Source of the DNA: Escherichia phage 235Ecol030PP
Length of the DNA: 64,000 nt
Reading direction: 5' to 3' (one strand)
Sequence record: PP355091.1
Part shown: piece after piece, positions 1 through 64,000 of the stretch
How positions within the stretch are numbered: position 1 is the stretch's first letter
Layout of the letters: each line of letters starts with the position of its first letter
Translations under genes and position numbers: made by a program
Notes under the pieces: model-generated
Seen by the model: the letters and a program-made list of their open reading frames with translations, nothing else
Database searches by the model: none
Told to the model about the DNA's origin: nothing

Positions 1-11
1 AATTTTCCTTA

Positions 12-2189
12 TTAGGCCGCAAGGGCCTTCATAGTTTTAGCGATTTGGGAAACTTCATCATCACTTAAAGAACTGCGATATCCGATGAAGTCGGAAACAA
101 TACGGAATTTCTTGGTAAACTCAGCAACCATTTTATCACTGTTTTTTGAAGCATTATTTGATAATACATCAAAAAGATTAGTTACTGTCCAGATGTCATG
201 ACCAATGGTATCTTTTCCACCATTAAAATATACACCGCGCAATGAACTAACTATATTAGCGAGTCGTGTATATTCTTCAGAAACTTCATCTGTACTGAAG
301 TACTTCATCATAAAATCTAGTTCAGGATACTTGATAATTTTATCAATATATCGTTGAGCTGAACTTGAATAACCTACATACTTATCATAATCTACATCAT
401 CAAAAGCATCTACATATAAATCACGCAAAGCTTCAAAAATACATTGGCACTGACCGAGTTCTTTTACCTTTTTCTGCAAAAGCGGACGAATAACATAAAA
501 TTCATTAATGCCAATAAGATTAGCCATACGAATCAAAATATTCATAGATGGATGACAAAGAGATGTAGTACCATCCATAGAGAAAATATCAGAACGATGC
601 ATATACGCTACATACCCAGTAATTTCATCTGCTTCTGATGTAAGCGTAAATAATTCCTCTTTTTCCCAGCGCCCGTCTTTAATTTCAAACTTAAATGCTG
701 TAGCAGCTTTAGGACGAGGAGCTTTACTTTTAACTACCTTTGGAATATAGCTTTTAACTAAAGCTTCAATTTCTGACAAATAATGAATGTTAACTTCATC
801 ACTTTCAAACATTGCCATAATATCAGGAAGCAAATCAATCTGCGATTCTACTTCTGGGTTAATAAACAGAAGACGCTCATTGTGATGAATATTCAAAGTG
901 TTATTAAATTCACTATCATCTAACGCATGTGCTAATCCACGGACAATATTAACACGATTTTTAATATTATCAATAACGATATTAATTTTTGTTGTATTAA
1001 TACCAAACAGACGATAACTTGATGCAACGGCTGAAGTTTCATGACTTTGCTTAATGCGCTTCAGTCGAGGGTCAAGATTTACTTCATACACAACCCCTGC
1101 ATTACATAACTTACTGTCAGGTTCAAACATGCTCTGCATCTTTTTATATGACAGATTTTTAGTCGTGAATTTGACTGAATTGCTAATCATATAATCTCGA
1201 GCAGAATACCCCATCTTCATCAATTCACGATATGTGTGACGAGGAGATGTAGATTCTTTAAATCGTTTTACATCTTCATTAAATGCTTTCTCACTAAGCT
1301 CTTTAACTCGTTCAATAATATTTTTACGAGTACGATCATCCAGTGAAAGAGCTTCACGTGATGGAGCAATATCAAGTGAACCCATTGGAAACTTAATGTA
1401 ATTCACTTCATTGCGAATGCTTAGCCAGTTACGGTCTCTAATAACACCATCGATAGGATAAACAATACCGCCGTAGATAGCATATAATCCGCCACGATCA
1501 GGCCAGTATCTTTCTGGATTTACACCATAATAATCATCAAAATCCGGAAAATAATCAATTTCGCGGTCAAGACCATTAATGATAGCCAAATCTTTGAACG
1601 GTCGCATGATATAAGAAACTTCATAAGCAAAGTTTCTAAAGTCTTTTTCTTCAACTGGAACTACGATTTCAATACCAGTTTTATCATCTGGACCCATTTC
1701 TTTTACGAATGTAGGTTTAATCTGTGGACCATCACCATCCATGTAAGCTACATAACCACGAATTTCACCTTTATGATACGAAGTAATACTAAACGTATCA
1801 GTATAACTAAACGGAGATTTAGAACCTAAACCAAATCCGCCAATGAAATCGTTAGATTCAGCCTTAGATGAACTGAAGTATGAATTATACAACCCAGGAG
1901 AATTATCATCACCCTGAATATCAAAATCACTCATACCCGGACCAAAATCTCGGCAAACAAATCGTGGATCTAAACGTCCAGGAACTTGTATGATAAATTT
2001 TTCAGGATTTCCATTGAGAGCATGGGCATCAATCATGTTGGTAATTAATTCACGGACTACTGCGCGAATCTTGTTTGTATACAAATCAGATGATAGAATT
2101 TTAAATACTTTAGGAGATGCTGTGATGCTAAATGCTTTTGATTTAGAACCATTACCAAGAATTGTTTCTTTTTCAGTGGTGATAATCAT
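12..2189 (-). CDS. rIIA: rIIA-like protein, 725 aa
   Basis: 725-aa ORF with GHKL/Bergerat-like N-terminal segment ([10 protein letters not shown]); size and position next to topoisomerase gene match T-even rIIA; recalled, not searched. Confidence 0.85.
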
Positions 2190-2199
2190 AATTTCCTCA

Positions 2200-2403
2200 T
2201 TAATTCATATTGCGTTTAATAACTTCAGCAACTTCTAGTAGTTCATCTTTAGTTGCGGTGTCGGATTGAATTTTATCTCTAATATCTTTAAAGCGGTTTT
2301 TAAATTCTTCGGCTTCTCCCATATCGAAAAAGCGTTGAATGATTCTATATTCTCGATGAACTGCTTTATCAAAAAGTTCTAAATTTACTTTATATGATTT
2401 CAT
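2200..2403 (-). CDS. hypothetical protein, 67 aa (positional equivalent of rIIA.1)
   Basis: compact ORF between topoisomerase gene and rIIA, downstream of an early promoter. Confidence 0.55.
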
Positions 2404-2428
2404 TTCAATATCCTCATTTGCCCAATTA

Positions 2429-2458
2429 ATTATACCACATCCTTGTGGTAAAGTAAAC
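2429..2458 (-). promoter_or_regulatory. T4-type early promoter (GTTTAC -35, TGnTATAAT -10)
   Basis: minus strand GTTTAC-18nt-TATAAT with TGG extension. Confidence 0.7.
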
Positions 2459-4278
2459 TACTGGCTCATCCATTCTTTACGAAGGTCAGCATTATCTCCC
2501 ATGAGCATTTCAAAAAGCTCTTTCCAGTTCTCAGGAAGTTTAACAACATCATATACTGGGTTTTGAATCATCTCACGATATTCAGATTTTTCCAAAGAGC
2601 CAAGTCCCTTAATATAACGGATGCTATGTTTAGGTAGAGTATCTTTGGCACTCTCATATTCAGCGACTGTATAAAACCATTCTTGTTTTTTACCGACCTG
2701 AGCGATGATTACAGGAGTTTTGACAAAGCGAATTCGTCCTTGCTCAAACAATTCTGGCCAATTACTAAAAAATCCGAGCAGAGAAGGATAAATGCTTCCT
2801 AGACCATCATGGTCAGCATCAGTCATAATAGCGATATTATGATAATTCAAGTTTTCAGCTTTTTCACCAAGAACTAGACCAGTTATTGCGCAAATATCAA
2901 ACAGTTCTTTGTTTTTAAGCATATCTGCATAAGACATACCCCAACTGTTGAGAACTTTACCACGTAATGGATAACCACCGTGAAGTTCTTTATCACGAAC
3001 ATCAATAAGATATCCGATAGCCGAATCACCCTCAGTCAAGAAAAGAGTAGTGTCAGCATCTTTACCACAAAGATTCGCTTTAATATGTTTATGAACCTTA
3101 GCTTTAGAAGCCTTTTTAGCCGCTTTAGTTTCTGCTGCTTTTTCTGCCGCCAATTTACGAGCTAATGCTGCTTCAATAATCGGCATTAAAATTGCTTCAT
3201 TATTTAGAATAGCACGTGAAATCTTTTTAGCATCAAGTTGAATATGACTACGGATTTCACCAAATGGAGAAGTCAAACGCTCTTTAGTTTGAGAATCAAA
3301 TCGCATGTTTTTCATATCACGAACAAACATAACGATAGTCAAACATTCTTTGACACGCGCTTTAGTTACATCAATTTTGAATTTACGTTTGATTTGTGGA
3401 ATAAGGTCTTCACAAATATCATCCATAACACAGTCAATGTGATGGCCACCATTCTTAGTGTGAATGTTATTCACATAAGTTAATTGACGAAAACCATCCG
3501 GTGAACGACCAACCGCAATAGAACAATTTTCTTGTTCTTGAACGATAGCATGTTCATCATACTGTCGTGCATATTTCTTAAAATTGCCCTGAACCTTTTT
3601 ACCATTAAAGGTAAATTGAATATCAGGATAAACTACTGCAAGTGTCTGGAGACGATCCAGTGTAATGTCAAGATAAACTTGGGACAGCTCATTAGTTTCA
3701 AATGACATAAAATCTGGAATGAAAGTAACACGAGTTCCTTTCCATTTTCCAGGAATAGTTTCCCAGGATTTATTTTCCATGCCATTTGAACAACGAACTA
3801 CAATATTATTTTGACCATCGCCAGTTTCACCAACAAACATCACAGAAAAAATGTTTGTCAAACTAGAACCAACACCATTCATACCGCCAGTGACGCGTTC
3901 TTTATCATCACCGAAGTTACCACCTGCTTTTGGAATAGTCCATGCAGCAACAGGACCAGGAATTTCTTCACCGGTAGGTGTTTTAACCATCGCCTGTGGA
4001 ATACCACGACCGTTATCTTCAACTGTTACTTGATTGTTTTTAATAGTAACATTAATTTTATTTGCGAATTTAAACTTAGTACGAATACCTTCATCTACTG
4101 AGTTATCGATAATTTCATCAATAAGCTTAACAAGACCAGGTACATACTGAACACTTTCCCATTTACCAAACAGAAAGCGCTCATGCATTTCATTAGCAGA
4201 AGAGCCAATGTACATGCCGCTACGCTTTTTGATATGTTCAATATCGCTCAGAATTTTAATTTCATTCTTAATCATCAC
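2458..4278 (-). CDS. 39: DNA topoisomerase II large subunit (GyrB-like ATPase + Toprim), unsplit 606 aa
   Basis: KRSGMYIGS ATPase N-terminus, GHKL motifs, Toprim LTEGDSA and DxD (TDADHDG); continuous ORF, no internal stop or bypass gap. Confidence 0.9.
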   Translation of the reverse strand: MMIKNEIKILSDIEHIKKRSGMYIGSSANEMHERFLFGKWESVQYVPGLVKLIDEIIDNSVDEGIRTKFKFANKINVTIKNNQVTVEDNGRGIPQAMVKTPTGEEIPGPVAAWTIPKAGGNFGDDKERVTGGMNGVGSSLTNIFSVMFVGETGDGQNNIVVRCSNGMENKSWETIPGKWKGTRVTFIPDFMSFETNELSQVYLDITLDRLQTLAVVYPDIQFTFNGKKVQGNFKKYARQYDEHAIVQEQENCSIAVGRSPDGFRQLTYVNNIHTKNGGHHIDCVMDDICEDLIPQIKRKFKIDVTKARVKECLTIVMFVRDMKNMRFDSQTKERLTSPFGEIRSHIQLDAKKISRAILNNEAILMPIIEAALARKLAAEKAAETKAAKKASKAKVHKHIKANLCGKDADTTLFLTEGDSAIGYLIDVRDKELHGGYPLRGKVLNSWGMSYADMLKNKELFDICAITGLVLGEKAENLNYHNIAIMTDADHDGLGSIYPSLLGFFSNWPELFEQGRIRFVKTPVIIAQVGKKQEWFYTVAEYESAKDTLPKHSIRYIKGLGSLEKSEYREMIQNPVYDVVKLPENWKELFEMLMGDNADLRKEWMSQ

Positions 4279-4330
4279 TTATCCTCGTTTGGTTTCGGGA
4301 ATATTATACTCCGGTAATCATAAAGTTAAA

Positions 4331-4342
4331 GGCCCGAAGGCC
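4331..4342 (-). other. UUCG-tetraloop hairpin upstream of the topoisomerase gene
   Basis: GGCC-UUCG-GGCC. Confidence 0.5.
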
Positions 4343-4344
4343 TT

Positions 4345-4605
4345 TTATTTAAAACGAATAGTTGAATCCTTAAAGAACAGCCCAGAACATACTGTTCCTT
4401 CTACTTTCTGCCCGGTAGGTCCAATAGCACGAAATCCAGTATGTTGGAAATCATTTTCAGAGCAACCGAGCCAGTTATATCCAGTGATTTCAATATTAGT
4501 AAAACCACTTGAAGACAAAACTTTGGTTGCATTATCAGCATCAGTACATCCTGCTAAAGACACTGCTAATACTAATGCTGCAATAGAACGATTAACATAT
4601 TTCAT
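4345..4605 (-). CDS. putative lipoprotein, 86 aa
   Basis: N-terminal signal peptide with lipobox (LAGC). Confidence 0.6.
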   Translation of the reverse strand: MKYVNRSIAALVLAVSLAGCTDADNATKVLSSSGFTNIEITGYNWLGCSENDFQHTGFRAIGPTGQKVEGTVCSGLFFKDSTIRFK

Positions 4606-4607
4606 AA

Positions 4608-4784
4608 TTACCCTTTAAGCAAGTCGTAAAATCCGCCATTCACATGCTTAGGAGCGGAAACTAACCGAATAGCAATCCGATGACAATCAGGACATACATC
4701 AGTATCCCTTTCAGAAATTTTCTTGATTTTTTCGTATTCTTTTGCGCAGTCTTTGGATTGGCATTTATAATCATAAAGCGGCAT
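4608..4784 (-). CDS. small zinc-ribbon protein (FmdB-like CxxC...CxxC), 58 aa
   Basis: ATG start 3 nt after upstream stop; two CxxC pairs (CQSKDC, CPDC); below ORF-track length cutoff, translated by hand. Confidence 0.45.
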   Translation of the reverse strand: MPLYDYKCQSKDCAKEYEKIKKISERDTDVCPDCHRIAIRLVSAPKHVNGGFYDLLKG

Positions 4785-4786
4785 AA

Positions 4787-5206
4787 TTATTCCTTAAAGT
4801 GAGCTTTCAACATCTGATACAAGGACCATGCTTGTTCATTATTTTCAATAGTAATTTTCATGACTGGGAATTCTGTGAAATCTTCTATTTGTTCTTGCTC
4901 TTCCTGCTCTTGTTCTTCAGCTGCCTGGTATGGATTTTCAACTTCATTAAAGAACTCGGCTTCGTTGCTAGAAAGCCAGATAAAGTTTTCGTCAATGACT
5001 GTACCTCGTGATGAATATCCAACTGTGCCAGTAGATGTCACAATTTTAGTAGGACGCCCGTAATAGTCAACATCTAAAATTTTAAAAGGTTCCATACCTA
5101 AACGCCGCGCATAGATTCCGTTATCAGTATGGTCTTTAATAAAATTTTCTTGAGCTTGTTTATTTTTAAATTGATACCATTTATTAACTTCAAATTTAAT
5201 AGCCAT
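4787..5206 (-). CDS. hypothetical protein with acidic EQ-repeat, 139 aa
   Basis: ORF with [10 protein letters not shown] low-complexity segment; coupled to downstream gene. Confidence 0.6.
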
Positions 5207-5421
5207 TAATAAATTTCCTTCCAGTAAGTTGTGCCATCTTCAGTAATTTCACGAAATACACCATAAATTGGCTGTTTATCGCCGACTTTCTCATACACAT
5301 AAACAGAAGTCAAGTGAGTAAACTTGCTAGTATGTTCCTTTTGAACTACTACCAAATCTGGATCGAATAATACATCTTCAAATTCGTCATTAGTGCAGTT
5401 CTGAACAATTTTACGTTTCAT
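5206..5421 (-). CDS. hypothetical protein, 71 aa (size and position resemble T4 cef)
   Basis: SD GAGGAAA before ATG; early promoter-like element upstream at ~5539-5568. Confidence 0.55.
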
Positions 5422-5592
5422 TACAATTTCCTCATTAATTGAACATTGGAGCGATGCGTTTCAGAAGAGTATCAGCACCTTTAGCGAATTTCCATTTTAT
5501 TCTCCAAGTTGTTTTCTATATCAGTAGTTGATATTGATATAGTACCATAATCAACTACTGATGTATATAGTTTTATGAAAAAATTTTAAACT

Positions 5593-6090
5593 TTATGCAC
5601 AGCGAGCTTTGCTATAGTGTTTAATCCAACTTTCAGGAATGACTTTGTATGTTCCTAAAAATACCGCGTTGTACAGCTTAACACCATCTTCTACCCACTG
5701 ATCGGTAATGTATGCGCACATAGCACGAGTACGGTGTTTTTGAACAACCCCTTCCTCATCTTCAGTAAATTCAAACTCATAAGGAGCAATGAACTTGATA
5801 GCTTGACCAAGTTTCCACTTAAAGTCTACACCTACATGCGAAGTATCAATCGTTTCAATTCCTTTAGCGGGAACAGCTTTCAAAAACGCAGATTCAAGAA
5901 ATTTCGCGCGAACATAACCAAACTGAGGTTTAGACTTTCCATCTTTAGGAATGATACGCACTTTTACTTCAGAATCTTCATCTTTAACGCCGTGTTTAAG
6001 CTGAATGCTTACAATTTCGACCAATTTTCCTGCTGCTTTAGAACGGGATTTATCAGATACACGAGCAATTTCACCAATATTAATAATCAT
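5593..6090 (-). CDS. hypothetical protein, 165 aa (paralog of 6167..6706)
   Basis: ORF; C-terminal block TDQWVEDGVKLYNAVF shared with neighbour. Confidence 0.65.
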   Translation of the reverse strand: MIINIGEIARVSDKSRSKAAGKLVEIVSIQLKHGVKDEDSEVKVRIIPKDGKSKPQFGYVRAKFLESAFLKAVPAKGIETIDTSHVGVDFKWKLGQAIKFIAPYEFEFTEDEEGVVQKHRTRAMCAYITDQWVEDGVKLYNAVFLGTYKVIPESWIKHYSKARCA

Positions 6091-6166
6091 AGTTATCTCT
6101 CACTTGTTAAAAAGATTTTATACTCCACGGGACCATTATACTCTGGTCCCAAGAGTTTGTAAACTA

Positions 6167-6706
6167 TTAATTCAAAATAGCTACCACTGCACTACGAGGT
6201 ACTACGCTAAAATCACCTGCATGAACAACGTTCAGAAGTTCAACACCATCTTCAATCCATTGGTCTGTTACCCAACCACAGACCGAAATAAATGGAGTCT
6301 TGATAGCTACCGCATGAGTTAGAAGGTCAGTAGGATCGCATTCTTGGAAGAGAATAAGCTCTGCTTCAAAGACTATAGTTTTAATTACTTCATCATTATC
6401 TAAGCGATGTGCTCGAATCACATAAGCTTTATTCTTATCATGCCAATTACTTTTTGAAAAACTTTTAACCACAAACTCGCCTTCACCAAAAACACTGGTC
6501 AATGCTTTATAACCCAAATTTAGTTCAGTAGTTTTAATTTCAGTTTCAACCAGTTTGTAGGTTTTGCCAATTTCAATAGCGGTAGTCATAGTAGGTTCCT
6601 TAATTTCCAGTGGTTTAACAGGGCATACATAAGTGCTTACAACATCAAAATCAATCAGTTTAGCTACCGGATTTGGTATGTATTCAGGATTATAATTAAA
6701 TTTCAT
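6167..6706 (-). CDS. hypothetical protein, 179 aa (paralog of 5593..6090)
   Basis: ORF; C-terminal block TDQWIEDGVELLNVVH shared with neighbour. Confidence 0.65.
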   Translation of the reverse strand: MKFNYNPEYIPNPVAKLIDFDVVSTYVCPVKPLEIKEPTMTTAIEIGKTYKLVETEIKTTELNLGYKALTSVFGEGEFVVKSFSKSNWHDKNKAYVIRAHRLDNDEVIKTIVFEAELILFQECDPTDLLTHAVAIKTPFISVCGWVTDQWIEDGVELLNVVHAGDFSVVPRSAVVAILN

Positions 6707-6708
6707 AA

Positions 6709-7209
6709 TTATCTCATTTCAATAAAATCTACGAGTTCAGCATGGGATTTACGGAACATTACTTGGTGCCCGCCAATGATAACTTCATCTTCAGGAACTT
6801 CGTATACAGCGAGATAAAATCCTTTAGAAGATAATTCTTCCCGCTCTTCTCGTGTGAACCATCTCATCATATCATATTCGCTAGCGAAAGCAAAATGATA
6901 AAGAGCTATAAACCATCCTGGAATATGATATTCTACTCCAACATAATCTTTCTTGAACTTAGTATTAATTACTATATTAGCGTTTTTAACTAATAGTTTA
7001 TCTTCGTGTGGTAAAGGAATTCTTTTATTATTATCGCTATGATGCATAAAATTAGGTCTGTCATAACCTACGTGTAATAACCACTCTTCACTCCATGAAT
7101 CTATTATACTTCTATATGGCGTTATTTGAACACAAAGATTTCGACGTATTGTTATAGCATCTTCATAATTAAGAATACTAAAAGATGATTCAACACGATA
7201 AATTTTCAT
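6709..7209 (-). CDS. hypothetical protein, ~166 aa
   Basis: start trimmed to ATG preceded by SD GAGGA; the longer track ORF runs into the upstream promoter. Confidence 0.55.
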   Translation of the reverse strand: MKIYRVESSFSILNYEDAITIRRNLCVQITPYRSIIDSWSEEWLLHVGYDRPNFMHHSDNNKRIPLPHEDKLLVKNANIVINTKFKKDYVGVEYHIPGWFIALYHFAFASEYDMMRWFTREEREELSSKGFYLAVYEVPEDEVIIGGHQVMFRKSHAELVDFIEMR

Positions 7210-7234
7210 TTTATTATCCTCAGTAGCTATGGTG

Positions 7235-7266
7235 TTATAATACCACAACTAACCGAGGAAGTAAAC
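7235..7266 (-). promoter_or_regulatory. T4-type early promoter
   Basis: GTTTAC then ~18 nt then TATTAT on minus strand. Confidence 0.55.
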
Positions 7267-7272
7267 AACTTT

Positions 7273-7956
7273 TTATCGTTTTGTTGGAAGAGACAGAGGA
7301 TCGCACTCTTCCTCTGACGGAGCATCTTCAAGACCCATAGCGTATCGCAAAGCATACTTCATCATCAGGATGTCTTTCGCACAGTCATGAATAGAATTAT
7401 GCGCAACGAATCCATCTAAAGTTCCTTTTGGAAGAGGACATGTGGTCATATCACGAACAAGCAGAAGTGCTTCAATTCTGGTACGAATATCACGCTGATT
7501 CCAAAATTTACAAGGTTCTAACTTAAATGTATCAAGCTCATTCTCAGAAACACCATTAAGACGTTGAATATCGCGAATGAGATCGACTAAAATTGGAAAA
7601 TCAAACGACATTCCACGGCACCAGCCTTGAGATTTCCAAGGATCGATATTATGCGCATTGATGTAATCATTAAATTTTACAATACCATCGATAGTGCTTA
7701 CATCTTCATCTGATGGTGCAATATTTTTTCGAGCTTCAGGAGATTGGTTCTTCCACCATTCAATAGTGCTTTTAGTAAAAAGACGATGTCCTTTTTGGCT
7801 TTTTAAATCAAATTTGATTTTAATGCCACGTGAAACTAATTCATCGAATGTTTCAACGACTTCTGGATTAGGGTCAAAAGCAATTACAGCCAAATCAATA
7901 ACAGCTGCTTTTTCGCCGCTTCCCATTGTTTCAAAATCTATAATAAAATCAAACAT
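7273..7956 (-). CDS. dexA: exonuclease A (DnaQ-like DEDDh 3'-5' exonuclease), 227 aa
   Basis: Exo I motif IDFET near N-terminus, Exo III H-x4-D (HNSIHD); size and position match T-even dexA. Confidence 0.8.
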   Translation of the reverse strand: MFDFIIDFETMGSGEKAAVIDLAVIAFDPNPEVVETFDELVSRGIKIKFDLKSQKGHRLFTKSTIEWWKNQSPEARKNIAPSDEDVSTIDGIVKFNDYINAHNIDPWKSQGWCRGMSFDFPILVDLIRDIQRLNGVSENELDTFKLEPCKFWNQRDIRTRIEALLLVRDMTTCPLPKGTLDGFVAHNSIHDCAKDILMMKYALRYAMGLEDAPSEEECDPLSLPTKR

Positions 7957-8159
7957 TAAATTTTCCTTGCTAAATCGCGAATTTGACCTACAGTATAGTC
8001 TTGAATATAAACTTTATTAATGGGCTCATCAATAAATTTTGCCACAGATTCAATGTCTTTTTGTATCTCTTCAAGACTGTATACTATCTTTGAAGCTTTT
8101 TCGCGAATAGTAATATTTTCAGGACCTGGATTTTCTTCAATGACATCTTTAACACTTGT
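7956..8159 (-). CDS. small hypothetical protein (paralog of 8191..8451); start uncertain
   Basis: shares LEEI..D and I.DY..G.I motifs with neighbour; start set at an internal Met to avoid overlap. Confidence 0.45.
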   Translation of the reverse strand, partial: TSVKDVIEENPGPENITIREKASKIVYSLEEIQKDIESVAKFIDEPINKVYIQDYTVGQIRDLARKI

Positions 8160-8190
8160 CATAAGAGATTTAAACTGCCACCAACTTAAT

Positions 8191-8451
8191 TCAATCATTA
8201 ATAACCGCCTTATAAAGATAGCTAATTTCACCTAAAATATAATCACTGATTGTAACAGTTTTTACTTCACCACAAAAGAATTCTAACGCAATCAAATCTC
8301 GTTCAATTTCTTCCAATTGAAGCATTAACTTGCCTGATTCAGTTTTCACATTTTTGCGATTTTTGCTATAAGCTATTTCATAAATTTCGCTTACTTTATC
8401 TTGAAGAAGATAAAACTGATCTTTAGTTATTTCCACGAATAGCTTCCTCAA
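8191..8451 (-). CDS. small hypothetical protein, 86 aa
   Basis: ORF immediately downstream of dda; paralogous to adjacent small ORF. Confidence 0.55.
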   Translation of the reverse strand: MRKLFVEITKDQFYLLQDKVSEIYEIAYSKNRKNVKTESGKLMLQLEEIERDLIALEFFCGEVKTVTISDYILGEISYLYKAVIND

Positions 8452-8457
8452 ATTTAA

Positions 8458-9777
8458 TCATACATAAAATACATCATAACGACCACGGGTAACACCAACA
8501 TAAAGAAGTTGTTGGGCCAATTCAGCATCTGCATAATGAATACAAGGCGTATAAATGAAAGCACGGTCTACAGACATACCCTGAGCTTTATGGAATGTTG
8601 ATGCAGGAAGTGCTTTCACTTTACTAAACTGTGATTTAGCATCCCAAAAATCACTCCATGGAGCTTTTCCGCCTTTGTTCCAATTTTTATAAGTTTCTGC
8701 CGTTTTACCTAAAAATAGGTTAAACTTATATAACTCTTCATCAGATGAAATTATTTTAATCTTTTCACGATAATATTCATCATCGCCATAAGTTTCTACT
8801 GTTAAATCCCAATGACGAATTAGATATTCTCCAGGAACACCACGAGCTTTAACAAATGTTGATGTATATTCTGCTTCTATAATACGAACTAATTGTCCGT
8901 TATTAAAAATAATTTCTGACACAGGCTTTCCATCAATTTTATATGTTTTAATTAATGGTTCCTGCATTACAATAATTTCACCGACAATAAAATCTTTATC
9001 AGTTTCAAAAATCTTTTTACGAATAATGCTATTTAACTTATCAACAGATTTATTCGTAAATGCCATTACGCGATTTTCAAACAAATCATCTAGAGATTTG
9101 ACGATTGAAAAATAATTTACCATAAAATCGCGTAAAGCGGTATCACCAGTAAATCCACGTACTCCATGCCCGTCAACAACTTTATCATAAATCCACTTAC
9201 CGCTACGAACGTCAGTAGCTACATCAATAATAGGAGCATTACTGCGTTTAACTTCAGTGAGTTCACACTGATAAAAATCTTTATGTGTAAAGAATGGACT
9301 GATATAAGCAGTATTTTCTCCTGGGTCAACAGGTCTAATTTGCTTATTATCACCTATTCCAATTATAGTACACCACGGCGGGATAGTTGAAAGCAGAATT
9401 TTAAATAGCTTTCTATCATACATTGACACTTCGTCGCAGATTAATACCCTGCATTTAGCTAAATCTGGTACTTCCTTCTGTTCAAAAAGAACATTTTCTT
9501 CATATGTTACTGGGTTAATTTTAAGAATACTATGAATAGTACTCGCTTCTTTCCCTGATAGTTTTGAAAGAATCTTTTTAGCTGCATGTGTAGGAGCTGC
9601 TAAAATAATACCAGTTTCACCCGTAGATATTAAAGCTTCAATGATGAATTTAGTAAGAGTAGTCTTACCAGTACCAGCAGGTCCATTAATAGTTACATGA
9701 TGTTTCTTTTCTTTAATAGCCCTCATAACGATGTTAAAGGCATTTTTCTGGCCTTCGGTCAAATCATCAAATGTCAT
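8458..9777 (-). CDS. dda: Dda-like SF1B DNA helicase, 439 aa
   Basis: Walker A GPAGTGKTT, Walker B LICDEVSM, SF1 helicase motifs; size matches T4 Dda. Confidence 0.9.
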   Translation of the reverse strand: MTFDDLTEGQKNAFNIVMRAIKEKKHHVTINGPAGTGKTTLTKFIIEALISTGETGIILAAPTHAAKKILSKLSGKEASTIHSILKINPVTYEENVLFEQKEVPDLAKCRVLICDEVSMYDRKLFKILLSTIPPWCTIIGIGDNKQIRPVDPGENTAYISPFFTHKDFYQCELTEVKRSNAPIIDVATDVRSGKWIYDKVVDGHGVRGFTGDTALRDFMVNYFSIVKSLDDLFENRVMAFTNKSVDKLNSIIRKKIFETDKDFIVGEIIVMQEPLIKTYKIDGKPVSEIIFNNGQLVRIIEAEYTSTFVKARGVPGEYLIRHWDLTVETYGDDEYYREKIKIISSDEELYKFNLFLGKTAETYKNWNKGGKAPWSDFWDAKSQFSKVKALPASTFHKAQGMSVDRAFIYTPCIHYADAELAQQLLYVGVTRGRYDVFYV

Positions 9778-10085
9778 CGTAAATTCCCTGCAATTGGTAT
9801 ACTAACAATACGCCCAGTATCTAAAATTCGCTGATATAATCTTTGTGTGTCTACGTCAGGCTTAACATGTTTAACTTCTATTTTATTAAACCAAAACTTG
9901 CGTGGAGTCTCAACTAATCTTGGAATTCCCTTGCCTAAAGCTAGTTGATACTGCTCTTTAAGAGTGGTAAATACTTTGTCAGCAATATTCCATTCAAAAA
10001 ATACAGCAGGACGATGTTCATCAAGTGGAACTGGCGCCGTAAATCCGTCTTTGTCTCGGTAAACTATCGCATACACATAAACCAT
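9774..10085 (-). CDS. hypothetical protein, 103 aa
   Basis: ORF coupled to dda start. Confidence 0.6.
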   Translation of the reverse strand: MVYVYAIVYRDKDGFTAPVPLDEHRPAVFFEWNIADKVFTTLKEQYQLALGKGIPRLVETPRKFWFNKIEVKHVKPDVDTQRLYQRILDTGRIVSIPIAGNLR

Positions 10086-10086
10086 A

Positions 10087-10833
10087 TTATCCTCGGATAA
10101 GTTTAAAAATTGAACAATTTAGCGGGTATCCTCTTTTCAGTTTAAGTTTATCAATAAAAGACAAGTTTTGATACCGCTCTACACCTTGAATAATTTTATC
10201 ACACATATCATATTGCATTTCTGCTTCTGACAACTTTTTCACAATTTTCCAATCCGAGCCTTTAAGAAGAACGTTCAATTTAACAACTTCAGCGCCTTCG
10301 GCTATGCGAGAACCATCAATACGTGCTTTAAGTGCTATAATCCTTAGCTTAATGTCAGAGGTCTGTTTTGATTTAGAAAGCTGAGAAATGTGTTCAATTC
10401 GGTTTTCACGTTTTTTCTGTATAGCTTTAATTTGATTATAAGTCTTTTTGATTTTAGCCCATTTCTTTTCATCTAAATTTAGTTTATGAACTTTTTTCGC
10501 AGATGAACGACCAATTCGCAAAGCAAATAAATCACGCTTTTCAATCAACTCTTCTAAAGTATAATCAGAACGAAATGTATTATACTTTTTCTTTACTGCA
10601 ATAACATTCCCTTTAATGTATCCAACGTTATTATCAAAACGTTCTAATGATAATTTCTCTCCTTCAATACGATTATCAAAAGGTTCTCCCGAGTAAGCAC
10701 AAACTTTCTGATCTAAAATGTTCTTAATGTAATTGAAGTCTAAGTTAAAATCTTTAGAACGTCTTTTTGCAGATGCCTGAGTATGCTCTAAACGACGTTT
10801 AATTTTACGAATTTGATTATTAGACAGCTTCAT
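10087..10833 (-). CDS. hypothetical basic protein, 248 aa (position of T4 srd)
   Basis: Lys/Arg-rich ORF downstream of modA; assignment by position only. Confidence 0.55.
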   Translation of the reverse strand: MKLSNNQIRKIKRRLEHTQASAKRRSKDFNLDFNYIKNILDQKVCAYSGEPFDNRIEGEKLSLERFDNNVGYIKGNVIAVKKKYNTFRSDYTLEELIEKRDLFALRIGRSSAKKVHKLNLDEKKWAKIKKTYNQIKAIQKKRENRIEHISQLSKSKQTSDIKLRIIALKARIDGSRIAEGAEVVKLNVLLKGSDWKIVKKLSEAEMQYDMCDKIIQGVERYQNLSFIDKLKLKRGYPLNCSIFKLIRG

Positions 10834-10914
10834 ATTTTTCTCACATCTTACGGTCGGTTAACTACTTATACTATAACATTTTTACCTTAACTTGTAAACA
10901 ACTTTATGTAAAAA

Positions 10915-10939
10915 TGCTTTAAAACTTTCATGGTATAAT
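10915..10939 (+). promoter_or_regulatory. plus-strand MotA-box middle promoter candidate, antisense to modA
   Basis: plus-strand TGCTTTA-12nt-TGGTATAAT. Confidence 0.35.
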
Positions 10940-10956
10940 GAATCTAAGTCCTTCCA

Positions 10957-11559
10957 TTATAGATTAAATCCTTCAAAATCAAGAGTATAGATAGTATATG
11001 TTGAATACTTTTTGTACTCATATCTATCTGCAATTCTAAATACACTTCCAGCTGGTATCATTACTTCTTGTTCATCTGAAACTAATTCCATATTACGATA
11101 ACGATGGCTATCCGGAAACTTAAAGTTTGGATTGTATTCTTTACAGCGTAGAGCTTTTATAGCATACTCCTGGAAATTGAATACCATAGGAGCTTTGAAT
11201 TCAAAAATAACTTGTGTGTTATACTCTAAACCAGAAGCAAAATGTAGAGCTATATTTTTATCATATGAAGCTGATACTACTTTATCAAATGTAATAATAT
11301 CAATTCCTTGATTTAACACTTGCTTAGTCTCGACTGGAACACCTCTCCAAAGAGGTTTATCGTTTGGTTCCAAACGAGATTTGATTATTTCATTTAACCA
11401 AGTATGGTCATCTGGTTTGTTGGTAATACAATGAATTAAAAGTTCAATTTCAGATAAATTAAACCCTTCAGAAAGTAATTCTTCACGAATAGAAGCACGC
11501 ACCGATGCATCCATTGATTTTATTTTAAAATCTTTTAGTTGCATTACTGAGTATTTCAT
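10957..11559 (-). CDS. modA: ADP-ribosyltransferase (R-S-ExE type), 200 aa
   Basis: ART triad: LWRG, SASYD, DEQEVMIP; size 200 aa matches ModA; which of the pair is modA vs modB is by size only. Confidence 0.6.
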   Translation of the reverse strand: MKYSVMQLKDFKIKSMDASVRASIREELLSEGFNLSEIELLIHCITNKPDDHTWLNEIIKSRLEPNDKPLWRGVPVETKQVLNQGIDIITFDKVVSASYDKNIALHFASGLEYNTQVIFEFKAPMVFNFQEYAIKALRCKEYNPNFKFPDSHRYRNMELVSDEQEVMIPAGSVFRIADRYEYKKYSTYTIYTLDFEGFNL

Positions 11560-12179
11560 TCAACTACCTCAATATCATAAACTTTAAATGTTCCAAATGA
11601 ATCGTGTAATTTTTCTTTTGAAATAGAAGTTATTTTATACTTTCCAATTGGAATCATCCATTCTTGTTCACGCACAATCATCATTAAGTTATCAGTACGC
11701 TCTGAATCTAGCCCATCAGTATCTTCATACGTGTACTTAAACTCAGTATTAGGAGAAGAAAGTATAATATCGCTGATATGGTCAGAATAATTAAAAGCTT
11801 TATCAGTTTTTAAGCGAAGTATTATTTTAGTAAAATATTCAGCGTAAGAAAAAGAACATGCTGTGAGCAAACTAGTAGTAAATGAATCTACTCTATTCGT
11901 TGAAAACACTTCTCCAACTTGTAAATCTTTAATAAGTTCTTCTGTTGATTTTGATATACCACGATATAACTGATAAGGTGATTTAGTTAAATGCTTTTTA
12001 ATGATTTTATTCAATTGCCGATGAAGAGCTTCATTCTTTTTGGCTTCCATACATTGCCAAAGAACAGACTGCTCAAAATCAGTAAATTTTTCACAGACCT
12101 TTTTATACATATCATATTGAAAATCAACGCTTTCAGCTTTTATAGATAACTGTTCAACATCTGCAAGATTAATAATCAT
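11556..12179 (-). CDS. modB: ADP-ribosyltransferase paralog, 207 aa
   Basis: ART triad: LYRG, FSTNR, REQEWMIP; paralog of the adjacent gene. Confidence 0.6.
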   Translation of the reverse strand: MIINLADVEQLSIKAESVDFQYDMYKKVCEKFTDFEQSVLWQCMEAKKNEALHRQLNKIIKKHLTKSPYQLYRGISKSTEELIKDLQVGEVFSTNRVDSFTTSLLTACSFSYAEYFTKIILRLKTDKAFNYSDHISDIILSSPNTEFKYTYEDTDGLDSERTDNLMMIVREQEWMIPIGKYKITSISKEKLHDSFGTFKVYDIEVVE

Positions 12180-12205
12180 GATAGCCTCCGTATACTTCAG
12201 AAGCT

Positions 12206-12235
12206 ATCATATCATCGTTAGGAAGGAAAGTAAAC
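12206..12235 (-). promoter_or_regulatory. T4-type early promoter
   Basis: GTTTAC...TATGAT. Confidence 0.5.
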
Positions 12236-12246
12236 AACTTTTTGAA

Positions 12247-12429
12247 TTATTTTGCCCAGGGAGCCCAAGGCGGAGGGTCAAGATGGTATGAAGCTAGTTC
12301 TTCTAGAAGAGCATCTGGGGCTTCAATTCCATAATTCTGTAATACTATACGGTACTCTTTCTTATAATCACTGGAATCATTCTGGATATTCGTAGAATGA
12401 TTATCTTCTAACATCTCAAATAAATCCAT
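12247..12429 (-). CDS. hypothetical protein, 60 aa
   Basis: ORF downstream of an early promoter. Confidence 0.45.
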   Translation of the reverse strand: MDLFEMLEDNHSTNIQNDSSDYKKEYRIVLQNYGIEAPDALLEELASYHLDPPPWAPWAK

Positions 12430-12437
12430 ATTAATTC

Positions 12438-12908
12438 CTAGCGATAAAAACCAAAATGACGATTAGCTTCAGCAATCTTTCTTTCTTCTTCGGACATTCT
12501 CCAGCGTAGTCCAACATCAAAATGAGCCCAGACCATCCTAACAAATGCATTTATATCTTTAATATCTTCAATAATGAATGTTTTACTTTTAGAAGGTTGA
12601 CTCGCTAATTTAACTTTATCGTCTTCAAACATGTCAAAAAGACCATATTCATGAGCTCTTTTATAGCCTTTAATAGTTAAAGCTTCAGAAGAAGAAAATG
12701 GTGAATCTGTATTCTGCAAAATATCTTCAGTATGCTTTATAATTAGAATAATATTTTCTGGATATTTTCTTTCTTTTATATCTTTAATTAAAAAATCCGG
12801 ATTTTCTGCTAAAGGAATAATTAACGAGCAATTTTTATCAAGTGTATTTACTGATTTACCTTCTTTAGACATAAATTCTATTGAATAATGTTTTGCTACT
12901 TCAATCAT
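12438..12908 (-). CDS. hypothetical protein, 156 aa
   Basis: ORF. Confidence 0.55.
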
Positions 12909-13061
12909 GGGATTTCCTTTTGCCTACTAATGGACCATCGGGAATTTTGTTTTCCTGGATATATTTCTCATTTTCTTCCATCATTTTACTGCCAATTTTA
13001 AGAAGCAAATCCATTGCTTCATTTGCTTTAGCCTTTGCCTCTTCTAACGTCATATCTTTGC

Positions 13062-13265
13062 TCATGATTTATCACCATAGATGTCTCTCATCAATTTAAG
13101 CGCTGAGCGTTCTAATTTCTTTTCTTTCTCAGCACTAATCATTGATTTCATCCATTCTTCCGATTCGTTCTGCATTTCTTTATTTGCTTGTTCAACCCAA
13201 CCATCATCAATGTACATTGAGTTTGGTCTATTGAACCATTCAAACATTTTCTTCAGAACTTTCAT
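13062..13265 (-). CDS. hypothetical protein, 67 aa
   Basis: ORF. Confidence 0.45.
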
Positions 13266-13725
13266 TTATTTTACCTAAAACAATAGTAGGAGCATCGTCA
13301 AATTCATGAATTTTTAGCAATTTTGGATTTAAATTATTCCATACATAATAAATGAAGTATGATAAAGCATCTTCACTCGCAATTATAAATTTATTTCCTT
13401 TATCTATTTTCCAGTCATATACTGAATCGTACGAATAAAAAGATAAAGGGTTATCATTATACTGTTCTGCGCTAACATTAATGTATTCGGATTTAGTAAA
13501 TGCTTCAATTGCTCTAAACGGACTATTTGGCACAGTTTCAATAATTCCGATCTTTTTAAGTTTTATTTCAACATCTTCTGGAACTGGCATTGAAACGAAA
13601 TTTTCTACGAGATACATAGGGTTACAATAACCCTTATCAATCACTACGGCTACAGTAATTGGAACATCTTTAGCAAACGACATGCTATTACTGCTAATAT
13701 ACATTTCAAATAAAATCGCTTCCAT
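13240..13725 (-). CDS. hypothetical protein, ~161 aa (start trimmed)
   Basis: ORF; internal Met chosen to remove overlap with upstream gene. Confidence 0.5.
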
Positions 13726-13733
13726 AATTTTCC

Positions 13734-14228
13734 TCAATCGCAAGATGTAGATGAACAACCAGAATCACAAGAACTTCCACATGAATCACCAGTCCAAGAA
13801 CTAACAGCCGTGGCTGTTATAATAGGAGCGGTATCGATATAGCTTTCTGAACGTCTTGAATCTAAATGTTCTTTTAACTTTTTAGAATTCAATGGAAGCG
13901 CACCTGCACCAACATTACCAGCTTTTTCTGGTTGACGAATAATTTCTTCCATCGTATCGTCGCTCGCATAAACATTAGTATCATATGAATCAGAACTAGA
14001 CTGTGTATTAGATGATGTAGTAGGTACTGACCAGCGCCAAGGATTTTTATAATATTCTTGGGCTTCTTCATAAGTCATAGTAACTGCTTCTACTGTTCCA
14101 TCTCCCATATAAACATACTCAACTACAGTTAAAGGAAGGTAGTCATTTGAAATAGGAACTACACCTTCTCCAGGAGTTGTAGAGAAAAAATCCGTAAAGA
14201 AACTTTTAAACCAATTAAAGATAAACAT
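13734..14228 (-). CDS. hypothetical protein with Cys/Ser-rich C-terminal tail, 164 aa
   Basis: C-terminus [22 protein letters not shown]. Confidence 0.55.
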
Positions 14229-14434
14229 TACAAAAAGCCTCTCTTGAATTCGACTTGCTTTTCACCATAATCATATCGAATCTCTGCATTAAATTCAACA
14301 GAACCATCTGCGTACATCATAAATGAATGCACAACAACTTCTGTAGACCATGGTTGTAGTTCATATTTCTTCATTACATGTCGTGAAATGATAATATCTA
14401 AATCTTCATTTGGTTTAATCCAGCGATTTAACAT
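14228..14434 (-). CDS. hypothetical protein, 68 aa
   Basis: ORF downstream of early promoter at 14461-14490. Confidence 0.5.
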   Translation of the reverse strand: MLNRWIKPNEDLDIIISRHVMKKYELQPWSTEVVVHSFMMYADGSVEFNAEIRYDYGEKQVEFKRGFL

Positions 14435-14460
14435 AGTGCTCTCCTCTATAAGATAATTCT

Positions 14461-14490
14461 ATTATACCATACTCATTTTGGAAAGTAAAC
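14461..14490 (-). promoter_or_regulatory. T4-type early promoter
   Basis: GTTTAC-18nt-TATAAT. Confidence 0.7.
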
Positions 14491-14500
14491 CATTTAAATG

Positions 14501-14525
14501 AAAAAAAGGACTCCCGAAGGAGTCC
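14501..14525 (-). terminator. rho-independent terminator after soc
   Basis: GGACUCC-UUCG-GGAGUCC hairpin followed by U7 on the minus-strand RNA. Confidence 0.7.
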
Positions 14526-14533
14526 TTGAATTA

Positions 14534-14770
14534 TTAACCACCTATTGATGTAGGCGTAAACATTGCAGCATTCTTAGTTTTCCAAGTTGCTGCATCGGAA
14601 ACTACATCAGAATATGCTGCCTTTTCAGAAGGAAAGGTCTGATAATGAGAATCTGCAATACGATGCTCGTTAGAATAGATTTCAAATGGAACAGAAACTT
14701 CCATACCTTTAACTTCTTTGCCTTCACCCGCTGGATGAGTAAAGGTCTTGATGTTAACGAAACCACCCAT
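14534..14770 (-). CDS. soc: small outer capsid protein Soc (RB69-like variant), 78 aa
   Basis: MGGFVNIKTF...HYQTFPSEKAAY matches Soc family; late promoter TATAAATA upstream; terminator downstream. Confidence 0.8.
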   Translation of the reverse strand: MGGFVNIKTFTHPAGEGKEVKGMEVSVPFEIYSNEHRIADSHYQTFPSEKAAYSDVVSDAATWKTKNAAMFTPTSIGG

Positions 14771-14801
14771 AATAAACTCCTTTATTGTTTAATTACAGGT
14801 G

Positions 14802-14809
14802 TATTTATA
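14802..14809 (-). promoter_or_regulatory. late promoter (TATAAATA) for soc
   Basis: exact TATAAATA on minus strand ~35 nt upstream of soc ATG. Confidence 0.65.
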
Positions 14810-14951
14810 ACTTACAATTTAGCGGCTTTCCAGAGTTGTTCAATAATCTCTTGGTCTATTTCTTTAGTTATTTCATTACGTAATAAAGCAGTAAGGGCTT
14901 TCGCCCTTTTCTTATTCAACTTTTTGAGTTGGCGTTTATTTAAACGGGACA

Positions 14952-15470
14952 TTAATAACCTCGGTCTTGACGTGCGAAATTTTCAGCATTTTTCAGATAA
15001 TAAAGTTTAAAGATTTCTTCTGCTGTAAGACCAAGACCCTGGAACATATTCAGAACGAAATGAAGAATATCAATCATTTCGAATTTAATTTCCAACTGGT
15101 CTTGTGGAGACAAATCAGTAATCAGAGTTTCACGTCGTTCACCATGTTGTGCCTTCCACGGCTTCCATACACTGCTGGCGGCTTTTTCACCATTGCTCAT
15201 ACCACCAAGTGAAGTCAGCAGTTCACGGAATTCATCATCAATATAATCTTTCTGATTACGCAGCCAATCAACAACATCACCAGCAGTGGCCAATTCATCA
15301 GGATGTTTGTTATGTTTAGGCTTGTCATTTGCCAGACGAACCTGTAGAGATTTCTGCATGTCAAGCATTACCTGCAGCGGGTCTTTTTCATCACCGAGAA
15401 TATCCCAATATTCATTTTGAGCTTTATCAGCGCCTTCGATCAGATGACTACATTCGTTGAAATGTGGCAT
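14952..15470 (-). CDS. 56: dCTP pyrophosphatase (MazG-like), 172 aa
   Basis: size and position between soc and primase region; MazG-like helical fold assumed; recalled T4 gp56 ~171 aa. Confidence 0.7.
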   Translation of the reverse strand: MPHFNECSHLIEGADKAQNEYWDILGDEKDPLQVMLDMQKSLQVRLANDKPKHNKHPDELATAGDVVDWLRNQKDYIDDEFRELLTSLGGMSNGEKAASSVWKPWKAQHGERRETLITDLSPQDQLEIKFEMIDILHFVLNMFQGLGLTAEEIFKLYYLKNAENFARQDRGY

Positions 15471-15471
15471 G

Positions 15472-16122
15472 TTATTTTTCCTTTCTTATGAAGTTTTCTA
15501 TCATATGTCTATAGCAGATATTAGGATAACCTGCCTTGACAGCTATTTTATTAAATTTTGTGCGCTTAGGTCTATTATTATAAACCCACAACTCGTAAAG
15601 CGAATCATACGAATTCCATATCTCACCACGTCTTGGATTCGGTAAACCATATCGAGGTGAATTTTTACCGCTAAATCTTCCTTTTCGGGCTTTACTCATA
15701 TTAGCCTTGGCTTCATCGGATATAATTTTACCTTTATGAGCTAGACGCATTTTAGCCTTAGTTTCTTCAGGTGTTTTTAACCCCTTTATCCACGATGGTT
15801 TTCCAAACCTTGGATTATTTTCACCCGAGAAAAGAGCAGAGTTTTGGATTTTAAGAGTTTCTATTAATCTACTTGTTAATTTAACACCTTTATTATATCG
15901 CATTAAATTTACAGCATAATGCAATCCTCTCACATCTGGATATATTTTAGTTAATAATCTATGAGCTATAAAATGCTCACGCGCAGTTAACTCAACAAGA
16001 TTGTTTTTGCCATCTTCTCCTCCCATACATCTAGGAATTATATGATGGCGTTCTTTATATCCGCCAAGATTCCGGCATTTAGCTTTTGTAATTAAAGCCG
16101 AGTAAATTTTTTGGTAATTCAC
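15472..16122 (-). CDS. HNH (His-Me finger) homing endonuclease with NUMOD3-like repeats, 216 aa, GTG start
   Basis: motif ERHHIIP...N...EHFIAH; basic GK/KG repeats; C-terminal helix-turn-helix-like tail also seen in the other endonuclease ORFs in this window. Confidence 0.7.
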   Translation of the reverse strand: MNYQKIYSALITKAKCRNLGGYKERHHIIPRCMGGEDGKNNLVELTAREHFIAHRLLTKIYPDVRGLHYAVNLMRYNKGVKLTSRLIETLKIQNSALFSGENNPRFGKPSWIKGLKTPEETKAKMRLAHKGKIISDEAKANMSKARKGRFSGKNSPRYGLPNPRRGEIWNSYDSLYELWVYNNRPKRTKFNKIAVKAGYPNICYRHMIENFIRKEK

Positions 16123-16155
16123 ATATATCCTTTCAATTCATGGGTTAGTAGATTA

Positions 16156-16179
16156 ATTATACAATAAATATATAAAGCA
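16156..16179 (-). promoter_or_regulatory. MotA-box middle promoter candidate (TGCTTTA-11nt-TATAAT) upstream of the HNH gene and gene 56
   Basis: minus-strand TGCTTTA followed 11 nt later by TATAAT. Confidence 0.5.
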
Positions 16180-16192
16180 ATAAGGAGGATAT

Positions 16193-16393
16193 ATGGTACA
16201 AAAATTAATGGCACTTGTTAATGCCATCAAAGGTAATAAAAAGCGTATAGCTTTTACTATTTCTGCTATGGTAGGAATTTTACTCTGGAACTTTATTTTA
16301 TCACCTGTTGCTATTGCTCATGGCGTTAGTATTCCAGTAGTTACTCTTGATACATTCGTAGATTTAGCATTTGCTTTAGTTGGGTTAATTTAA
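16193..16393 (+). CDS. plus-strand small hydrophobic protein, 66 aa (putative 2-TM membrane peptide)
   Basis: strong SD AAGGAGG 4 nt before ATG; hydrophobic segments; lone plus-strand ORF in a minus-strand region. Confidence 0.4.
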   Translation: MVQKLMALVNAIKGNKKRIAFTISAMVGILLWNFILSPVAIAHGVSIPVVTLDTFVDLAFALVGLI

Positions 16394-17418
16394 ATCTTAG
16401 CATATTTAGATAGCCGCATTTTAGCCATTAACCCCTGGGCAATATTATTTTTCATATATTCCATAATTTGTTCAGGGGTTGCACCTTCCTTTCTAATCAT
16501 ATCATTAACATCTTTTGATTTCCAGGGAGATTTATCCCAAAACATAACCCTTTCTCCTGCATCAACTAATTTAGTCATTCGCTTAATAGTGTCAGGATGA
16601 CGAGGTTCATTATCTAAAACCCACACTCGTCTATCTTTAAATGGAACAACTTCTAGGTCTAATTGACCACCCGTAATAGCTATACCATTTTCAATAAAAA
16701 GTGAATCTATAGGTCCTTCTAGAACATATACATCGCCATCTTTAACTCGTTCGACTCCATAGATTTTTGTTGCTTCAGGATAAGCTTTGATGGTGATATA
16801 TTTTTGAGGAGCATCTTTCTTTAATGCACGTCCTTGAAAAGACTCAGCTTTTCCATTAGCATTATAAATTGGAATAACAAGACGAGGCTCAGAAATTTCC
16901 TTTTTATATGTTCCCGGTGCTATGCTATTAACCAATTTAGGCCATTCGGTTGTAAACCAAAGATATTTCCATTTATCCTTTGGAATACAACGAGCTTTTA
17001 CGTATTTTATAATTGGATGGTCTTCCGCCAATTTATCTAATCTAACGCATGACGGAAGAGATTTAATTATTTTCTTTTCAGGTTGTTTAGGAAGTTCTTT
17101 AGGTTTTTCTACTGGACGACTTTTACCTTTTTCTTTTCTTATTTCAAAGATATACTCACGATATAAATCAGGTTCAAACTCCTTTAAATATATTCCGATT
17201 GGTGCATGATAATTACAGTTATAACAATGAATATTTCCTTCATTATTATCACCATAATACCATCCACGGGCTTTATTTTGGTCGGTTTTTGAATCTCCAC
17301 ACACTGGGCATCTAAACCGTAATTTAAAAGTTGAACTATTATTTACTTGTGTGAATTTAGGTAAATGAGCTAATGCACGGTATGCAAACTCATTATCAAT
17401 CCAAGGTATTGATGACAT
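16390..17418 (-). CDS. 61: DNA primase (zinc ribbon + Toprim), 342 aa
   Basis: CPVCGD...CYNC zinc ribbon, Toprim acidic motifs; size matches gp61. Confidence 0.9.
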   Translation of the reverse strand: MSSIPWIDNEFAYRALAHLPKFTQVNNSSTFKLRFRCPVCGDSKTDQNKARGWYYGDNNEGNIHCYNCNYHAPIGIYLKEFEPDLYREYIFEIRKEKGKSRPVEKPKELPKQPEKKIIKSLPSCVRLDKLAEDHPIIKYVKARCIPKDKWKYLWFTTEWPKLVNSIAPGTYKKEISEPRLVIPIYNANGKAESFQGRALKKDAPQKYITIKAYPEATKIYGVERVKDGDVYVLEGPIDSLFIENGIAITGGQLDLEVVPFKDRRVWVLDNEPRHPDTIKRMTKLVDAGERVMFWDKSPWKSKDVNDMIRKEGATPEQIMEYMKNNIAQGLMAKMRLSKYAKI

Positions 17419-17583
17419 TTTTACTCTTCTTTTTCTTTAGATTCCTCTTTTTTCTTTTTAGGAATCTGTTCAGGACCTTTATTTACTACAGCGCCTGATG
17501 TTGTTCCAGTAGAGATATTTTCAGGACTACCACCTGAATCTCCAGCGACCATATCTTCTTTGATAAATTCTTTATATGTTTTC
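17419..17583 (-). CDS. small acidic/basic protein, 54 aa (position of T4 61.1)
   Basis: hand-translated ORF MKTYKEFIKEDM...; below track cutoff. Confidence 0.4.
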
Positions 17584-17586
17584 ATA

Positions 17587-18213
17587 TTAACCTCTATTCA
17601 TAAAAGCATTAAAAATTTGGTCATCAATAGAAACATTTGCTTTAGACTGTTTTTCGGATGGTAATTCATATCCACATATTACAATTTTATGATCAATATC
17701 AAAATACACAGAAGCAATATGATTAATGCTGTTTTCAGTAAAGTCTAAATCAACATCAATATCTTTTTGACCACAGCCCAAAGGATAAATAATGCGAGTA
17801 ATTCGATTATCTTTAACAAAGATTCCACCGACATACTCTGTGCTGCGTTTAAAGTCTACACGCCGACGAAATGAAAAATATTCAGGCTCTTTATGAGCTC
17901 GGCTCATAGGGCATAACGAATAACTAGAATAAGAGATGTCAAATCCTACGCCTTCAATATGAACTAAATTGTCATGATTAAACCAATTATAATCATATGC
18001 CAAGTCCATTAGATTGTCATATGTGAAAGGCACCGGATTAACATCATTGGTCACAAGCATATAATTAGCAACTGCTATAATTTCATTATTTTTAACGAAT
18101 ACAAACCGTGATTGATGCGAATGGCCTGGACCTGCGTTTTCACGATTAATGATATAACACTGGGCACCTTTATATTTGTATGTATCTTTGCACTTGTGCA
18201 TTTGATAAAGCAT
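17587..18213 (-). CDS. hypothetical protein, 208 aa (position of T4 61.2)
   Basis: ORF; its first 39 codons and 5' leader are duplicated in tandem upstream. Confidence 0.7.
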   Translation of the reverse strand: MLYQMHKCKDTYKYKGAQCYIINRENAGPGHSHQSRFVFVKNNEIIAVANYMLVTNDVNPVPFTYDNLMDLAYDYNWFNHDNLVHIEGVGFDISYSSYSLCPMSRAHKEPEYFSFRRRVDFKRSTEYVGGIFVKDNRITRIIYPLGCGQKDIDVDLDFTENSINHIASVYFDIDHKIVICGYELPSEKQSKANVSIDDQIFNAFMNRG

Positions 18214-18377
18214 TATTCACCTACCACTTCAGCGATCGAATACAAACCGTGATTGATGCGAATGGCCTGGACCTGCGTTTTCACGATTAATGATATAACA
18301 CTGGGCACCTTTATATTTGTATGTATCTTTGCACTTGTGCATTTGATAAAGCATTATTCACCTACCACTTCAGCGAT
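18096..18377. repeat. perfect tandem direct repeat, 2 x 141 bp (18096-18236 and 18237-18377)
   Basis: the two copies are identical base-for-base on inspection. Confidence 0.95.
18238..18354 (-). pseudogene. truncated duplicate of the 5' end of the 208-aa gene (41-codon reading frame)
   Basis: inside repeat copy 2; ATG overlaps the stop of the spackle-like gene; frame closes after 41 codons at the repeat junction. Confidence 0.6.
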
Positions 18378-18647
18378 GATATTTTTATTATTAAAGTTTT
18401 TATCGCAATACAGAACATAATTATACTGCATTACACCACCAGACTTAAGCTGTTTTTGCACTTCAGCTTTCATTTCAGGACGATCACGCTTAACGATATT
18501 CATAATATCTGCTTCAATTTGAGTTTCAACCTCAGTCTGATCTGCAGTCATAGACCATTCGCACAAATCTTTATCATAACCTGCCATAGCAGGCTGAGCA
18601 GCACAAGAAGCTAAAGCAAAAATTGTAGCAAAGATAAATTTTTTCAT
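18354..18647 (-). CDS. sp: periplasmic protein with signal peptide, 97 aa (spackle-like, position of T4 61.3)
   Basis: signal peptide MKKFIFATIFALASCAAQPAMA; SD GAGGAG; size 97 aa matches spackle. Confidence 0.65.
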   Translation of the reverse strand: MKKFIFATIFALASCAAQPAMAGYDKDLCEWSMTADQTEVETQIEADIMNIVKRDRPEMKAEVQKQLKSGGVMQYNYVLYCDKNFNNKNIIAEVVGE

Positions 18648-18676
18648 GATTAATCTCCTCAGTAGTTTATGTTTAT

Positions 18677-18706
18677 ATAGTATCTCAATTTCCAATAAAA
18701 GTAAAC
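18677..18706 (-). promoter_or_regulatory. T4-type early promoter
   Basis: GTTTAC-18nt-TACTAT. Confidence 0.55.
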
Positions 18707-18708
18707 AG

Positions 18709-18966
18709 TTATTTTAAAACTTTTGCGTAATCACATGTTACAAACTGTTTCTCTAGCTTAACGATCTTACGAAAATACCTTTTACACTGACGAATCTGCC
18801 GCTTCGTAGGACGTACAACAAACTTAATAAATTCCACTCGACCAGATGGAGGACTTTCTTCTGGTGGAATATCTAGCACCAATTCCCACGTATCTGCAAT
18901 AAGTGCTTTGAATTGAGTATTTTTCCTGACGTTATACGGAGTAGGTTTAAATAAAACAATATGCAT
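18709..18966 (-). CDS. hypothetical basic protein, 85 aa (position of T4 61.4)
   Basis: ORF; positional assignment only. Confidence 0.55.
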   Translation of the reverse strand: MHIVLFKPTPYNVRKNTQFKALIADTWELVLDIPPEESPPSGRVEFIKFVVRPTKRQIRQCKRYFRKIVKLEKQFVTCDYAKVLK

Positions 18967-18967
18967 A

Positions 18968-19150
18968 TTATCCTCGGCAATCTACTTCACATACTTTCTT
19001 GTCATCAATGAAAGCTTTAACTAATGCTTTATTAACTTCAGCATACTGAGTAGTAGCCCATTGAACGTCATCTTTCATCATTGTGATTTCTTTAGTAAAC
19101 ATGCTTTCATTCTTAAACCACCCCATAAAAACTACCTTTACCAATTCCAT
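18968..19150 (-). CDS. dmd: small protein, 60 aa (position and size of T4 Dmd antitoxin)
   Basis: 60-aa ORF immediately downstream of an early promoter and upstream of the 61.x cluster. Confidence 0.55.
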   Translation of the reverse strand: MELVKVVFMGWFKNESMFTKEITMMKDDVQWATTQYAEVNKALVKAFIDDKKVCEVDCRG

Positions 19151-19178
19151 AACAATCTCCTATTTAACCAACAAGACT

Positions 19179-19208
19179 ACTATACCATAGTCTTGTCAGC
19201 TTGTAAAC
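19179..19208 (-). promoter_or_regulatory. T4-type early promoter upstream of the 60-aa dmd-position gene
   Basis: GTTTAC-18nt-TATAGT with TGG. Confidence 0.65.
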
Positions 19209-20635
19209 TAAAATTTTAATTCATTTGCCAAAGCATCTAACTGAGCTCGAGTCGATTCATTTCTTTGATAGCGATTCTGTTCAGCTTGTATCTGTTGTGA
19301 ACCTGCTACTTCATTCACTTCAGTTGGAGTAGAATCTTGTTCAATTTCTACCCATTTCTGATTTCCTTTTTGAACACCCATCAAAAACTTATTCCACTTA
19401 TTCTTATCACCATATCGTGATTTGATTTGCTTAATGAGTTGTTGTTCAGCAGCTGCTAGCTCCTCGGTTTCAATGACCGCAAGCATAAAATCAGCTGTTG
19501 CTGGAAGACCAGCAGATTCTGCAATATCGCTCATGTTAACATCGGAAGAGTCCCAAGCTTGTTTACCAACCTGTGCTGCAGTCCAAAGAACAGTTTCGGT
19601 TTCAACAGCCAGAGCACGCAATTCCTCTGCAATAGCTTTAACAGTTGTGTAACTATTTTCTGAATAAACTCTAATGCGGCAAGATTTACAAATACCTAGA
19701 TAGTCGACAATAATGATTGTTGGAACAAAATTCTTCTTGAGCTTCAATTCGTTTAAAAGTGATCGAAATGTATTAGCGTCTGCTCCACCAGTAGGATACT
19801 GTTTAACGATTAAACGACCAAGAGTAGATTTCTCACGCCATTTTTCCATTTTTCCTTTATACTCAGCGTAAGAAATATGCCCATCATCAATGTCATCAAG
19901 AGAAACATCAAGCATATTAGCATCAATACGCTTAGCGCAAACTTCTTCAGCCATTTCCATGGAAATGTAAAGAACATTATGTCCGAGCTGTAAATAATCT
20001 GCTGCCAATGAACACAATCCTAATGACTTACCAACGTTAACACCAGCCATTAAAACGTTCAGTGTTCCAGTCTCAGCTCCGCCTTTAGTAATTTTGTTCA
20101 GAATTCTGAGTTTAAATGGAACCTTACGAGCTTTATTCATATAAGATAACCAACGTGCTTCGTAGTCATCCATCCAATCATGACCAACATAGCTATCAAA
20201 TGAAATTGATAATGCCTGGCGCATGATGTCAGGAATAGCACCAACATCCGGCATTTTCTTATTTCGTTTTTCCGGAGGAAGTTCAGCATTGGTTTGAATT
20301 TCGATTATTTTAGACGTAGCATTAAACATCGCCCTTTGCTGAACATATTTTTCTGTTTCTTTTATTAACCAGCTGTGGTCTTCCGGAGAATCAGCTAGTT
20401 TTGAAATAAGTGTTTTTACACCAGAATATTCTGTTTCAGTAAATGAACTATTTTCTAATGCAACATTTAACGCATTAATAGATGGAACGCTATGATACTC
20501 ATTAACATGAGATTTAATTAATTTGAATGTATTTTTAGCTGGACCACTTTCAAAATATTCTGAATCCATATATGGCCAAACTTTTGAAAAATAAGCTTGA
20601 TCAAATATGAGATGAGAAAGAATAATTTCTACCAC
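19208..20635 (-). CDS. 41: replicative DNA helicase (DnaB-like), 475 aa
   Basis: Walker A GVNVGKS, RecA-like core; size matches gp41. Confidence 0.9.
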   Translation of the reverse strand: MVEIILSHLIFDQAYFSKVWPYMDSEYFESGPAKNTFKLIKSHVNEYHSVPSINALNVALENSSFTETEYSGVKTLISKLADSPEDHSWLIKETEKYVQQRAMFNATSKIIEIQTNAELPPEKRNKKMPDVGAIPDIMRQALSISFDSYVGHDWMDDYEARWLSYMNKARKVPFKLRILNKITKGGAETGTLNVLMAGVNVGKSLGLCSLAADYLQLGHNVLYISMEMAEEVCAKRIDANMLDVSLDDIDDGHISYAEYKGKMEKWREKSTLGRLIVKQYPTGGADANTFRSLLNELKLKKNFVPTIIIVDYLGICKSCRIRVYSENSYTTVKAIAEELRALAVETETVLWTAAQVGKQAWDSSDVNMSDIAESAGLPATADFMLAVIETEELAAAEQQLIKQIKSRYGDKNKWNKFLMGVQKGNQKWVEIEQDSTPTEVNEVAGSQQIQAEQNRYQRNESTRAQLDALANELKF

Positions 20636-20644
20636 ACTTACTCC

Positions 20645-21007
20645 TTAAAAGAATTTAAATTTTTTCTTTGACCTTTTATTAAATGCATCTTGTAGTTGCA
20701 TTGTAATACATTTTTCTACATGAGGAGCTAACTCAGCTTTTCTTTCTTGGTCAAGAACAGCAAAGTCCATTACAACCTTTCCATCAACCCAATCCAGTTT
20801 TGTTACATACACTATATGTGTAGAACCATCTTCTAGTTTAATGACAATCTCCTGGATAACATTTTCCATAGCAGATTTAATTATCTTAAGAGACTCATTA
20901 AAAAGACGTTCTTTTCTTTCTTCTTCCCCCTCCGAAGAGGGGGATTCGTCGATAATTTCTAGATCTAAATCTAAATCATCTTTATTCATTAAATTCTTCC
21001 ATATCAC
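20645..21007 (-). CDS. hypothetical acidic protein, 120 aa (position of T4 gene 40)
   Basis: ORF overlapping the uvsX 3' end; contains a GC hairpin in its 5' region. Confidence 0.5.
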   Translation of the reverse strand: MIWKNLMNKDDLDLDLEIIDESPSSEGEEERKERLFNESLKIIKSAMENVIQEIVIKLEDGSTHIVYVTKLDWVDGKVVMDFAVLDQERKAELAPHVEKCITMQLQDAFNKRSKKKFKFF

Positions 21008-22157
21008 TTAACTGTTCTAGGTCAGTTTCTAAATCAGCTGCTGATTTACTTTTACTTTCTGGAGATTTAAATTTTTCAACCTTTGAGTTAATCAATTCAT
21101 CAACTTCAGCTTCAACAATTTCATTACTATCAATAGCACCTAACTGATAAGCACGTTTAATAGCATCTCGGAATGGTTGATGCTTAAATAAAGGACCCCA
21201 GAATGTAGTACAGTTGGTATCTTTTGCACGCCAAGATTTTTCTTCGCGAATCATCTCGCCGGTTTCTTCATCAAGAAATTCACGAGCATACCAGCCATTT
21301 TTAGGTTTTACTACAAATCCTAATTCTAGCGCCATATCTAACAATCCAGAATAAGGATCGATACCACCGTCAAATTTAACATCAATAAAGAATTTACTTT
21401 TTTCTTTAACGGTACGAGATTTTTCTACATTTAGAACAAATTGATACCCCTGAAGATCAGAACCATCTTTAATTTGACGTTTACCGATAATGAATACAGT
21501 ATCAGCCGAATACATCGGTCCAGTACCACCTCCCATAACTGTTTTACTAAACATTTCTTGTGTTTCGTATGTATGGTTAATAGCAATACATGGAATATTT
21601 TTAGTACTAAAATAGGGAGTTACGATACGAAATAAGCTTTTCATTGTTTTAGCTCTAGTCATATCACTAACAACTTTTTCATTTAAAGCATCTTCAGTTT
21701 CTTTCTTAGAAGCTAAGTTACCAAGTGAATCGATAAAAACGACTACCTTTTCGCCGCGTTCAATTGCATCCAATTGATTAACCATGTCAATACGTAATTG
21801 CTCAAGTGATTGAACCGGAGTATGAATTACTCGTTCTGGATCGACTCCCATAGACCGCAAATAAGCAGGAGTAATACCAAATTCACTATCATAAAACAAA
21901 CATACTGCATCAGGATATTGACGCATGTAAGATGACACCATTGTTAATCCAAAGTTTGATTTAAATGATTTTGATGGACCTGCCAAAATTAACAGACCAG
22001 ATTGCATACCACCAGTAATTTCACCAGAAAGTGCAATATTCATCATAGGAATTTTTGTTCGAACTACATCTTTTTCATTAAAGAATTTAGATGCTGTTAA
22101 TTCTGCAGTCAATTTAGAAGTAGAAGCTTTAATCAAACGAGATTTTAAATCAGACAT
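20982..22157 (-). CDS. uvsX: RecA-like recombinase UvsX, 391 aa
   Basis: RecA fold with Walker A GPSKSFKS; size matches UvsX. Confidence 0.9.
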   Translation of the reverse strand: MSDLKSRLIKASTSKLTAELTASKFFNEKDVVRTKIPMMNIALSGEITGGMQSGLLILAGPSKSFKSNFGLTMVSSYMRQYPDAVCLFYDSEFGITPAYLRSMGVDPERVIHTPVQSLEQLRIDMVNQLDAIERGEKVVVFIDSLGNLASKKETEDALNEKVVSDMTRAKTMKSLFRIVTPYFSTKNIPCIAINHTYETQEMFSKTVMGGGTGPMYSADTVFIIGKRQIKDGSDLQGYQFVLNVEKSRTVKEKSKFFIDVKFDGGIDPYSGLLDMALELGFVVKPKNGWYAREFLDEETGEMIREEKSWRAKDTNCTTFWGPLFKHQPFRDAIKRAYQLGAIDSNEIVEAEVDELINSKVEKFKSPESKSKSAADLETDLEQLSDMEEFNE

Positions 22158-22165
22158 ATAATACC

Positions 22166-22843
22166 TTATAGTAGTGTTCTTGTTCCACGAAATACTTCGA
22201 GCATTCTTGCATAAGATTTATTTGGAAATCCAGCTTCAATTGCTAATTTTTTAAGCTTAATAGCACCGGGTTTTCCAGAGTTTTCCCATATTTCTTTAAT
22301 CTTTTCAATGTTATCCCACATTATTGGGTCACGTTTATGTGATGGTTTATTTCTATTATAACCATATGGATTATTAAGCAAAGCTTCTTTTCGTTTTGCT
22401 TTAGTTTCTTCTGACTGCTTTTTGCCTAGCTGGGCTTTCCGGCAAACATCACTAAATCCAAGATGTTTTGGTTTTCCTTTTTGAGCTTTTGAAATTTTTT
22501 CTTTGGTTTCTGATGAAACTCTATAACCAATTCTTCTACCACCCTCTCCACCAATTTTTAAATTATAAGTCATAGGATCATTTACCACATCTATTGTTAC
22601 TAATTCTCTTTCAGCATCACGGGCTGATTTAAAATCTTTATAAAACCCAAGAATGCTTAAATTAAAATTTTTCTTACCATACTTTTTCTTGGCTTGTGCT
22701 AATAAAGTTCCTGACCCCATATAACCATCATTTAAATCATCGGTTGAATGAGTTCCATAGTAAATTTTATTATTAACTAAATTAGTTATAACATAAGTAT
22801 AATTATATTTCTTTTCTTTATGTCTTTTCATGTCATTAATCAA
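22166..22843 (-). CDS. GIY-YIG homing endonuclease (Seg-like), 225 aa
   Basis: N-terminal YVITN...KIYYGTH (GIY-YIG), basic NUMOD-like repeats, C-terminal DNA-binding tail. Confidence 0.75.
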   Translation of the reverse strand: MINDMKRHKEKKYNYTYVITNLVNNKIYYGTHSTDDLNDGYMGSGTLLAQAKKKYGKKNFNLSILGFYKDFKSARDAERELVTIDVVNDPMTYNLKIGGEGGRRIGYRVSSETKEKISKAQKGKPKHLGFSDVCRKAQLGKKQSEETKAKRKEALLNNPYGYNRNKPSHKRDPIMWDNIEKIKEIWENSGKPGAIKLKKLAIEAGFPNKSYARMLEVFRGTRTLL

Positions 22844-23684
22844 CTGCTATTGGATGAATAGCATTAAACTTATGAAATGCTTCTGATTTTTCTTTACGCG
22901 AAACGCACATGCGAAGAACCTTTAGTGGTTCATCTTCTTCACCCAACGATTTTCGTTTTTCAATATTAGAAGTTTTCCAACGAGCTTGCTCTGGAAACTC
23001 TCTATTGATTTGTTCAAGCGCTCTATTATGTTTAGAATTACTACGAATTGAACTACACCCACCGGGAGCGTGTGATTTTCCAGATACAACCAGATATTTG
23101 AACAAAGCCAAATGTGGATAACCTTGATTAATTAAATTGAGAAATGCATACATATCTTCACATAAATCAATTTTTCCATACCCAATTTGTTCTGTCGTAA
23201 GTTTTCCGAGGTCATACCATGTATTCGTGAATCCATATGAATTTTCACGATAATTACCCCAAGATGAAGTAATTTTAAAAATAGGTAGACGAGCATGACC
23301 GTGATAATACCCGCAATCCATGGCATCTTCAACATATTGAATCAATTCATAGAACTGTTCACGAGTTAATTGATTAATTTTATCTACGCGCCGTTTATCG
23401 TCTCTCTTTCGTATTGAACTCATACGAATAGTAGTATCATCATCAATCATCCATATTCGTTGACCTGCATACATATCAGTAATTGCTTTACGAGTACCGG
23501 AAATTCCATTAACATCATCAGGAATAGTTACAATTTTAGCTCTAGACCCATAGGCATCATAATAAGCTTTTTCTTCATGTTCACGCACTACAATATGGGG
23601 TTCATAATCAATCGGAAACATATCAAGGGCAGAAACTGCCCCTACACGTTGATAGCTCGGAATTACGAATTGAATCATTTCCAC
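22836..23684 (-). CDS. GT-A-fold glycosyltransferase, 282 aa (at the beta-gt locus)
   Basis: N-terminal VIPSYQR and DxD-like IWMIDDD; does not match my recollection of T4 beta-gt (351 aa). Confidence 0.5.
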   Translation of the reverse strand: MEMIQFVIPSYQRVGAVSALDMFPIDYEPHIVVREHEEKAYYDAYGSRAKIVTIPDDVNGISGTRKAITDMYAGQRIWMIDDDTTIRMSSIRKRDDKRRVDKINQLTREQFYELIQYVEDAMDCGYYHGHARLPIFKITSSWGNYRENSYGFTNTWYDLGKLTTEQIGYGKIDLCEDMYAFLNLINQGYPHLALFKYLVVSGKSHAPGGCSSIRSNSKHNRALEQINREFPEQARWKTSNIEKRKSLGEEDEPLKVLRMCVSRKEKSEAFHKFNAIHPIAVD

Positions 23685-24415
23685 TCACCTTTATAGTCTT
23701 TTTTCACAATATGAGTTTCGCCAGTATTCCACCAATGATCAACCAAGTAAAAATGACGAGAATATACATGAAGACTTCCAACATTCCATATAATAGAACC
23801 TACTTTATACTGACGAGTTGAATCGCCTGCATTCAAATCAGATACTAATTTATCTAATACGTATTTTTGCCATGCATAATCATTACGGAATCCGAAGACC
23901 ACGTCATTTGAGCGCATGCTTACTACTGCATTGACTTTCTTATCACGAATCAGGTACTGTACTGTATTCGTACACATGAAATCTGACATACCATCTTTAT
24001 TGTAGTCAAATTGCATGGATGGACGAGTATAAATCATGATACCACGTCGAGAATCAGGATTTTGACCAAGTTCAGCTAAACACATGTCATATTGAGCATA
24101 GTTATCTTCTGACCAGATAGCCCAACCATAATTCGAGTTAATTTCACCTTTAGAAGATGCTACTTGTTGCCAAATCTTTGGTGTTTCACCCGGAATATCT
24201 TTAACGAACAAGCTCTTAGATTTATACCATTCAAGTTCACGCTGAATGTATTCATCATTAAGAGCGCCAAAAATAAACGGTTCATCTGCTACAAATGATG
24301 CGCCAATAATTTCAATAGTTTTAACACCAGTTTTATCAATTACGAAATCTTTTTCCTTTAATGCAATTCCCAAATGAAGACGGATTTCTTCAACTGTCAA
24401 AGAGTCATTAATCAT
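23675..24415 (-). CDS. 42: dCMP hydroxymethylase (thymidylate synthase fold), 246 aa
   Basis: size 246 aa; position upstream of the glycosyltransferase. Confidence 0.8.
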   Translation of the reverse strand: MINDSLTVEEIRLHLGIALKEKDFVIDKTGVKTIEIIGASFVADEPFIFGALNDEYIQRELEWYKSKSLFVKDIPGETPKIWQQVASSKGEINSNYGWAIWSEDNYAQYDMCLAELGQNPDSRRGIMIYTRPSMQFDYNKDGMSDFMCTNTVQYLIRDKKVNAVVSMRSNDVVFGFRNDYAWQKYVLDKLVSDLNAGDSTRQYKVGSIIWNVGSLHVYSRHFYLVDHWWNTGETHIVKKDYKGEWK

Positions 24416-24568
24416 TTAAACCTCAATTGATACATTCATATTTAACTTGTAACAGTAATAAACCCCAACCTAAAATAATAGTTGGAATCATAAGAGGAAC
24501 CGTTACACTATAGTATATACTTATTATAACCATCAAGATTAAAAGCAATGCTGTTATAATTTTGCTTT

Positions 24569-24820
24569 TCATTCCTTCTCTCTGATGATAATTACCTGAT
24601 TTGGCTGCGCAGACTTTTTAGTTTCACCTGCAATTGACCAAATAAATGTAATAAACCAACCAATAATTGACCAGTTAAACAGTAAAGACGTGAAAAAGAT
24701 TCCTACTGTCGATTTTGACCCACGCATCAAGGCGATAAACCATGGAAGCATGTATATAATAATAGCCAACACGCCTGAAACTAAAACCATAAAAATTGAA
24801 CCTGCTACTAAAGTTTCCAT
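24569..24820 (-). CDS. imm: small membrane protein, 83 aa (Imm-like superinfection immunity)
   Basis: two hydrophobic helices; size and position match T4 imm. Confidence 0.7.
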   Translation of the reverse strand: METLVAGSIFMVLVSGVLAIIIYMLPWFIALMRGSKSTVGIFFTSLLFNWSIIGWFITFIWSIAGETKKSAQPNQVIIIREKE

Positions 24821-24827
24821 GTTTTCC

Positions 24828-25208
24828 TCACTTAGTCAAATTTTTTACACATGAATTATAAGAATTCACTACATACTCCATCGGAGCATTTTTACCTGTA
24901 CGCCATTGGTAATTATTAGCCCAATTTGCCCAAAGTTCTGCGCAGTAGTTTTCAATTTTTTCTTCGCGTGTAATTACATCAGAATTACGATATGCTTGAG
25001 CAGATTCATCTGGACGAATAGCTTCGTCAAAATTCGCCTGCATTTGTTCTACTGTTTGCTTTGGAGCTTCTTTATAACACTTGACATTAGGATTATAAAA
25101 TTTGTTTGAACAGTTTACAATTTTTCCTACATCAGACTGATTTACTACCGGTCCTTGAGCTACACAACCAGTAAGACCTAATGCAATAACCAAAATAGCG
25201 ATTTTCAT
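24828..25208 (-). CDS. putative lipoprotein, 126 aa
   Basis: signal peptide with lipobox LTGC. Confidence 0.6.
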   Translation of the reverse strand: MKIAILVIALGLTGCVAQGPVVNQSDVGKIVNCSNKFYNPNVKCYKEAPKQTVEQMQANFDEAIRPDESAQAYRNSDVITREEKIENYCAELWANWANNYQWRTGKNAPMEYVVNSYNSCVKNLTK

Positions 25209-25218
25209 AATAATTTCC

Positions 25219-25467
25219 TCAAATGCAAGTAGTAATTACTCCAGTAGTGCTTATGCAGGTATTACCCATTTGCACACCTAAAGATCCATTTGTATTCACA
25301 TGAAGATTATCATCAATTTTAACTGATATTTTACCATTAGTGTGAATAACGGTGCTAGATTTAATCACAGGTTGAGTATCATTTTCAACACTAACAAATG
25401 GAACTGCTGCTAATGCAACTAAACACACTGCTAAGCAACCATAAACAATTTTCATTTCATTCTCCAA
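25219..25467 (-). CDS. secreted/membrane-anchored small protein, 82 aa
   Basis: N-terminal signal-like hydrophobic segment; early promoter and conserved leader upstream. Confidence 0.55.
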   Translation of the reverse strand: MENEMKIVYGCLAVCLVALAAVPFVSVENDTQPVIKSSTVIHTNGKISVKIDDNLHVNTNGSLGVQMGNTCISTTGVITTCI

Positions 25468-25492
25468 ATCCGTATCAGTAGTTGATAGTTGT

Positions 25493-25522
25493 ATAGTACC
25501 ATAGAAGAACAGGGATGTAAAC
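25493..25522 (-). promoter_or_regulatory. T4-type early promoter with conserved leader
   Basis: GTTTAC-18nt-TGGTACTAT, followed by ACAACTATCAACTAC leader. Confidence 0.7.
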
Positions 25523-25595
25523 AGTTTTGTGAAAAAATTTTTAGGGAATCCAAAGGGTCCAGAATCATCTCTTTTTCATAAGTATAGATTTATAT

Positions 25596-25616
25596 TACTT
25601 GTATGAAAAAGGGACC
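25596..25616 (-). terminator. rho-independent terminator after gene 43
   Basis: GGGACCUCCAGGUCCC hairpin followed by U5. Confidence 0.65.
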
Positions 25617-25639
25617 TGGAGGTCCCTAGATTTATTCTA

Positions 25640-28336
25640 TCAGCCAAACAGGAAGTCTAACGAAGCTTTTTCTTCATAGTCCATGCCAGCCGATTCACAC
25701 ATACCCGCAAGCGGTTTAACAAACGATTTTTGGAACAAAGTTGAGTGGTCAATCCAAGATAGCACATCAGAACGAATTTCTTTTGGAAGTTCTGTACCCG
25801 ATGGCCAAGCAATGCACTTGTCACCAAATGGATTTCCTTCACGTAATGGAAGAACCATTACTTTATTTCCATCCAAAATTGGAGCTACACCCAGACCACT
25901 AACAGCTCGACGATAAGTTAGCACACCACGAATATGGAACGGACATTTAAATCCTGGCCAACCTTTATCATCATATTTCGCTATATCGTTCGCAGTTTTT
26001 ACTTCAGCAATAACTTTATAGTCAAGTTGACGATATTCTTTCTCGAAGTTCTTGTAATATTCTTGGACAGACTCTTCACCTTCCTGAAGAATACGACGAA
26101 TACTTTCTTCGAGAGCTTCTTGTACTGCTTTTGGTGTTGAACTCTGCTGAGTTTCCATACCCATGATTTTTAGATGCGGTTCAGCAAATCGCTTATCTTC
26201 CATATCATAAACGTTCAGAGCATAACGCTTTTTCGCTTTCCAAAATCCGCCAATGCCCTTTGAACCAAGTGGAGGGCAAGAAATAGCTTCACGGTCCATA
26301 TGCATCAGATGCTCGCGGTTATTCATATAATCACATAACTCACGATATGCAACATCAATCATAGGTTCCATCTTTTTCTTACCGAACTGATTCATAAATT
26401 CAACCAAATCGTTCTGCTCTTTGAATCGGTCAAGACCAACTTTTTCAATAACTTTATCTACACAAACATATACCGAATCAGTATCACCTGCTGCAATGAA
26501 ATCTTCGCCATTAGTTCCGCATACTTTATTCAGATATTCATTAATTTTACGAGCAATCCACTGAATACCAACTTGGCCGAAAATTGTGATAGCAGTAGCA
26601 TTTCGCAAATCATAGTAACGAAAATGAATATTACCAAGAGCACCGTAAAGACTGTTAATAAGAATTTTACGGTTCAGCTGATTTGTGTTAGCAAGTGTAG
26701 CTGCTTTTTCACATTCCTCAATCAGACTATTGAGAACAGATTCAGTATAATTCGATAGTTCATTTAAGAAATCATCACTGAACTTAACATATCGTTCAAC
26801 TTCTGGTTTAGTTGAACAAGACCCTGCGCCTTTCATAATAATCTTTTTAATAGCTTCGGCATTCATTTCTTCAGCGAACATTTTCTTTTTCCAATCTTTA
26901 CGTTGGAAAAATACTTTAGCGATTTCCTTTGGAATGATACCTTCTTGATGCTTATCATACATCCATCCATTCGGAGAACAAGAATATTCTTCACTTGGCT
27001 TAGGAGCTGTTCCTGCGATATATTCATGGATTGGATGAACTTTAAATTGTCCACGAATAGTCTCAGGACTAATGTTAACCTGACGAATAATGCTCGGATA
27101 CAGAGACGTCAAGTCAAAACTCATAATATATCGACGAGCAATTGGTTTAGGTTCAAACACAAATGCACCCGGAAAACTTTGTTTAACGTGCGAACCTTGT
27201 TGAGGAATAACCTTATGTTCACCTTTCAATGAGTTAAAAATAATAGCATCCCAAGTTTTAATAGGACTCATTACACCGGAAAAAGGCATTTTAGCGTAAT
27301 AAGACATACTTAAAACTAGATCGATAAACCCGCGAATTTTATCAATTGCTTGAACTGATTCTACGTCAATGATGTTATAACTAATGTATCGTTGATGATT
27401 AGTCTCACGAAGTTTATTAATAGGACCGTCGTATGGTAATTTACCTTTTTTGGTTTCATGCTGAGCAACTGATTCCAAAGAGAATGACGGCAAATTAGTA
27501 AATGCGAATTTCTTATACAAATCTAAATAATCAAGAATAGATACGCCATCAATAGAATAAATTTCTTTGCTACCGTACACATTTTGAATTAGTTTAGATT
27601 TTACTCGACCGATTGGAGAGAAGCGTTTCATACTGCGTTCACCGAGAACCATTTTAACGCGATTCATGATATATGGAACGTCAAACCCCTCAATATTCCA
27701 ACCAGTAAAAATAGCAGGTCGTTTCTGTTCCCAGAGATTGATATATTCCATGAGCATATCGCGCTCATTGTCGAATGGCATATAAATTACTCGGTCAAGA
27801 ATTTCTTGAGGAACTTCATCGCCACCTTCACAGTCAAGCTTAGCAGCTAACTTTGCATCCCATTTTGATACTGAACCATACATTGAATTCAAAAGGTCGA
27901 AAACATAAAAACGATCATCAATTGAATCATAATGAGTGATAGCATCAATTTCATATTCAGCTTTCATTGGGTCAGGAAATTTATCACCAGTAACCTCAAT
28001 GTCACAGTTAGCTATACGAACAAATTTTCGGTCATAAACAATTTCTGAACCATATGTATCACTGATATAAGCGAGTTTAAAATCGTTCATACCGAGAGCT
28101 TCGAGACCGATGTCTTCCATTCGTTTCATCCAATCTCGAGCATCTTTCATTGATGGAAATTTTTGAGGAGCGCAGTTTTTACCATAGATGTCTTTGTACT
28201 TTGACTCTTCCTTACAATGCCTAAACATAGTTGGAAGATATTCTACTTCACGAGTACGTTCCTTTCCGTTTTCATCAATATAACGTTCAACAATGTTATT
28301 TCCGACTGTTTCAATAGAGATATAAAATTCTTTCAT
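25640..28336 (-). CDS. 43: family B DNA polymerase, 898 aa
   Basis: exonuclease and polymerase motifs incl. YGDTDS; size matches gp43. Confidence 0.95.
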   Translation of the reverse strand: MKEFYISIETVGNNIVERYIDENGKERTREVEYLPTMFRHCKEESKYKDIYGKNCAPQKFPSMKDARDWMKRMEDIGLEALGMNDFKLAYISDTYGSEIVYDRKFVRIANCDIEVTGDKFPDPMKAEYEIDAITHYDSIDDRFYVFDLLNSMYGSVSKWDAKLAAKLDCEGGDEVPQEILDRVIYMPFDNERDMLMEYINLWEQKRPAIFTGWNIEGFDVPYIMNRVKMVLGERSMKRFSPIGRVKSKLIQNVYGSKEIYSIDGVSILDYLDLYKKFAFTNLPSFSLESVAQHETKKGKLPYDGPINKLRETNHQRYISYNIIDVESVQAIDKIRGFIDLVLSMSYYAKMPFSGVMSPIKTWDAIIFNSLKGEHKVIPQQGSHVKQSFPGAFVFEPKPIARRYIMSFDLTSLYPSIIRQVNISPETIRGQFKVHPIHEYIAGTAPKPSEEYSCSPNGWMYDKHQEGIIPKEIAKVFFQRKDWKKKMFAEEMNAEAIKKIIMKGAGSCSTKPEVERYVKFSDDFLNELSNYTESVLNSLIEECEKAATLANTNQLNRKILINSLYGALGNIHFRYYDLRNATAITIFGQVGIQWIARKINEYLNKVCGTNGEDFIAAGDTDSVYVCVDKVIEKVGLDRFKEQNDLVEFMNQFGKKKMEPMIDVAYRELCDYMNNREHLMHMDREAISCPPLGSKGIGGFWKAKKRYALNVYDMEDKRFAEPHLKIMGMETQQSSTPKAVQEALEESIRRILQEGEESVQEYYKNFEKEYRQLDYKVIAEVKTANDIAKYDDKGWPGFKCPFHIRGVLTYRRAVSGLGVAPILDGNKVMVLPLREGNPFGDKCIAWPSGTELPKEIRSDVLSWIDHSTLFQKSFVKPLAGMCESAGMDYEEKASLDFLFG

Positions 28337-28394
28337 AGATATTCCTTAGTTTATAGCCCGAGTTATTAGGCTCTTGATATATTATACTCCAAAT

Positions 28395-28412
28395 AAGGGG
28401 TCGAAGCCCCTT
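28395..28412 (-). other. GC hairpin in the gene 43 upstream region (possible operator/terminator)
   Basis: AAGGGG-loop-CCCCUU. Confidence 0.45.
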
Positions 28413-28414
28413 GC

Positions 28415-28636
28415 TTAAATTAGTACTATTTGCCGGGTGAAAATTGTCAATCCATCTGCATTAATTGACTTAACGACTGCAGTAAAATGTTTTTGTTCTG
28501 GGTGAACTAATTTTTGAAATTCTACCTGAAATTTTAGTTGGAGGTTTTCTGGTAAATCAAAAAGTGTTTCTGTTGCAGAAAGATTATATTTTTCTTTAAG
28601 AGACGCCATGTATTCTTGCGGGGTTATAGCAGTCAT
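28415..28636 (-). CDS. hypothetical protein, ~73 aa (start trimmed)
   Basis: ORF between regA and gene 43; internal Met removes overlap with regA. Confidence 0.4.
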   Translation of the reverse strand: MTAITPQEYMASLKEKYNLSATETLFDLPENLQLKFQVEFQKLVHPEQKHFTAVVKSINADGLTIFTRQIVLI

Positions 28637-28637
28637 A

Positions 28638-29006
28638 TTAATTACCAATCGTATATTTAGGAACGAGTTTCCATTCATGTTTTTGTTTAAAAGAAATAAC
28701 TCGGAAGTTATTAGTTAAATCTTTCATAAAAGTTCTTTGACCAGGAACGATTTCAATCAGTCCCCAATCTTCTAACAGCCATGCAATCGAATCACGACGA
28801 ACTTCATCTTCTTCTGTCATTTCAACTTGACGGCCATCCATACGAAGCATTTCTTTAAAATGAACGATATAGTATAGTCCTTTTTTCTGAAGAATATGAC
28901 AGGACTGATACAGAACTTTATCTTTATTATTAGCAATTCCCATACGAGTCAAAGTTTCTTTTACTTTCAGAAAATCTTCAGGTTTTTTAAGAGTAATTTC
29001 AATCAT
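28638..29006 (-). CDS. regA: translational repressor RegA, 122 aa
   Basis: size 122 aa and position between 62 and 43. Confidence 0.85.
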   Translation of the reverse strand: MIEITLKKPEDFLKVKETLTRMGIANNKDKVLYQSCHILQKKGLYYIVHFKEMLRMDGRQVEMTEEDEVRRDSIAWLLEDWGLIEIVPGQRTFMKDLTNNFRVISFKQKHEWKLVPKYTIGN

Positions 29007-29007
29007 T

Positions 29008-29571
29008 TTACCATTCCAATGCTAGTTTTTTGAGTTGTTTCTGTTCTTTTACGTTCTTAGTCACTTCTTTCAAAAAATCATCCGTGACTAAACCTTTTAG
29101 TTCTTTTAATACTAAAGGAAGTTTTCCATTTTTAGTAAGAATTGATTTATAGTTAATTGCATCATTTGTATTAACTTGATACCGCTTAGCAAGTAACTTA
29201 ATAATCAATACTTCGGTGGAATCTTCAACTAGTTTTGCCCATTTACCATATCTTTTACCACGAGGAACTGCAGCCATTAGATAATTAAAATGGGCTTCAT
29301 CACTTAAGCCTGATCCAATTAAATTCATAGCATATACAGCTGGCATGCATTCAGGAAATTGTGATAATGCATTCTCAACCATGTATTTTGAATAATCTTT
29401 TTGAACAATAGAGCATTTAGTTTTATTATTAATAGCTCCAATTATTTCAAAAAACTCATTTTCAGCTTTTTCTTTAAAAGAATCAGCAGCGGATTGGACA
29501 GCTGTCCAATCTTTTGAATACCAAGCAACTTGATGCTCGTTTAATTGAATATCATCTTCAAATAAGCTCAT
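29008..29571 (-). CDS. 62: clamp loader small subunit, ~187 aa
   Basis: start set at MSLFEDD; position between 44 and regA. Confidence 0.8.
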
Positions 29572-29572
29572 A

Positions 29573-30532
29573 TCACTTCCACTGCATTTCACATGCCAAT
29601 TGAATGAAAAGATATGCTAAATGTAATTCAGTATTAGCCGCAATTCCATGATACTGGTTATTTTCACCAACAATTTCATACATACGAATAATACTTTGCG
29701 GAGTTACGCGTGTATAGATTTCTTCGGCAAGTTTACCCACGAACCACGAATAATCAGCCGCGTATTTTGGTGCTAAAGCTCTGAGTTGTTTAACATCTTT
29801 ATTTTTGAGAGACTCAAGAACATCATCAATAGCACCACGATCGTTAGTAACCAGTGATAAAATACCAGCATCCAAAACACCTTTAGATGAATAACTATCG
29901 AGCTCGCCAATAGTTTTACGAAAATCAGGAAAATTCTTTTTAACCAAAGCTGCTACAACTTTCATATCAGCTATAGCAATTCCTTCACGCTTGCAGATTT
30001 CAGTCAATCGACGAATCATCTGCTTCATCATTTCAATTTTATCTTCATCGGTCGGTTGACCGAATGTAATAACTCGGCAGCGTGACTGAAGCGGTTTAAT
30101 AATACCATCAATATTGTTAGCAGTAATAATAATACTACAGTTTGAGCTATAAGCTTCCATAAAGGAACGAAGATGTCGCTGAGACTCTGCTAACCCTGAG
30201 CGGTCAAATTCATCAATAACGATTACTTTTTGACGACCATCAAATGAAGCGGCGCTGGCAAAATTAGTCAAAGGACCACGAACGAAATCAATTTTACAGT
30301 CTGATCCATTTACAAACATCATATCAGCATTTACATCATGACACAATGCTTTTGCTACAGTTGTTTTACCTGTTCCTGGAGAAGGAGAATGAAGAATAAT
30401 ATGTGGAATCTTACCTTTACTTGTAATAGATTTAAAGGTTTCTTTATCAAAGGCGGGAAGAATACATTCATCGATAGTAGATGGACGATATTTCTGTTCA
30501 AGAATGTGTTCTTTTTCATTTACGGTAATCAT
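29573..30532 (-). CDS. 44: clamp loader large subunit (AAA+), ~319 aa
   Basis: Walker [13 protein letters not shown] box, SRC motif. Confidence 0.9.
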
Positions 30533-30565
30533 AATTTCCTCATTCAAGTTTTAGTGTAAATTATA

Positions 30566-30583
30566 AAGGGCCGAAGCCCTTTA
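30566..30583 (-). other. intercistronic UUCG-tetraloop hairpin between genes 45 and 44
   Basis: AAAGGGC-UUCG-GCCCUUU on minus-strand RNA. Confidence 0.6.
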
Positions 30584-31270
30584 TTAAAAATCGTGGGTAG
30601 AATCAGCTTCAAGAGCTACCACATAATTCGCGTGTTCACCTTCAAATTTAGCAGCACCTTGTTTACCTTTTGCCCAGAGCAGAAGTTTATAATTTCCTGG
30701 TTGCATTTTCATATTTGCCATATTGATAATGAAATTAAATGTATTTTCACCATCATAATCACCAAGAGTCAAAGAATATTTAACACGGGTCAGAGCAGAA
30801 TCTTCTACTTTATTAAAACCGTTAATTACGATTTTACCTTCTTTTACCGTGATAGCAATTGTATCAATTTGCAGACCACGAGATACACGCAACAGTTGTT
30901 GAAGGTCTTCAGCTTTAATTTCAGTAACAACAGATGCTACCGGGAATGGAATTGGTTTATTAGGAGCAACTACTGTACTCGGATCGGCTGCTGGCCAAAA
31001 AATTGTTGAGCGGGCATCAGCAATTTTAATATTTCCATCTTCTGACTGGGAAATTTCTGCATCATCATTAACTAGCGACAGAATACCGAGAAAACCGTTC
31101 AAATCGTAAATTGCTACATCAAAATCAATAACGTCAGAAATATTTGCTTCCGCATAAGTTGTACCATTAACTGCGCGAGTCATAATAAATTGACCGGATT
31201 TAAGCATAATACCAGAGTTAATAGTAGCGAAATTTTTCAAAATATTCAGTGTATCTTTAGACAGTTTCAT
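30584..31270 (-). CDS. 45: sliding clamp, 228 aa
   Basis: size 228 aa, position upstream of 44. Confidence 0.85.
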   Translation of the reverse strand: MKLSKDTLNILKNFATINSGIMLKSGQFIMTRAVNGTTYAEANISDVIDFDVAIYDLNGFLGILSLVNDDAEISQSEDGNIKIADARSTIFWPAADPSTVVAPNKPIPFPVASVVTEIKAEDLQQLLRVSRGLQIDTIAITVKEGKIVINGFNKVEDSALTRVKYSLTLGDYDGENTFNFIINMANMKMQPGNYKLLLWAKGKQGAAKFEGEHANYVVALEADSTHDF

Positions 31271-31325
31271 GTAATTTCCTTCAATTCAAATGAGATTTAA
31301 TTTTATAACTAATTTAATAAAGCAA

Positions 31326-31715
31326 TTAACGATTAAAATCAGCTGCGATTGTTTCGGCAACAATTTGAGCAGCAACAATCAGACGTTCATCTGCATTACC
31401 GCAATAATCATCTTCAAGACGTTCACCACATGAAGTCATAATAAATTTAGCACCGGCGTTTAGGGATTCTGTAGTATGTTTGCGCATTAGTTCAATCCAT
31501 TTATTACTTACTTCACGATCGATAGCTTCATAATACGCATGACGAGCAGGTGCAGATTTAATTTTGTTCTGAATAACTTCCATTGCGTTATCAGAAAGAG
31601 ACAAAACCCATGCTCGACGAATTTTATTTTGGTTTTGTGGATTTGATTCAGAACGCACGTGTTTTGGCTGAATATCTTTTACGTCAACAGTATAATTCAC
31701 AGTAATTTTAGTCAT
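31326..31715 (-). CDS. rpbA: hypothetical protein, 129 aa (size and position of RpbA)
   Basis: positional; 129 aa between 46 and 45. Confidence 0.55.
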
Positions 31716-31724
31716 AATACACCT

Positions 31725-31925
31725 TTAGTCATAATAATCAGTAACAGTCCAAGCTTCATTTCTATTGGACATTATTTTTGTATATTCTGATTTAAATGCA
31801 TTCCTAAGCATAGATTCAGTAACTATATGCTCTTCATTAGAAAAATTATTTCTCAGAATATATCGTTTTATTTCAGGAAAAGTTAATAGATGCTGTCCAG
31901 TTGAATATTCCATTTTTTCCTCCAT
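31725..31925 (-). CDS. hypothetical protein, 66 aa
   Basis: ORF. Confidence 0.45.
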   Translation of the reverse strand: MEEKMEYSTGQHLLTFPEIKRYILRNNFSNEEHIVTESMLRNAFKSEYTKIMSNRNEAWTVTDYYD

Positions 31926-31967
31926 AGAGATTATACTCTAATAAATTAAAGCATAATCTCTTATAAA

Positions 31968-33650
31968 TTAAACCATTACAGTAAATCGACCGACTTTCTT
32001 CATTTGAAGATGCTGACCATATTCTTGCGGGTCATGGTCTTTATGCGAAATTATAAAGACATTAGTGTTTTTCATTGAATTTATAATATTAGCTACACCT
32101 TTAATACCTTCGGCATCAAATGACCCATCAAACACTTCATCGAGTATTAATGTACTAATACTAACACCAGATACGATAGAAGCAATATCACGCCAAGTAA
32201 ATAAAAGAGCAATATCGATTCGTGCCTTTTCACCTTCACTAAATGAAGCATAACTAAAATCTTCACGACCACGGGATTTAATTGTCTCATTAAATTCTTC
32301 ATCTAATGTAAACACATAATCCGCTTCCATTATTTTAAGATAATGGTTAATCTGCTTATTAAATAATGGAATGTACTTTTTAATAATAGCACCTTTAATA
32401 CCAGAATCTTTGAGCATATCAGTCAAAATTCCTCGGTGGTATTTTTCCATTACTAAATTAGTTTTTGTCTTAACAATTTTATCAAGTTCTTCTTGAAGCA
32501 GTGCTATTTCATCAGCATGGTCAATAAACTCAGAAGATGCTTTTTCTATAGCCGCTTTAACCTTTTTGGCTTTATCTACCGTCGTGATTAGAGATTGCTT
32601 TTTATTGCGAATATCATTTGCCAACGACTGCTGGGTTTTAATATTATCTCGGTATTCATCAACAAGAACTTTTAAATTATCACGATGTGTTGAAAGCTGT
32701 TCAAACGAATGCGTGCATTCAGAAACTTTATCTTTAATTTTAGAAACAACTTTATCACCGGAACTTAATTGTGACAAACAGGTTGGACATAATCCACCTT
32801 CGTGATACATATTAATGACTTTATTATACGAGTCAATTTTTGATTTAATTAAAACTGCTTCTTGACCGATTTTATTAAATGCATCAGTCGGGTCTTCATC
32901 TAAAACAATATTAACTAATCTTTCATTAGCTTCTTCTATTTCCGATTTTAGCGTTCTAGCTTCTTTTGCCAAATCATCATACATATTTTGAAGACGAGTA
33001 AGGTTGTCACCCGTTAATTTTTTCTGGCGTTCAACGTTATCATTATATATTTTAATTTGTTGGATAATACTATCTTTTTTAACATCAAGCACTTGGTTTT
33101 GTGAATTTAATTCACGTATTAGTGCTTTATTAAGCTTATCCATTTCAGCTAATGTTCCTACCTCAAGCAGGTCTTCCACAAGCTTTCTTCGCGCAGGGGT
33201 CGACAACCCCATGAAAGGGGTATACCCTGCTGTACCAAGGACAACAATCTGCTTGAAACTGGCATATGACATTCCGATAAGCTGTTCAAATTCTGCTTGG
33301 AAATCTTTACTGCTGGCAGATTCATTAAGACGTGTACCGTTAACGGTGATTTCAAAAACGTTCGGTTTTTGTCCTCTTTTGATATAGTACTTTTTCTCAT
33401 CATATTCCATCCACAGTTCAACTAAAAGTTCTTTCTTATTTGTGCTGTTTATTAATTGACCTTTCTTTACATCACGAAATGGCTTGCCAAAAAGCCCAAA
33501 TGTGATGGCTTCTAGCATAGTAGACTTACCACCGCCATTTCGTCCAGTAATAAGAGTTTTTTGAACCTTATCTAATTGAATGTCAACCCCATTTTGACCA
33601 ACTGACATTATATTTTTATATTTTACTCTATTAAGTTTAAAATTCTTCAC
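31968..33650 (-). CDS. 46: recombination nuclease ATPase subunit (Rad50/SbcC-like), 560 aa
   Basis: Walker A GRNGGGKST, central coiled coil with CPTC zinc hook, C-terminal ABC signature/D-loop. Confidence 0.9.
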   Translation of the reverse strand: MKNFKLNRVKYKNIMSVGQNGVDIQLDKVQKTLITGRNGGGKSTMLEAITFGLFGKPFRDVKKGQLINSTNKKELLVELWMEYDEKKYYIKRGQKPNVFEITVNGTRLNESASSKDFQAEFEQLIGMSYASFKQIVVLGTAGYTPFMGLSTPARRKLVEDLLEVGTLAEMDKLNKALIRELNSQNQVLDVKKDSIIQQIKIYNDNVERQKKLTGDNLTRLQNMYDDLAKEARTLKSEIEEANERLVNIVLDEDPTDAFNKIGQEAVLIKSKIDSYNKVINMYHEGGLCPTCLSQLSSGDKVVSKIKDKVSECTHSFEQLSTHRDNLKVLVDEYRDNIKTQQSLANDIRNKKQSLITTVDKAKKVKAAIEKASSEFIDHADEIALLQEELDKIVKTKTNLVMEKYHRGILTDMLKDSGIKGAIIKKYIPLFNKQINHYLKIMEADYVFTLDEEFNETIKSRGREDFSYASFSEGEKARIDIALLFTWRDIASIVSGVSISTLILDEVFDGSFDAEGIKGVANIINSMKNTNVFIISHKDHDPQEYGQHLQMKKVGRFTVMV

Positions 33651-33862
33651 AAAAGATTCCTTTTAATGTATCTTTTAGACCATTCTATCATATCATCATA
33701 ATCTAAAAAGTATTCATCAAATTCAGCCATGCAAACAACACCTTGTGCTGCTTTTGATGTGATATAAATTATTCCAACATATCTAGAATCTTCTTCGGTG
33801 TAATCAATATTTGCTATGAATTCATCGTTAATGTCAAATGTCGAAAACTTCACAGTATGCAT
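33647..33862 (-). CDS. hypothetical protein (start uncertain)
   Basis: ORF coupled to gene 46 start. Confidence 0.4.
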   Translation of the reverse strand: MHTVKFSTFDINDEFIANIDYTEEDSRYVGIIYITSKAAQGVVCMAEFDEYFLDYDDMIEWSKRYIKRNLL

Positions 33863-34097
33863 CCTTAATACAAGATACAGCCATATCTTGTAATGATTTA
33901 GGTGTGTCATTATCTAAAATGTTGAAGTTAAAAGATACGGCCCAATCAGTGCAGACAGTAACCTTTTTAATACAATTATCTTCAACCTCTAGTGGTTCAA
34001 ACCAATATTCAATAATTTCTTTATGCCCAATATCATCTTTTACTTCGCATTCAAAATGCTGACTCATCATAACATTTTTAAATTCATCAAAAGTCAT
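33834..34097 (-). CDS. hypothetical protein, 87 aa
   Basis: ORF coupled to gene 47 stop. Confidence 0.45.
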   Translation of the reverse strand: MTFDEFKNVMMSQHFECEVKDDIGHKEIIEYWFEPLEVEDNCIKKVTVCTDWAVSFNFNILDNDTPKSLQDMAVSCIKDAYCEVFDI

Positions 34098-35113
34098 TGT
34101 GTTGCCTCTACATATAACTGATTTGCATATTGAATAAGTGCTTCACGGTCAGAATCAGTGATGTCTGGAATTGCATTAATGTATTCTTCCATCAATGTCT
34201 GAAGCGATTGAACTTCAACTTCTTCACTGTCATCTGACTCAACAGAGTTATCAATCTTTGACACAACTCGTAATGAATGCACAACTTTCTCTAGTTCAGA
34301 TTCGAACTTCGTTAGATTTTTGTCTACTTCAGTTACTATAACACGTACTGATAGATTTGTAAAATCTTTATAGTCAATTTTTCCTTTAAATGGATAATGA
34401 ATTCTACGATGCCAGGTAGTGTTGTTTGGAATAAATTCCATTCGTTCTGTTTCTGTATCAAACATCCAGAACCCACGAGGGTCATTCTCGTCACCTGCAG
34501 TTAGTGTCCATGGTGTCCCAATATATCTGACGTTAGCAGCCTCAGAGATAGTATGGAAGTGACCAGACCACACTTCTTTATAAGTCTTAAGGAAATCAGG
34601 TTCAAGACCGTGAGATTTCATTCCTTTATAAAAATAAAATCCATTCAGCTCCCAGTGACCAACACAAAAAGAAGCAGATGAAGTTTTGATGTGCTCAAGA
34701 ATTTCACCAGTATTTTCTTCGCACATCCAAGGAATCAAATCAATCAAACATCCGTCAAAATCTACTGTAGTAGGCTTATCATATACTTTAACATTAGGAT
34801 ATTTAGCCAAAAGCTCAGTAGAAGCATTTGGATGCATTACATTTTTGTAGTGGAGATCGTGATTTCCTACAATAGTATGTAATGTGATTCCAGCACCATC
34901 AAGCATTTGAACTATTTCACGGGCAAACTCCATAGTTTTATGTGTGATTGCTTTTCGCACATCAAAAATATCACCATATTGAATCCATACAGTAATTCCA
35001 TTTTTCTTAGAATATTCTATCGCTTGCTTAATTCCATCAATTTGAATACCGCGAATCCACTCATCATCAGCTTTAACGCCTAAATGCCAATCACCTAAAT
35101 TTAAAATTTTCAT
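34094..35113 (-). CDS. 47: recombination nuclease (Mre11/SbcD-like phosphoesterase), 339 aa
   Basis: calcineurin-like motifs GDWHLG, GDIFD, GNHD, GHWE. Confidence 0.9.
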   Translation of the reverse strand: MKILNLGDWHLGVKADDEWIRGIQIDGIKQAIEYSKKNGITVWIQYGDIFDVRKAITHKTMEFAREIVQMLDGAGITLHTIVGNHDLHYKNVMHPNASTELLAKYPNVKVYDKPTTVDFDGCLIDLIPWMCEENTGEILEHIKTSSASFCVGHWELNGFYFYKGMKSHGLEPDFLKTYKEVWSGHFHTISEAANVRYIGTPWTLTAGDENDPRGFWMFDTETERMEFIPNNTTWHRRIHYPFKGKIDYKDFTNLSVRVIVTEVDKNLTKFESELEKVVHSLRVVSKIDNSVESDDSEEVEVQSLQTLMEEYINAIPDITDSDREALIQYANQLYVEATQ

Positions 35114-35265
35114 ATATCAAGAACCGTCATTGAAATGCAAAATAAAATTATTGAAATAAATCCATCTGGAGTGCTAAAGAACCCAATCCAACATGCTCTA
35201 GCAAATAGATAGAATGCAAGAAAAAGTATCACATATCCAAGAAATATCATTATATCAAACTCCAT
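35110..35265 (-). CDS. small hydrophobic membrane protein, 51 aa
   Basis: hand-translated; stop overlaps gene 47 start (ATGA); two hydrophobic segments. Confidence 0.4.
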   Translation of the reverse strand: MEFDIMIFLGYVILFLAFYLFARACWIGFFSTPDGFISIILFCISMTVLDI

Positions 35266-35274
35266 ATAAAGCTA

Positions 35275-35292
35275 AAGGGCCGAAGCCCTTTA
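35275..35292 (-). other. UUCG-tetraloop hairpin overlapping the a-gt stop
   Basis: same AAAGGGCUUCGGCCCUUU element as at 30566. Confidence 0.6.
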
Positions 35293-36492
35293 TTTTGTAA
35301 TAATGTCAAACTGTTCTTTAAAGCAGAAGCTTGAATCTTGATGCTGATACAAAAATTCATATGCTTTTTCTCGCTCACGGTCATAAAGAGCTCGGTCAGA
35401 TGACAGTTCTTTAATACGCTCGAATGTTGATTCCATATCATTTTCATCAAACCAAATGATACCGCTATCATGTGAGGTCAAAGGAGTATTATCAACACGG
35501 AATTTTAAATTTTCGCCAGTAGATTTCCAAAATACCGGAATTGTTCCACATGCACCAAGCTCGAGATGAGTATATTCTAAAGAACGTTGTAAGTATTTCT
35601 GGTTAAGTTTACTCAACTGATATCCAAAGCCAGATTTACTCATTCGTTCAAGCATTTCACTATTAATATAACAATCTAGGATTTGTGCCGGTTGATTCGG
35701 CGTGAGATTCATTTTATCAATCTCACGATTACCATAATATTCATACGGAATACCTTTTTCCTTAATTGCAATAAAAGCAGGGGAACGTTCAAGACCTTCC
35801 ATTACAGTGGATTTACCAGCAGGTTTTAAGAATTTTTCGTGAAAATCAAACATCTGATAAAAACCTTTCCATGTAGTCGTACGACCAATCCAACGGTTGA
35901 TGTTCATGTTAATTTCAGAAACATCTTTCCAGTAGGTTGATCGAACCTTCGCAATATCCATAGGAGGCTGAAAGTTATATACTGCCGGCGCTTCTTCAAT
36001 ATCATCAAACAAAGAAACTGTTTCAGGATACCATTCTTTCATCAGAACTTTATTAAAATCGCCATTATCAGAATGACTAAAAATAACATCAGCTCGACGA
36101 ACAGTTTCTTCTAATCCCAAATTTCGACGCAAAGAAAGAACAGAATGATCATGCTGATAAACTACAACACGAATAGAAGGTTTAATATTATCTAAAAGTT
36201 TTTTATAGTTATTAATCGTGGCTTCTTGAACGGAAGTAGCAGGAACAGAATTAATAATTAGAATATCACAATCATTTACCAGCTTAAGTGCTTTATCGTA
36301 TTCTTTAGCTAAAATAACTGGAATTGAAAATGATTTGTGGTCATGAGAACTTGTACGAGTAAATGATTTATCTTTAGCATAAACCAAAGTTACTTCATGA
36401 CCATTTTTAATAAACCAATCACGTTGCTCAAGAGAAAATTTAGTTACACCGCAACCTTCAAGACCTCGAGCCAGAAAAATGCATACTTTCAT
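35290..36492 (-). CDS. a-gt: DNA alpha-glucosyltransferase, 400 aa
   Basis: size 400 aa and sequence recalled as T4 alpha-gt; putative middle promoter upstream. Confidence 0.8.
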   Translation of the reverse strand: MKVCIFLARGLEGCGVTKFSLEQRDWFIKNGHEVTLVYAKDKSFTRTSSHDHKSFSIPVILAKEYDKALKLVNDCDILIINSVPATSVQEATINNYKKLLDNIKPSIRVVVYQHDHSVLSLRRNLGLEETVRRADVIFSHSDNGDFNKVLMKEWYPETVSLFDDIEEAPAVYNFQPPMDIAKVRSTYWKDVSEINMNINRWIGRTTTWKGFYQMFDFHEKFLKPAGKSTVMEGLERSPAFIAIKEKGIPYEYYGNREIDKMNLTPNQPAQILDCYINSEMLERMSKSGFGYQLSKLNQKYLQRSLEYTHLELGACGTIPVFWKSTGENLKFRVDNTPLTSHDSGIIWFDENDMESTFERIKELSSDRALYDREREKAYEFLYQHQDSSFCFKEQFDIITK

Positions 36493-36516
36493 TTAATATC
36501 CTCATTGTTTTGGTTT

Positions 36517-36542
36517 ATTTTACCAAAAAAATTTATAAAGCA
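36517..36542 (-). promoter_or_regulatory. MotA-box middle promoter candidate upstream of a-gt
   Basis: minus-strand TGCTTTA-13nt-TAAAAT. Confidence 0.4.
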
Positions 36543-36737
36543 ATATAGGAGCCGAAGCTCCTATCCACATAATACGTCATACAGAGGCTCGTTAGAACTT
36601 TTAAATTTTATGCGCTTATATGTTATAGTTCCTTCTGCTTTAGCTTTATCGTGAGCCTCTTTAAAGCGTCTCATCATTTCCTCTTTAGAGGAACGAATTT
36701 TATTATAATCTATTTCAGAAGTCTGGGTGTTCATCTT

Positions 36738-36944
36738 TCATAACTGCCACCATTTTTTGACTTGATAAGAATCAACCCACACTTTCATATTAGGGTCTGC
36801 TCTTACAATAGGAGGATTAACTTCTTTAATTGAACTATCATGGTATTCTTTTTCAGAAATTTTCACACAAAGATGACCATTCAAAGATTCAGTAAATCCT
36901 GCATTAATTTTAAGACGCTTGAATTTTACGTGTGTAAGCATCAA
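36738..36944 (-). CDS. hypothetical protein, 68 aa
   Basis: ORF. Confidence 0.4.
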   Translation of the reverse strand: MMLTHVKFKRLKINAGFTESLNGHLCVKISEKEYHDSSIKEVNPPIVRADPNMKVWVDSYQVKKWWQL

Positions 36945-37227
36945 TCATATCCTCAATCTGCGATCTAGTAGTCTTCCAAAGAATACTGATGAGTTCATCG
37001 TTATATGGCTGTTTTAGAATATCCCGACTTTTCTTGATAGCATATTCGTATTGAGCAAAATTATTATTTTCAGCTGCAATCTGAGCGTGCTTATAAAGAC
37101 GATTCAGTTCACGTTTGTTTTTAGACAATAACTTATTTGCTTTTCTTTCTGCTTCAAGACGGTTCTTTTCTTCAATAGAAGAAATAAGCTTTTCCACTTC
37201 ATCATTGATTTCGGGTTTATCAGTCAT
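36910..37227 (-). CDS. hypothetical helical protein, 105 aa
   Basis: ORF. Confidence 0.5.
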   Translation of the reverse strand: MTDKPEINDEVEKLISSIEEKNRLEAERKANKLLSKNKRELNRLYKHAQIAAENNNFAQYEYAIKKSRDILKQPYNDELISILWKTTRSQIEDMIDAYTRKIQAS

Positions 37228-37228
37228 A

Positions 37229-37447
37229 TTATTTCTCTAATATAAAATAAAAATCATCATCTGTTAAATGATACCGATAGTTTAATTCTACACCATTAGA
37301 TTTAAAAGCGGTATCATACGGATTTTCTGGATCAATATCAATGTCAAGAGCTAAAACTTCCCTGAGATACATTTTAAGTAAATAGGGAATAGCTTCAACT
37401 TCAGGTATTTCTTCCAAGAATCCGGAGAGGTTAATCGTTAGCCTCAT
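37229..37447 (-). CDS. hypothetical protein, 72 aa
   Basis: ORF coupled to gp55 gene. Confidence 0.5.
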
Positions 37448-37994
37448 ATAAAAAATCCAAACTAGGAGAATCGTCTACAACACTTTTCTTTTCAGCCCCC
37501 GGTGTTCTATAGGTTGATTCTTCGTAATGCGTCATTTTATCGTAGATGTCTTGAATAAAAGTTTCATCTACTAACGCAACCATATCGTCGTCACGGCTGT
37601 CATAGACATTGTGAACGAAGTAACTATATTTCTTTGCAACTTCCTTACGTTCTTTTTTAATACGTTGGACGAATGCATTAAAACAAGCTTGAGTTATATA
37701 CGCATGTGGGTTTTTATATTTCGTTTCATCAAAATTATGAAGCCCCTTAATAGAAGCTTCTATACCATCTGCAATCATTTCTTGTTTCCAAGACTGGGTG
37801 TATCCTGAAAAGTTGAAACGTTTAGATAAGCCTTCTGCAATAAGCATAATGGCTAATCCGATAGTATCATTCTGACGAACTACTTTATTTGGGTCTTTAT
37901 TATTTGCTAATTCTGTTTTCCAATCAATAATAGCTTGTAAAAGCTCTTTATTGTTTACGTAATTATATTTAGGCTTAGTTTCTGACATTTTCAC
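37431..37994 (-). CDS. 55: late-transcription sigma factor gp55, 187 aa
   Basis: size and position; recalled N-terminus of T4 gp55. Confidence 0.8.
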
Positions 37995-38066
37995 CTCTTA
38001 GCTCAATTCATAGATCTATTATATCATAACATTTGAAGATCTATCTTAAAGCATAGAGGATATCAG

Positions 38067-38336
38067 TTATCTAAGTAAGCAGTATGCTTGGAATACTTTC
38101 TCCATCATCTTTTTAAATTCATGAATATCTATATAATGACTAGTTAGATCAGCATGATATAAAAAGTCTAAAAACTTTTCATGTGTGCTAACATATTCGC
38201 TTTCATTTAATTCAGAAACATGGCTTTCCCAATATCCAACACCAGTCTTATTTGGGAAAAATGAAATTTTCATATATTGGTCAACATAGAAAATACCAAA
38301 ATTTTCAATAGCAATAGAAATATTAATAAATTTCAT
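38067..38336 (-). CDS. hypothetical protein, 89 aa
   Basis: ORF. Confidence 0.45.
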   Translation of the reverse strand: MKFINISIAIENFGIFYVDQYMKISFFPNKTGVGYWESHVSELNESEYVSTHEKFLDFLYHADLTSHYIDIHEFKKMMEKVFQAYCLLR

Positions 38337-38548
38337 ACATTCATCAACTTAGCCGCTTCAAGAGCTGCATCTAGTGAATCAAATTGGTCAACGTATTCAA
38401 TCAATTCGCCATAATTAGCGTATAACCACCATTGGCTAAATTCATACTCAAGGATGAATCCATTTCCTTCAATTTGAGTTAAACCAATGCCATTTGTATT
38501 TACTTCGTATCCGGCAAGACGCAAATCATTGATAAGAGATTCATTCAT
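38333..38548 (-). CDS. hypothetical protein, 71 aa
   Basis: ORF. Confidence 0.45.
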   Translation of the reverse strand: MNESLINDLRLAGYEVNTNGIGLTQIEGNGFILEYEFSQWWLYANYGELIEYVDQFDSLDAALEAAKLMNV

Positions 38549-38550
38549 AA

Positions 38551-38877
38551 TTATGCCTTAGTAATTTTCAGATCAGCAAATTTTTTCTTGCGTTGATTTT
38601 TCATACGACGAATAGTTTTATCGGAAATTTCATGTTTTTGATAAGCTTTAGATTCTACACCAAAAGCTTTAACATCAAATTCTGACAAGATATATTGAAC
38701 CAACAATTCACGGACAGTATTGCGTCCAATCTTCTGATCATTCTGTTTCATCATCTGATGAAGCTCTTTTTCCCATTTATCCAAAATTTGAGGAGTTACA
38801 ATATCGTCTTTTTCTAGCAAAGAAACTACTTTATCATATGCGTAAGAATTAATGACGTTTTTAATTTGAATAGTCAT
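38551..38877 (-). CDS. hypothetical protein, 108 aa
   Basis: ORF. Confidence 0.5.
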   Translation of the reverse strand: MTIQIKNVINSYAYDKVVSLLEKDDIVTPQILDKWEKELHQMMKQNDQKIGRNTVRELLVQYILSEFDVKAFGVESKAYQKHEISDKTIRRMKNQRKKKFADLKITKA

Positions 38878-38929
38878 ATATTATCCTCAATTACGTTAAA
38901 ATTTTATTATCCAAAAAGGGCCGAAGCCC

Positions 38930-39130
38930 TTAGCTAAACTTTTTGGCACCCTTCCAGCCTTCATACATCATTGCGGCTGATATTAATATTGCTCCTGAGC
39001 AACTTGAATATTTGTGATTCCAAAACCAGTTCAGAAAAACTTCGTCATCAATACCTTGGGCTATCATATTTTCAAAGAACTGACGACGAGCTTCAGCAAT
39101 TCGCTGCGATAATTTAGATTCAGGATTCAT
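38930..39130 (-). CDS. hypothetical protein, 66 aa
   Basis: ORF following UUCG hairpin. Confidence 0.45.
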   Translation of the reverse strand: MNPESKLSQRIAEARRQFFENMIAQGIDDEVFLNWFWNHKYSSCSGAILISAAMMYEGWKGAKKFS

Positions 39131-39272
39131 TTAAATTTCCCACCAATTGCCATTTTCATCAATAAATTCAATCCAGTCATTTACTGACCACTTAGTTGTA
39201 TCGCCTTTTGGAGTAACATTTAAAGTGTATAATCCTTGTTTAAAAAGCATTCGTTTGATATTCATATTTTCC

Positions 39273-39566
39273 TCAGCTATAACGATAGCACTCGTTTGAT
39301 TTACGCTTAGCAACTCGTTGAGAAGTATTGTAATCAAAATCATCGTCAATGTAAACTGATTTTTTCAACTTTCTTACTTCACCGCGTAATTGACGATTTA
39401 GCTCATCTTTAACTTCTGAATCAATGCCTTTCATTCTACGCCATTTATCTGAGCGAAAAATGTTTTCAACCATATCTTTATGACTTACCCCATCAGGAGC
39501 TTTACGCTTTCCGAAATAGTCATAATCACGCACTTTTAAGTCTTTACGACGATACGTTTTACCCAT
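39273..39566 (-). CDS. hypothetical basic protein, ~97 aa (start trimmed)
   Basis: ORF. Confidence 0.4.
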   Translation of the reverse strand: MGKTYRRKDLKVRDYDYFGKRKAPDGVSHKDMVENIFRSDKWRRMKGIDSEVKDELNRQLRGEVRKLKKSVYIDDDFDYNTSQRVAKRKSNECYRYS

Positions 39567-39741
39567 GGAGTTTAATTTCCTTAGCAACTGAACTAAATAC
39601 AGCACGGTCACAAATCATGTGTTTATGTAACTTAAGTATAAGATAATAAACATCATAACCATTTACGTAAGTAACGCGAACAGCATTACCATTAATAAGA
39701 TAATACTGTCCCTTTTTAATTTCTTTATCAACCACAACCAT
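39559..39741 (-). CDS. hypothetical protein, 60 aa
   Basis: ORF downstream of early promoter 39772-39801. Confidence 0.45.
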   Translation of the reverse strand: MVVVDKEIKKGQYYLINGNAVRVTYVNGYDVYYLILKLHKHMICDRAVFSSVAKEIKLHG

Positions 39742-39771
39742 ATCAAATCCTCAAAGGCAATTCATATGTTA

Positions 39772-39801
39772 ATAATACCACGGTTTGAACTTGTTGTAAA
39801 C
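39772..39801 (-). promoter_or_regulatory. T4-type early promoter
   Basis: GTTTAC-18nt-TGGTATTAT. Confidence 0.6.
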
Positions 39802-39899
39802 AACTTTGTGAAAATTATTTTAGGGAATGATAAGAAGGGAACGATAGCTTAGAATGGTAATATACAGAATGTAAGAAAGAAAGGCCCAGAGGGCCCATC

Positions 39900-40223
39900 T
39901 TAGTCTTCTATGATATCTCTATCATATCCAAGTGAAATGAGAGTTTCTTTGAAGTGTTTAATGTTCTTTTGTCTAGAACCATTGATGAAAATGACTGGAT
40001 AACGAATGTTAAGAGATGTGAATCCAGCACGTTTAGCAAGAGATACAATCAGTGGACGATCATACTCAATCTTACCGTTATTTGTAAGAACTTTATAGAA
40101 AGTAAAAGGAGCATTGAGCTCCTTTAGAAGTTTTGTAACTGATTGACATCCAGGACAACGACCTACTTCTTCGGGGATGCCATAGATTTCAATCTTATTC
40201 TTTAAGTTCGAGTTTTGTTCCAC
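39900..40223 (-). CDS. nrdH: glutaredoxin/NrdH-like thioredoxin-fold protein; start codon uncertain (GTG shown, no in-frame ATG nearby)
   Basis: KIEIYGIPEE...CPGC redox motif; upstream in-frame extension looks like non-coding translation. Confidence 0.6.
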   Translation of the reverse strand: MEQNSNLKNKIEIYGIPEEVGRCPGCQSVTKLLKELNAPFTFYKVLTNNGKIEYDRPLIVSLAKRAGFTSLNIRYPVIFINGSRQKNIKHFKETLISLGYDRDIIED

Positions 40224-40506
40224 GAGAAATAATTCCTTGATAAGCCCAGTATGGCGGGTTAACAGAATCCTCACCAGAGTTTTCTTCAGGAAAATAAACC
40301 TGGATAACAAATCCAGATGCATCAAAGGTAAAATAAACCGTAGGCAGTTCACCTAACAATTCGGCACGAGCATTAATTTCTTCGAGATCTCGTTCACGTC
40401 CAGCCCAAAAACTAGGATTTAGACTACATTCGTAAAAATAATAGTCATTACCGAACATATCAAAACCATTCCAACTCTCTACTACATACCGCTCAAAACT
40501 AATCAT
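40195..40506 (-). CDS. hypothetical protein, 103 aa
   Basis: ORF whose stop lies 1 nt before the conserved start of the glutaredoxin fold. Confidence 0.55.
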   Translation of the reverse strand: MISFERYVVESWNGFDMFGNDYYFYECSLNPSFWAGRERDLEEINARAELLGELPTVYFTFDASGFVIQVYFPEENSGEDSVNPPYWAYQGIISRGTKLELKE

Positions 40507-40508
40507 AA

Positions 40509-40724
40509 TTAAGCCTTTTTATCAAGAACAGCATTCAGCTTGTTAGTAATTTTATCCAGACGCTCATTAAACTCACTAGAAGATAAACCCTTTTCTGGAG
40601 AAATCAAACTAATCACGAAAAATATAGCAATAAAAGGAATAAGGAAAATAGCTCCAACTGCCATAAACAGAAAGAATGTTACAGTTGTAAGAAAATCAGC
40701 TAAACCTTTACGAAATTTATACAT
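40509..40724 (-). CDS. small membrane protein, 71 aa
   Basis: long hydrophobic stretch TVTFFLFMAVGAIFLIPFIAIFFVISLI. Confidence 0.55.
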   Translation of the reverse strand: MYKFRKGLADFLTTVTFFLFMAVGAIFLIPFIAIFFVISLISPEKGLSSSEFNERLDKITNKLNAVLDKKA

Positions 40725-40839
40725 ATTTTACCCTTAATTAATTAACCAAGCATTGATAAGCACTAAACTATACTGCGAATAAAATTCTGGACCAAAATGA
40801 AAAATCATATCATTTATAGTATCCATAATATAATTCAAT

Positions 40840-41310
40840 TTAATCATGTTTCCACACCCCATCGGTATTTGACCAAAGTCGCTGATTATCTGATCCTCGC
40901 CACAGCTTTTTAGTCGGAAGATTTTTCTCATACTTCCCATCAATAATAACATCAACATATTTAAGCATTTCTAGTTGTTTAATATCTTCAAACTTATATC
41001 CTGTCCACAACCAAATGCTTTTATTTGGATAAAGATTTTTTACTGTTTGAACAATGCAATGAATAACATCTCGATTATCAGGATAGAGAGGGTCACCTCC
41101 GGTTATAGTCAATCCTTCTATATAATCATTATTCAAACATTCAATTAATTGTTCTAGTGTTTCACCAGTGAATGGAATACCATTTCTAGCATTCCATGTT
41201 GATTTATTATAACACCCTTCGCATTTATGCAAACAACCTGTAACGAAAAGAACTGTCCTGCATCCAGGGCCATTCACAAAGCAGCACGGGTATATTCTGT
41301 CATAATTCAT
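40840..41310 (-). CDS. nrdG: anaerobic RNR activating protein (radical SAM), 156 aa
   Basis: CxxxCxxC cluster (CLHKCEGCYN), size 156 aa. Confidence 0.85.
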   Translation of the reverse strand: MNYDRIYPCCFVNGPGCRTVLFVTGCLHKCEGCYNKSTWNARNGIPFTGETLEQLIECLNNDYIEGLTITGGDPLYPDNRDVIHCIVQTVKNLYPNKSIWLWTGYKFEDIKQLEMLKYVDVIIDGKYEKNLPTKKLWRGSDNQRLWSNTDGVWKHD

Positions 41311-42139
41311 TTATATATTTCCAATTATAGCCTTCAACACTTTTACGTTCGCCATTTAAACATTTTAAAATATTTCCTTTGCTAGAAATATTAAAATATT
41401 TTGCTGCGTCTGGTATATAATTAAATGTTTTTAAAAGAACACCATCTTTATATGCGCCAAATAAATTAAGAGTATATTTTTCTCGAAGACGTTGATGTTT
41501 CCTTTTCATAACCTCAGGATTTGCATACGCCAACCTCAATGAATTTCTATGTTTTTCTTTTACTTCAGGTTTTTGCATTGCTAACTTAGTTAGCCTGGAA
41601 ATTTTATTTCTAACTTCGTCAGTTTTCATTGCATTTGACAAATTTAATAAAGTTTTATTTCTAACTTCAGGTTTTTGCATTGCTAACTTAGTTAGTTCTC
41701 TATGTCTTTTTCTAAAATCGTCATCCTTCCATATATTTTTCGATAATTTTGACATAGAGCGGTGAAATAATTCCTTTTCACCGGAATACAATTTAAGAAT
41801 TTCATCCAATTCATCTGTATTAAATCTATCGGTATTCGAGTTTATCATTCTATGAAAGGCATAACACATTTTACTATTACTTGTTTTAGCTAAATAGTAA
41901 TGAGCTAACGCGTGGTCATAATATGACAAATTAACAATATTCCATTTATCTGTTTTATATTCAGGAAATATAGATTTGGGAAGCACGTGATGTGCTTCCG
42001 TTTTTCCTTTTATTTTAGGATTATTATAATTTTTTGTTATCAAATCAACATATGACAATAGTAAATCATTATTTTCTTCAAATATTAAAGATAATTTATC
42101 ATTCACAAAATCGCAAGGATAAAATCTATCATAATTCAT
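41300..42139 (-). CDS. HNH homing endonuclease (Mob-like), 279 aa, with NUMOD3 repeats
   Basis: AHHVLP...N...DHALAH HNH motif; duplicated LTKLAMQKPEV units; first 13 codons mimic the nrdG N-terminus. Confidence 0.75.
   Translation of the reverse strand: MNYDRFYPCDFVNDKLSLIFEENNDLLLSYVDLITKNYNNPKIKGKTEAHHVLPKSIFPEYKTDKWNIVNLSYYDHALAHYYLAKTSNSKMCYAFHRMINSNTDRFNTDELDEILKLYSGEKELFHRSMSKLSKNIWKDDDFRKRHRELTKLAMQKPEVRNKTLLNLSNAMKTDEVRNKISRLTKLAMQKPEVKEKHRNSLRLAYANPEVMKRKHQRLREKYTLNLFGAYKDGVLLKTFNYIPDAAKYFNISSKGNILKCLNGERKSVEGYNWKYINEL
41566..41700. repeat. direct repeat of ~27 nt within the HNH gene (NUMOD3 repeat units)
   Basis: aggtttttgcattgctaacttagttag occurs twice about 103 nt apart. Confidence 0.8.
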
Positions 42140-43441
42140 TGGTGTTTAACCCTATGCATGATTTCTTTATTTTTACCGAGATTAAATCCGCGTTCGTTCG
42201 GGTTTCCAAGATATCCGCATGTTCTTCTTATGGTGTTCATCTTTTTAGGATCAGTTTCTCCACAAATAGAACAAACAAATCCGTTTTCAGTAGGAGTCAT
42301 TTCATGGGTACTTCCACATGTAAAACATTTATCTACTGGCATATTAACACCAAAATAATCTAAATGCTGTGCAGCATAATCCCATACGGCCTCAAGACCT
42401 TTTAGGTTATTTTTCATATCAGGAAGTTCAACATAAGAAATGTGACCACCTGTCGCAATGAAATGATATGGGGCTTCGCGAGAAATCTTTTCAAACGGAG
42501 TAATATTTTCTTCTACTGAAACATGGAAACTGTTAGTGTACCAGCCTTTATCAGTAACATCTTTTACACTTCCATATTTTTCTGTATCAAGTTTACAGAA
42601 GCGATAACAAAGGTTTTCAGCAGGAGTCGAATACAAACTAAAAGCAAACCCAGTTCTTTCAGTCCACTGTTTAAGACGAGCATTCATTTTAGTTAAAATT
42701 TCTTGTCCAATATCACGACCGACAAGAATATTCAATTCATGAATACCAATGTATCCTAAAGACACTGAACTTCTGCCATTTTTAAATAACTCAATTATAT
42801 CGTCATCAGGTTTAAGACGAACCCCGAATGCACCTTCTTGGTAAAGAATAGGAGCAACAGTCGCTTTAACTCCTTTTAAGGAACTAATTCTACACATCAA
42901 TGCTTCAAAACATAAATCCATTCGTTCATTGAACAATTCAACAAATTTCTGTTCATTGAACTGTGTTCCAATATAAGAATCTAACGCAATACGAGGAAGA
43001 TTCAATGTTACAACGCCAAGATTATTACGTCCATCAAGAATTTCATTACCAGTCGAATCTTTCCATACGCTCAAGAAACTACGGCAACCCATTGGAGAAA
43101 CAGGAATAGATGAACCGGTGATAGCTTTATTGTTCTTAGCTGAAATAATATCAGGATACATTCTTTTGCTTGCACACTTTAGAGCAAGCTGCTTAATATC
43201 ATAGTTCGGATCGTCTTTGTAAAGATTAACGCCTTCTTCGACGAACATAACAAGCTTAGGGAAAATAGGAGTTATCCCATCACGACCAAGACCTTTAATA
43301 CGATTTTTCAGAATTGCTTTCTGAATCATTCGTTCAGTCCAGTCAGTTCCCGTACCAAATGTAATTGTTACAAAAGGAGTCTGTCCGTTTGAACTGAAAA
43401 GTGTATTTACTTCATCATTATATTCAGCATGAGTCGCAAAT
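42136..43441 (-). CDS. nrdD: anaerobic ribonucleotide reductase NrdD, exon 2 (boundary approximate)
   Basis: C-terminal glycyl radical motif RRTCGYLG and CxxC zinc ribbon; 5' limit set by the upstream endonuclease stop. Confidence 0.8.
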
Positions 43442-44470
43442 TCATGCTCGTTTATATGAAACAACAAAATTTGGATAGTCCATAGATATGCAACGTTCTT
43501 TTATAGTGCTAGGATGAAAATTTAGCGCTTTAGCTGCTTCTATATAAGACGTATACTTAATACCGTCAACAACCACATATTCAGGAACTTTATGAATAGT
43601 AGTCTTAATACTCAAAACAAGAGGATGAGTTTCGACTTCACTTTCAGTGCAATTTAAATATTCCGCTGCTTTTTTAAAACTTCTAAAAGTTTTATTTTTA
43701 AGCTTTATCGATACTTGTTTTTTACTTTTTCGACTATTGATATTATTTTGCACATGTTCCTTAGATCTTCCGTTTTTAGCATAATATTCAGCTACAGAAG
43801 ATTTTATATTGTTTTTATGAGATTCGGATAACACTTTACCCTTATGAGCATCTCTTAATTTTTGAATATGTTCTTCAGTATCCGGATGCTTATAAAACTT
43901 TTTACCGCCTATGGATTTATTTAAACATTTTTTGCTATAAAAATATTTACGTATGACCTCTTCTTCATGTTTTAATGCATCTTTATAACTATCAAATGTT
44001 TTTAAAATTATCCATTTAGTAGGTGTATCAGTTTTTAAGCGTTCATTTATATACTTAGATGACGTTGTGTAAGTTTTCCAGTTTGTGGGCTTGTTTTTAA
44101 TTGTTCTAAATTTTTTATAACCGATATAAATGTCGCCATTAGAAAACTTAACTAAGTATGTAAATGCGTCTTTATCTTTTATTTTAGTACAACGTCTTTT
44201 TATCCATTTCATTGTTTCACCTCGTATTCATAAGATAATCTTATTTATACAAGATGACTGCTGCATGTCGCCATGCAGATTAGACTATATCTTCATCTTT
44301 CGATGCCGGCCGTTTCGAATAGCATTAGCTTCTATTCTACACCGCTACATTCATCACGGTTAGTCGTTAGGCATTTAGTTCAAAAGAACATTTAGCACGG
44401 GATTGTCTACTAGAGAGGTTCCCCGTTTAGACCGGTTTTACATGAGCCTGAATTAAATTAACTCATACGC
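43431..44470 (-). mobile_element. group I intron in nrdD carrying a GIY-YIG endonuclease ORF (boundaries approximate)
   Basis: nrdD frame interrupted; conserved group I core strings (AAGATATAGTC S-element-like, AAACGGGGAAC) at 44213-44452. Confidence 0.75.
43442..44212 (-). CDS. intron-encoded GIY-YIG homing endonuclease (I-TevII-like), 256 aa
   Basis: GDIYIGYKK GIY-YIG motif; located inside the nrdD intron. Confidence 0.75.
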   Translation of the reverse strand: MKWIKRRCTKIKDKDAFTYLVKFSNGDIYIGYKKFRTIKNKPTNWKTYTTSSKYINERLKTDTPTKWIILKTFDSYKDALKHEEEVIRKYFYSKKCLNKSIGGKKFYKHPDTEEHIQKLRDAHKGKVLSESHKNNIKSSVAEYYAKNGRSKEHVQNNINSRKSKKQVSIKLKNKTFRSFKKAAEYLNCTESEVETHPLVLSIKTTIHKVPEYVVVDGIKYTSYIEAAKALNFHPSTIKERCISMDYPNFVVSYKRA

Positions 44471-44998
44471 CTGAAACGCGTCATAGACATCTTTTTCTGT
44501 TTTAGATTGAGCATAATTCAACGCATCAGCGATTTGCCATTTTTCTGCATCCTCAATATGTTTTGCATAGGTGCGTTTAACATAAGGAGAAAGTACTTTA
44601 TCTACATTCGCAAAAGTCGTTCCGCCATATTGATGGGAAGCAACCTGTGCAGTAATTTGTGCCATAATTGCAGTAGCAACGCCAATTGATTTAGGAGTTT
44701 CAATCTGTGCATTACCGAGCTTAAATCCGTTCTCAAGCATTCCTTTTAAATCTACTAAACAGCAATTAGTAAATGGAAGAGCAGGGGAATAATCAATATC
44801 GTGCACGTGAATAATTCCGCTTTCATGCGCTTTCATAATAAAAGACGGGACCATATTTTTGGCAATGTGTTTAGACACAATACCAGCCATAAGGTCCCGT
44901 TGAGTTGGAAAAACACGAGAATCTTTATTAGCATTCTCGTTTAAAAGGTCTTTATTAGTTTTATGAATCAATCCTTCAATTTCTTTTTCAATTGTCAT
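44456..44998 (-). CDS. nrdD: NrdD exon 1 (3' limit approximate; in-frame stop at 44453-44455 lies inside the intron)
   Basis: N-terminal region of class III RNR; frame runs into intron sequence. Confidence 0.75.
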
Positions 44999-45468
44999 TT
45001 TAAACTCTTTCTAAGCTGCTTCTTAAATGAAGCTATTAACTGTGTTTTGGTGTCAGATTCATTATATTCAAATCCTCTTTGAAGCATCTCGGCCATCATT
45101 TCCTCTTTTCCTAAACGAGAAAATTCCTTTGATTTATCTCCAACAAAGTTAGGGTGAATATTATTTTGGGTGTAATCGGATTTTAAATAAGTAAGTAAAT
45201 TTTCTAACCATTCAAGATAATCAACACCTTGTCCCTTTAAGCCAGAACGATTAAATTTATGCTTCATTTGACCTTCTGCGGCATTGCAGAGATTACAAAG
45301 CAATCCACGCACCTTTCCTGCTTTTGGTCCATTTAATTCATGGTCATGGTCGAGGTGATTAGCTTGAACATCAGGATTTAGTTCTCGTTGGCAAATTAAG
45401 CATTTACCGTTTTGTGCATTATAAAATTTCTGTTTTTCTTCTTTATATAATTTGCCAGTCAATAACAT
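44995..45468 (-). CDS. 49: endonuclease VII (Holliday junction resolvase), 157 aa
   Basis: CxxC...HLDHDH...CNLCN zinc/His-Me motifs; size 157 aa. Confidence 0.85.
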   Translation of the reverse strand: MLLTGKLYKEEKQKFYNAQNGKCLICQRELNPDVQANHLDHDHELNGPKAGKVRGLLCNLCNAAEGQMKHKFNRSGLKGQGVDYLEWLENLLTYLKSDYTQNNIHPNFVGDKSKEFSRLGKEEMMAEMLQRGFEYNESDTKTQLIASFKKQLRKSLK

Positions 45469-45507
45469 AATAAAACCCTTACCTTAAATAGATAAGGGTA
45501 TTTATTA

Positions 45508-45684
45508 TTTTCAAGTATTGTAAAACATTCGATGCAATCGTTTATACTGTCGAATCATCTTTTTAGTAGGACGAGAATAGGTTCCTACGCAAGTGGTCAT
45601 ATGAGGGTCCGTAGAATGTCCTTTAATAAAAAGTTTCCAAACCTTACCGCCATTTAACTTTTCAGTATAAACCAATTCGGTTTT
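45508..45684 (-). CDS. small protein, 58 aa, sharing its C-terminal 15 residues with the upstream gene
   Basis: hand-translated; ends ...IRQYKRLHRMFYNT. Confidence 0.4.
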
Positions 45685-45723
45685 CATTAAAATGCCTTGT
45701 CAGAAAAAGAATTTTGAGTTTTT

Positions 45724-46227
45724 TCAAGTATTGTAAAACATTTGATGCAATCGCTTATATTGCCGAATCTTTTGGTCAGAAAAAGAAATTTGATTTTCAA
45801 GCCATTCAATGTATTCTGCGGCAGCTTGCATCAGGTTACCTTCATAGCCATCGTTATTTTCTTGTGCAGCTAATTTAGCTAATGCGTATGAAATACGTTC
45901 ACCTTGAAAATCGGCTTTAGGCTTCTGAACAACTTGATTAGTTTGCTCTACAACTTCTTCAATTTCGCCATTTTCTACTGATTCAGTATTCCACAAACAC
46001 CAATACGTAATTGGCTTATCGTAGATGTTAATAATCTTTCCATCAGAAAGTTCAATTTCAATAATTCCAGTATCAGGTTCTATATCATCTTCACATTCTT
46101 TTGCAAGTTCACGAACTTTAAAGACAGTACCTGCACTAAGTTCCGGCCAGTAATTACATAGCCCTGTATCAGCACGATTAATTCTAAACCACTTATCTAC
46201 TGTAATCATGTCCCATCTCCATATCAA
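45724..46227 (-). CDS. hypothetical protein, 167 aa
   Basis: ORF; C-terminus ...IRQYKRLHQMFYNT. Confidence 0.55.
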   Translation of the reverse strand: MIWRWDMITVDKWFRINRADTGLCNYWPELSAGTVFKVRELAKECEDDIEPDTGIIEIELSDGKIINIYDKPITYWCLWNTESVENGEIEEVVEQTNQVVQKPKADFQGERISYALAKLAAQENNDGYEGNLMQAAAEYIEWLENQISFSDQKIRQYKRLHQMFYNT

Positions 46228-46504
46228 TTAAGTCATTTATCATTGGTTCATTATACACCGTTTCTTCATCAGTGTAAACCGGTTCTTCCGGCTCTGGCTC
46301 TACAGTTTCCCATCTAGCCGCCCACCAAGGTTTAACCCCGAAGCTTATTAAGTTCTTCATAATCAATCCAGGATTCTAATCCTGATGGCAAATCAGATTC
46401 AATTTCCCAAAGAAGCTCTTCAATTTTCTGAAGACGATCTAGTTCTTCGGCTGGAATAGTAACCATTGATGGAGTTCTTGATACACTAATATCGTAAATC
46501 ATAT

Positions 46505-46720
46505 TTACCCCAGTTTGACCATACAATCGCCGTATTTCCACTTAGAAATAGACTTTTCACCGTTAGAATAATAAACTTCGAGTTTAGCACGATTATTTTT
46601 AATTTGAATAACCTTGGCTGTCATCAAAGTTCCATACCCGTAATAAACTGCAACTTCATCACCTACATATACCGCGCTTCCGCGGTAATCATGGATATAA
46701 TCAGTTCCTTCGAGAATCAT
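46505..46720 (-). CDS. hypothetical protein, 71 aa
   Basis: ORF coupled to nrdC. Confidence 0.5.
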   Translation of the reverse strand: MILEGTDYIHDYRGSAVYVGDEVAVYYGYGTLMTAKVIQIKNNRAKLEVYYSNGEKSISKWKYGDCMVKLG

Positions 46721-46980
46721 TTAAAGTATTCCCGCAATTGGTCAAATCCACCAATATGACTTCCATCAGGAGCAAATACCTGAGGCATCGTCAATCCGAT
46801 TTGAGTATCACGACCTAGTTTAGTCAGAAGCTCAGCAATTTTCTCATCATCAAAAACACCTTTTTCCGGCATAATGTTGATAAATTCAAACGGCTGTTTC
46901 TTCACAGTCAAAAGACGTTTTGCATTATCACAATACACACATTTATGAATGTTGCTATCATAACCATATACTTTAAACAT
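46717..46980 (-). CDS. nrdC: thioredoxin/glutaredoxin NrdC, 87 aa
   Basis: CVYC active site, size 87 aa. Confidence 0.85.
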   Translation of the reverse strand: MFKVYGYDSNIHKCVYCDNAKRLLTVKKQPFEFINIMPEKGVFDDEKIAELLTKLGRDTQIGLTMPQVFAPDGSHIGGFDQLREYFK

Positions 46981-47210
46981 ATTATTCCTTAATTCCTAGT
47001 ACTTGTTTAAAAGTCTCGTCGTAATCAAGACTTTGGCCCGTTTGTTCTTTATGTTTGTATATAATATCACTTACTTCTGATAGCATATTTTTATATGAAC
47101 GAGTTAAAGCAGATTTAAGCACGCTGTATCTATCAGGAAATTTACCATGTTCATTATAATAAGCTATTGCTAATTCACGGACTGCCTTTTCAGCAGTCTC
47201 CATATATTCT

Positions 47211-47525
47211 TTACGCTTGGTCATTTTCTTCTCGGTCAAATCGGTGTTTACAATGGCGACATTTATAACGAAGATTACTAGTCTGCCAATGGACCAATTG
47301 CACCTGTTCAGTTCCACATTCAGGGCAATTAGGAACGTTTTTAGAAGCACGTTCGCGACGTTCAACCATGACCATTACAGAATCCCAATTAACAGGAGGG
47401 CTATAATCATCACAACCATGAATCTTTCCACGCATTTCCAGATCGTCTTCTTCACCAGCCATAATAATTTTAATTAGACTGGAATTACTAGAAGCTGCAA
47501 TATCTTCTAATAGACGCTTTTTCAT
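47211..47525 (-). CDS. zinc-ribbon protein, 104 aa
   Basis: CPECG...CRHC. Confidence 0.5.
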
Positions 47526-48448
47526 TTCAATACCTCAATAGCATTACGTAAACCATTTGCTTTGGCGGTTAAAGCCTTAAGAACTTTAGTATGCTCTTCA
47601 ATTTGTTTTTCAACTTCAATCAAACGGGCACTGAGATATTCACGTTCTTCGCTCAAGTTATCAACCTTTTCTACTTTAGGTTCTTTTACAACTGGCTTAT
47701 ACGTATTAGGGTTCTTCAGTTTAATTAGAATGCGTGAACTGTATAACATTGAACCATTATCTTCGGTTTCATCATACATTTCCACTACGTCCATGATTTT
47801 TAACATCATGCGGAGTTTATAAGACAACGAACGAATAGTTTTGTTGTGCTTATTAATTTCTTTAGCTGTCATGGTGCCGAGATTACGTGAGTAATAATAA
47901 GGAACCTGGATATTAATTAATACTGATGAACCACCTGGCTTGTGTGTTACTTCATCAGCAATAACCCAGTCCTTAACATGAACTGTATTTGTACGGTCAT
48001 CGCCTGCGGTAAATAGTTTACGAGCATGCTTAAAAAGCATATTCACTTGGTCATTGAATTGACAAGCAAATTTATCAGCAAATTTAGTTTCAGGAATGGT
48101 AGATAACCAATCAGCCAAATGGGTCTTTTTAACATCGTTAACAATAGTAAATTCAACCAAATCGGTTATAGATGTCTCAGATTTAATGAAGCTCGGCTTC
48201 ATAAAATTTTTAATGTTATCGCGAGCTACAGTAGAAGATAACATACGAGAACGTTTAAACCATTCAAGCAAATTGCCCAACGAATGAGAATAAGCGTTTT
48301 GAGTATCTTTACAGATATGATTTTCCTGGCCAACATATTGAAGGAAATCACGAAGAATATTATTAATTACTGCTCTGTGTCCGATCTGATAATTGCGGTG
48401 TTTAGTAATAAGACTGTCAAAATAATCAATATAATGTTTACGAGTCAT
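47522..48448 (-). CDS. hypothetical protein with C-terminal coiled coil, ~308 aa
   Basis: start trimmed to ATG after SD GAGGAG; amphipathic heptad-like C-terminus. Confidence 0.65.
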   Translation of the reverse strand: MTRKHYIDYFDSLITKHRNYQIGHRAVINNILRDFLQYVGQENHICKDTQNAYSHSLGNLLEWFKRSRMLSSTVARDNIKNFMKPSFIKSETSITDLVEFTIVNDVKKTHLADWLSTIPETKFADKFACQFNDQVNMLFKHARKLFTAGDDRTNTVHVKDWVIADEVTHKPGGSSVLINIQVPYYYSRNLGTMTAKEINKHNKTIRSLSYKLRMMLKIMDVVEMYDETEDNGSMLYSSRILIKLKNPNTYKPVVKEPKVEKVDNLSEEREYLSARLIEVEKQIEEHTKVLKALTAKANGLRNAIEVLK

Positions 48449-48477
48449 ATTAATCTCCTCAGTAGAAAGTAAGAACA

Positions 48478-48506
48478 TTATACCACATCCTTGTGGCAAA
48501 GTAAAC
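48478..48506 (-). promoter_or_regulatory. T4-type early promoter
   Basis: GTTTAC...TGGTATAAT. Confidence 0.7.
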
Positions 48507-49525
48507 TAGTTCAGTGCATTTAGTGCATTGTTCAGTTTAGAACGTTGCTTTGTCAGATTTTGAACCCTTGACTGAGCTTGTTCTAACGCCTTTTCAGCTT
48601 CTAACACTTCATTGGTCGCTTTAACGAGTTCATCATCTACTGCCTTAAGAGACTTCTCAATCGCATCCGCGTGCCATTTTTCAACAGGTTTAAGACTCGG
48701 ATTTTCAATAGGAAGAAAATTCACTTTATTGAATTTCCATGCATCTTTATTACTTGAACTATACATCCAAAATTTAGGATCGTTTGATGAGTAATTAGAT
48801 AAATTTAAGTTATCTTGCACTTCTTGCTTTTTCTCTTGCGGGACTTCGTCCTTTCTCAAAAAATCGTATTTAAATGAAACGATCATATCAAGTTCATATG
48901 TTGTTGTATGTTCCCAATTTCGTTCAAAACGAGGTAAAATCTTAGATTGAACAGCAGCAACAACATCCATATACTTAAATGCTTCTGTCAACTGTGATTT
49001 AAGGCATTCACAAATTGAAAGAGAATTTTTAGTATTAGGCTTAAAGCTAATTCGTGCAGTTCTATTATTTTCTTTTAACGGTCTTACTTCCATCCGAAGA
49101 GTATAACCATCAAATTTCAGATTCTTTAAGTTAATATCAGAACCTTTTAATCGACTAGCCGTCGACAAAATTTGCTTTAATTGTTTACGGAACAGAGCAA
49201 TAAATCTCCATTCAAGACGATAATGATTTGGATTAAAAAATCCTGTTGATAAATCGACCTTACTTTGACCAACGCCTTGAACAAATAGAGGATTTTTATA
49301 ATCAATAGTTTTACAGAAATCGGTGAGCTGCTCACGAGCAGTCATTTGAGTAATATACCCTGCTTTACTAAAATTACGCACCCATTCACTGCTATTCATA
49401 TACTTAAAGTGAATGGAACTATTAACTCTATCAGGGTCTAAATTATTTTGGCACAAAAATGTCATAACATTACGAGTATAGCTGGCATTACGAACCATAT
49501 CTTCAATTTGAGAACGAGTTTTCAT
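48506..49525 (-). CDS. hypothetical protein with C-terminal coiled coil, 339 aa
   Basis: ORF; C-terminal LEAEKALEQAQSRVQNL... Confidence 0.65.
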   Translation of the reverse strand: MKTRSQIEDMVRNASYTRNVMTFLCQNNLDPDRVNSSIHFKYMNSSEWVRNFSKAGYITQMTAREQLTDFCKTIDYKNPLFVQGVGQSKVDLSTGFFNPNHYRLEWRFIALFRKQLKQILSTASRLKGSDINLKNLKFDGYTLRMEVRPLKENNRTARISFKPNTKNSLSICECLKSQLTEAFKYMDVVAAVQSKILPRFERNWEHTTTYELDMIVSFKYDFLRKDEVPQEKKQEVQDNLNLSNYSSNDPKFWMYSSSNKDAWKFNKVNFLPIENPSLKPVEKWHADAIEKSLKAVDDELVKATNEVLEAEKALEQAQSRVQNLTKQRSKLNNALNALN

Positions 49526-49533
49526 GGTGTTCC

Positions 49534-50442
49534 TTAAGATTTAAGTAAATCAACAATTTTAATTAATTTTTCACGTTCAGATTTAGCTTTACTACTCAAT
49601 CCAGATAGTCTGAAAATTTCATCATCATATTGCTGAATAGAAATATTTAGCTCTTCAATCTGCTTATTAAAATAAGCAATTTGTTCAGAATGTTTTTCAT
49701 TACTGCGAACTGGTACAGGTTTTGTAGGTAATTTAGATGAACTGGATTCATCCGGGCGATAAATTAAAATACAATTTGAACCAATCGGACATTTAGCACC
49801 AGACACATATTCTAATGTTCCGGCTTCTTTTAAAACTTCAAAAGCTAAACAGAGATGATGCCCCATATTAACATAATCTGTAGAGCGAGCTCTGATGTAA
49901 TAATCATCTCCACGAGTACTAAATTTAAAGCATTTAAGGTCTTCTGTATTATTAGTTTTAAAAATCATTTGTTTATCTAGACCTTTAGCTAATCGAGCGC
50001 CTAATGCTAATAATCGTCGTTGATTTTCCCACAAATCCGCAATCATTTGGTCAAATGATAATTTCGGCATTAGTCGACCATAAAGGTCGTATCCTTTATT
50101 ATAATTGCGAAGGATTTCACTCGCGTTAATGCGAGACAACGCTCCAATTTTATTAAGGGCTTTCATGATGCGATTAGATAAACCCATTCCAGACCCGTTT
50201 GTTCGTTGTAAATGTTTATCTAATCCAAACCCAATATCAACTTTAAATTTATCTAAAATTTCAGCATGAACATCTCTGTCAATAACATTCAAATCCAAAG
50301 TTGGGTTAAATCTATGAAAAAATTTATCTGGCTCTCCACGACGAAGTACAGTCCATTCATTCAATTTTTTATTAACTAAAGATTTAATTACTGCATTGAC
50401 ATTATTAATTACTACTGACATATTTTCCTCACTCAATTTCAA
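49534..50442 (-). CDS. hypothetical protein with C-terminal coiled coil, 302 aa
   Basis: ORF; C-terminal QIEELNISIQQYDDEIFRL... Confidence 0.65.
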   Translation of the reverse strand: MKLSEENMSVVINNVNAVIKSLVNKKLNEWTVLRRGEPDKFFHRFNPTLDLNVIDRDVHAEILDKFKVDIGFGLDKHLQRTNGSGMGLSNRIMKALNKIGALSRINASEILRNYNKGYDLYGRLMPKLSFDQMIADLWENQRRLLALGARLAKGLDKQMIFKTNNTEDLKCFKFSTRGDDYYIRARSTDYVNMGHHLCLAFEVLKEAGTLEYVSGAKCPIGSNCILIYRPDESSSSKLPTKPVPVRSNEKHSEQIAYFNKQIEELNISIQQYDDEIFRLSGLSSKAKSEREKLIKIVDLLKS

Positions 50443-50836
50443 TTTTACTAAATATACAGAATAAGATGGAACAGACTATATAAGCACCACACACAGATTG
50501 AACTAATACCATTCCAAAGAACCAAACAATATTATCAAACAATGTCTGTTTTACGTCGAAAGGACGTAAACTTACAGTAATATTATCGTCTTTTTCTATT
50601 GAAGAATACATCTCTGGGGAAATATATTCACTAAATCTATAACCGTCTTTGAGTTCATATACGGCAATAAACGATAAACTAGACCCCTTTCCTTGAGTTC
50701 CTGTAAGGGTATTAACTACAGTAACATCATAATCTTTATAATGCATATAATCATTAATTGCGTAATAACCATATGCAACTACTACACATAAACAACATAT
50801 CAATAAATTCAATCTTTTAATTATCAACTGTTTCAT
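50429..50836 (-). CDS. membrane protein, 135 aa
   Basis: N- and C-terminal hydrophobic helices. Confidence 0.55.
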   Translation of the reverse strand: MKQLIIKRLNLLICCLCVVVAYGYYAINDYMHYKDYDVTVVNTLTGTQGKGSSLSFIAVYELKDGYRFSEYISPEMYSSIEKDDNITVSLRPFDVKQTLFDNIVWFFGMVLVQSVCGAYIVCSILFCIFSKIEIE

Positions 50837-50891
50837 AATAATCTCAATTAAAAGGGCTTAGAACCATTATACCATCCTTGGTATAAAGCGG

Positions 50892-51419
50892 TTATGCGAG
50901 TACCGTCTTTAACCGTTCTTCAAACTTCCGAAGAGTATTTTGGCGTTCAGCTCTTTGCTTTTTGTAAGTTTCAATACGCTCTGAAATGAGAGTGTATCGT
51001 TCATTTACTGATTCTTTCATAAAATCAGGAATTTCACGAGAAGCTTTAATCTCGTCAAATTTATCAATAACAGCTTGCTCTTCAGCAATTAAGTTATCAT
51101 ACATCAAAATATCTTTCTTGATGAACTCAATATCTTCTTGAGTTACACGAGATAATTTAGATGCTTTATCCTTTTTGTACTGTTCGTTAGTATCACGAGA
51201 CCAGTGTAATGTACGATTTTTATTCGTATTCTTGTAAATTTCTACAATACCAATCTCATCAATAATAACGATCCAATTCCAACGGGATTTGTAAATTTGT
51301 CCTCCATCAACCGTGATTTCACCTCCGATTGAGATGTCATTAAAGAACTTGCTTTGTGCTTCAGATTTAAATTTACCATCGTTGTAATTTACCAGGTTGA
51401 AAATATCTTTAGCGTTCAT
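50892..51419 (-). CDS. hypothetical protein, ~175 aa (start trimmed)
   Basis: SD GGAGGAA before ATG; upstream track extension is a translated promoter. Confidence 0.6.
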   Translation of the reverse strand: MNAKDIFNLVNYNDGKFKSEAQSKFFNDISIGGEITVDGGQIYKSRWNWIVIIDEIGIVEIYKNTNKNRTLHWSRDTNEQYKKDKASKLSRVTQEDIEFIKKDILMYDNLIAEEQAVIDKFDEIKASREIPDFMKESVNERYTLISERIETYKKQRAERQNTLRKFEERLKTVLA

Positions 51420-51447
51420 TTTGTGTTCCTCCGTAGTTGATAGTTGT

Positions 51448-51477
51448 ATAGTACCACAGAGGAACGGTCTTGTAAAC
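51448..51477 (-). promoter_or_regulatory. T4-type early promoter with conserved leader
   Basis: GTTTAC-18nt-TGGTACTAT. Confidence 0.7.
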
Positions 51478-51479
51478 AA

Positions 51480-51794
51480 CTAAAAGAAACTTCTTTCACA
51501 ATTTTTTCCACTGAACCACGCACTCACTGCTTTCTTAGTCTCAGGAGCAGTGTTATCCATAAACCATTCAAAGGCAGCCTTTTTATGATTCTGGAGGGCT
51601 TCTCGGGCTTTAATCTGCTCACGGTCTATTAACACTAACATATGAGCCTTTCTTGTCACCAGGGGCTTCTTATGATTTTTTGAATACTCCCAATCATTTG
51701 TCCATCGCATCGTTGTTGCGAACTGAAATACTGCTTCTTTAATTTTAGTTTCGTAAATTTCACGAGCCTTTGAGTATAACATCATTACCTCCAT
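51480..51794 (-). CDS. hypothetical protein, 104 aa
   Basis: ORF. Confidence 0.5.
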   Translation of the reverse strand: MEVMMLYSKAREIYETKIKEAVFQFATTMRWTNDWEYSKNHKKPLVTRKAHMLVLIDREQIKAREALQNHKKAAFEWFMDNTAPETKKAVSAWFSGKNCERSFF

Positions 51795-51884
51795 TTACCA
51801 GTTTAATTCTAGTCATCTTTTTGATGGCAGTCCATATAATCTATTTCTGAACTGCCTTTTTGTCTTAGAAGGCCTCTTATGAAT

Positions 51885-52871
51885 TTATTTCAGAAGAGTA
51901 ACCTCAGCGATTTCTTGCCAACCGTTTTTGTCGGTCATAATAAAGTCAGCAAGATAAAGAGCAGTACGCAGTGAAACATTGCGTAAACGATTAACATTAA
52001 CTTTCATCCATGATAATGCTTTATAAGTTTCTTCATCAGAAAGACCGCGCTTTTGCATCATGTCGGTTGAAAGAATAACATCTTCAACCCTGACCATAAT
52101 TTCTTCATTAGTGTGAACACCCAAATCTAAATAAACTGAGCGGGACACTAATGCTTGTAAATGTGGAGCAAGTTTAGTACCACGGTCTAATTCGCGGTCA
52201 ATGTCAACGTTTGTGATAAAAACAATCGTTCCTTTAAATTCAAACTCACGCTCAATGCCTTTTTCTTCTAAGTAAGAAGATGCAGTGCTCCAGCAGACTT
52301 TACGGGTCTCTCCAGTGTCCAGAGCAGCTTTCAGAAGATTAAGAATGTCCATATCAGAGAAAACATCCACATCATCAATCAAAAGGACAGAATTCTCTTC
52401 ACGATTATTCCAAAGCTGTTCATAAAGACCGATACCAGAGATTTTACCATTAATGCTTTTATACTCAATGTATCCAATATCATTTGCTTTATTTAAAGCT
52501 TTATCTAAAGAATACGTTTTACCAATACCTGCTGCTCCCGAGATAATTAATGAACGAATGTTTCCGTTAATAATACCATTCGTCATCATTCCCATAACAT
52601 TAAATCTTTTATTAATGCGGGTTTTCATATCTTCATATGATTCTTTAACTTCTTCAACTTTTACACCATCATATGAAATGTCTGATTTGTAAACCCAAAC
52701 ACCGCGACGTTTACCGTCAATTTCAACAAAAACTTTACCATCTCCTTGTGCATCTACCGGAGCATTATCTGGGAACCATTCGCCTAAGAGCTCAAAAGTT
52801 CCAGAGATTTCTTTACCGAAGTAGATACCCTTATTGATAGTTACAGTTTTCATTTTATTCTCCAATTTCAC
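51885..52871 (-). CDS. AAA-like P-loop ATPase, 328 aa
   Basis: Walker A GAAGIGKT, Walker B VLLIDDVD. Confidence 0.7.
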   Translation of the reverse strand: MKLENKMKTVTINKGIYFGKEISGTFELLGEWFPDNAPVDAQGDGKVFVEIDGKRRGVWVYKSDISYDGVKVEEVKESYEDMKTRINKRFNVMGMMTNGIINGNIRSLIISGAAGIGKTYSLDKALNKANDIGYIEYKSINGKISGIGLYEQLWNNREENSVLLIDDVDVFSDMDILNLLKAALDTGETRKVCWSTASSYLEEKGIEREFEFKGTIVFITNVDIDRELDRGTKLAPHLQALVSRSVYLDLGVHTNEEIMVRVEDVILSTDMMQKRGLSDEETYKALSWMKVNVNRLRNVSLRTALYLADFIMTDKNGWQEIAEVTLLK

Positions 52872-52889
52872 ATTTGTTTTGATAGGGTA

Positions 52890-52919
52890 ATAGTATCACA
52901 CTACTACCCTTCTGTAAAC
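52890..52919 (-). promoter_or_regulatory. T4-type early promoter
   Basis: GTTTAC-18nt-TACTAT. Confidence 0.6.
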
Positions 52920-52922
52920 AAT

Positions 52923-53186
52923 TTATTTTAACATTCGCCAAATTTTTACTGCTTCGCGACGAGATACTTCTACAGCTCCAAGTTCTACAGCTTTTTGGCG
53001 TCGCCGAGCGTGTAAGTCATAATGTTTAATGCGTTTATCTTGAAACCAAGAACGTTTCATTCCTATTGCTTCTGCCATTTCATGAAGCTCTTCAATATCT
53101 CCATCAGTGAACATATGACAATTTTTAGTTGGATGACCGCGAAGTTTCCATCCATGATTCATTAAAACATCTACGTAAACTGTCAT
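52923..53186 (-). CDS. hypothetical protein, 87 aa
   Basis: ORF. Confidence 0.5.
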   Translation of the reverse strand: MTVYVDVLMNHGWKLRGHPTKNCHMFTDGDIEELHEMAEAIGMKRSWFQDKRIKHYDLHARRRQKAVELGAVEVSRREAVKIWRMLK

Positions 53187-53332
53187 TGATTCTTCTCCAA
53201 ATAAGTTTCGATAATTTTCTGGGCGAGATAAACCGCGTTATCTTCAGTTGCGTCTTCTAAGAAACTTTCAAAACACTCTGAAATTTCTTCTGTGTCAATC
53301 AATTTTTTTACTTCAATTGGTGTAATTTTCAT
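53183..53332 (-). CDS. small acidic protein, ~50 aa (start trimmed)
   Basis: ATG downstream of early promoter 53370-53399. Confidence 0.4.
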   Translation of the reverse strand: MKITPIEVKKLIDTEEISECFESFLEDATEDNAVYLAQKIIETYLEKNQ

Positions 53333-53369
53333 TTTGTTTTTCCGTTTAAGTGTTTGTTTTGATAGTTGT

Positions 53370-53399
53370 ATAGTACCATAAAGCTTTATGCTTGTAAAC
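53370..53399 (-). promoter_or_regulatory. T4-type early promoter with conserved leader
   Basis: GTTTAC-18nt-TGGTACTAT. Confidence 0.7.
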
Positions 53400-53420
53400 C
53401 ACTTTGTGAAAAAATTTTTG

Positions 53421-53448
53421 AAATAAAAAAGGGAGCCCGAAGGCTCCC
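53421..53448 (-). terminator. terminator after the nucleotidyltransferase-fold gene
   Basis: GGGAGCC-UUCG-GGCUCCC hairpin followed by U-rich tract. Confidence 0.65.
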
Positions 53449-53450
53449 TA

Positions 53451-54464
53451 TCATTTATAATAACTTCGGTGGTTTTCAAGATAGACCTTCTCAAGGAAGT
53501 CATCCCAAAAACTCATGTCTACTGTTTTAGGCATACCGTTCTTAGAAGCTTCAGTAGATGCTGCTTCTACTTGATCGACCACATCTTCCAAAAACTCTTG
53601 AACTGTTTTAAATGGATGTTTACCCAACTTCACGTCGAGAATAAATGGAGCATCTTGAAGTGGATAGACTAAGTCACCAGTTTTGTAAATTTCCAATAGT
53701 TGGAGTCCACCACGGCAAGCATGACTCAGAGCTTTCCAGTCAATGCCTTCATTGGCTTCGGCCTTACGAGCACGTTCACCGTATTCAGCATCTAATTTGT
53801 TCAGTGACTGCTTAAGCTCAATAAGAGAAAGCGTTGTCTGATATTTACGACCCAACACAGTGTAGAACATTTGTGGGCCTGTTTTCTCATGATTATGGAA
53901 CACCCATTCACAGAACTCGTTTTCAGGGAGTCTGTGTTTGATATCTTCTACCTTAGTACGACGAAGTCTATCAGGGATTCCTTCTTGATAATCAACCCAC
54001 TGATCGGGGATTTGATTAACTACTTTCAATACATCACGCAATGCGGCCAAACGAGAGCCCTTAACACCATATTTAGAAGCTTGCTTGCGAACATATCCTA
54101 AATAGGATTTCATGTTAGTTGTATAAAACCGTGAACGATTGTCTTGAATAAACTTCCATACATCAGGCAAATCAGATTTAACTACCAGTTCAGGTGGAGT
54201 ATGGAGCATATCCAATGCCACAGTTTCACCATCTGCTGCTAATTTAAAGAAATATTTAAGACTGTATAGTTCATGGTCAATATCATCTTTAGTGTTTTTA
54301 GATGATGTGTTGTTAGTGTTTTTACTCATATGCTCTTTAACATTTCCGATAAGAATATCGCGAGCAGGAGGAACAAAGATTTCTTTAAAATCTACATCAG
54401 ATTCTGGAGTAGAAGTTCCATAAAGATGACTACCAAAATAACTTTTCATTACTGTTTTCATCAT
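53451..54464 (-). CDS. nucleotidyltransferase-fold protein (Pol-beta-like GS...DxD at N-terminus), 337 aa
   Basis: YFGSHLYGTSTPESDVDF; terminator hairpin immediately downstream. Confidence 0.6.
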   Translation of the reverse strand: MMKTVMKSYFGSHLYGTSTPESDVDFKEIFVPPARDILIGNVKEHMSKNTNNTSSKNTKDDIDHELYSLKYFFKLAADGETVALDMLHTPPELVVKSDLPDVWKFIQDNRSRFYTTNMKSYLGYVRKQASKYGVKGSRLAALRDVLKVVNQIPDQWVDYQEGIPDRLRRTKVEDIKHRLPENEFCEWVFHNHEKTGPQMFYTVLGRKYQTTLSLIELKQSLNKLDAEYGERARKAEANEGIDWKALSHACRGGLQLLEIYKTGDLVYPLQDAPFILDVKLGKHPFKTVQEFLEDVVDQVEAASTEASKNGMPKTVDMSFWDDFLEKVYLENHRSYYK

Positions 54465-54946
54465 TCAGCCTTATATTCAATAACAGGACATACTTTAGCT
54501 TTACGAGCTTTTAAAAATTCAACGATAATCGATTTCTTGGGTTGAATAGGCTCAAGTCCATTTTTGATTCGTTCTTCGTTTTGTACAATGAGCTCAATTT
54601 CTTTATTGAGCTTTCGGTCGTTATATTTGTCTAACAACCAGGAAGGACCAATTACCGCCCCAACAGCAATAAGAACCATAACCGATAATGCTAAAATGCC
54701 TATACCAATTGAAGCCGGAACTAATGTCCATAGACTACTAAAGACAAAGAATTTAATTAAAATTTCTTGGCCAATTATTGCGGCACCTGCTAAAGTTGCA
54801 AATCCAACAATTGAAACAGCTAATACCGGGAGAAACGTTTTCCAAAAATAAGCACATAACGTTTTTGGACGATTCCATGTGCTATTAAATGCCGAGTAAA
54901 TTTTATAGTGCCAAGAGTTTTCATTAATAATCATAATTATAATCAT
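54461..54946 (-). CDS. membrane protein, 161 aa
   Basis: 2-3 predicted transmembrane helices. Confidence 0.55.
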   Translation of the reverse strand: MIIIMIINENSWHYKIYSAFNSTWNRPKTLCAYFWKTFLPVLAVSIVGFATLAGAAIIGQEILIKFFVFSSLWTLVPASIGIGILALSVMVLIAVGAVIGPSWLLDKYNDRKLNKEIELIVQNEERIKNGLEPIQPKKSIIVEFLKARKAKVCPVIEYKAE

Positions 54947-55464
54947 CCTTTCATTGAAGGTGTAACAGTTGTTAAATACTTAATCATAGCTTCAGCTTCT
55001 GATTTTGATAATGAAATTTCTCCATTGTTTTGACGAATAGAAATAAAATCCGGATGACGGTCACCACCAGCTTTTAAAACACACATATAAGTATCAGTTT
55101 CGCCTTCAATATTTGAAATGATTGAAGCAGTTCCACATGAATGCGGTTTTTGATAAATCAATACAGCTTTTCTTCCACCGTTTGACTGTTCATAGGCTTT
55201 TAATACATCAAGCAAATCAGTTCTTTTATCAATAGCTAAGATGTTATTTTCATCTTCAATATTAAATCCTTCGGATACTTCATAAAGAGTTACCCATAAA
55301 TCACCGATGTCAATAACAGCATTTACTTTTCCACGGCTTTCAAGAGTATGACAAATTTTCTTGATTTCATCATAACTCATTTTAATAATATCATCTCCTT
55401 GAATAAGGAAGATGTCATTTTTAAATTCAACGCGAATTAAACCACTTCCACTTGAAATAAACAT
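54943..55464 (-). CDS. hypothetical protein, 173 aa (paralog of 55471..56034)
   Basis: shared GFNIE and KSEAEAMIKYLTTVTPSM-type C-terminus. Confidence 0.6.
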   Translation of the reverse strand: MFISSGSGLIRVEFKNDIFLIQGDDIIKMSYDEIKKICHTLESRGKVNAVIDIGDLWVTLYEVSEGFNIEDENNILAIDKRTDLLDVLKAYEQSNGGRKAVLIYQKPHSCGTASIISNIEGETDTYMCVLKAGGDRHPDFISIRQNNGEISLSKSEAEAMIKYLTTVTPSMKG

Positions 55465-55470
55465 ATTTCC

Positions 55471-56034
55471 TCACTTTGAAATCATAGTTGGAATGACAGA
55501 ATCAAGATAAGTCTTTAGTGCAATAGCTTCGTCTTTGGTAAATGTGACAATATGTGCTCGAGAATCATCAATTTGACGAATAGTTAAGACATCTCCTTCT
55601 TCATAGCATTTTGATACATTTAAAACAGTTTCATCATTCTGATCGCACTGATCGCAAGCGTTAGTAATAATAGCATTGCAATTTTTAAGCCATTTTAAAC
55701 TGTGTTTTCTTTCATTAGAATAATAAAAATATTTAATGTAAGTTATAAAATTATCCCAATTATTAATTGATAAGCATATTGACTCGCTTTCAATGTTAAA
55801 TCCTGGGCATAAAGAATAGAAATGAATTTTATGCTCATCATTAATGCTTACAATTTTATCAGTGTAAGGTTTTTCAATTTGGGTTAAATGAATAATTTCG
55901 CTAGGCGTAAAATATAGCATATCGTCTTCTTGCGTCAAACGATACATATTATTTACTTTTTCTATAGCCAATTCACCAAAAAGTGAACTAACTTCTAATA
56001 CTAATCGTTTCATATTAATCCTTTTTATTGGCAC
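55471..56034 (-). CDS. hypothetical protein, 187 aa (paralog of 54943..55464)
   Basis: shared motifs with neighbour. Confidence 0.6.
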   Translation of the reverse strand: MPIKRINMKRLVLEVSSLFGELAIEKVNNMYRLTQEDDMLYFTPSEIIHLTQIEKPYTDKIVSINDEHKIHFYSLCPGFNIESESICLSINNWDNFITYIKYFYYSNERKHSLKWLKNCNAIITNACDQCDQNDETVLNVSKCYEEGDVLTIRQIDDSRAHIVTFTKDEAIALKTYLDSVIPTMISK

Positions 56035-56293
56035 GAATTTGTTCTAAAATTTTAGAATATTCCTTTGTATCAGATTTACGTACAATTGATACACTATAAG
56101 GCATACTATCGGTGTCTTTTATAAAGCGTTCCAAATGACACTCTAACAAAATTTCTGGATTATAAATCGTGTACATCAAATTACCTGTTGCTCCACGATA
56201 TTGGCAGATTTCTACTGATTGAACACCATTCCATAATTTTGTTAAAACTAAATCACCTACTTCTAATTTAGGAAAGCCCATGTTATTCACCAA
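56015..56293 (-). CDS. hypothetical protein, 92 aa
   Basis: ORF. Confidence 0.5.
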   Translation of the reverse strand: MVNNMGFPKLEVGDLVLTKLWNGVQSVEICQYRGATGNLMYTIYNPEILLECHLERFIKDTDSMPYSVSIVRKSDTKEYSKILEQIRANKKD

Positions 56294-56468
56294 TTAAAGT
56301 TTCAATATAAGAATCAAGATTTACTTTAGCTTCTTCCATAAGAGTTTTGTATTTAATCTTGTTAGCATGTCCGGAGAAAGCTGATTCATCAATAATTGTT
56401 GATGTATGAACAGCTTTACTATACGTCTCAATTAATTCTCTTAATTTAAAAGCCTGCTCACTTGTCAT
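56283..56468 (-). CDS. small helical protein, 61 aa (family member)
   Basis: N-terminal M.SEQ..KL..LI pattern shared with four other small ORFs. Confidence 0.5.
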   Translation of the reverse strand: MTSEQAFKLRELIETYSKAVHTSTIIDESAFSGHANKIKYKTLMEEAKVNLDSYIETLIGE

Positions 56469-56600
56469 TACATACTCCTTTGAATAATATCAATAATGTT
56501 GTTCACCAGATTATAAGTAAACATTGGGTAATTATATTGAATCATCACATACACAACAAACAAAACTTTCATTCTCTTCTCCTTGGCAGTTGACAAGATT

Positions 56601-56630
56601 ACTATACCATAACCTTGCCAACTTGTAAAC
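56601..56630 (-). promoter_or_regulatory. T4-type early promoter
   Basis: GTTTAC-18nt-TGGTATAGT. Confidence 0.65.
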
Positions 56631-56795
56631 CGTTAAATGTTGTTTTCAATAAAATTTTGAAGCTTTGTGTGAGCATCAACCATGATTTTCATTTCTTCTT
56701 TTGCGAAAGCTGTACCTCTTTCCCGAGCAGAATACTCATAGTCAGAAACTGCATTAGCATATTCTTCAATTAGCTTCATTAAAAACATCTGCTTT

Positions 56796-56990
56796 TCAGT
56801 TTTCATTATTCCACCTAATCATTTCAAGATATTGAACTAACTTAGCTTTAGATTTATCCAAATCCTTTTTAGCTGCTTCTATACCGTCGTATGAATATCC
56901 TTCACAATGCTCAACTGCTAATTGATATGAATCTATTTCAATATCACGTGCTAATTTAATGATTTTTTCAAACTGTTCGCGTGTTAGCAT
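56796..56990 (-). CDS. small helical protein, 64 aa (family member)
   Basis: MLTREQFEKIIKL... pattern. Confidence 0.5.
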   Translation of the reverse strand: MLTREQFEKIIKLARDIEIDSYQLAVEHCEGYSYDGIEAAKKDLDKSKAKLVQYLEMIRWNNEN

Positions 56991-56992
56991 AC

Positions 56993-57175
56993 TTAAACTC
57001 TCGTATTATGATCGATAATTTCATCAAGAAACATATCTAACGCTTCTACAGCATTATCAACTTTAGCTTCAAGTTCTTCAATACCTGATAAGGCAAAGTT
57101 AATGCGTTCCTCATCTGCTTTACGAATTAAAGATACCAATTCCTTAATTTTATCCGCTTGTTCGATACTAATCAT
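56993..57175 (-). CDS. small helical protein, ~60 aa (family member; start trimmed)
   Basis: [17 protein letters not shown]... pattern. Confidence 0.45.
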   Translation of the reverse strand: MISIEQADKIKELVSLIRKADEERINFALSGIEELEAKVDNAVEALDMFLDEIIDHNTRV

Positions 57176-57363
57176 TATTCCACCACATATGAAAGAGAGA
57201 ATATTGCACACGCCATGTGAGTTGCAACTTCATCACACATATTATAACGTTTCTTAAGAAGTTCTACAAGTTCTTCACTAGTAACTTCATCCATGTCGAC
57301 GAAAAAATCACCATTAATGATGACGTAGATATTTCCTTCTTGATTGAGTGCTTCAATTTTCAT
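57175..57363 (-). CDS. small protein, ~62 aa (start trimmed)
   Basis: SD GAGGAG before ATG; early promoter upstream. Confidence 0.5.
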
Positions 57364-57391
57364 GATGTTCTCCTCTTTATCCGATAGTTGT

Positions 57392-57421
57392 ATAGTACCA
57401 CAGCTCAAACGGAAAGTAAAC
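57392..57421 (-). promoter_or_regulatory. T4-type early promoter with conserved leader
   Basis: GTTTAC-18nt-TGGTACTAT. Confidence 0.7.
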
Positions 57422-57432
57422 CGGTAAAATGA

Positions 57433-57454
57433 AAAAAGTCTCCCGAAGGAGACT
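57433..57454 (-). terminator. terminator hairpin
   Basis: AGUCUCC-UUCG-GGAGACU followed by U5. Confidence 0.6.
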
Positions 57455-57458
57455 AATG

Positions 57459-57845
57459 TTATTCGAGGGAAAGAAGATACTTACTCTGGTAAAACATTCC
57501 AGTAATATCATCTATCGTGCTTTGGATGGCTGGAGGCATTTCTTTATAAATGCTGTTAGATTGGTCTAGTATGCGATCAATCATTTTAATTGTGTCGGTA
57601 GGAAGTTTACTGGCATCTGGAATTGAAGGTGTGTATTTTCTACCAGAATACCCCAAATATTGCTCACCAAATTTATCAATCAAATCTGGCAACTCGGAGA
57701 AAATAAAATCGTATGCTTTGTGTCTAGCATAACTTTTAGTTTCAAAATGTGCAGAATGAAAATAAGCTTGTGCAGCCATTAATAAACCTAAGTATTCATC
57801 TGCCTTTGAAGGTTTTCCACTTTGTGAAAAGTCACTGAATTTCAT
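57459..57845 (-). CDS. hypothetical protein, 128 aa
   Basis: ORF followed by terminator hairpin. Confidence 0.55.
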
Positions 57846-58135
57846 TCAGTCTCCAATTTAATGTTCATAATTCTAGCGTATGATTGTGCCATCTCCGCGC
57901 CTCGCTCTATACATTCAAAATCAGAAGAGCACGGGTCATTTTTATAGGTCGTTCTCATAAAACTATAGAATTGTTCAGACGATTCTACGCTTTTATTTTC
58001 AAAAAGCATATAAACATGCCTAATACCAGATTCCATAAATTTATCAAAATGAGGATCAACATTCGCTTCAATCGATGGAGATAAAACAAATGACAATCCT
58101 AGCATGGCAAATAGTGCCGTTGCTTTTAAGGCCAT
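57842..58135 (-). CDS. rI: lysis inhibition regulator rI (signal-anchor protein), 97 aa
   Basis: N-terminal signal-anchor MALKATALFAMLGLSFVLS; size 97 aa. Confidence 0.75.
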   Translation of the reverse strand: MALKATALFAMLGLSFVLSPSIEANVDPHFDKFMESGIRHVYMLFENKSVESSEQFYSFMRTTYKNDPCSSDFECIERGAEMAQSYARIMNIKLETE

Positions 58136-58147
58136 AAAGGCCTCCTA

Positions 58148-58360
58148 TCATTTTTGTCCTGTATTTACTTTATGCCGATGCACGGCCTTAACTTTATCAA
58201 GGTATTTTTCAAAATTTCGCAATCTAGTATAGTCTGCCGGAGATTGGTTGAGTGATACTTCTCGACGCAAAGCTGAAATGATATTTCCAACTTCCCTACG
58301 AATTTCATCTAATTGAAGCACAGTAAGATTGCGAAGTTGCTTTTCAGTTAATTGTAGCAT
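58148..58360 (-). CDS. hypothetical protein, 70 aa
   Basis: ORF. Confidence 0.45.
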
Positions 58361-58402
58361 ATATACCCCTTTAGTTAGATAAACCTATTTATAACTTTTG
58401 CA

Positions 58403-58984
58403 CTAACCGAGCTTTTTAGTTAATTCATTCCAATGTTTTCTACACAAAGAAACATAAATTTCATCACCAATACAGATTTGATTACCTTCTTTAACTGGTG
58501 TTCCATCTTCCATTAATCGAGCTGTCATAATCGCTTTTTTACCGCAATGACAAACTGCCTTTAGTTCAATAAGTTTATCTGCAATCGCTAAAAGTTCTTT
58601 AGAACCTTCAAATAATTTTCCAGCGAAATCAGTCCTTAATCCATAAGCCATAACAGGAACATTATATGTATCAACAATTCGACTTAATTGATGCACTTGT
58701 TCAGTTTTTAAAAATTGGGCTTCATCTACAAATACACAATGAATATCTTTTTGTGCTTCAGCCCATTTATAGAACTCGAAAATATCCATATCATCTGTAA
58801 TAATATTCGCTTCCTGCTTAATTCCAATGCGAGAAACGACTTCACAGACAGAATCGCGAGTATCAATAGCAGGCTTAAGAACTAATACACTCATTCCACG
58901 TTCTTTATAATTATGTGCAGCAGTCAAAAGAGAAGCAGATTTTCCAGCATTCATTGCTGCATAAGTAAAAATTAAACTCGCCAT
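58403..58984 (-). CDS. tk: thymidine kinase, 193 aa
   Basis: P-loop MNAGKSASLL, zinc-binding CHCGK...C motif; size 193 aa. Confidence 0.85.
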   Translation of the reverse strand: MASLIFTYAAMNAGKSASLLTAAHNYKERGMSVLVLKPAIDTRDSVCEVVSRIGIKQEANIITDDMDIFEFYKWAEAQKDIHCVFVDEAQFLKTEQVHQLSRIVDTYNVPVMAYGLRTDFAGKLFEGSKELLAIADKLIELKAVCHCGKKAIMTARLMEDGTPVKEGNQICIGDEIYVSLCRKHWNELTKKLG

Positions 58985-58985
58985 T

Positions 58986-59174
58986 TTAGTCCTTAGTTAA
59001 ATTTTCTAAATATGTTTCTAAATCATTTTCAGCTTTATCGATAGATTTTACTAATTCGTAATATGTTTCGGCATCTCCATATTCAGAAGATATTTCAAAA
59101 GACAAATCCTTTTCTAAACTAATAATTTCACCAACTAAAAATAATATTTCGTTCTTTTGTTCGCGAGTAATCAT
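58986..59174 (-). CDS. small helical protein, 62 aa (family member)
   Basis: MITREQKNEILFLVGEI... pattern. Confidence 0.5.
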   Translation of the reverse strand: MITREQKNEILFLVGEIISLEKDLSFEISSEYGDAETYYELVKSIDKAENDLETYLENLTKD

Positions 59175-59356
59175 AAGGAATTTATATAATCAATGAGTTC
59201 TTGTTCTTTATTATCAAATTCTTTGGAAAGTTCTTCATATTCATTTGCGCTAAAAGGACCGCATTCATTACAAACTTTTTCCAATTCACTATTTTTATCC
59301 ATAATTTCGTGGATAAGAGAAAAGAGTTTGTCTTTTTGTTCTTTGCTTAGGCTCAT
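59171..59356 (-). CDS. small helical protein, 61 aa (family member)
   Basis: MSLSKEQKDKLFSLIHEI... pattern. Confidence 0.5.
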   Translation of the reverse strand: MSLSKEQKDKLFSLIHEIMDKNSELEKVCNECGPFSANEYEELSKEFDNKEQELIDYINSL

Positions 59357-59522
59357 ATATTAATTTCCAGAAGTTTTAAAATAATTCGCTTTTGCTTAAA
59401 TATTTCCACAGTTAAATGATCAGTATCTTTTTGACCAATTCCAATGGCAAAACCTTTATTAACAGCGAGTTCAATTAAATTATCAAGTTCACGTAACACT
59501 TCATATTGTAACTCAGAACTAT

Positions 59523-59735
59523 TCATTTTGGTTTACCTTCTTTAACGAAATCAGGATAAGGATAAAATCCTGAATAAAATCCTTCACCTTTATGATTGAT
59601 GCATCCTTTATTAGAACAATAGCACCAATAATCGAAATCACAAGCCATTTCATCGTTGCATAAAGCAAAAACAACCGGCCACTTACACTTTTCACAGTGG
59701 GCATTTTTAAGAATACTAGTTTGGCTCATAACCAT
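59523..59735 (-). CDS. Cys-rich small protein, 70 aa
   Basis: multiple CxxC-like pairs. Confidence 0.45.
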   Translation of the reverse strand: MVMSQTSILKNAHCEKCKWPVVFALCNDEMACDFDYWCYCSNKGCINHKGEGFYSGFYPYPDFVKEGKPK

Positions 59736-59953
59736 GTCACCTTTAAGCAGTATTCTTCTACATGTTGTTTACGACCTTTCTTATCAATAAAGGTATATTC
59801 AACGAATGTTCCAATGTAGTCTTTATCTACATCATGTGGACTATTAATTGGACATTTAGTACGGCAAATGCGTTCCCATTGACGAATAATTACTGCTTTG
59901 TTTTTAGGATCAAACGGATGTGGATAATGTATATTCATAATAATGGTTCCCAA
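59726..59953 (-). CDS. hypothetical protein, 75 aa
   Basis: ORF. Confidence 0.45.
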   Translation of the reverse strand: MGTIIMNIHYPHPFDPKNKAVIIRQWERICRTKCPINSPHDVDKDYIGTFVEYTFIDKKGRKQHVEEYCLKVTWL

Positions 59954-60402
59954 TCAACAATCACAATTTCTAATTTAGAGGAATATGCATCTAAAATCCC
60001 CTCAATAATATCCCAGTTCCCTTTACCTATGCCTGCACCAATCCTAGGCATATAGATTGTAGGTTTAATTAGTTTATTTTCACCAAACTCATTTAATTCT
60101 AACATACAATTCATTAAAGCGGAATACTCAAAATTTGGCCCTGGCTGAAATTGAGTATAAAGGTTGAAGCAATACGCTTTATGAGTCCTAAAGTATTTTT
60201 CATAAACTGAGTAAGAACCGAGTTTAGTTACATCACCCCATTCAGTCTGTAATTTATCAGCTTCCAAAATTTTAGGGAAAGCTTTGGTTAATTGACCCGC
60301 TACGCCTGAACCCATAGTATGAAAACAATTGCATCCATGCGCAATATTTTTACCTTCAGCGAAAAGGGCGACAATATCGCCCTTGATATATTTTACAATC
60401 AT
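59935..60402 (-). CDS. macro-domain protein (ADP-ribose binding/hydrolase-like), 155 aa
   Basis: N..H...GSGVAG and GAGIGKG glycine-rich loops typical of macro domains. Confidence 0.55.
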   Translation of the reverse strand: MIVKYIKGDIVALFAEGKNIAHGCNCFHTMGSGVAGQLTKAFPKILEADKLQTEWGDVTKLGSYSVYEKYFRTHKAYCFNLYTQFQPGPNFEYSALMNCMLELNEFGENKLIKPTIYMPRIGAGIGKGNWDIIEGILDAYSSKLEIVIVDWEPLL

Positions 60403-60746
60403 CTAGTACTCAATCCTCGATTATAAGAATCTACCAAACGGTCAACCATTGAATGACAAGCGGCTTTATCTTTCTCCTCCGCAACTGAACATTCTAAAGT
60501 ATTCCACTTTTTAGCATATCGTTTTAACAATGTATAGTTTTTGTATCTGCTTGATTTATCCCTTTCTCCGTCTTTATATGCATATATTAATTTCTGTGCA
60601 AATTCAGCTTGGCATGCTTTATTTTTCCCACAATAATCTGCCGCAGTGCGGTTTACATATTCTCTAATTTCAGTATATGATGTATCTGCTGACGCAGAAG
60701 CAGAAAATGAAATTAATCCTATACATAAAACTAAAATTTTAGTCAT
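60399..60746 (-). CDS. secreted protein with signal peptide, 115 aa
   Basis: signal peptide MTKILVLCIGLISFSASASA. Confidence 0.55.
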   Translation of the reverse strand: MTKILVLCIGLISFSASASADTSYTEIREYVNRTAADYCGKNKACQAEFAQKLIYAYKDGERDKSSRYKNYTLLKRYAKKWNTLECSVAEEKDKAACHSMVDRLVDSYNRGLSTR

Positions 60747-61284
60747 TTACTATTTCCAAAAGTTTATTATTTTTAAGGTAATTAGCCTTTTCTAGGACTT
60801 CAGAAGCATATTTAGAACCAGCTTTAACATTCCATCCCGAATTATAAGAGGATATTGCTTTTCTTATATCGCCCTTATGTATATTTAACCAATAAGAAAG
60901 TTCAATGTACGCCCAGGAAGCTGAATTGGATCGTTTATTCAACATTCTTTTTATTTCAGCATCGGTCATATTATAACCAAGTTCCTTAACTCTTGCTCGC
61001 ATAGTAGGCAAATAATTTTGGAACATTCCGTAGGCGTGATGCTTTGGTTTAGATTTTAAATTAACTCCGCCAGAGCTTTCTTGCCATAAAATGGCTGCCA
61101 TTATATGACCTAATCCGCTCTTGTGGATATTTTTGTGTGTTTTATATTTTCCATCCTTAGAAAATTGTTCCCCGAATTGATACGCGTAACGCATGTTATC
61201 GAGTTGGACATTACTGAAAGTATGCTCGGAGCTATGTGCCATCATTGAAATGGCCAATAGACCAGCGAGTAGTGCTTTTCTCAT
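60739..61284 (-). CDS. secreted lytic transglycosylase-like protein, 181 aa
   Basis: signal peptide; SLT-like ...WQESSGG... and YNSG motifs. Confidence 0.55.
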   Translation of the reverse strand: MRKALLAGLLAISMMAHSSEHTFSNVQLDNMRYAYQFGEQFSKDGKYKTHKNIHKSGLGHIMAAILWQESSGGVNLKSKPKHHAYGMFQNYLPTMRARVKELGYNMTDAEIKRMLNKRSNSASWAYIELSYWLNIHKGDIRKAISSYNSGWNVKAGSKYASEVLEKANYLKNNKLLEIVND

Positions 61285-61291
61285 GCTTACC

Positions 61292-61753
61292 TCATTGAGT
61301 TTTAATTACTGCTTTAGAAGCCTTTCCTGGTAAACGACGACTGTTGATAATTGCCATCCTACATTGAAGTGACGGGTCTTTGAATTTCGCATTAGGTTTA
61401 CAAACTGTAAATCCAAGCCAAAGATTTCCATCTGTGATTTCTAAACGTCCAGGACGATATTCAACCCCATCAATAAAATCCTCGTCAATGTCAGGACGCG
61501 GAGGCATACTCAGGAATTCATTAACTTCTAAAACATGGTCTTTTATTTTATGGAATAATTCAAAAACATATGTCTCATCAATCTCCCGTTGAATTGCGCG
61601 ATCAAGAAGATGCTGAGAATATTTTAGATGAAACGATGAGACCCCTGCTGCTTTTGATGCCTCACGAATCTCATTGTTAATTTGACGAAACTCCGACTCA
61701 AAGTGACGACGAAGCTTATTTCGACGGATAAAAACTTCTGTATTGATAGTCAT
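61292..61753 (-). CDS. regB: endoribonuclease RegB, 153 aa
   Basis: size 153 aa; sequence recalled as RegB; early promoter upstream. Confidence 0.75.
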   Translation of the reverse strand: MTINTEVFIRRNKLRRHFESEFRQINNEIREASKAAGVSSFHLKYSQHLLDRAIQREIDETYVFELFHKIKDHVLEVNEFLSMPPRPDIDEDFIDGVEYRPGRLEITDGNLWLGFTVCKPNAKFKDPSLQCRMAIINSRRLPGKASKAVIKTQ

Positions 61754-61780
61754 GTTATTCTCCTCTTAACTGATAGAAAA

Positions 61781-61810
61781 ATTATACCACAGTCAAGAGG
61801 AAAAGTAAAC
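61781..61810 (-). promoter_or_regulatory. T4-type early promoter upstream of regB
   Basis: GTTTAC-18nt-TGGTATAAT. Confidence 0.7.
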
Positions 61811-61812
61811 AG

Positions 61813-62091
61813 TTATTCTTTAAATCTAATCAATTTATTCATAGACTTTGAAACTTCGGCACGAACCTCATGTAGATTTTTGAGCTGTTCAAGACGCTGC
61901 GTATAGTAAGCAATTTCATCTTCTTCGAGACAGTCCTGCGAATCTTCTTTAAGATAACGTGCATAGTCCTGGAAAGCGTTACGGACTACTTCCTGGAAGT
62001 CATCAAGACTTTGAATTTTCTTAGGAGCAACAGATACACGACGAGGGGCAGTATAATACTCATAACCAAACCCTGCGCTTAATTGAGCCAT
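61813..62091 (-). CDS. hypothetical protein (start trimmed)
   Basis: ORF. Confidence 0.4.
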
Positions 62092-62357
62092 TAGTATTTT
62101 TCCTCTGGTTGGAACACTGCACGACAAGCCCACATACTGGCTTCTTTGAGTTTCGTTTTAGCAATAGTTAACTGATCGAGGCTTTCAGCATAATTCTTCG
62201 CGAATTCACAGTCTTCACAATTATCTAGTGCTTCCCAGAATTCATCGTATAAAGCGTCAAAGATAAGTCCTAAACGAACTTCAGCGTCTTTGATAGCATT
62301 CACTTTACCGATTTTCTCTTCAGTATGTGGCTTATAACCCTTAATATCTTCAATCAT
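62091..62357 (-). CDS. hypothetical protein (start trimmed)
   Basis: ORF. Confidence 0.4.
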
Positions 62358-62571
62358 ATTTGACTTCCTCACCAGTACATAAATCATATTCAACTAAACG
62401 AATGGGTTCATGAATGCCATATCCCTGAACAGAAATTTCTGTCGTAGGATAAATTCCATCAATATCACCCATATTCCACGCTTCATTAAATTGCTGTTCG
62501 CCTGAATTACTAAACCACTCGGCGAAAGCATTTAGCACATCTTCAGAACCTTCAATAATTATCTTTGCCAT
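62350..62571 (-). CDS. hypothetical acidic protein, 73 aa
   Basis: ORF. Confidence 0.45.
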   Translation of the reverse strand: MAKIIIEGSEDVLNAFAEWFSNSGEQQFNEAWNMGDIDGIYPTTEISVQGYGIHEPIRLVEYDLCTGEEVKYD

Positions 62572-62933
62572 TACAAACTTTCGGTGAAGGTACGAGCGAT
62601 AACGTCGCGCTGCTGTTCCGGAGTCAGAGAGTTAAAGCGAACTGCATAACCGGATACACGGATGGTCAGCTGCGGATATTTTTCCGGATGCTTAACTGCA
62701 TCTTCCAGAGTTTCACGACGCAGAACGTTAACGTTCAGGTGTTGACCACCTTCAATTTTAACTGTAGGCTGTTGCTCAATTTCAATTTCACGGGCATGCA
62801 AACCATAGAAAATTTCTGGGTCTACAAAAGAGTCCTCTTTAAAGGTTTTAGAAACGATAATTCGTGCTTGAATACCATCTTCAAAATAAATAGTACCTTT
62901 GTGTGTGCCTTCAAGAATTTGATATGCTTTCAT
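62571..62933 (-). CDS. autonomous glycyl radical cofactor (GrcA/YfiD-like), 120 aa
   Basis: C-terminal half matches the PFL/GrcA glycyl radical region incl. RVSGYAV. Confidence 0.85.
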
Positions 62934-62940
62934 ATAAACC

Positions 62941-63270
62941 TCAATTAGAAAATAAATTTATCCAAGATTGTTCTTTAATTAAAAATGGCTCAGAATCATA
63001 TGCCATTAAACTCTGTGTGATTAGTCCTTTAAAAGGCCCATCAATAAATTCCATGGTAAAATATGGAATTTTATTCATTAGCCGTGCATTAGGAGCCGTG
63101 CACAAAACTCTGCATCCTTTGAATACGCCTTTTTGTAATTTGTATTGCTTAGGATAAAATTCGCTCAAAATGTTATTTTTTGCCAAAATTTCAAAATGAT
63201 TCACCAATTTATTTTTAATAGTTTTTGGTGAAAAATAAAGATATTCGAAAAGCTGAGTGTCTGTCATCAT
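62941..63270 (-). CDS. hypothetical protein, ~110 aa (start trimmed to MMTDTQ)
   Basis: ORF coupled to the upstream gene stop. Confidence 0.45.
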
Positions 63271-63806
63271 TGCATTCCGATTACGAAAAACTGTGGACGA
63301 GTAATACCACCAATGCAACATTTAATATTACAGCAGCAGTGTACAGTGTCAATATGGACACTATAAATCTTATCCATATCAGGAGATTTGACAGGCTCAT
63401 CAATTATATATAAAATTCGCGAAAGCTTTAAACCTCTGAACTTGCTTCCTTTATTACCGATAAAACTGCGCACAGAATCAGTAAATAAACGAAAACGTAT
63501 ATCATCATTAGAATAACGCGAAAATTCCTTTTTAATGTTATTTGCAGAAATTTTAGCGTAAGCTGAAGTATTAGAAAGAACAATAACTGTTCCGCCATCA
63601 TACAACCAATTAGCAGCAAAGTTAGTCACAGCAATTGATTTACCGGATTGACGCCCACCATCTAGTCGAAGTGTGCAATACTGTTTAAGTAAGTCTTCAA
63701 ATGGCGGGATATATTCGTTTTTACAAATTTCTTCTACTCTAGCATCAGAATGGTGTGTAAAAGCATTCATCAGGGATAGATAAGGACCAGTTAAAAATGT
63801 TCTCAT
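63267..63806 (-). CDS. P-loop NTPase-like protein with Cys-rich C-terminus, 179 aa
   Basis: Walker A-like DGGRQSGKS, Walker B-like ILYIIDEP. Confidence 0.55.
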   Translation of the reverse strand: MRTFLTGPYLSLMNAFTHHSDARVEEICKNEYIPPFEDLLKQYCTLRLDGGRQSGKSIAVTNFAANWLYDGGTVIVLSNTSAYAKISANNIKKEFSRYSNDDIRFRLFTDSVRSFIGNKGSKFRGLKLSRILYIIDEPVKSPDMDKIYSVHIDTVHCCCNIKCCIGGITRPQFFVIGMQ

Positions 63807-64000
63807 TTCTTCTCTCTAAATTTGGGCCATTCCGTGGCGCATGAATTGTCCATTTCTGTATTTACCCATTACCGCACTTGGGCTCGACCTTATTACAGGT
63901 TGGCGGGAATCCCTCACAGAATCATGAGGTCCAGCTTGTTCCCATTTTATTTGAATGTAAATAGATCTGAGTTAGGAATTACGGGCTGCATTAGCAACGG

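Follow-up and report, generated by a model that had tools for sequence, protein, structure and literature searches.

Escherichia phage 235Ecol030PP carries an unsplit gene 39 for the topoisomerase II large subunit, with an empty MobA/bypass element site predicted to be a MobA homing target

The type II topoisomerase of phage T4 relaxes DNA rather than supercoiling it. Its large subunit is encoded in T4 by separate genes; the reference annotation (NC_000866) lists gene 39 (516 aa), mobA/60.1 and gene 60 (160 aa), with gene 60 joined across a 50-nt 'non-coding translational bypass region' (2803..2852). In other T4-related phages the subunit is a single ORF annotated as gene 39 (PMC3014915, 2010 review). 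The T6 protein is among these, and together with gp52 it forms an active heterotetramer in which E415, D486 and D488 make up the Toprim metal site; relaxation assays have been reported for the phage enzyme in the same study (PMC11461880). The MobA element that interrupts the gene in T4-type phages has been described as 1097-1106 nt long and as accompanied by the deletion of 64 nt, with its insertion at nt 1399-1419 and its 3' end just past G491 plus 9 nt in clade 1 (bioRxiv 10.1101/2022.08.31.505936). It encodes a 'homR' copy of the target which is 67-81% identical to the parental sequence (bioRxiv 10.1101/2022.08.31.505936).

The DNA analysed here, called the window, is a stretch of 64,000 nucleotides from Escherichia phage 235Ecol030PP (PP355091.1). 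According to the ORF list and its translation, a minus-strand ORF runs from 2458 to 4278 without an internal stop and counts 606 codons from a GTG. The per-codon stop probability is ~0.079 for the composition of the window on the minus strand, and 606 consecutive open codons would arise with a chance of ~3e-22, so this is not a chance ORF. The initial annotation had described a topoisomerase large subunit in one continuous 606-aa ORF at 2458-4278; its coordinates and the open frame stand, the strand, which it did not give, is minus, and the length is corrected to 605 aa, counted from the ATG at 4275. The features at the two ends of the gene are as follows.

2458..4275, minus strand: gene 39, DNA topoisomerase II large (GyrB-like) subunit, an uninterrupted frame of 605 codons closed by TAG (2460..2458)
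4276..4278, minus strand: GTG codon which extends the mechanical ORF to 606 aa, 3 nt past GAGGA and directly after an in-frame TAA
4282..4286, minus strand: Shine-Dalgarno-like GAGGA, 6 nt upstream of the ATG at 4275..4273, read from the sequence

The ORF matches the PHROGs family phrog_543, 'DNA topoisomerase II large subunit', with E=2e-295, and four domains can be placed along it.

3829..4137, minus strand: GHKL ATPase core, aa 47-149 (Pfam HATPase_c, E=1.9e-9, 38.4 bits against a cut-off of 26.4)
3124..3528, minus strand: transducer domain, aa 250-384 (Pfam DNA_gyraseB, E=1.4e-13, 51.1 bits against a cut-off of 27)
2800..3048, minus strand: Toprim domain, aa 410-492 (Pfam Toprim, 17.5 bits, under the gathering threshold of 23.1)
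2464..2721, minus strand: C-terminal Toprim-associated domain, aa 519-604 (Pfam TOPRIM_C, E=3.2e-7)

All three sequence features of a type IIA B subunit, that is the GHKL motifs, the QTK lysine and the Toprim E...DxD, are found in the ORF. The ATPase motifs are the N-box EIIDNSVDE (aa 54-62), G1 DNGRGIP (87-93) and G2 GGMNGVGSS (130-138), and the QTK loop lies at aa 329-331, inside the transducer domain. The Toprim metal residues are present as E415 in LTEGDSA and as D486, D488 and D490 in TDADHDG, with E415, D486 and D488 aligned residue for residue to the T6 structure. The Toprim assignment should therefore hold despite its sub-threshold Pfam score, as the motif residues and a solved homologue cover it. 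The ATPase and Toprim domains thus lie in one frame, as had been proposed, the former scoring above its threshold and the latter below it but with E415, D486 and D488 in place.

When solved structures were searched with the protein, the order of matches was T6 gp39, an engineered T4 gp39-gp60 fusion (8YO3), then human Topo II alpha/beta, ParE and GyrB, over the full length. T6 gp39 (YP_010067157.1; PDB 8YLU, 8YO1, 8YO5, 8YO7, 8YOD, 8YON, 9IMJ) is one polypeptide of 605 aa, identical to the window protein at 603 of 605 positions in a gapless alignment; the two substitutions are Q526 and T546 in the window for H and A in T6, and the genes differ by ~2.6% at the nucleotide level. T2 gp39 (AP018813, BBF63163.1) is also unsplit, 605 aa long and in the same genomic position adjoining rIIA.1, with 602 of 605 residues identical and three substitutions (F70L, T173D and T546A) between it and the window protein. 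The initial annotation had likened the locus to the unsplit state of other T-even phages, and these two single 605-aa genes in the same position, two and three residues different, are in line with this. More distant are the bacterial GyrB/ParE proteins and the N-terminal half of eukaryotic topoisomerase II, which share the domain order (GHKL ATPase, transducer, Toprim); the window protein aligns over its full length with human Topo II alpha/beta (E~1e-59) and ParE (E~1e-48), although these are distant sequences, and the phage enzyme is without the GyrB insertion domain.

From the 99.7%-identical T6 protein, for which ATP-dependent strand passage has been demonstrated by experiment (PMC11461880), this activity and pairing with gp52 may be expected of the window protein. 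Its single polypeptide would comprise the GHKL ATPase, the transducer, an Ala/Lys-rich linker, Toprim and the C-terminal domain. Homology with T6 predicts that gp39 and gp52, the GyrA-like partner in which the catalytic tyrosine resides, would assemble at two copies each into an A2B2 enzyme which, judging from its homologues, would relax DNA using ATP, with the Toprim residues E415, D486 and D488 predicted to hold the Mg2+ required for cleavage. A tblastn search with T4 gp52 gave no match for the gene 52 partner within the 64-kb window; in T4 gene 52 is located at 163.9-165.2 kb, i.e. beyond the region that the window covers.

Compared with T4, the window ORF follows gp39 over residues 1-473 (98.3% identity) and then gp60 over approximately residues 27-160 (94.8%) in collinear order, and there is no counterpart in the ORF for gp39 residues 474-516 or gp60 residues 1-26. 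The T4 element comprises a 43-aa tail on gp39, mobA, a gp60 leader of ~30 aa and a 50-nt untranslated gap following a GGA codon, and the window gene is without all four. At the take-off position, where T4 has GGA, the window has GGT followed by CTA GGA AGC. The Toprim domain, which is continuous in the window gene, is divided between gp39 and gp60 in T4, and as the split falls between E415 and D486, the Toprim metal site is shared there by two polypeptides. T4 differs from the window because a mobile element of ~1.1 kb has inserted between codons 473 and 491. Two positions in the window mark where it would lie.

2794..2857, minus strand: empty site, the 64 nt that are replaced by the MobA/bypass element in T4-type genomes, and a predicted MobA homing target
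2802..2803, minus strand: insertion point of the T4 50-nt gap, between Gly491 (GGT, 2805..2803) and Leu492 (CTA, 2802..2800), placed by codon alignment

Searches of the window for parts of the element agree with this comparison. The products of T4 60.1 and mobA gave nothing significant against the ORF by blastp, and the 50-nt gap sequence of T4 has 0 matches in the whole window with up to 3 mismatches allowed. When the whole T4 insert was compared with the window by blastn, only a homologous stretch of 46 nt (2849..2804) matched, and no displaced copy of the insert or of the 50-nt gap was detected anywhere in the window. The local RNA fold at the junction is unremarkable (z = -1.5). The initial annotation had reported that the frame contains neither a 50-nt bypass element nor an inserted endonuclease gene, and both statements are upheld by these searches; it had also stated correctly that T4 splits the subunit into genes 39 and 60 with a bypass, both genes and the 50-nt region being annotated in NC_000866, and the alignment with T4 39, 60 and mobA by which it suggested checking its reading gave the collinear gp39 and gp60 segments above and no significant match for mobA.

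The junctions can be placed precisely. The site measures 64 nt in the window, against 1117 nt in the T4 reference and 1106 nt in Shigella phage ESh36, in which mobA is unsplit, unlike in the T4 reference. The 5' junction follows ORF nt 1419 (codon 473), and the junction positions in the window agree with the published boundaries of the element. Against a 'virtual unsplit' T4 gene, 24 mismatches fall in ORF nt 1415-1515 and 0-6 in each other 101-nt segment; in the same nt 1415-1515 the window differs from T2 by 1 nt and from T6 by 2 nt. Codons 474-496 contain ten synonymous and five non-synonymous differences from T4. This divergent stretch of T4 is the element-encoded 'homR' copy of the target.

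Two minor differences of the T4 reference were seen in the course of this comparison. Its gp39 (NC_000866 3778..5328) has LIR at residues 326-328, in contrast to FDS in the window, T2 and T6, and its mobA (2971..3767) is split into '60.1' and a 37-aa 'mobA', where T4T has an intact 272-aa mobA with 11 fewer nt. Both the LIR residues and the split mobA look like peculiarities of the reference sequence or laboratory-strain mutations.

The unsplit form is the common one. The gene is matched by 663 phage records, 498 of them at >=90% identity, and the T4 insert is found in 43 records, all of which are >=95% identical to it. On the assumption that these 43 belong to the close group, approximately nine in ten of the close relatives are unsplit. 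A further figure, the 648 records that cover >=80% of the ORF in one place, is not a count of unsplit genes and could not be used as one, because pieces up to ~1.4 kb apart were joined and T4-type genomes are included; the insert-bearing records were counted directly in its place. In a collection without the window's own genome, identity to the best matches is 98.2% for the gene and ~96% for 25 kb.

Taken together, it can be said with high confidence that this Tequatrovirus has an intact gene 39 free of the cassette, which by prediction is a susceptible MobA target. Two other readings concern the frame itself. The continuous frame might be an artefact of assembly or sequencing, or a pseudogene that hides a defect, such as the concealed frameshift or stop that resequencing would expose; this is hardly credible, however, as the ORF aligns without gaps at 603 of 605 residues to a T6 protein that has been expressed and solved experimentally, the 1818-nt gene is the same in hundreds of independent genomes, and the catalytic motifs are all intact. 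Translation could also begin at the GTG at 4278, giving a protein of 606 aa: bacteria can initiate at GTG, and no start codon precedes this one in the frame, where the minus strand reads TAA (4281..4279), GTG (4278..4276) and then ATG (4275..4273). The spacer from GAGGA is 3 nt to this GTG against 6 nt to the ATG, and the proteins of the annotated relatives that were inspected begin with MIKNEIK, the N-terminus common to T4 gp39 and the solved T6 protein; an ATG start with 1818 nt and 605 aa is annotated in T2, T6, G8 and UPWr_E2. The longer product is accordingly very unlikely. Because the GAGGA spacing and the annotated start of the relatives favour the ATG at 4275, this is almost certainly where translation begins, for a predicted product of 605 aa.

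The reading of the gene as intact and cassette-free leaves room for different histories of the allele. It may be a secondary revertant, in which a T4-type ancestor cleanly lost the MobA/bypass element by recombination with an uninserted gene 39, and such a lineage would be a natural example of a homing event reversed, with the function of the gene unchanged. This would fit with the best match over 25 kb, Shigella phage ESh36, which carries the MobA element, and with the upstream 39.1 lying directly beside 39.2 with no extra 105-123-aa ORF, as in T4T and ESh36 and unlike T2, T6 and G8. However, there is no remnant in the window gene of either the C-terminal or the N-terminal extension that the element adds, none of the T4-type silent polymorphisms is left in 2794..2857, a stretch of T2/T6-type sequence, and the flanks are no more than 95-97% identical to those of ESh36, so the window and ESh36 are not a recent pair with and without the element. 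The mosaicism of T-even phages accounts for the mixed affinities without any reversion, and this ordinary mosaicism is a simpler account than a gain followed by a clean loss. Reversion is thus considered improbable, if somewhat less so than either of the readings that concern the frame.

Whichever its history, the gene 39 described here, without the element, has a sequence at the site which closely resembles that of T2. In a 105-nt alignment across the junction the window has 1 mismatch to T2 and 5 to T6, mostly outside the 64 nt. In T2, MobA is described as nicking inside this region, ~20 nt upstream of the gap position (Bonocora et al. 2011, as cited in bioRxiv 10.1101/2022.08.31.505936), a position that maps near 2823 in the window, and the same preprint states that it is the gap, not the polymorphisms, which shields T4 from its own endonuclease (bioRxiv 10.1101/2022.08.31.505936). 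As 104 of 105 nt across the site are identical in the window and T2, we infer that gene 39 here would be cleaved by MobA, and it is predicted to be susceptible to homing in a co-infection with a T4-type phage.

That gene 39 can be unsplit is already known, and finding it so here repeats what textbooks and reviews state (Virol J 2010; Nat Commun 2024; bioRxiv 2022); the window protein is essentially that whose structure was solved in 2024, and the source phage is one more member of Tequatrovirus. For annotation, a single 605-aa topoisomerase II large subunit should be called from the ATG at 4275, with no recoding event. The empty site makes the phage one that could receive the MobA/bypass element, and it could serve in studies of homing or of the origin of translational bypassing, although hundreds of sequenced phages offer the same site.

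The neighbourhood of the gene is that of T4: rIIA, rIIA.1, 39.1 and 39.2 flank it in the window and in T4 alike. The window opens as a T-even genome record does, with rIIA (12..2189) and rIIA.1 (2200..2403) on the minus strand and numbered exactly as in T4 NC_000866. Directly past the stop codon of gene 39, and facing rIIA.1 and rIIA, there is a strong sigma-70-like promoter match at 2429..2457 (minus strand; TTTACT, a 17-nt spacer and TG-TATAAT, 10/12). Upstream of gene 39 two further elements were read from the sequence.

4331..4342, minus strand: GGCC-TTCG-GGCC hairpin and then TTTAACTTT, following closely on the 39.1-like ORF upstream
4308..4303, minus strand: TATAAT

These represent a possible candidate terminator and promoter, respectively, ahead of gene 39. 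In phage G8 a 'putative transcriptional terminator' is annotated at the position of the hairpin, and a consensus scan directly upstream of gene 39 called no terminator or promoter.

At 4345..4784 (minus strand) an 86-aa homologue of 39.1 abuts a 58-aa zinc-ribbon homologue of 39.2, as in T4T and ESh36. The 39.1 homologue has a lipoprotein-like N-terminus (MKYVNRSIAALVLAVSLAGC) and belongs to phrog_902, a family of unknown function. In T2, T6, G8 and many other relatives an extra ORF of 105-123 aa (~377 nt) is present between 39.1 and 39.2. The ~377 extra bases that appeared in matches to relatives were considered as an insertion inside gene 39 and rejected, as they are this ORF between the 39.1 and 39.2 homologues.

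MobA-like tblastn matches at ~16 kb and ~42 kb were likewise considered as parts of the gene 39 locus and rejected, and they correspond to separate Mob-family HNH genes. The first is a 216-aa Mob-family HNH homing endonuclease ORF (15472..16122, minus strand; phrog_655, E=9e-59), which shares 49% identity with T4T MobA over that protein's first 92 aa and lies directly upstream of the gene 56 dCTPase homologue (14952..15470). This region spans 1641 nt in the window (14541..16181) against 2387 nt in T4 (15338..17724; soc, segF, 56, dam); the homologues of soc (14534..14770) and of 56 (14952..15470) are still present, and segF and dam were not detected by megablast in the soc-56 region of the window. 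The second is a 279-aa Mob-family HNH endonuclease ORF (41300..42139, minus strand; phrog_655, E=4e-36) at the position of T4 mobC, between nrdG and nrdD, with DNA that is much diverged from T4. T4 mobB is absent, with 24 nt in the window (36484..36507) against 861 nt in T4 (37818..38678).

A 282-aa ORF at 22836..23684 (minus strand) matches beta-glucosyl-HMC-alpha-glucosyltransferase (phrog_842, E=5e-87) and is the T2/T6-type enzyme in place of the T4 beta-glucosyltransferase, so that the DNA glucosylation pattern of this phage is probably T2/T6-like. A segA-like endonuclease ORF (22166..22843) adjoins it.

Follow-up and report, generated by a model that had tools for sequence, protein, structure and literature searches.

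A stem-loop that encloses the −10 box of the motB–cef early promoter in a T4-like phage: a candidate RNA-level boundary

An inverted repeat in the gap between motB and cef of a T4-like phage brackets the −10 element of an early promoter, in such a way that the spacer of the promoter is complementary to the leader that the promoter transcribes. The element is a T-even member of the published class of promoter-early stem-loop (PeSL)-type cassettes, and it is unchanged in T4, so its novelty is limited. Considering the data discussed below, we think it rather probable that the palindrome is the stem-loop of this T-even PeSL-type cassette and that the hairpin acts on RNA that has read through from motB.

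The stretch of DNA analysed here (the window; 64,000 nucleotides) comes from a T4-like phage of the genus Tequatrovirus and covers the first 64 kb of its genome, with the early genes on the minus strand. The 2.3 kb around the palindrome show 90–96% identity to hundreds of Tequatrovirus (T4-like) genomes, and the minus-strand gene order, which is gp39 (fused 60plus39), 39.1, 39.2, goF, cef and motB, is the same in RB32 and T4. Within the same gene cluster, the topoisomerase large subunit is encoded by one 606-aa ORF (2458–4278, minus strand), that is, 60plus39 as in RB32 and RB69. It does not have the T4-like split into genes 39 and 60, and the gene 60 bypass arrangement is hence absent here. 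The palindrome is positioned within the 171-bp motB–cef gap, where the sense to be read is that of the minus strand. A search of window positions 5000–6300 against Rfam (E up to 1) gave zero matches, and GenBank M89919, which covers the T4 comC-alpha region, carries no promoter annotation. In the literature, neither usable transcript maps of the motB–cef region nor genome-wide T4 5′/3′ end data were found. The features of the locus are the following.

5593–6090, minus strand: motB, the gene on the 5′ side; both arms of the palindrome would be present in its transcripts.
5569–5592, minus strand: UP-element-like tract aaagtttaaaattttttcataaaac, rich in A/T and adjoining the motB stop codon (5595–5593).
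5563–5568, minus strand: −35-like ATATAC, which agrees at 4/6 positions with the consensus of T4 early promoters, GTTTAC, and is followed by a spacer of 18 nt.
5550–5562, minus strand: upstream (5′) arm ATCAGTAGTTGAT, directly after the −35 hexamer, occupying nt 1–13 of the 18-nt promoter spacer.
5539–5547, minus strand: extended −10, TGG and TACTAT, in the loop of the 13-bp stem.
5535–5547, minus strand: inner 5-bp helix UGGUA (5547–5543)/UAUCA (5539–5535), with one G·U pair and a CUA loop (5542–5540).
5520–5532, minus strand: downstream (3′) arm ATCAACTACTGAT, the conserved early-transcript leader, from the predicted +1.
5481–5505, minus strand: Shine-Dalgarno GGAG (5505–5502), ATG (5495–5493) and a vestigial ORF of four codons, the translation start of the cassette.
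5435–5492, minus strand: remnant 3′ end KFAKGADTLLKRIAPMFN* of an 89-aa ORF, a deletion scar directly 3′ of the cassette.
5206–5421, minus strand: cef, the first intact gene 3′ of the promoter.

Read on the minus strand, the cassette has the order ATATAC, ATCAGTAGTTGAT, TA, TGG, TACTAT, ATCAAT, ATCAACTACTGAT, 14 nt, GGAG, N6 and ATG. A preliminary description of this DNA had claimed a perfect inverted repeat of 12 bp. The repeat is indeed present, and its perfect arms are 13 bp long, one base longer than claimed (5520–5532 and 5550–5562, separated by a 17-nt spacer at 5533–5549). Including imperfect pairing, the arms extend to 23 nt (5517–5539 and 5543–5565), which are 83% complementary around a 3-nt centre. 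The spacer between the perfect arms, TATGGTACTATATCAAT on the minus (coding) strand, harbours TGG (5547–5545) followed by TACTAT (5544–5539). Sigma-70 promoter geometry places the predicted +1 at A5532, 7 nt after the −10 element, and this residue is the first base of the downstream arm. Moreover, the leader and the promoter spacer are perfectly complementary over the first 13 nt of each. The upstream arm is located 5′ of the predicted start site and would therefore be carried only by RNA begun further upstream; on the minus strand, its sequence is present in a single copy in the whole window. The cassette GGAG begins 14 nt beyond the end of the 3′ arm (5520), and the cef Shine-Dalgarno sequence (5433–5430) follows roughly 85 nt after it.

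By its sequence, the palindrome site is a real promoter of the early class. Every other early promoter in the window combines GTTTAC with TAnnnT across a spacer of 18 nt, usually with TGG as well, and the extended −10 at the palindrome is the same TGGTACTAT that is found in others among them. A weight matrix built from 17 other early promoters of the window, with the spacer masked, gives the cef-promoter site 34.6 bits, a score to which the upstream A/T part adds, and rank 13 of 127,842 positions. On this matrix the training promoters span 28–55 bits and the best non-promoter reaches 10.9. The data thus bear out that the repeat brackets the real extended −10 of an early promoter ahead of the cef position. 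As to the earlier remark that there is no good −35 hexamer, the −35 is weak, but ATATAC agrees with GTTTAC at the four of six positions given above and sits at the spacing usual for the family; TATACA (5567–5562) with a 17-nt spacer is an alternative reading. A consensus promoter scan did not report the cef promoter, given its weak −35. It had also been suggested that the downstream arm is a leader common to other early promoters, which the recurrences of ATCAACTACTGA confirm. It recurs exactly at 25486–25475 and with one mismatch each at 18670–18659 and 51441–51430, and each copy is just 3′ of the −10 of an early promoter (25522 for the exact copy, 18706 and 51477 for the others). In the case of the promoter at 25522, close similarity (paralogy) extends over the whole cassette segment between −15 and the ATG. 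A repeated element with a sequence common to other cassettes, which is a feature of PeSLs, is thus present here, both as the −15-to-ATG segment shared with 25522 and as the leader shared with 51477 and 18706.

The minus-strand RNA of this region is predicted to fold into a hairpin with a minimum free energy of −21.1 kcal/mol (fold z-score −5.8), and the DNA strand folds with −12.2 kcal/mol (z −4.8). The inner 5-bp helix is missing from the antisense fold. The length of the arms is not decisive and by itself proves little, since a perfect 12-bp inverted repeat with a 3–40 nt loop is expected in 29% of random 64-kb sequences generated by a first-order Markov model (mean 0.42). On the other hand, mismatched spacer/leader chimeras between promoters pair comparably in only about 2–3% of the cases. 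The window has further perfect inverted repeats of 11–12 bp with loops of 23–30 nt, at 50172–50183/50214–50225 (in apparent coding sequence), 9016–9026/9050–9060 and 32325–32335/32361–32371, and the number of these other repeats is about as in random sequence.

Within the T-evens the element is highly conserved. The same 43 bp are found in T4 (NC_000866 6582–6624), in RB32 and in 18/18 other T-even loci examined, while the flanks vary. The preliminary description had taken a lack of conservation of the upstream arm in related phages as the outcome that would speak against its proposal, and no difference in this arm was seen in T4, RB32 or any of the 18 other loci. About 497 Tequatrovirus GenBank records match a 61-nt query spanning the element with at least 95% identity. 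Scans of IMG/VR and metagenomes yielded few new T-even variants, and the variant series is made up of three variant records (vB_SsoM_113, SA21RB and ERS-1). In vB_SsoM_113 and SA21RB one arm reads ATCGGTAGTTGAT with the partner arm unchanged, which gives a G·U pair on the mRNA strand. In ERS-1 this G is accompanied by the matching change in the other arm (ATCAACTACCGAT), resulting in a G-C pair, and two further records are one position away from ERS-1. This A-U to G·U to G-C series in the T-even element fits the textbook route by which an RNA helix would change, while the opposite strand would hold a C·A mismatch at the G·U intermediate. In this context, the depositors of the SA21RB record (OL960580.1, 311–361) label the same hairpin "rho-independent terminator; discovered using WebGeSTer", which is a prediction.

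Loci carrying cef were also gathered from IMG/VR, metagenomes and GenBank, the last with approximately 980 cef-upstream promoters in phages. Outside the T-evens, where the sources are Mosigvirus, a JS98-like phage, CC31 and unidentified viral and metagenome contigs, the identity of the cef protein is approximately 42–68%; cef is also present in Klebsiella phages in GenBank. The cef promoters of these non-T-even sources likewise have an inverted repeat around the −10 element, with arms that are quite different: GGTCTAT/ATAGACC, GGTGTAGG.../...CCTACACC, GGTAGGAGC/GCTCCTACC, AGGGCTAT/ATAGCCCT and ATAGGGTA/TACCCTAT. For 17 distinct non-T-even cef promoters, which can be aligned free of gaps and in a constant pairing register, 78.7% of the pairing cells are paired, as compared with 64.5% in shuffles that ignore phylogeny (0/500 reach 78.7%). 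Sliding the partner by 1–3 columns reduces the pairing to 33–42%, and in 8/13 pairs there are changes on both sides. A clean double change separates a near-identical phage pair (GGTCTAT/ATAGACC vs TGTCTAT/ATAGACA), and another phage, L038, has an uncompensated change. A different subclass of promoter/stem-loop composite was seen in an IMG/VR contig (cef 42% identical), in which a terminator-like hairpin AAAGAGGT..ACCTCTTT with a T-run, approximately 60–100 nt upstream of cef, wraps the −35 GTTTAC.

The pairing between spacer and leader is a feature of the early promoter family as a whole. The family set comprised 27 T-even early promoters, 18 from the window and nine from T4 (119–169 kb), and for each the duplex energy of the spacer with its own −10 and leader was compared with that of all mismatched combinations. 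Among the 27 promoters, native spacer/leader combinations have a mean of −12.2 kcal/mol vs −7.2 kcal/mol for the chimeras (permutation p = 2e-5), and 12/27 natives are at or below −15 kcal/mol vs 2.7% of the chimeras. For the 18 window promoters, the excess persists when the cef promoter is removed (p about 5e-5), and the same native-over-chimera excess is seen in the Mosigvirus Shf125875 (p about 5e-5). Apart from the cef promoter, seven promoters of the window have a spacer–leader stem (−35 at 61810, 56630, 52919, 51477, 19208, 7266 and 6164, minus strand); these stems are 7–15 bp and include G·U pairs. In five of the 12 strongest examples the 3′ arm lies over the Shine-Dalgarno sequence (61810, 51477 and 7266 in the window, 166807 and 123093 in T4). 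In Shigella phage Shf125875, the promoter with its −35 at 20659 has a 14-bp perfect repeat TTCTCCAGTAGTTG/CAACTACTGGAGAA around the −10 that covers the Shine-Dalgarno sequence, and its core CAGTAGTTG/CAACTACTG is that of the T-even cef palindrome, at a different locus and in a different genus. With respect to T4 itself, a note in the record NC_000866 at 133300–133313 corrects "early promoter Pe133295"; the promoter is at 133331 and has a 7-bp repeat, GGTAGAG/CTCTACC, around its −10.

The stems also differ between the two strands. For the 27 promoters, the sense strand has a mean of −12.2 kcal/mol vs −9.2 kcal/mol for the antisense strand (Wilcoxon p = 6e-4). Under a scoring scheme that is strand-symmetric, the mispairs in the stems on the mRNA-sense strand are 20 G·T vs 1 A·C, where 56% G·T is the expectation from composition (p = 1e-4). 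These results fit the idea that the stems would be selected as single-stranded helices of the sense strand, that is, as RNA. The asymmetry alone does not strictly separate an RNA helix from a helix of sense-strand single-stranded DNA, because G·T mispairs are tolerated in single-stranded DNA hairpins too.

How do these stems relate to terminators? An embracing stem is present at 0/6 promoters that have an upstream hairpin with a T-run vs 12/21 of those without one (Fisher p = 0.02), a comparison with small numbers and a crude definition of a terminator. This exclusivity is visible only in the categorical test that requires the T-run, and the energies of upstream hairpin and embracing stem are uncorrelated (Spearman rho 0.09, 18 promoters). 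At window positions 57421, 53399 and 14490 (minus strand), G+C-rich hairpins with T-runs (e.g., aggactccttcgggagtcct-ttttttt) abut early promoters; they are located in the 60 nt upstream of the −35, and the embracing stem is absent. The stem at cef is, from its predicted form, not a canonical intrinsic terminator. It is A/U-rich and lacks a U-tract (AUAUAGAAAAC here, ACAGAAAAC in T4), and a scan of 4000–8000 for consensus terminators called none at the palindrome.

Taken together, the layout suggests that the state of the RNA would depend on where transcription began. Transcripts of the promoter itself are predicted to begin exactly where the downstream arm does and would carry the 3′ arm only, within an open leader. 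RNA reading through from motB would have both arms and could fold into a hairpin of approximately 20 bp with −21 kcal/mol, beginning some 23–30 nt after the motB stop codon, depending on the helix counted. Since the upstream arm precedes the predicted start site, only motB-derived RNA would be able to form this helix. In this scenario the hairpin would constitute an RNA-level boundary of the motB message. It might attenuate or pause read-through, and/or protect the upstream 3′ end, and/or mark a processing site, and it would take over the task that falls to canonical terminators elsewhere among the early promoters. An RNase III site was considered for the helix of approximately 20 bp with internal loops and rejected as a general explanation, the sister stems being only 7–14 bp. 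A terminator for antisense (plus-strand) transcripts was likewise set aside, as the asymmetry favours the minus (mRNA) strand.

The preliminary description had suggested a mechanism at the level of duplex DNA, in which either a dimeric regulator bound to the repeat as its operator or a cruciform would switch the promoter through its spacer and +1 region. In favour of this, the perfect 13-bp arms flank the −10 and cover positions that RNA polymerase must contact, their centres are 30 bp apart, which is near three helical turns, and, as noted above, a fold is predicted for the DNA strand as well (−12.2 kcal/mol, z −4.8). However, half-sites of 13 bp that are 30 bp apart are atypical for helix-turn-helix dimers, a centre of 17 nt disfavours cruciform extrusion, and the cytosines of T4 carry glucosyl-hydroxymethyl groups in the major groove. 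The strand asymmetry (20 G·T vs 1 A·C, with the sense strand folding better than the antisense strand) argues against a protein site in duplex DNA and against a two-strand cruciform, and so do the orthologous promoters of other genera, which pair by unrelated arms in different registers. Moreover, the A-to-G step among the T-even variants alters one half-site alone and is matched later by a change in its pairing partner; the same step is neutral for an RNA helix, but in a cruciform it would place a C·A mismatch in the other strand. The full palindrome is also unique in the window, where a single arm recurs as a leader. Part of the mechanism by which T4 early promoters are shut off is unexplained (PMC2988021), a further point in favour of a regulator. 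Nevertheless, given the asymmetry, the A-U to G·U to G-C path and the unrelated arms elsewhere, the operator or cruciform is unsupported and we consider it very improbable. We regard as even less credible that the repeat is a functionless quasi-palindrome, perfected by template switching in replication and carried along in close genomes. It is true that a perfect repeat of 12–13 bp is not rare in 64 kb (for a 12-mer, the 29% of random sequences given above), and that T-even genomes are approximately 95% identical, so that identity over 43 bp is weak evidence alone. Yet a repeat of this origin accounts neither for the compensated change through a G·U intermediate nor for the covariation across genera, and it is at odds with a core that stays constant while the flanks vary and with the family-wide excess over chimeras even without the cef promoter (p about 5e-5).

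Two other readings retain the single-stranded helix, or a hairpin, and differ in its use. According to one, the palindrome is a DNA-level recombination element that serves the modular shuffling of PeSLs, and its stem has no function in RNA; it would perhaps act as a single-stranded hairpin of the sense strand during replication or recombination. PeSLs have been proposed to mediate indels and the formation of mini-circles (PMC2839356, PMC4122927), the locus is polymorphic (some T-evens have the complete 89-aa ORF, the window and T4 only its scar), the −15-to-ATG half of the cassette is paralogous to the promoter at 25522, and the tolerance of G·T pairs in DNA hairpins accommodates the asymmetry. 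But the deletion end-points lie in the ORF, neither in the palindrome nor in the promoter, and homologous exchange needs similarity between cassettes, not intramolecular complementarity, to which the unique upstream arm adds none. The exclusivity with terminators is also left unexplained and points to a role towards transcripts. We therefore find a recombination element unlikely. The other reading is a translational gate of the T4 e/soc/49/I-TevI type, where the hairpin in read-through RNA hides a downstream translation start. The 3′ arm over the Shine-Dalgarno sequence in 5/12 of the strongest T-even examples, and likewise at the Mosigvirus promoter 20659 with the same CAGTAGTTG/CAACTACTG core, is what such a gate predicts. 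In the cef element, however, the 3′ arm ends 14 nt before the GGAG (5505–5502), the ORF behind the GGAG is a remnant of only four codons, and the Shine-Dalgarno sequence of cef (5433–5430) is approximately 85 nt further on; moreover, the internal promoters of the known cases are late, not early. A gate of this type is quite unlikely here, and the corollary that the downstream gene would be translated only from transcripts of its own promoter is just as doubtful. The reading that we prefer is, as stated, a hairpin that acts on motB read-through RNA.

PeSL cassettes of T4-type phages were described in RB49 and phi1 (Arbiol et al. 2010, PMC2839356) and have also been listed for PST/T4 and nt-1/KVP40 (Comeau et al. 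2014, PMC4122927). The cef element resembles them in its intergenic A/T tract, followed by an early sigma-70-type promoter, a stem-loop, a Shine-Dalgarno sequence and an ATG, and in its location, which is beside an indel in a plastic early region and has ORFs of the same orientation on either side. A stable stem overlaps the predicted promoter, which consists of the A/T tract and TACTAT with TGG and has a −35 of only 4/6. The stems of RB49 and phi1 most often overlie the −10 or occupy the stretch from the −35 to the −10, with G-T pairs among their base pairs (PMC2839356). The cef stem is over the −10 box, one of these two commonest positions, and G-T pairs are shared between the RB49/phi1 PeSLs and the stems of T-even promoters. 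At the 3′ end, the cef cassette has GGAG-N6-ATG (5505–5493), which is vestigial here and opens an intact ORF in SA21RB and in another of the loci gathered, L006. The differences concern the stems. One RB49/phi1 stem cut lacZ read-through as strongly as rrnB T1 (PMC2839356). The RB49 stems are polyG/polyC, and one blocks read-through, whereas the cef stem is A/U-rich without a U-tract and would be a putative attenuator. T-even analogues with weaker, A/T-rich stems were noted on T4 early promoters (PMC2839356; PMC4122927). For PST/T4, the consensus is TTTACW-N17-TAYWAT, and the stems are described as immediately preceding the promoter (Comeau et al. 2014, PMC4122927). The arrangement here differs, with the spacer serving as 5′ arm and the transcribed leader as 3′ arm.

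The second system to compare is that of T4 e, soc, 49 and I-TevI, in which hairpins in read-through RNA sequester the ribosome-binding site and an internal promoter is present (PMC3014915). The likeness is that the 5′ strand of the helix is missing from RNA begun at the local promoter, which would hold for the cef element if transcription starts at the predicted A5532. In contrast, the promoters there are late and the one here is early, and the 3′ strand there covers the Shine-Dalgarno/AUG, which in the cef element is 14 nt beyond the helix. Covering of the Shine-Dalgarno sequence is seen in the sister promoters 61810, 51477 and 7266. With intrinsic terminators, the element has in common a stable hairpin that closely follows a stop codon and is itself closely followed by the next transcription unit, and the cef hairpin bears the predicted terminator label in OL960580. 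However, the cef stem has neither a G+C-rich stem nor a U-tract, and intrinsic terminators (including the composites at 57421, 53399 and 14490) and the embracing stem are mutually exclusive among the early promoters.

The DNA directly 3′ of the cassette has been rearranged. The window keeps only ATGGAAA and the last 18 codons of the 89-aa ORF (5435–5495), out of frame, and T4 carries the same scar. In SA21RB and four other loci (L006 and L031–33), the full-length ORF (89 aa) begins at the same ATG and stops shortly before cef. The end-points of the deletion are inside the ORF, at a short A-run 3′ of the Shine-Dalgarno sequence and ATG, and are thus outside both the palindrome and the promoter; what the deletion leaves is a 4-codon mini-ORF behind a strong Shine-Dalgarno sequence. 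As far as sequence comparison can tell, this plasticity of the locus agrees with the association of PeSL-type cassettes with indels.

Taken by itself, the element adds a further promoter/stem-loop cassette to those of the best-studied phage family. What the analysis contributes is sequence-level evidence for selection on the sense strand and for a role as a stand-in for terminators, i.e., the G·U mispairs, the A-U/G·U/G-C series and the exclusivity. Such evidence is relevant to the separation of the dozens of tightly packed early transcription units of T4 and to the common leader of the early promoters. This evidence raises the tentative possibility, which we put forward with some reserve, that nearly half of the T-even early promoters (12/27) are inside a hairpin that uses their own spacer and that these hairpins form a genome-wide discriminator of transcript origin. 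If so, the state of the RNA downstream of such a promoter would tell a local start (open leader) from arrival from upstream (folded leader), and the folded leader would sometimes bury the Shine-Dalgarno sequence. Early cassettes would be insulated at the level of RNA, as a substitute for terminators, and the principle known from e, soc, 49 and I-TevI would extend from a few late promoters to the early class. It would also provide a structural reason for the conserved early leader.

Follow-up and report, generated by a model that had tools for sequence, protein, structure and literature searches.

The closest described systems are the early proteins MotB and MotB.1 of bacteriophage T4. T4 MotB binds DNA tightly and without sequence specificity, H-NS and StpA co-purify with it on DNA, and the H-NS footprint is altered; it is also toxic to E. 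coli and is reported to raise burst size two-fold (PMC6070864, PMC7827196). Deletion of T4 motB.1 gave no phenotype in laboratory conditions (PMC12152347). The N-terminus of MotB was assigned to the KOW fold from an HHpred result, and an OB-fold, cold-shock-like DNA-binding domain was proposed for its C-terminal domain (Son et al. 2021, PMC7827196). For the head of MotB.1, an LSm-like fold was described, with GoF and Frd.2 as relatives (Kim et al. 2025, PMC12152347). Son et al. sorted 102 homologues into Categories 1-4, with the RB14 'RB32ORF010c' protein in their homologue table, and described MotB and MotB.1 as sharing a C-terminal domain and differing in their N-terminal domains, a duplication being possible. 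That motB and motB.1 share a C-terminal module is thus already published and is an ordinary finding, and a pair annotated as motB/motB.1 in hundreds of T-even genomes matters little in itself. Here, we analysed this pair in a stretch of 64,000 nucleotides, hereafter called the window. With a probability of about 0.85, motB and motB.1 are early paralogs that have only their last ~37 residues in common and that arose by tandem duplication and exchange of the head.

The source region is that of a T4-like coliphage whose closest records are ~97% identical, and a 2.1-kb stretch around the pair has 96-97% identity to numerous Tequatrovirus genomes (among them Ec_O157kw, RB33 and RB32). The window is collinear with the early region of T4, with all genes on the minus strand. 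In rising coordinates, the order is gene 39, 39.1, 39.2, goF, cef, motB, motB.1, motB.2, dexA, two small ORFs and dda, and the order of transcription is dda, dexA, motB.2, motB.1, motB, cef, goF and 39. The two ORFs of the preliminary description, of 165 and 179 amino acids (aa) on the minus strand, exist exactly as described there, and the comparison that it had proposed with the T4 motB-region genes identified them at once as motB and motB.1. It had placed the pair downstream of cef; relative to transcription, the two genes are upstream of it. The pair and its parts are as follows.

5593 to 6090, minus strand: motB, modifier of transcription, nonspecific DNA-binding early protein (165 aa; Pfam PF17613, PHROG 1671)
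5617 to 5727, minus strand: shared block in MotB, residues 122-158 (hhalign columns, BLASTP)
5887 to 6090, minus strand: N-terminal head of MotB, residues 1-68, predicted basic SH3-like (KOW-like) barrel (AF2 model, charge)
6122 to 6156, minus strand: stem-loop with a GGGACC...GGTCCC core, over the -10 hexamer and just past the stop codon of the 179-aa gene (RNA fold)
6135 to 6163, minus strand: early-promoter-like site TTTACA-17-TATAAT between the paralogs, upstream of motB (11/12 matches)
6167 to 6706, minus strand: gene at the motB.1 position, 179 aa, of the RB14 'RB32ORF010c' type (PHROG 2333)
6179 to 6289, minus strand: shared block in the 179-aa protein, residues 140-176, acidic, pI 4.1 (hhalign, BLASTP)
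6290 to 6337, minus strand: 'DPTDLL..AVxIxxPF' segment, residues 124-139, immediately before the block (sequence comparison)
6338 to 6589, minus strand: MotB.1-type head, residues 40-123, alpha/beta, starting at Met40 (PHROG 2333 mapping, pLDDT 73-82)
6590 to 6706, minus strand: N-terminal extension of 39 residues, predicted disordered, with a linear motif at residues 19-37 (pLDDT)

Gene 39, which encodes the large subunit of the topoisomerase, is a single unsplit ORF of 606 aa (window 2458-4278, minus strand). In T4, this gene is divided into 39 and 60, with mobA and 60.1 between them; the source of the window is therefore a T-even phage that lacks this insertion. At the other side of the pair, the 179-aa gene begins 2 nt past motB.2. 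The motB.2 ORF (window 6709-7248, minus strand) was called by the program from a TTG located 13 codons upstream of Met14. Met14 aligns with residue 1 of T4 MotB.2, with 92% identity from there, and the gene probably starts at this methionine, near 7209. In some records, motB.2 is named 'adenylribosylating enzyme' or 'transcriptional regulator'; it matched only PHROG 1106, of unknown function, and SRA below the threshold, which supports neither name.

The T4 reference has an identical motB.1-motB intergenic stretch, promoter-like site included, and motB would have its own promoter if this site is active. The stem-loop that overlaps the site has an RNA fold of -26 kcal/mol (z = -4.2). Beyond motB, ~30 nt past its stop codon, there is an imperfect inverted repeat of 23 nt with a 13-bp perfect core (window 5517-5565). 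It is located in the 171-nt gap between motB and cef, has an RNA fold of -23.6 kcal/mol (z = -4.7), and no T-run comes after it. In Ec_O157kw (L002 1736-2005) and in RB51 (L010 3700-3969), the motB-cef gap holds an annotated ORF of 270 nt, which the window lacks. In several of the closest records, the match to the window falls into two pieces, which span ~200 bp more.

The 165-aa protein is MotB. It matches the Pfam motB model PF17613 over the full length with an E-value of 2.8e-99 and a score of 330 bits (cut-off 25), residues 1-163 covering profile positions 1-160 of 162, and it matches PHROG 1671 with an E-value of 2.8e-76. T4 MotB (Patterson-West et al. 2018; Son et al. 2021), which is encoded at the same locus, is 91% identical to it over the full length. 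The substitutions are minor and are found at ~residues 103-122 and in the C-terminal tail, and the window protein is longer than the 162-aa T4 MotB by three residues. In the AF2 model, which has a mean pLDDT of 80, the head is a small barrel with five short strands at residues 8-67, residues 70-83 form a disordered linker, and residues 97-159 an all-beta C-terminal domain. The head has a pI of 9.75 and a net charge of +5. No match to Pfam KOW was found in MotB at E-values up to 10.

The 179-aa protein matches PHROG 2333 with an E-value of 1.2e-81, and its gene sits between motB.2 and motB, which is the position of motB.1 in T4. Its 197 homologues come from T4-like phages without exception. The ORF of RB14 named 'RB32ORF010c' is 100% identical to the 39-residue C-terminal query of the window protein, and the GenBank annotation of RB51 describes a gene as 'similar to motB and RB32ORF010c'. 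The intact MotB.1 of T4 (P39415), from the same locus, has 143 aa in re-sequenced T4, for instance in MT984581, and lacks the 39-residue N-terminal extension that carries DxDVxSMY in the window protein. When the window and T4 alleles are aligned, the 5' end is unalignable and the 3' end nearly identical, with a recombination-like boundary. The last 75 residues of the window protein, which include DPTDLL and the block, have 67% identity to intact T4 MotB.1; BLASTP of its head against the T4 MotB.1 head gave no alignment. Residues 40-123 of the window protein map to positions 40-127 of PHROG 2333, and residues 1-83 of T4 MotB.1 to positions 43-129. Since the two heads map to the same PHROG positions and the locus is that of motB.1, the 179-aa gene is a divergent motB.1 allele with an extra 39-residue extension. 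The whole-protein pI is 5.0 (acidic), versus 9.1 (basic) for MotB. The Pfam motB model also matches the 179-aa protein with 34 bits, above the gathering score, but only between residues 141-174 and profile positions 120-153. Because this match is partial and because hhalign, described below, is limited to 37 columns, the protein, judged by sequence, has a module in common with MotB, yet is no MotB orthologue.

The AF2 model of the 179-aa protein is of moderate confidence, with a mean pLDDT of 65. Residues 1-41 are disordered in it (pLDDT below 50), residues 49-122 form an alpha/beta head, and β-strands follow at residues 132-135, 142-152, 155-162, 165-170 and 174-176. The N-terminal domain of T4 MotB.1 has a weak match to the GoF family phrog_622 (E 0.027), and hhalign of the 179-aa family with the GoF of the window found no sequence-level link. 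Met40 coincides with the start of the T4 MotB.1 protein, and an AAGGA lies 7 nt before its codon (window 6587-6601, minus strand). The methionine is kept at this position in relatives (IKEPTM, LEKQNM, IKEPKM), and in some annotations the protein has 140 aa (P0108). The 179-aa gene may also yield a shorter isoform that begins internally, at Met40.

The preliminary description had written out a C-terminal motif shared by the two proteins, and this motif matches the stretch that BLASTP aligns. Residues 123-154 of MotB align without gaps to residues 141-172 of the 179-aa protein, with 16/32 positions identical and 24/32 positive, and the E-value is 4e-11. Family alignments were made from database homologues, with 40 sequences for MotB (43-94% identity) and 21 for the 179-aa family. 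Comparison of both families by hhalign gave a probability of 98% and an E-value of 2.7e-13 over 37 columns only, in which MotB 122-158 corresponds to residues 140-176 of the 179-aa protein. The pairwise alignment proposed earlier as a check is thus significant. Outside the block, neither BLASTP nor hhalign detected homology between the two window proteins. Searching the whole 64-kb window with either block by tblastn returned two copies only, with a cross match of E ~2e-10; no third copy was found in the six-frame translation, where the next best E-value was above 0.3. The blocks of the window have a nucleotide identity of 55%, and of 31% at third codon positions. These positions are saturated, so the motB/motB.1 split is old, which agrees with the age given to the duplication in the preliminary description. 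Two subtypes of the block, KLYN and ELLN, stay separate among representatives of the family clustered at 50% identity. The net charge of the block is 0 in MotB and -4 in the 179-aa protein. Almost no variation is seen in the exposed hairpin of the block, T-D-Q-W-x-E-[DE]-G.

In both AF2 models, the block corresponds to the last four β-strands, and the register is offset by 18 residues, as the alignment predicts. For both proteins, the prediction is a small beta-barrel protein of two modules, in which the block would give the last four strands of the C-terminal barrel. A fold search of the PDB with both models returned the same weak set, namely the tandem Tudor domains of 53BP1/UHRF1, KOW6-KOW7 of Spt5, and eIF5A. 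These matches, with E-values from 7e-4 to 1e-1, TM-scores of 0.2-0.5 and identities of 7-17%, suggest two SH3-like barrels in tandem in both modelled proteins. As the scores are weak, no family can be assigned, and the likeness to tandem Tudor, Spt5 KOW6-KOW7 and eIF5A is one of fold only, with no sequence homology to the motB family and no membership implied. For the C-terminal half of MotB, the comparison with the OB-fold gave a weak match to eIF5A (OB C-domain, E 0.05-0.07), and tandem Tudor and KOW ranked higher. Sequence searches against solved structures found none for the MotB family. The 179-aa family matched one kinase (E 0.0014), which we judged spurious. Pfam searches with the separate halves of the proteins found motB only, plus a sub-threshold DUF4978.

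The profile of the block had 33 matches among 1.84 billion representative proteins, ~27 of them credible. Six proteins with 4-7 short stretches (P0260-P0262, P0264, P0266 and P0267) were set aside as likely false positives; P0260 and P0264 are repeat or low-complexity proteins. The credible proteins are all small (43-251 aa) and without exception carry the block at the C-terminus. Among annotated phage genomes, 902 records contain it, at 1807 places in total (~two copies per genome), and by organism name and annotation these records are T4-like phages of enterobacteria. Mapping of motifs on the block proteins gave four architectures.

Architecture 1: KOW head, FKWKLG region and KLYN-type block, which is MotB
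Architecture 2: KOW head, linear motif DxDVxSMY, DPTDLL and ELLN-type block
Architecture 3: linear motif, MotB.1-type head, DPTDLL and ELLN-type block, which is the 179-aa protein of the window
Architecture 4: T4-type head, DPTDLL and ELLN-type block, which is T4 MotB.1

One relative of architecture 3 has the head twice (P0242), and P0246 is a block protein with an additional N-terminal domain. In the metagenomic protein P0258 (43 aa), the first ~16 residues of MotB.2 (MKIYRVESSFSILDYED) are fused to the second half of the block (GVELLNVVHAGDFSVVPRSAVVAILN); from its sequence, it looks like a deletion of most of motB.2 and motB.1. Related phages have one, two or three block genes at this locus, RB51 and RB69 having three tandem paralogs. 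Klebsiella phage PWKp16 (Marfavirus) and Kosakonia phage 305 (Kanagawavirus) have a single copy in the dexA-cef interval, and it is of architecture 2. The gene of these two phages lies at the same locus as the window pair and combines a MotB-like KOW head with the motif, DPTDLL and ELLN block of the 179-aa type; it is one gene, not two, and has neither a MotB.1-type head nor an FKWKLG segment. The whole of the PWKp16 protein can be aligned with the MotB profile (E 7e-18), and the C-terminal 60 residues of this protein share 75% identity with the 179-aa family (E 4e-31). These single-copy genes of Klebsiella and Kosakonia phages, which join a KOW head to a MotB.1 tail, are not mentioned in the available text of PMC7827196. 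The DPTDLL segment is common to them and to T4 MotB.1, and is missing from MotB.

The linear motif has the form D-x-D-[VI]-x-S-M-Y-(5-6)-P-[LI] and is located in the predicted-disordered segment of the window protein, at residues 19-37 (window 6596-6652, minus strand). The window form is DFDVVSTY..VKPLEIKE, and many of its columns are invariant across the 179-aa family. The motif abuts DPTDLL in the KOW-headed relatives; in the window protein, a head of 84 residues stands between them. Some MotB linkers carry a degenerate copy (HDGYVCESNDIRG) of the DGYVVDTDVASMY motif. The DxDVxSMY motif is not mentioned in the available text of PMC7827196 or of PMC12152347.

The preliminary description had read the pair as a tandem duplication in which the N-termini later diverged. 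Given the tandem arrays of one to three such genes at the locus, duplication is the natural origin, and this part holds; the divergence of the N-termini from one sequence is unsupported. The heads do differ, but they appear to be different domains, basic and KOW-like in one protein and acidic and MotB.1/LSm-like in the other, rather than diverged copies, and no significant N-terminal similarity was found between the 165-aa and 179-aa proteins. As some phages have one gene in which a MotB head is joined to a MotB.1 tail, replacement or insertion of a head after the duplication explains the N-terminal difference better. The ancestor would likely have been one gene that encoded, in this order, a KOW head, the DxDVxSMY motif, the DPTDLL strand and the block, an arrangement still present as the sole copy at the locus in the T4-like phages of Klebsiella and Kosakonia. 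This gene would then have been duplicated in tandem. The copy that became motB would have retained the basic KOW head, the segment before the block being remade into the FKWKLG hairpin region. In the copy that became motB.1, everything from the motif to the block would have been retained, DPTDLL strand included, and an acidic MotB.1-type (LSm-like) head would have come in place of the lost KOW head; in the motB.1 of the window, the new head lies between the motif and DPTDLL. All states of the locus, from one to three genes, may thus be derived from one KOW-motif-DPTDLL-block gene. The single-copy genes could instead be motB x motB.1 recombinants.

The confinement of the homology to 37 columns, and the presence of the block in at least four architectures as well as in P0242, P0246 and P0258, would also be expected if pure shuffling of modules had joined the block, as a portable C-terminal cassette, to unrelated genes on separate occasions, without whole-gene tandem duplication and with incidental adjacency. 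All copies are nevertheless found in one tandem array at one locus, dexA-cef, the single-copy protein matches MotB over its whole length, and some MotB linkers preserve the degenerate remnant of the motif; we consider such shuffling improbable. More of the data are accounted for by a local duplication with later replacement of the head. The shared block might also be the product of recent gene conversion or recombination between unrelated neighbours, as T-even genomes are highly mosaic and motB.1 itself has a recombination-like boundary between the window and T4 alleles. Recent conversion is hard to reconcile with the low nucleotide identity of the two window blocks, overall and at third codon positions, and with KLYN and ELLN subtypes that remain distinct across the cluster representatives. 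We rejected it because the third codon positions are saturated, and it is very improbable. Finally, a block of 32-37 residues is short enough to raise the question of chance or compositional similarity between unrelated proteins. The BLASTP, hhalign and tblastn scores given above refute this, the Pfam and PHROG models cross-match, and the best unrelated match in the six-frame translation of the window is not significant; the probability of chance is close to nil.

The DNA-binding surface of MotB would be formed by the basic head (net charge +5) together with the basic C-terminal tail, and not by the shared block. The block is acidic or neutral, and is therefore unlikely to be a DNA-binding surface; electrostatic binding of DNA by MotB.1 is unlikely as well. 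From its conservation and charge, the block may be a conserved structural or partner-docking module. Since this conserved module has a nearly invariant hairpin, the paralogs may present different heads, DNA-binding in one case versus RNA- or protein-binding in the other, on one C-terminal module. In a doubtful extension of this idea, which we hold somewhat less improbable than pure shuffling of modules, the DPTDLL strand and the block would form a portable Tudor/KOW-like barrel, whose nearly invariant acidic-aromatic hairpin, G-W-x-T-D-Q-W-x-E-[DE]-G, would dock one common partner. This partner may be, for example, a basic nucleoid or transcription protein of the host. The KOW head of MotB and the LSm-like head of MotB.1 may then be brought to the same target, or MotB and MotB.1 may pair with each other, and the disordered motif DxDVxSMY..P.P may be a second docking peptide. 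If true, this would turn an early-gene family of 'unknown function' into a modular adaptor system for host takeover.

The T4 reference NC_000866.4 (L001) has one extra G (CAATGGATTgGAAGATGG) at 5298-5315, within the motB.1 block, at the place that corresponds to window 6240-6260. Because of this extra G, motB.1 is annotated there at 119 aa and '13.8 kDa' (P39415), with the end ...TDQWIGRWR, cut short within the block. The extra G is missing in five re-sequenced T4 records (MT984581, KJ477684, HM137666, OZ209023 and OL964735), each of which encodes the intact 143-aa MotB.1. In the functional study of MotB.1 (PMC12152347), the genes were synthesised by GenScript, the motB.1 amber construct is given in NC_000866.4 coordinates, and MotB.1 is described as a 13.8-kDa monomer. 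From these statements in the available text, the MotB.1 that was tested therefore appears to be a shortened form without most of the conserved module. In RB69 (NC_004928.1, L011 3877-4373), the '29-aa peptide' of Category 3 of Son et al. 2021 is the out-of-frame tail of motB.1. The RB69 reference reads ...RRPFRRSSEWMGN* and then has a separate ORF, LKTVVELLNVVHAGDFSVVPRSAVVNILN. RB69 motB.1 differs by two single extra bases from an intact frame like that of P0245, and the break is either a sequencing error or a pseudogene.

For work on the early genes of T4, two points may be of use besides the truncated motB.1 of the T4 reference. The single-copy genes of the Klebsiella and Kosakonia phages point to a duplication that was followed by replacement of the head. 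In addition, the detectable homology of the paralogs is limited to a terminal module: Son et al. (PMC7827196) described the whole 'OB-fold' C-terminal domain of MotB (residues 69-149) as shared with MotB.1, whereas the homology detected here comprises 37 residues.

Follow-up and report, generated by a model that had tools for sequence, protein, structure and literature searches.

Small genes dexA.2 and dexA.1 of a T4-like Escherichia phage: diverged tandem paralogues, probably remaining from an older array between dda and dexA

Small phage proteins made in the early or middle period of infection that bind host proteins are exemplified by AsiA and Srd of phage T4. The closest described relatives of the genes considered here are T4 dexA.1 and dexA.2, whose products, respectively Y00G (T4p015, UniProt P32285) and Y00H (T4p016, P39418), have both lent their names to the Pfam family PF26837 (Phage_T4_Y00H_G); hence, it has been recorded before that they are paralogues. 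RNA and protein of both were detected when the transcriptome and proteome were followed over the course of T4 infection, and dexA.1, dexA.2, dda and dexA all belong to the early-RNA/middle-protein class (PMC9697503 supplement). A single transcription start site ahead of dda.1 is reported to drive the dda.1-dda-dexA.2-dexA.1 transcript (bioRxiv 10.1101/2024.04.04.588121). On the biochemical side, the two His-tagged T4 proteins were soluble, and recombinant Y00G, which we equate with DexA.1 because it is 80 aa long, co-eluted with a protein of ~9 kDa that was traced to E. coli by mass spectrometry, a preliminary observation (PMC8076793). Further, DexA.2 was found conjugated to the CBASS cGAS at K5 during T4 infection (PMC10097602), a site consistent with its MEITK start.

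The window, i.e., the whole 64-kb stretch of DNA analysed here, is a Tequatrovirus (T4-like) genome: its region 7200-9800 shows 97-98.6% DNA identity to hundreds of T4-type phages of Escherichia, Shigella and Yersinia. As seen in annotated relatives, the minus-strand gene order is srd - dda.1 - dda - dexA.2 - dexA.1 - dexA - motB.2. The ORFs at 6167-6706 and 6709-7209, which occupy the motB.1 and motB.2 positions, show no mutual similarity (E 0.05), and a search of Rfam over 7000-10500 found nothing. The locus at the centre of this analysis comprises the following features:

8458..9777, minus strand: dda helicase gene, upstream neighbour of dexA.2 on the same transcript
8191-8436, minus strand: dexA.2 CDS, GTG start, 81 aa, (M)EITKDQ..., 9.5 kDa, pI 4.7
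8191..8198, minus strand: 8-nt dexA.2/dexA.1 overlap, ATGATTGA, with the dexA.1 ATG lying within the dexA.2 end in another frame
7956-8198, minus strand: dexA.1 CDS, ATG start, 80 aa, MIELSWW..., 9.4 kDa, pI 4.9
7954..7958, minus strand: TAATG, in which the dexA.1 stop and the dexA start codon have one base in common
7273..7956, minus strand: dexA exonuclease gene, downstream neighbour, its start coupled to the dexA.1 stop

An initial annotation of this region had placed two ORFs of ~70-90 aa between dexA and dda, with outer limits of 7956 and 8451. The placement stands, and the sizes can be narrowed to 80 and 81 aa; the wider limits arose because the longest open frames of a mechanical ORF list were taken (7956-8231, 91 aa from a GTG, and 8191-8451, 86 aa from a TTG), whereas the real genes are shorter. 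The narrower limits agree with the T4 RefSeq annotation and with all 80/81-aa homologues in the databases, and the GTG of dexA.2 has a GAGGA ribosome-binding site 8 nt ahead of it (8445-8449). The 8-nt overlap, which is identical in T4 and KMB40, has the form of a translational-coupling arrangement.

By identity, position and overlaps, the two genes belong with T4 dexA.1 and dexA.2: DexA.1 is 94% and DexA.2 90% identical to its T4 counterpart, each at the same position in NC_000866. The T4 pair has the same lengths, order, 8-nt overlap, dexA.2 GTG and flanking dda and dexA genes as the pair in the window; the differences come down to a handful of substitutions, most of them within helix 1 or the loop between helices 1 and 2. 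Both proteins also fall within the catalogued families. Their membership in PF26837 is indirect, coming from precomputed matches on proteins 94-98% identical to each of them, because our local copy of Pfam-A, presumably older than PF26837, returned no match for either at E-values up to 10. The same family is precomputed on genes in the metagenomic contig L003 and in L020. Against the PHROG profiles, DexA.2 matches positions 1-80 of phrog_1700 (E 2.6e-49) and DexA.1 positions 80-159 (E 9.4e-42), with phrog_5263 giving E-values of 9.6e-8 and 2.1e-4, respectively. The phrog_1700 profile is 160 columns long, so that each protein accounts for one half of it. In phage ime09, the loss of a single A just before the dexA.1 ATG yields a 159-aa fused DexA.2-DexA.1 protein, and a fusion of this type probably gave phrog_1700 its length. 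In this sense the pair is an ordinary feature, its genes and their relatedness having been catalogued already.

The initial annotation had taken the ORFs for paralogues that arose when a small accessory gene was duplicated locally, and the alignment statistics agree with it: they are true paralogues from a tandem duplication. The two motifs that it quoted are present in both proteins, LEEI[QE][KR]D[IL] as LEEIQKDI and LEEIERDL, and I[QS]DY[TI][VL]G[QE]I as IQDYTVGQI and ISDYILGEI. The alignment is collinear from end to end, with 21 of 79 positions identical (27%) and one 1-residue gap; its significance survives compositional adjustment (BLASTP, E 3e-8), the check that the initial annotation had named as able to refute it, and the Smith-Waterman score of 84 compares with 27.8 +/- 5.3 for shuffled sequences (z 10.5), none of 20,000 shuffles reaching it. 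When 27 DexA.2 and 26 DexA.1 orthologues were aligned separately and the alignments compared with hhalign, they matched over 76 columns with an E-value of 1.6e-11 and a probability of 97.3%. A metagenomic protein of 82 aa, P0100, is an intermediate between the two, with its N-terminus and LEEIERD resembling DexA.2 and the remainder resembling DexA.1; as a tblastn query it finds both genes, at two places, in Tequatrovirus genomes. One might still argue that helical, Glu/Lys/Ile-rich ORFs with an AT bias come to resemble one another by chance or composition, or that these ORFs are not genes at all, given that the identity is just 27% and that sequence searches of PDB chains yield noise of the coiled-coil type. 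We give this view practically no credence, and it is already refuted by the tests run: the composition-adjusted, shuffling and profile-profile statistics are joined by a full-length collinear alignment and by the same predicted folds, while against the non-gene version stand dN/dS values below 1 and the detection of both proteins during T4 infection, where the omics supplement (PMC9697503) and a DexA.2 peptide (PMC10097602) bear out the expression check proposed at the outset. We consider it highly likely that dexA.2 and dexA.1 are diverged tandem paralogues within PF26837 and the remainder of an older array.

The AlphaFold2 models of DexA.2 (pLDDT 94.3) and DexA.1 (pLDDT 94.2) both predict a strand-helix-helix-strand-helix arrangement, namely a bundle of three helices with a two-stranded sheet closing it, and superposition of the DexA.1 model with a BFVD entry of the DexA.2 type gives a TM of 0.86 and an rmsd of 1.7 A at 28% identity. 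Both are mildly acidic proteins of ~80 residues that form a single domain. Small proteins of T4-like phages, among them CC31, CF1, fHe-Yen9-01 and Cronus, make up the best non-trivial matches in BFVD fold searches (TM 0.7-0.88). Against PDB, Foldseek with the DexA.2 model returned generic designed helical bundles, the best at E 1.2.

No enzymatic or DNA-binding domain was recovered for either protein in Pfam, NCBIfam or PADLOC, the NCBIfam and PADLOC scans giving noise alone, far below the cut-offs. This bears on the labels that these genes carry in GenBank. The 'exonuclease' label that many records give to dexA.1 and dexA.2 has no Pfam or NCBIfam nuclease match behind it, where a domain such as the DEDD/Rv2179c-like one of DexA would be expected, and no nuclease in PDB matches the three-helix fold predicted for these 80 aa. 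The 'dextranase' label of dexA.2 in RefSeq sets an 81-aa protein against a glycoside hydrolase of several hundred residues, and the best NCBIfam E-values of 0.02-0.09 are noise. Since there is neither an enzyme domain nor a match to a solved structure, both labels are unfounded, being a carry-over from the gene name, and recording them as such is one addition made here.

Several other candidate identities were likewise rejected. A helix-turn-helix was hinted at by P0107, which is 352 aa long and contains six HTH-like repeats, yet its match covers the DYIxGE motif alone and its E-value of 6.5e-5 is summed over the six repeats; DexA.1 and DexA.2 both run out at the point at which a recognition helix would start, and no HTH family matches them. 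The dockerin/EF-hand match (PDB 4uyq, E 0.01) is confined to the helix (V)xIxDYxxGxI, and the DxNxDG calcium loop is absent, the loop positions being E, V and K in DexA.1. Sequence searches of PDB also gave the GCN4/M-protein coiled coil (E 0.002), attributable to coiled-coil bias, and mammalian cGAS (E 0.3-0.8), which is below significance. PADLOC offered no match to known defence or counter-defence proteins for either protein, and the literature searched assigns them no role in defence or counter-defence.

Turning to the wider distribution, a profile of both paralogues run against 1.84 billion representative proteins gave 10 matches, namely the narrow family and one HTH-repeat protein, and among 50,697 phage records the sequence matches lie in Tequatrovirus and Dhakavirus only. 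No further copy of the family was found anywhere in the 64-kb window. As defined by sequence, PF26837 is limited to Tequatrovirus, Dhakavirus and one metagenomic lineage; here we extend it by means of synteny, an iterated HMM and fold comparison. The number of small genes in the interval between dda and dexA varies among the relatives surveyed:

Dhakavirus VR5: 1
Metagenomic contig L003: 1
Karamvirus CC31: 1
Karamvirus CkP1: 2
Jiaodavirus: 1
Winklervirus: 1
Kanagawavirus: 1
Tegunavirus: 2
Mosigvirus: 0, with dda and dexA directly adjacent
Krisch-, Slopek- and Pseudotevenvirus and an Acinetobacter phage: 2-4 interval genes, without sequence link to the family
Aeromonas phage Aeh1: dexA follows a dUTPase gene and dda is not adjacent
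Aeromonas phage 44RR2.8t: no annotated small gene between dda and dexA; a 171-nt gap

When the iterated HMM was run over the 675 ORFs of the surveyed loci, the only genes that it recruited were those immediately following dda in CC31, CkP1, TU02, CHI14 and phiR1-RT, and the next candidates occupied the same slot. Taking synteny, the iterated HMM and fold comparison together, remote members of the family adjoin dda in Karam-, Jiaoda-, Winkler- and Tegunavirus. The other interval genes gave a different picture in profile comparisons, with the second genes of Tegunavirus (g022) and of Karamvirus CkP1 (0014), and likewise those found in the interval in Krisch-, Slopek- and Pseudotevenvirus and the Acinetobacter phage, yielding hhalign E-values of 0.065-0.85 against the family, like the controls. 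A 'type B' profile built on g022, CkP1_0014 and CIP9_119 reached a best E-value of just 0.005. The BFVD fold matches to the Tegunavirus, CF1, Cronus and CIP9 proteins (TM 0.6-0.85) suggest that these type B genes may nevertheless belong to the family. The confident fold prediction, along with the remote relatives in the same slot, could help in a search for the E. coli protein reported to accompany Y00G.

Within Tequatrovirus itself, 309 records (e.g., those of LF73P3, ime09 and Sf25) have a third copy, an 86-aa gene of the RB14ncORF015c type between dda and dexA.2. In Sf25 it has a weak precomputed match to PF26837; against the family profile it aligns over its full length with an hhalign E-value of 1.2e-4; and an 86-aa Sf25 protein in BFVD, taken as this third copy by its length and phage of origin, has the same fold with a TM of 0.83. 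It is alike to the pair in the window in its place in the array and in its predicted fold, but at ~11% identity it is much more diverged, and in the window and T4 only its last 38 nt are left. When the window and T4 are aligned with ime09, in which the 86-aa gene is retained, a deletion of ~232 nt between two TGATTAA repeats becomes visible, which leaves the following traces:

8454-8460, minus strand: TGATTAA deletion junction, with the dda stop codon inside it
8423..8460, minus strand: 38-nt remnant of the 3' end of the third paralogue, ..IKFEEAIRGNN*, now the dexA.2 leader with its GAGGA

The window and T4 thus lost the third copy by a microhomology deletion. In Tequatroviruses of the LF73P3 type it is dexA.1 that has been cleanly deleted. 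With the third copy present in some genomes and deleted in others, and dexA.1 lost in phages of the LF73P3 type, the array is gaining and, mostly, losing members, and the dexA.2/dexA.1 pair is very probably what remains of an older array of three genes. That the T4 pair is such a reduced array, with the deletion scars visible, is a further addition to the catalogue.

The age of the duplication can be approached through an NJ tree of ~80 columns. In it, DexA.2 and DexA.1 are united with the single-copy genes of Dhakavirus and L003 in one clade at 98% bootstrap support, within which DexA.1 groups with those two genes (93%) and DexA.2 lies outside. Further, DexA.1, Dhakavirus and L003 have in common a 1-residue insertion before strand 2 (DEPINK, DDNISS and GDNVHS, respectively), which is absent from DexA.2 and the outgroup genera. 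From this grouping and the common insertion, the duplication most likely predates the split of Tequatrovirus and Dhakavirus, as far as ~80 columns can tell, and the dexA.2-type copy would have been lost later in Dhakavirus. A recent duplication, specific to Tequatrovirus, with dexA.2 as the fast-evolving new copy and Dhakavirus never having had two, would fit the single copy in Dhakavirus and L003, as well as the fact that two to three copies of PF26837 detectable by sequence are found only in Tequatrovirus. We regard it as quite improbable, since it runs counter to both the tree and the distribution of the insertion, and clean deletions of array members are directly visible.

The members of the pair evolve under looser constraint than their neighbours. 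In comparisons among four Tequatroviruses, dexA.1 has a dN/dS of 0.06-0.57 and dexA.2 one of 0.17-0.31, as against 0.01-0.02 for dexA and 0.01-0.07 for dda; i.e., purifying selection on the small genes is about 10-fold weaker than on the flanking ones. Across genera, the identity of the small protein is 44-51%, compared with 60-78% for Dda and 68-83% for DexA. As for their transcription, a generic scan of the region for sigma-70 promoters and terminators gave nothing above shuffled sequences, and the following candidate was identified by its position:

10186..10220, minus strand: putative middle-mode promoter, with a MotA-box-like TGCAATA (10211-10217), a -10 element TAAAAT (10193-10198) and the start at A10186

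The putative start lies 101 nt before the dda.1 ATG. We read this element as the probable middle-mode promoter of the dda.1-dda-dexA.2-dexA.1 transcript because it fits the single start site of T4, with its 101-nt leader and the A at -1.

What, then, might these proteins do? We tentatively propose that DexA.1 and DexA.2 are non-catalytic binders of a host protein, with the copies diverged in their targets, a reading that has an appreciable chance of being right, if somewhat short of even. It is prompted by the co-elution of Y00G with an E. coli protein, small size, mild acidity, early/middle expression, natural dispensability and fast evolution, along with a copy number of the small genes that ranges from 0 to 3 among relatives. 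To elaborate, the two would be dispensable accessory factors acting by protein binding rather than catalysis, most likely on a host protein, and the paralogues might have diverged toward different partners or toward variants of one partner, in a mode like that of other small proteins with which phages commandeer or disarm their hosts early in infection. They resemble proteins of the AsiA/Srd type in size, early/middle expression, dispensability and fast evolution, and one member of the family, Y00G, reportedly co-purified with an E. coli protein (PMC8076793); in contrast, no relation to that type was found in sequence or fold. Two observations weigh against the binder role: no PDB fold match suggests a mechanism (best E 1.2), and the close linkage of the pair to dda and dexA, which is conserved, could just as well point to joint work with the two enzymes.

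The latter thought leads to an explanation in which DexA.1 and DexA.2, singly or as a heterodimer, are accessory subunits or regulators of Dda or DexA rather than being directed at the host. It would account for (i) the order dda - small gene(s) - dexA being kept across six genera of the Tevenvirinae, with overlapping stop and start codons; (ii) the expression class that the small genes have in common with dda and dexA; and (iii) the 159-aa two-domain protein that a 1-nt deletion created in ime09, a hint in the Rosetta-stone style. However, that fusion occurs in a single genome, where faulty sequencing may have produced it, Mosigvirus retains both enzymes without any small gene, some Tequatroviruses lack dexA.1, and the small genes evolve about ten times faster than the enzymes; we thus judge a role with Dda or DexA to be unlikely. 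Returning to the binding of host proteins, a bolder version would see the whole array, with its one to three copies of PF26837 in Tequatrovirus and Dhakavirus and same-fold genes in that slot in other Tevenvirinae, as a fast-evolving family of host binders whose copy turnover reflects an arms race. Its members could inhibit the ~9 kDa E. coli protein or a defence component, and the cGAS conjugate might not be a bystander; this version we hold to be rather doubtful. Were the proteins indeed inhibitors of host or defence factors, the natural variation from 0 to 3 copies would provide a ready-made comparative data set.

The history of the DexA.1/DexA.2 family in the Tequatroviruses includes a third member, an 86-aa gene between dda and dexA.2 that is intact in 309 other Tequatrovirus records. 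In the phage under study only the end of this gene persists, and it now serves as the leader of dexA.2:

8423-8460, minus strand: 3' remnant of the deleted third paralogue (..IKFEEAIRGNN*), forming the dexA.2 leader

The dda stop codon falls at the deletion junction, which reads TGATTAA on the minus strand, and an identical scar is found in T4 itself. Loss has also affected dexA.1, which is cleanly absent from Tequatrovirus LF73P3 (positions 1489-2425 of its locus), where the DexA.2 C-terminus reads ..AIINV and is directly followed by dexA. Several database DexA.2 clusters (P0020, P0024 and P0033) likewise end in INV; hence, the loss seen in LF73P3 is not unique.

In phage ime09, dexA.2 and dexA.1 read as one ORF:

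2461-2940 of the ime09 locus, minus strand: fused dexA.2 and dexA.1, a single 159-aa two-domain ORF

Here, dexA.2 runs on into dexA.1 because one A is absent (GGTTATTAATG becomes GGTT-TTAATG); the two genes may be genuinely fused, or the missing base may be an error of sequencing. This fusion is probably the reason why phrog_1700, the PHROG profile matching both proteins, spans 160 columns.

Beyond the genus, the dda-dexA interval holds comparable pairs of small genes:

1750-2204 of the Yersinia phage phiR1-RT locus: two overlapping genes of ~76 aa
1745-2195 of the Citrobacter phage CkP1 locus: two overlapping genes of ~76 aa

In both pairs, membership of the family is detectable only for the dda-proximal gene. 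The second genes (g022 of phiR1-RT and CkP1_0014) are related to CIP9_119 and resemble the family in length and pattern, but their sequence link to it is not significant (E 0.005). Downstream of dexA, two neighboring ORFs occupy the motB.1/motB.2 positions:

6167-6706, minus strand: ORF
6709-7209, minus strand: ORF

These are of comparable size but show no mutual sequence similarity (E 0.05). A metagenomic contig with a single-copy family gene (L003) displays a motB Pfam match on the gene at the motB.1 position; thus, the motB region may hold paralogues of its own.

In the GenBank/RefSeq records of relatives, dexA.2 is widely labeled "dextranase" (e.g., NC_000866 T4p016), and both genes often carry the label "exonuclease". 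Neither their sequence nor their predicted fold supports these labels, which look like propagations from the gene name.

Three database proteins deserve mention. P0105 (81 aa, from the representative library) is a DexA.2 sequence (MKITKNQFYLLQNKINEIYK...) in which almost all E, D, G and R are replaced by K, N or similar residues, a pattern that, judged from the sequence, would be expected of systematic G-to-A change rather than of a natural variant; its source might be, for example, an assembly from bisulfite-converted or otherwise deaminated reads. P0103 (112 aa, from a 618-bp ENA contig) couples an unrelated 72-residue N-terminus to the C-terminal 40 residues of DexA.1, an arrangement that probably reflects either chimeric assembly or rearrangement of the phage. 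The metagenomic P0107 (352 aa), matched over six stretches in the profile search, has an unusual architecture of repeated ~47-residue helix-turn-helix-like units (ISEETKQSAIADYIAGELTRIQICEKYNIG..); it is unrelated, having been picked up solely via a DYIxGE motif.

Finally, a candidate regulatory element lies upstream of dda.1:

10186-10220, minus strand: candidate middle promoter, by sequence match to a reported T4 promoter

Its -10 TAAAAT, A at -1 and 101-nt leader match what is reported for T4, both for the middle promoter and for the NAD-capped start of transcription.
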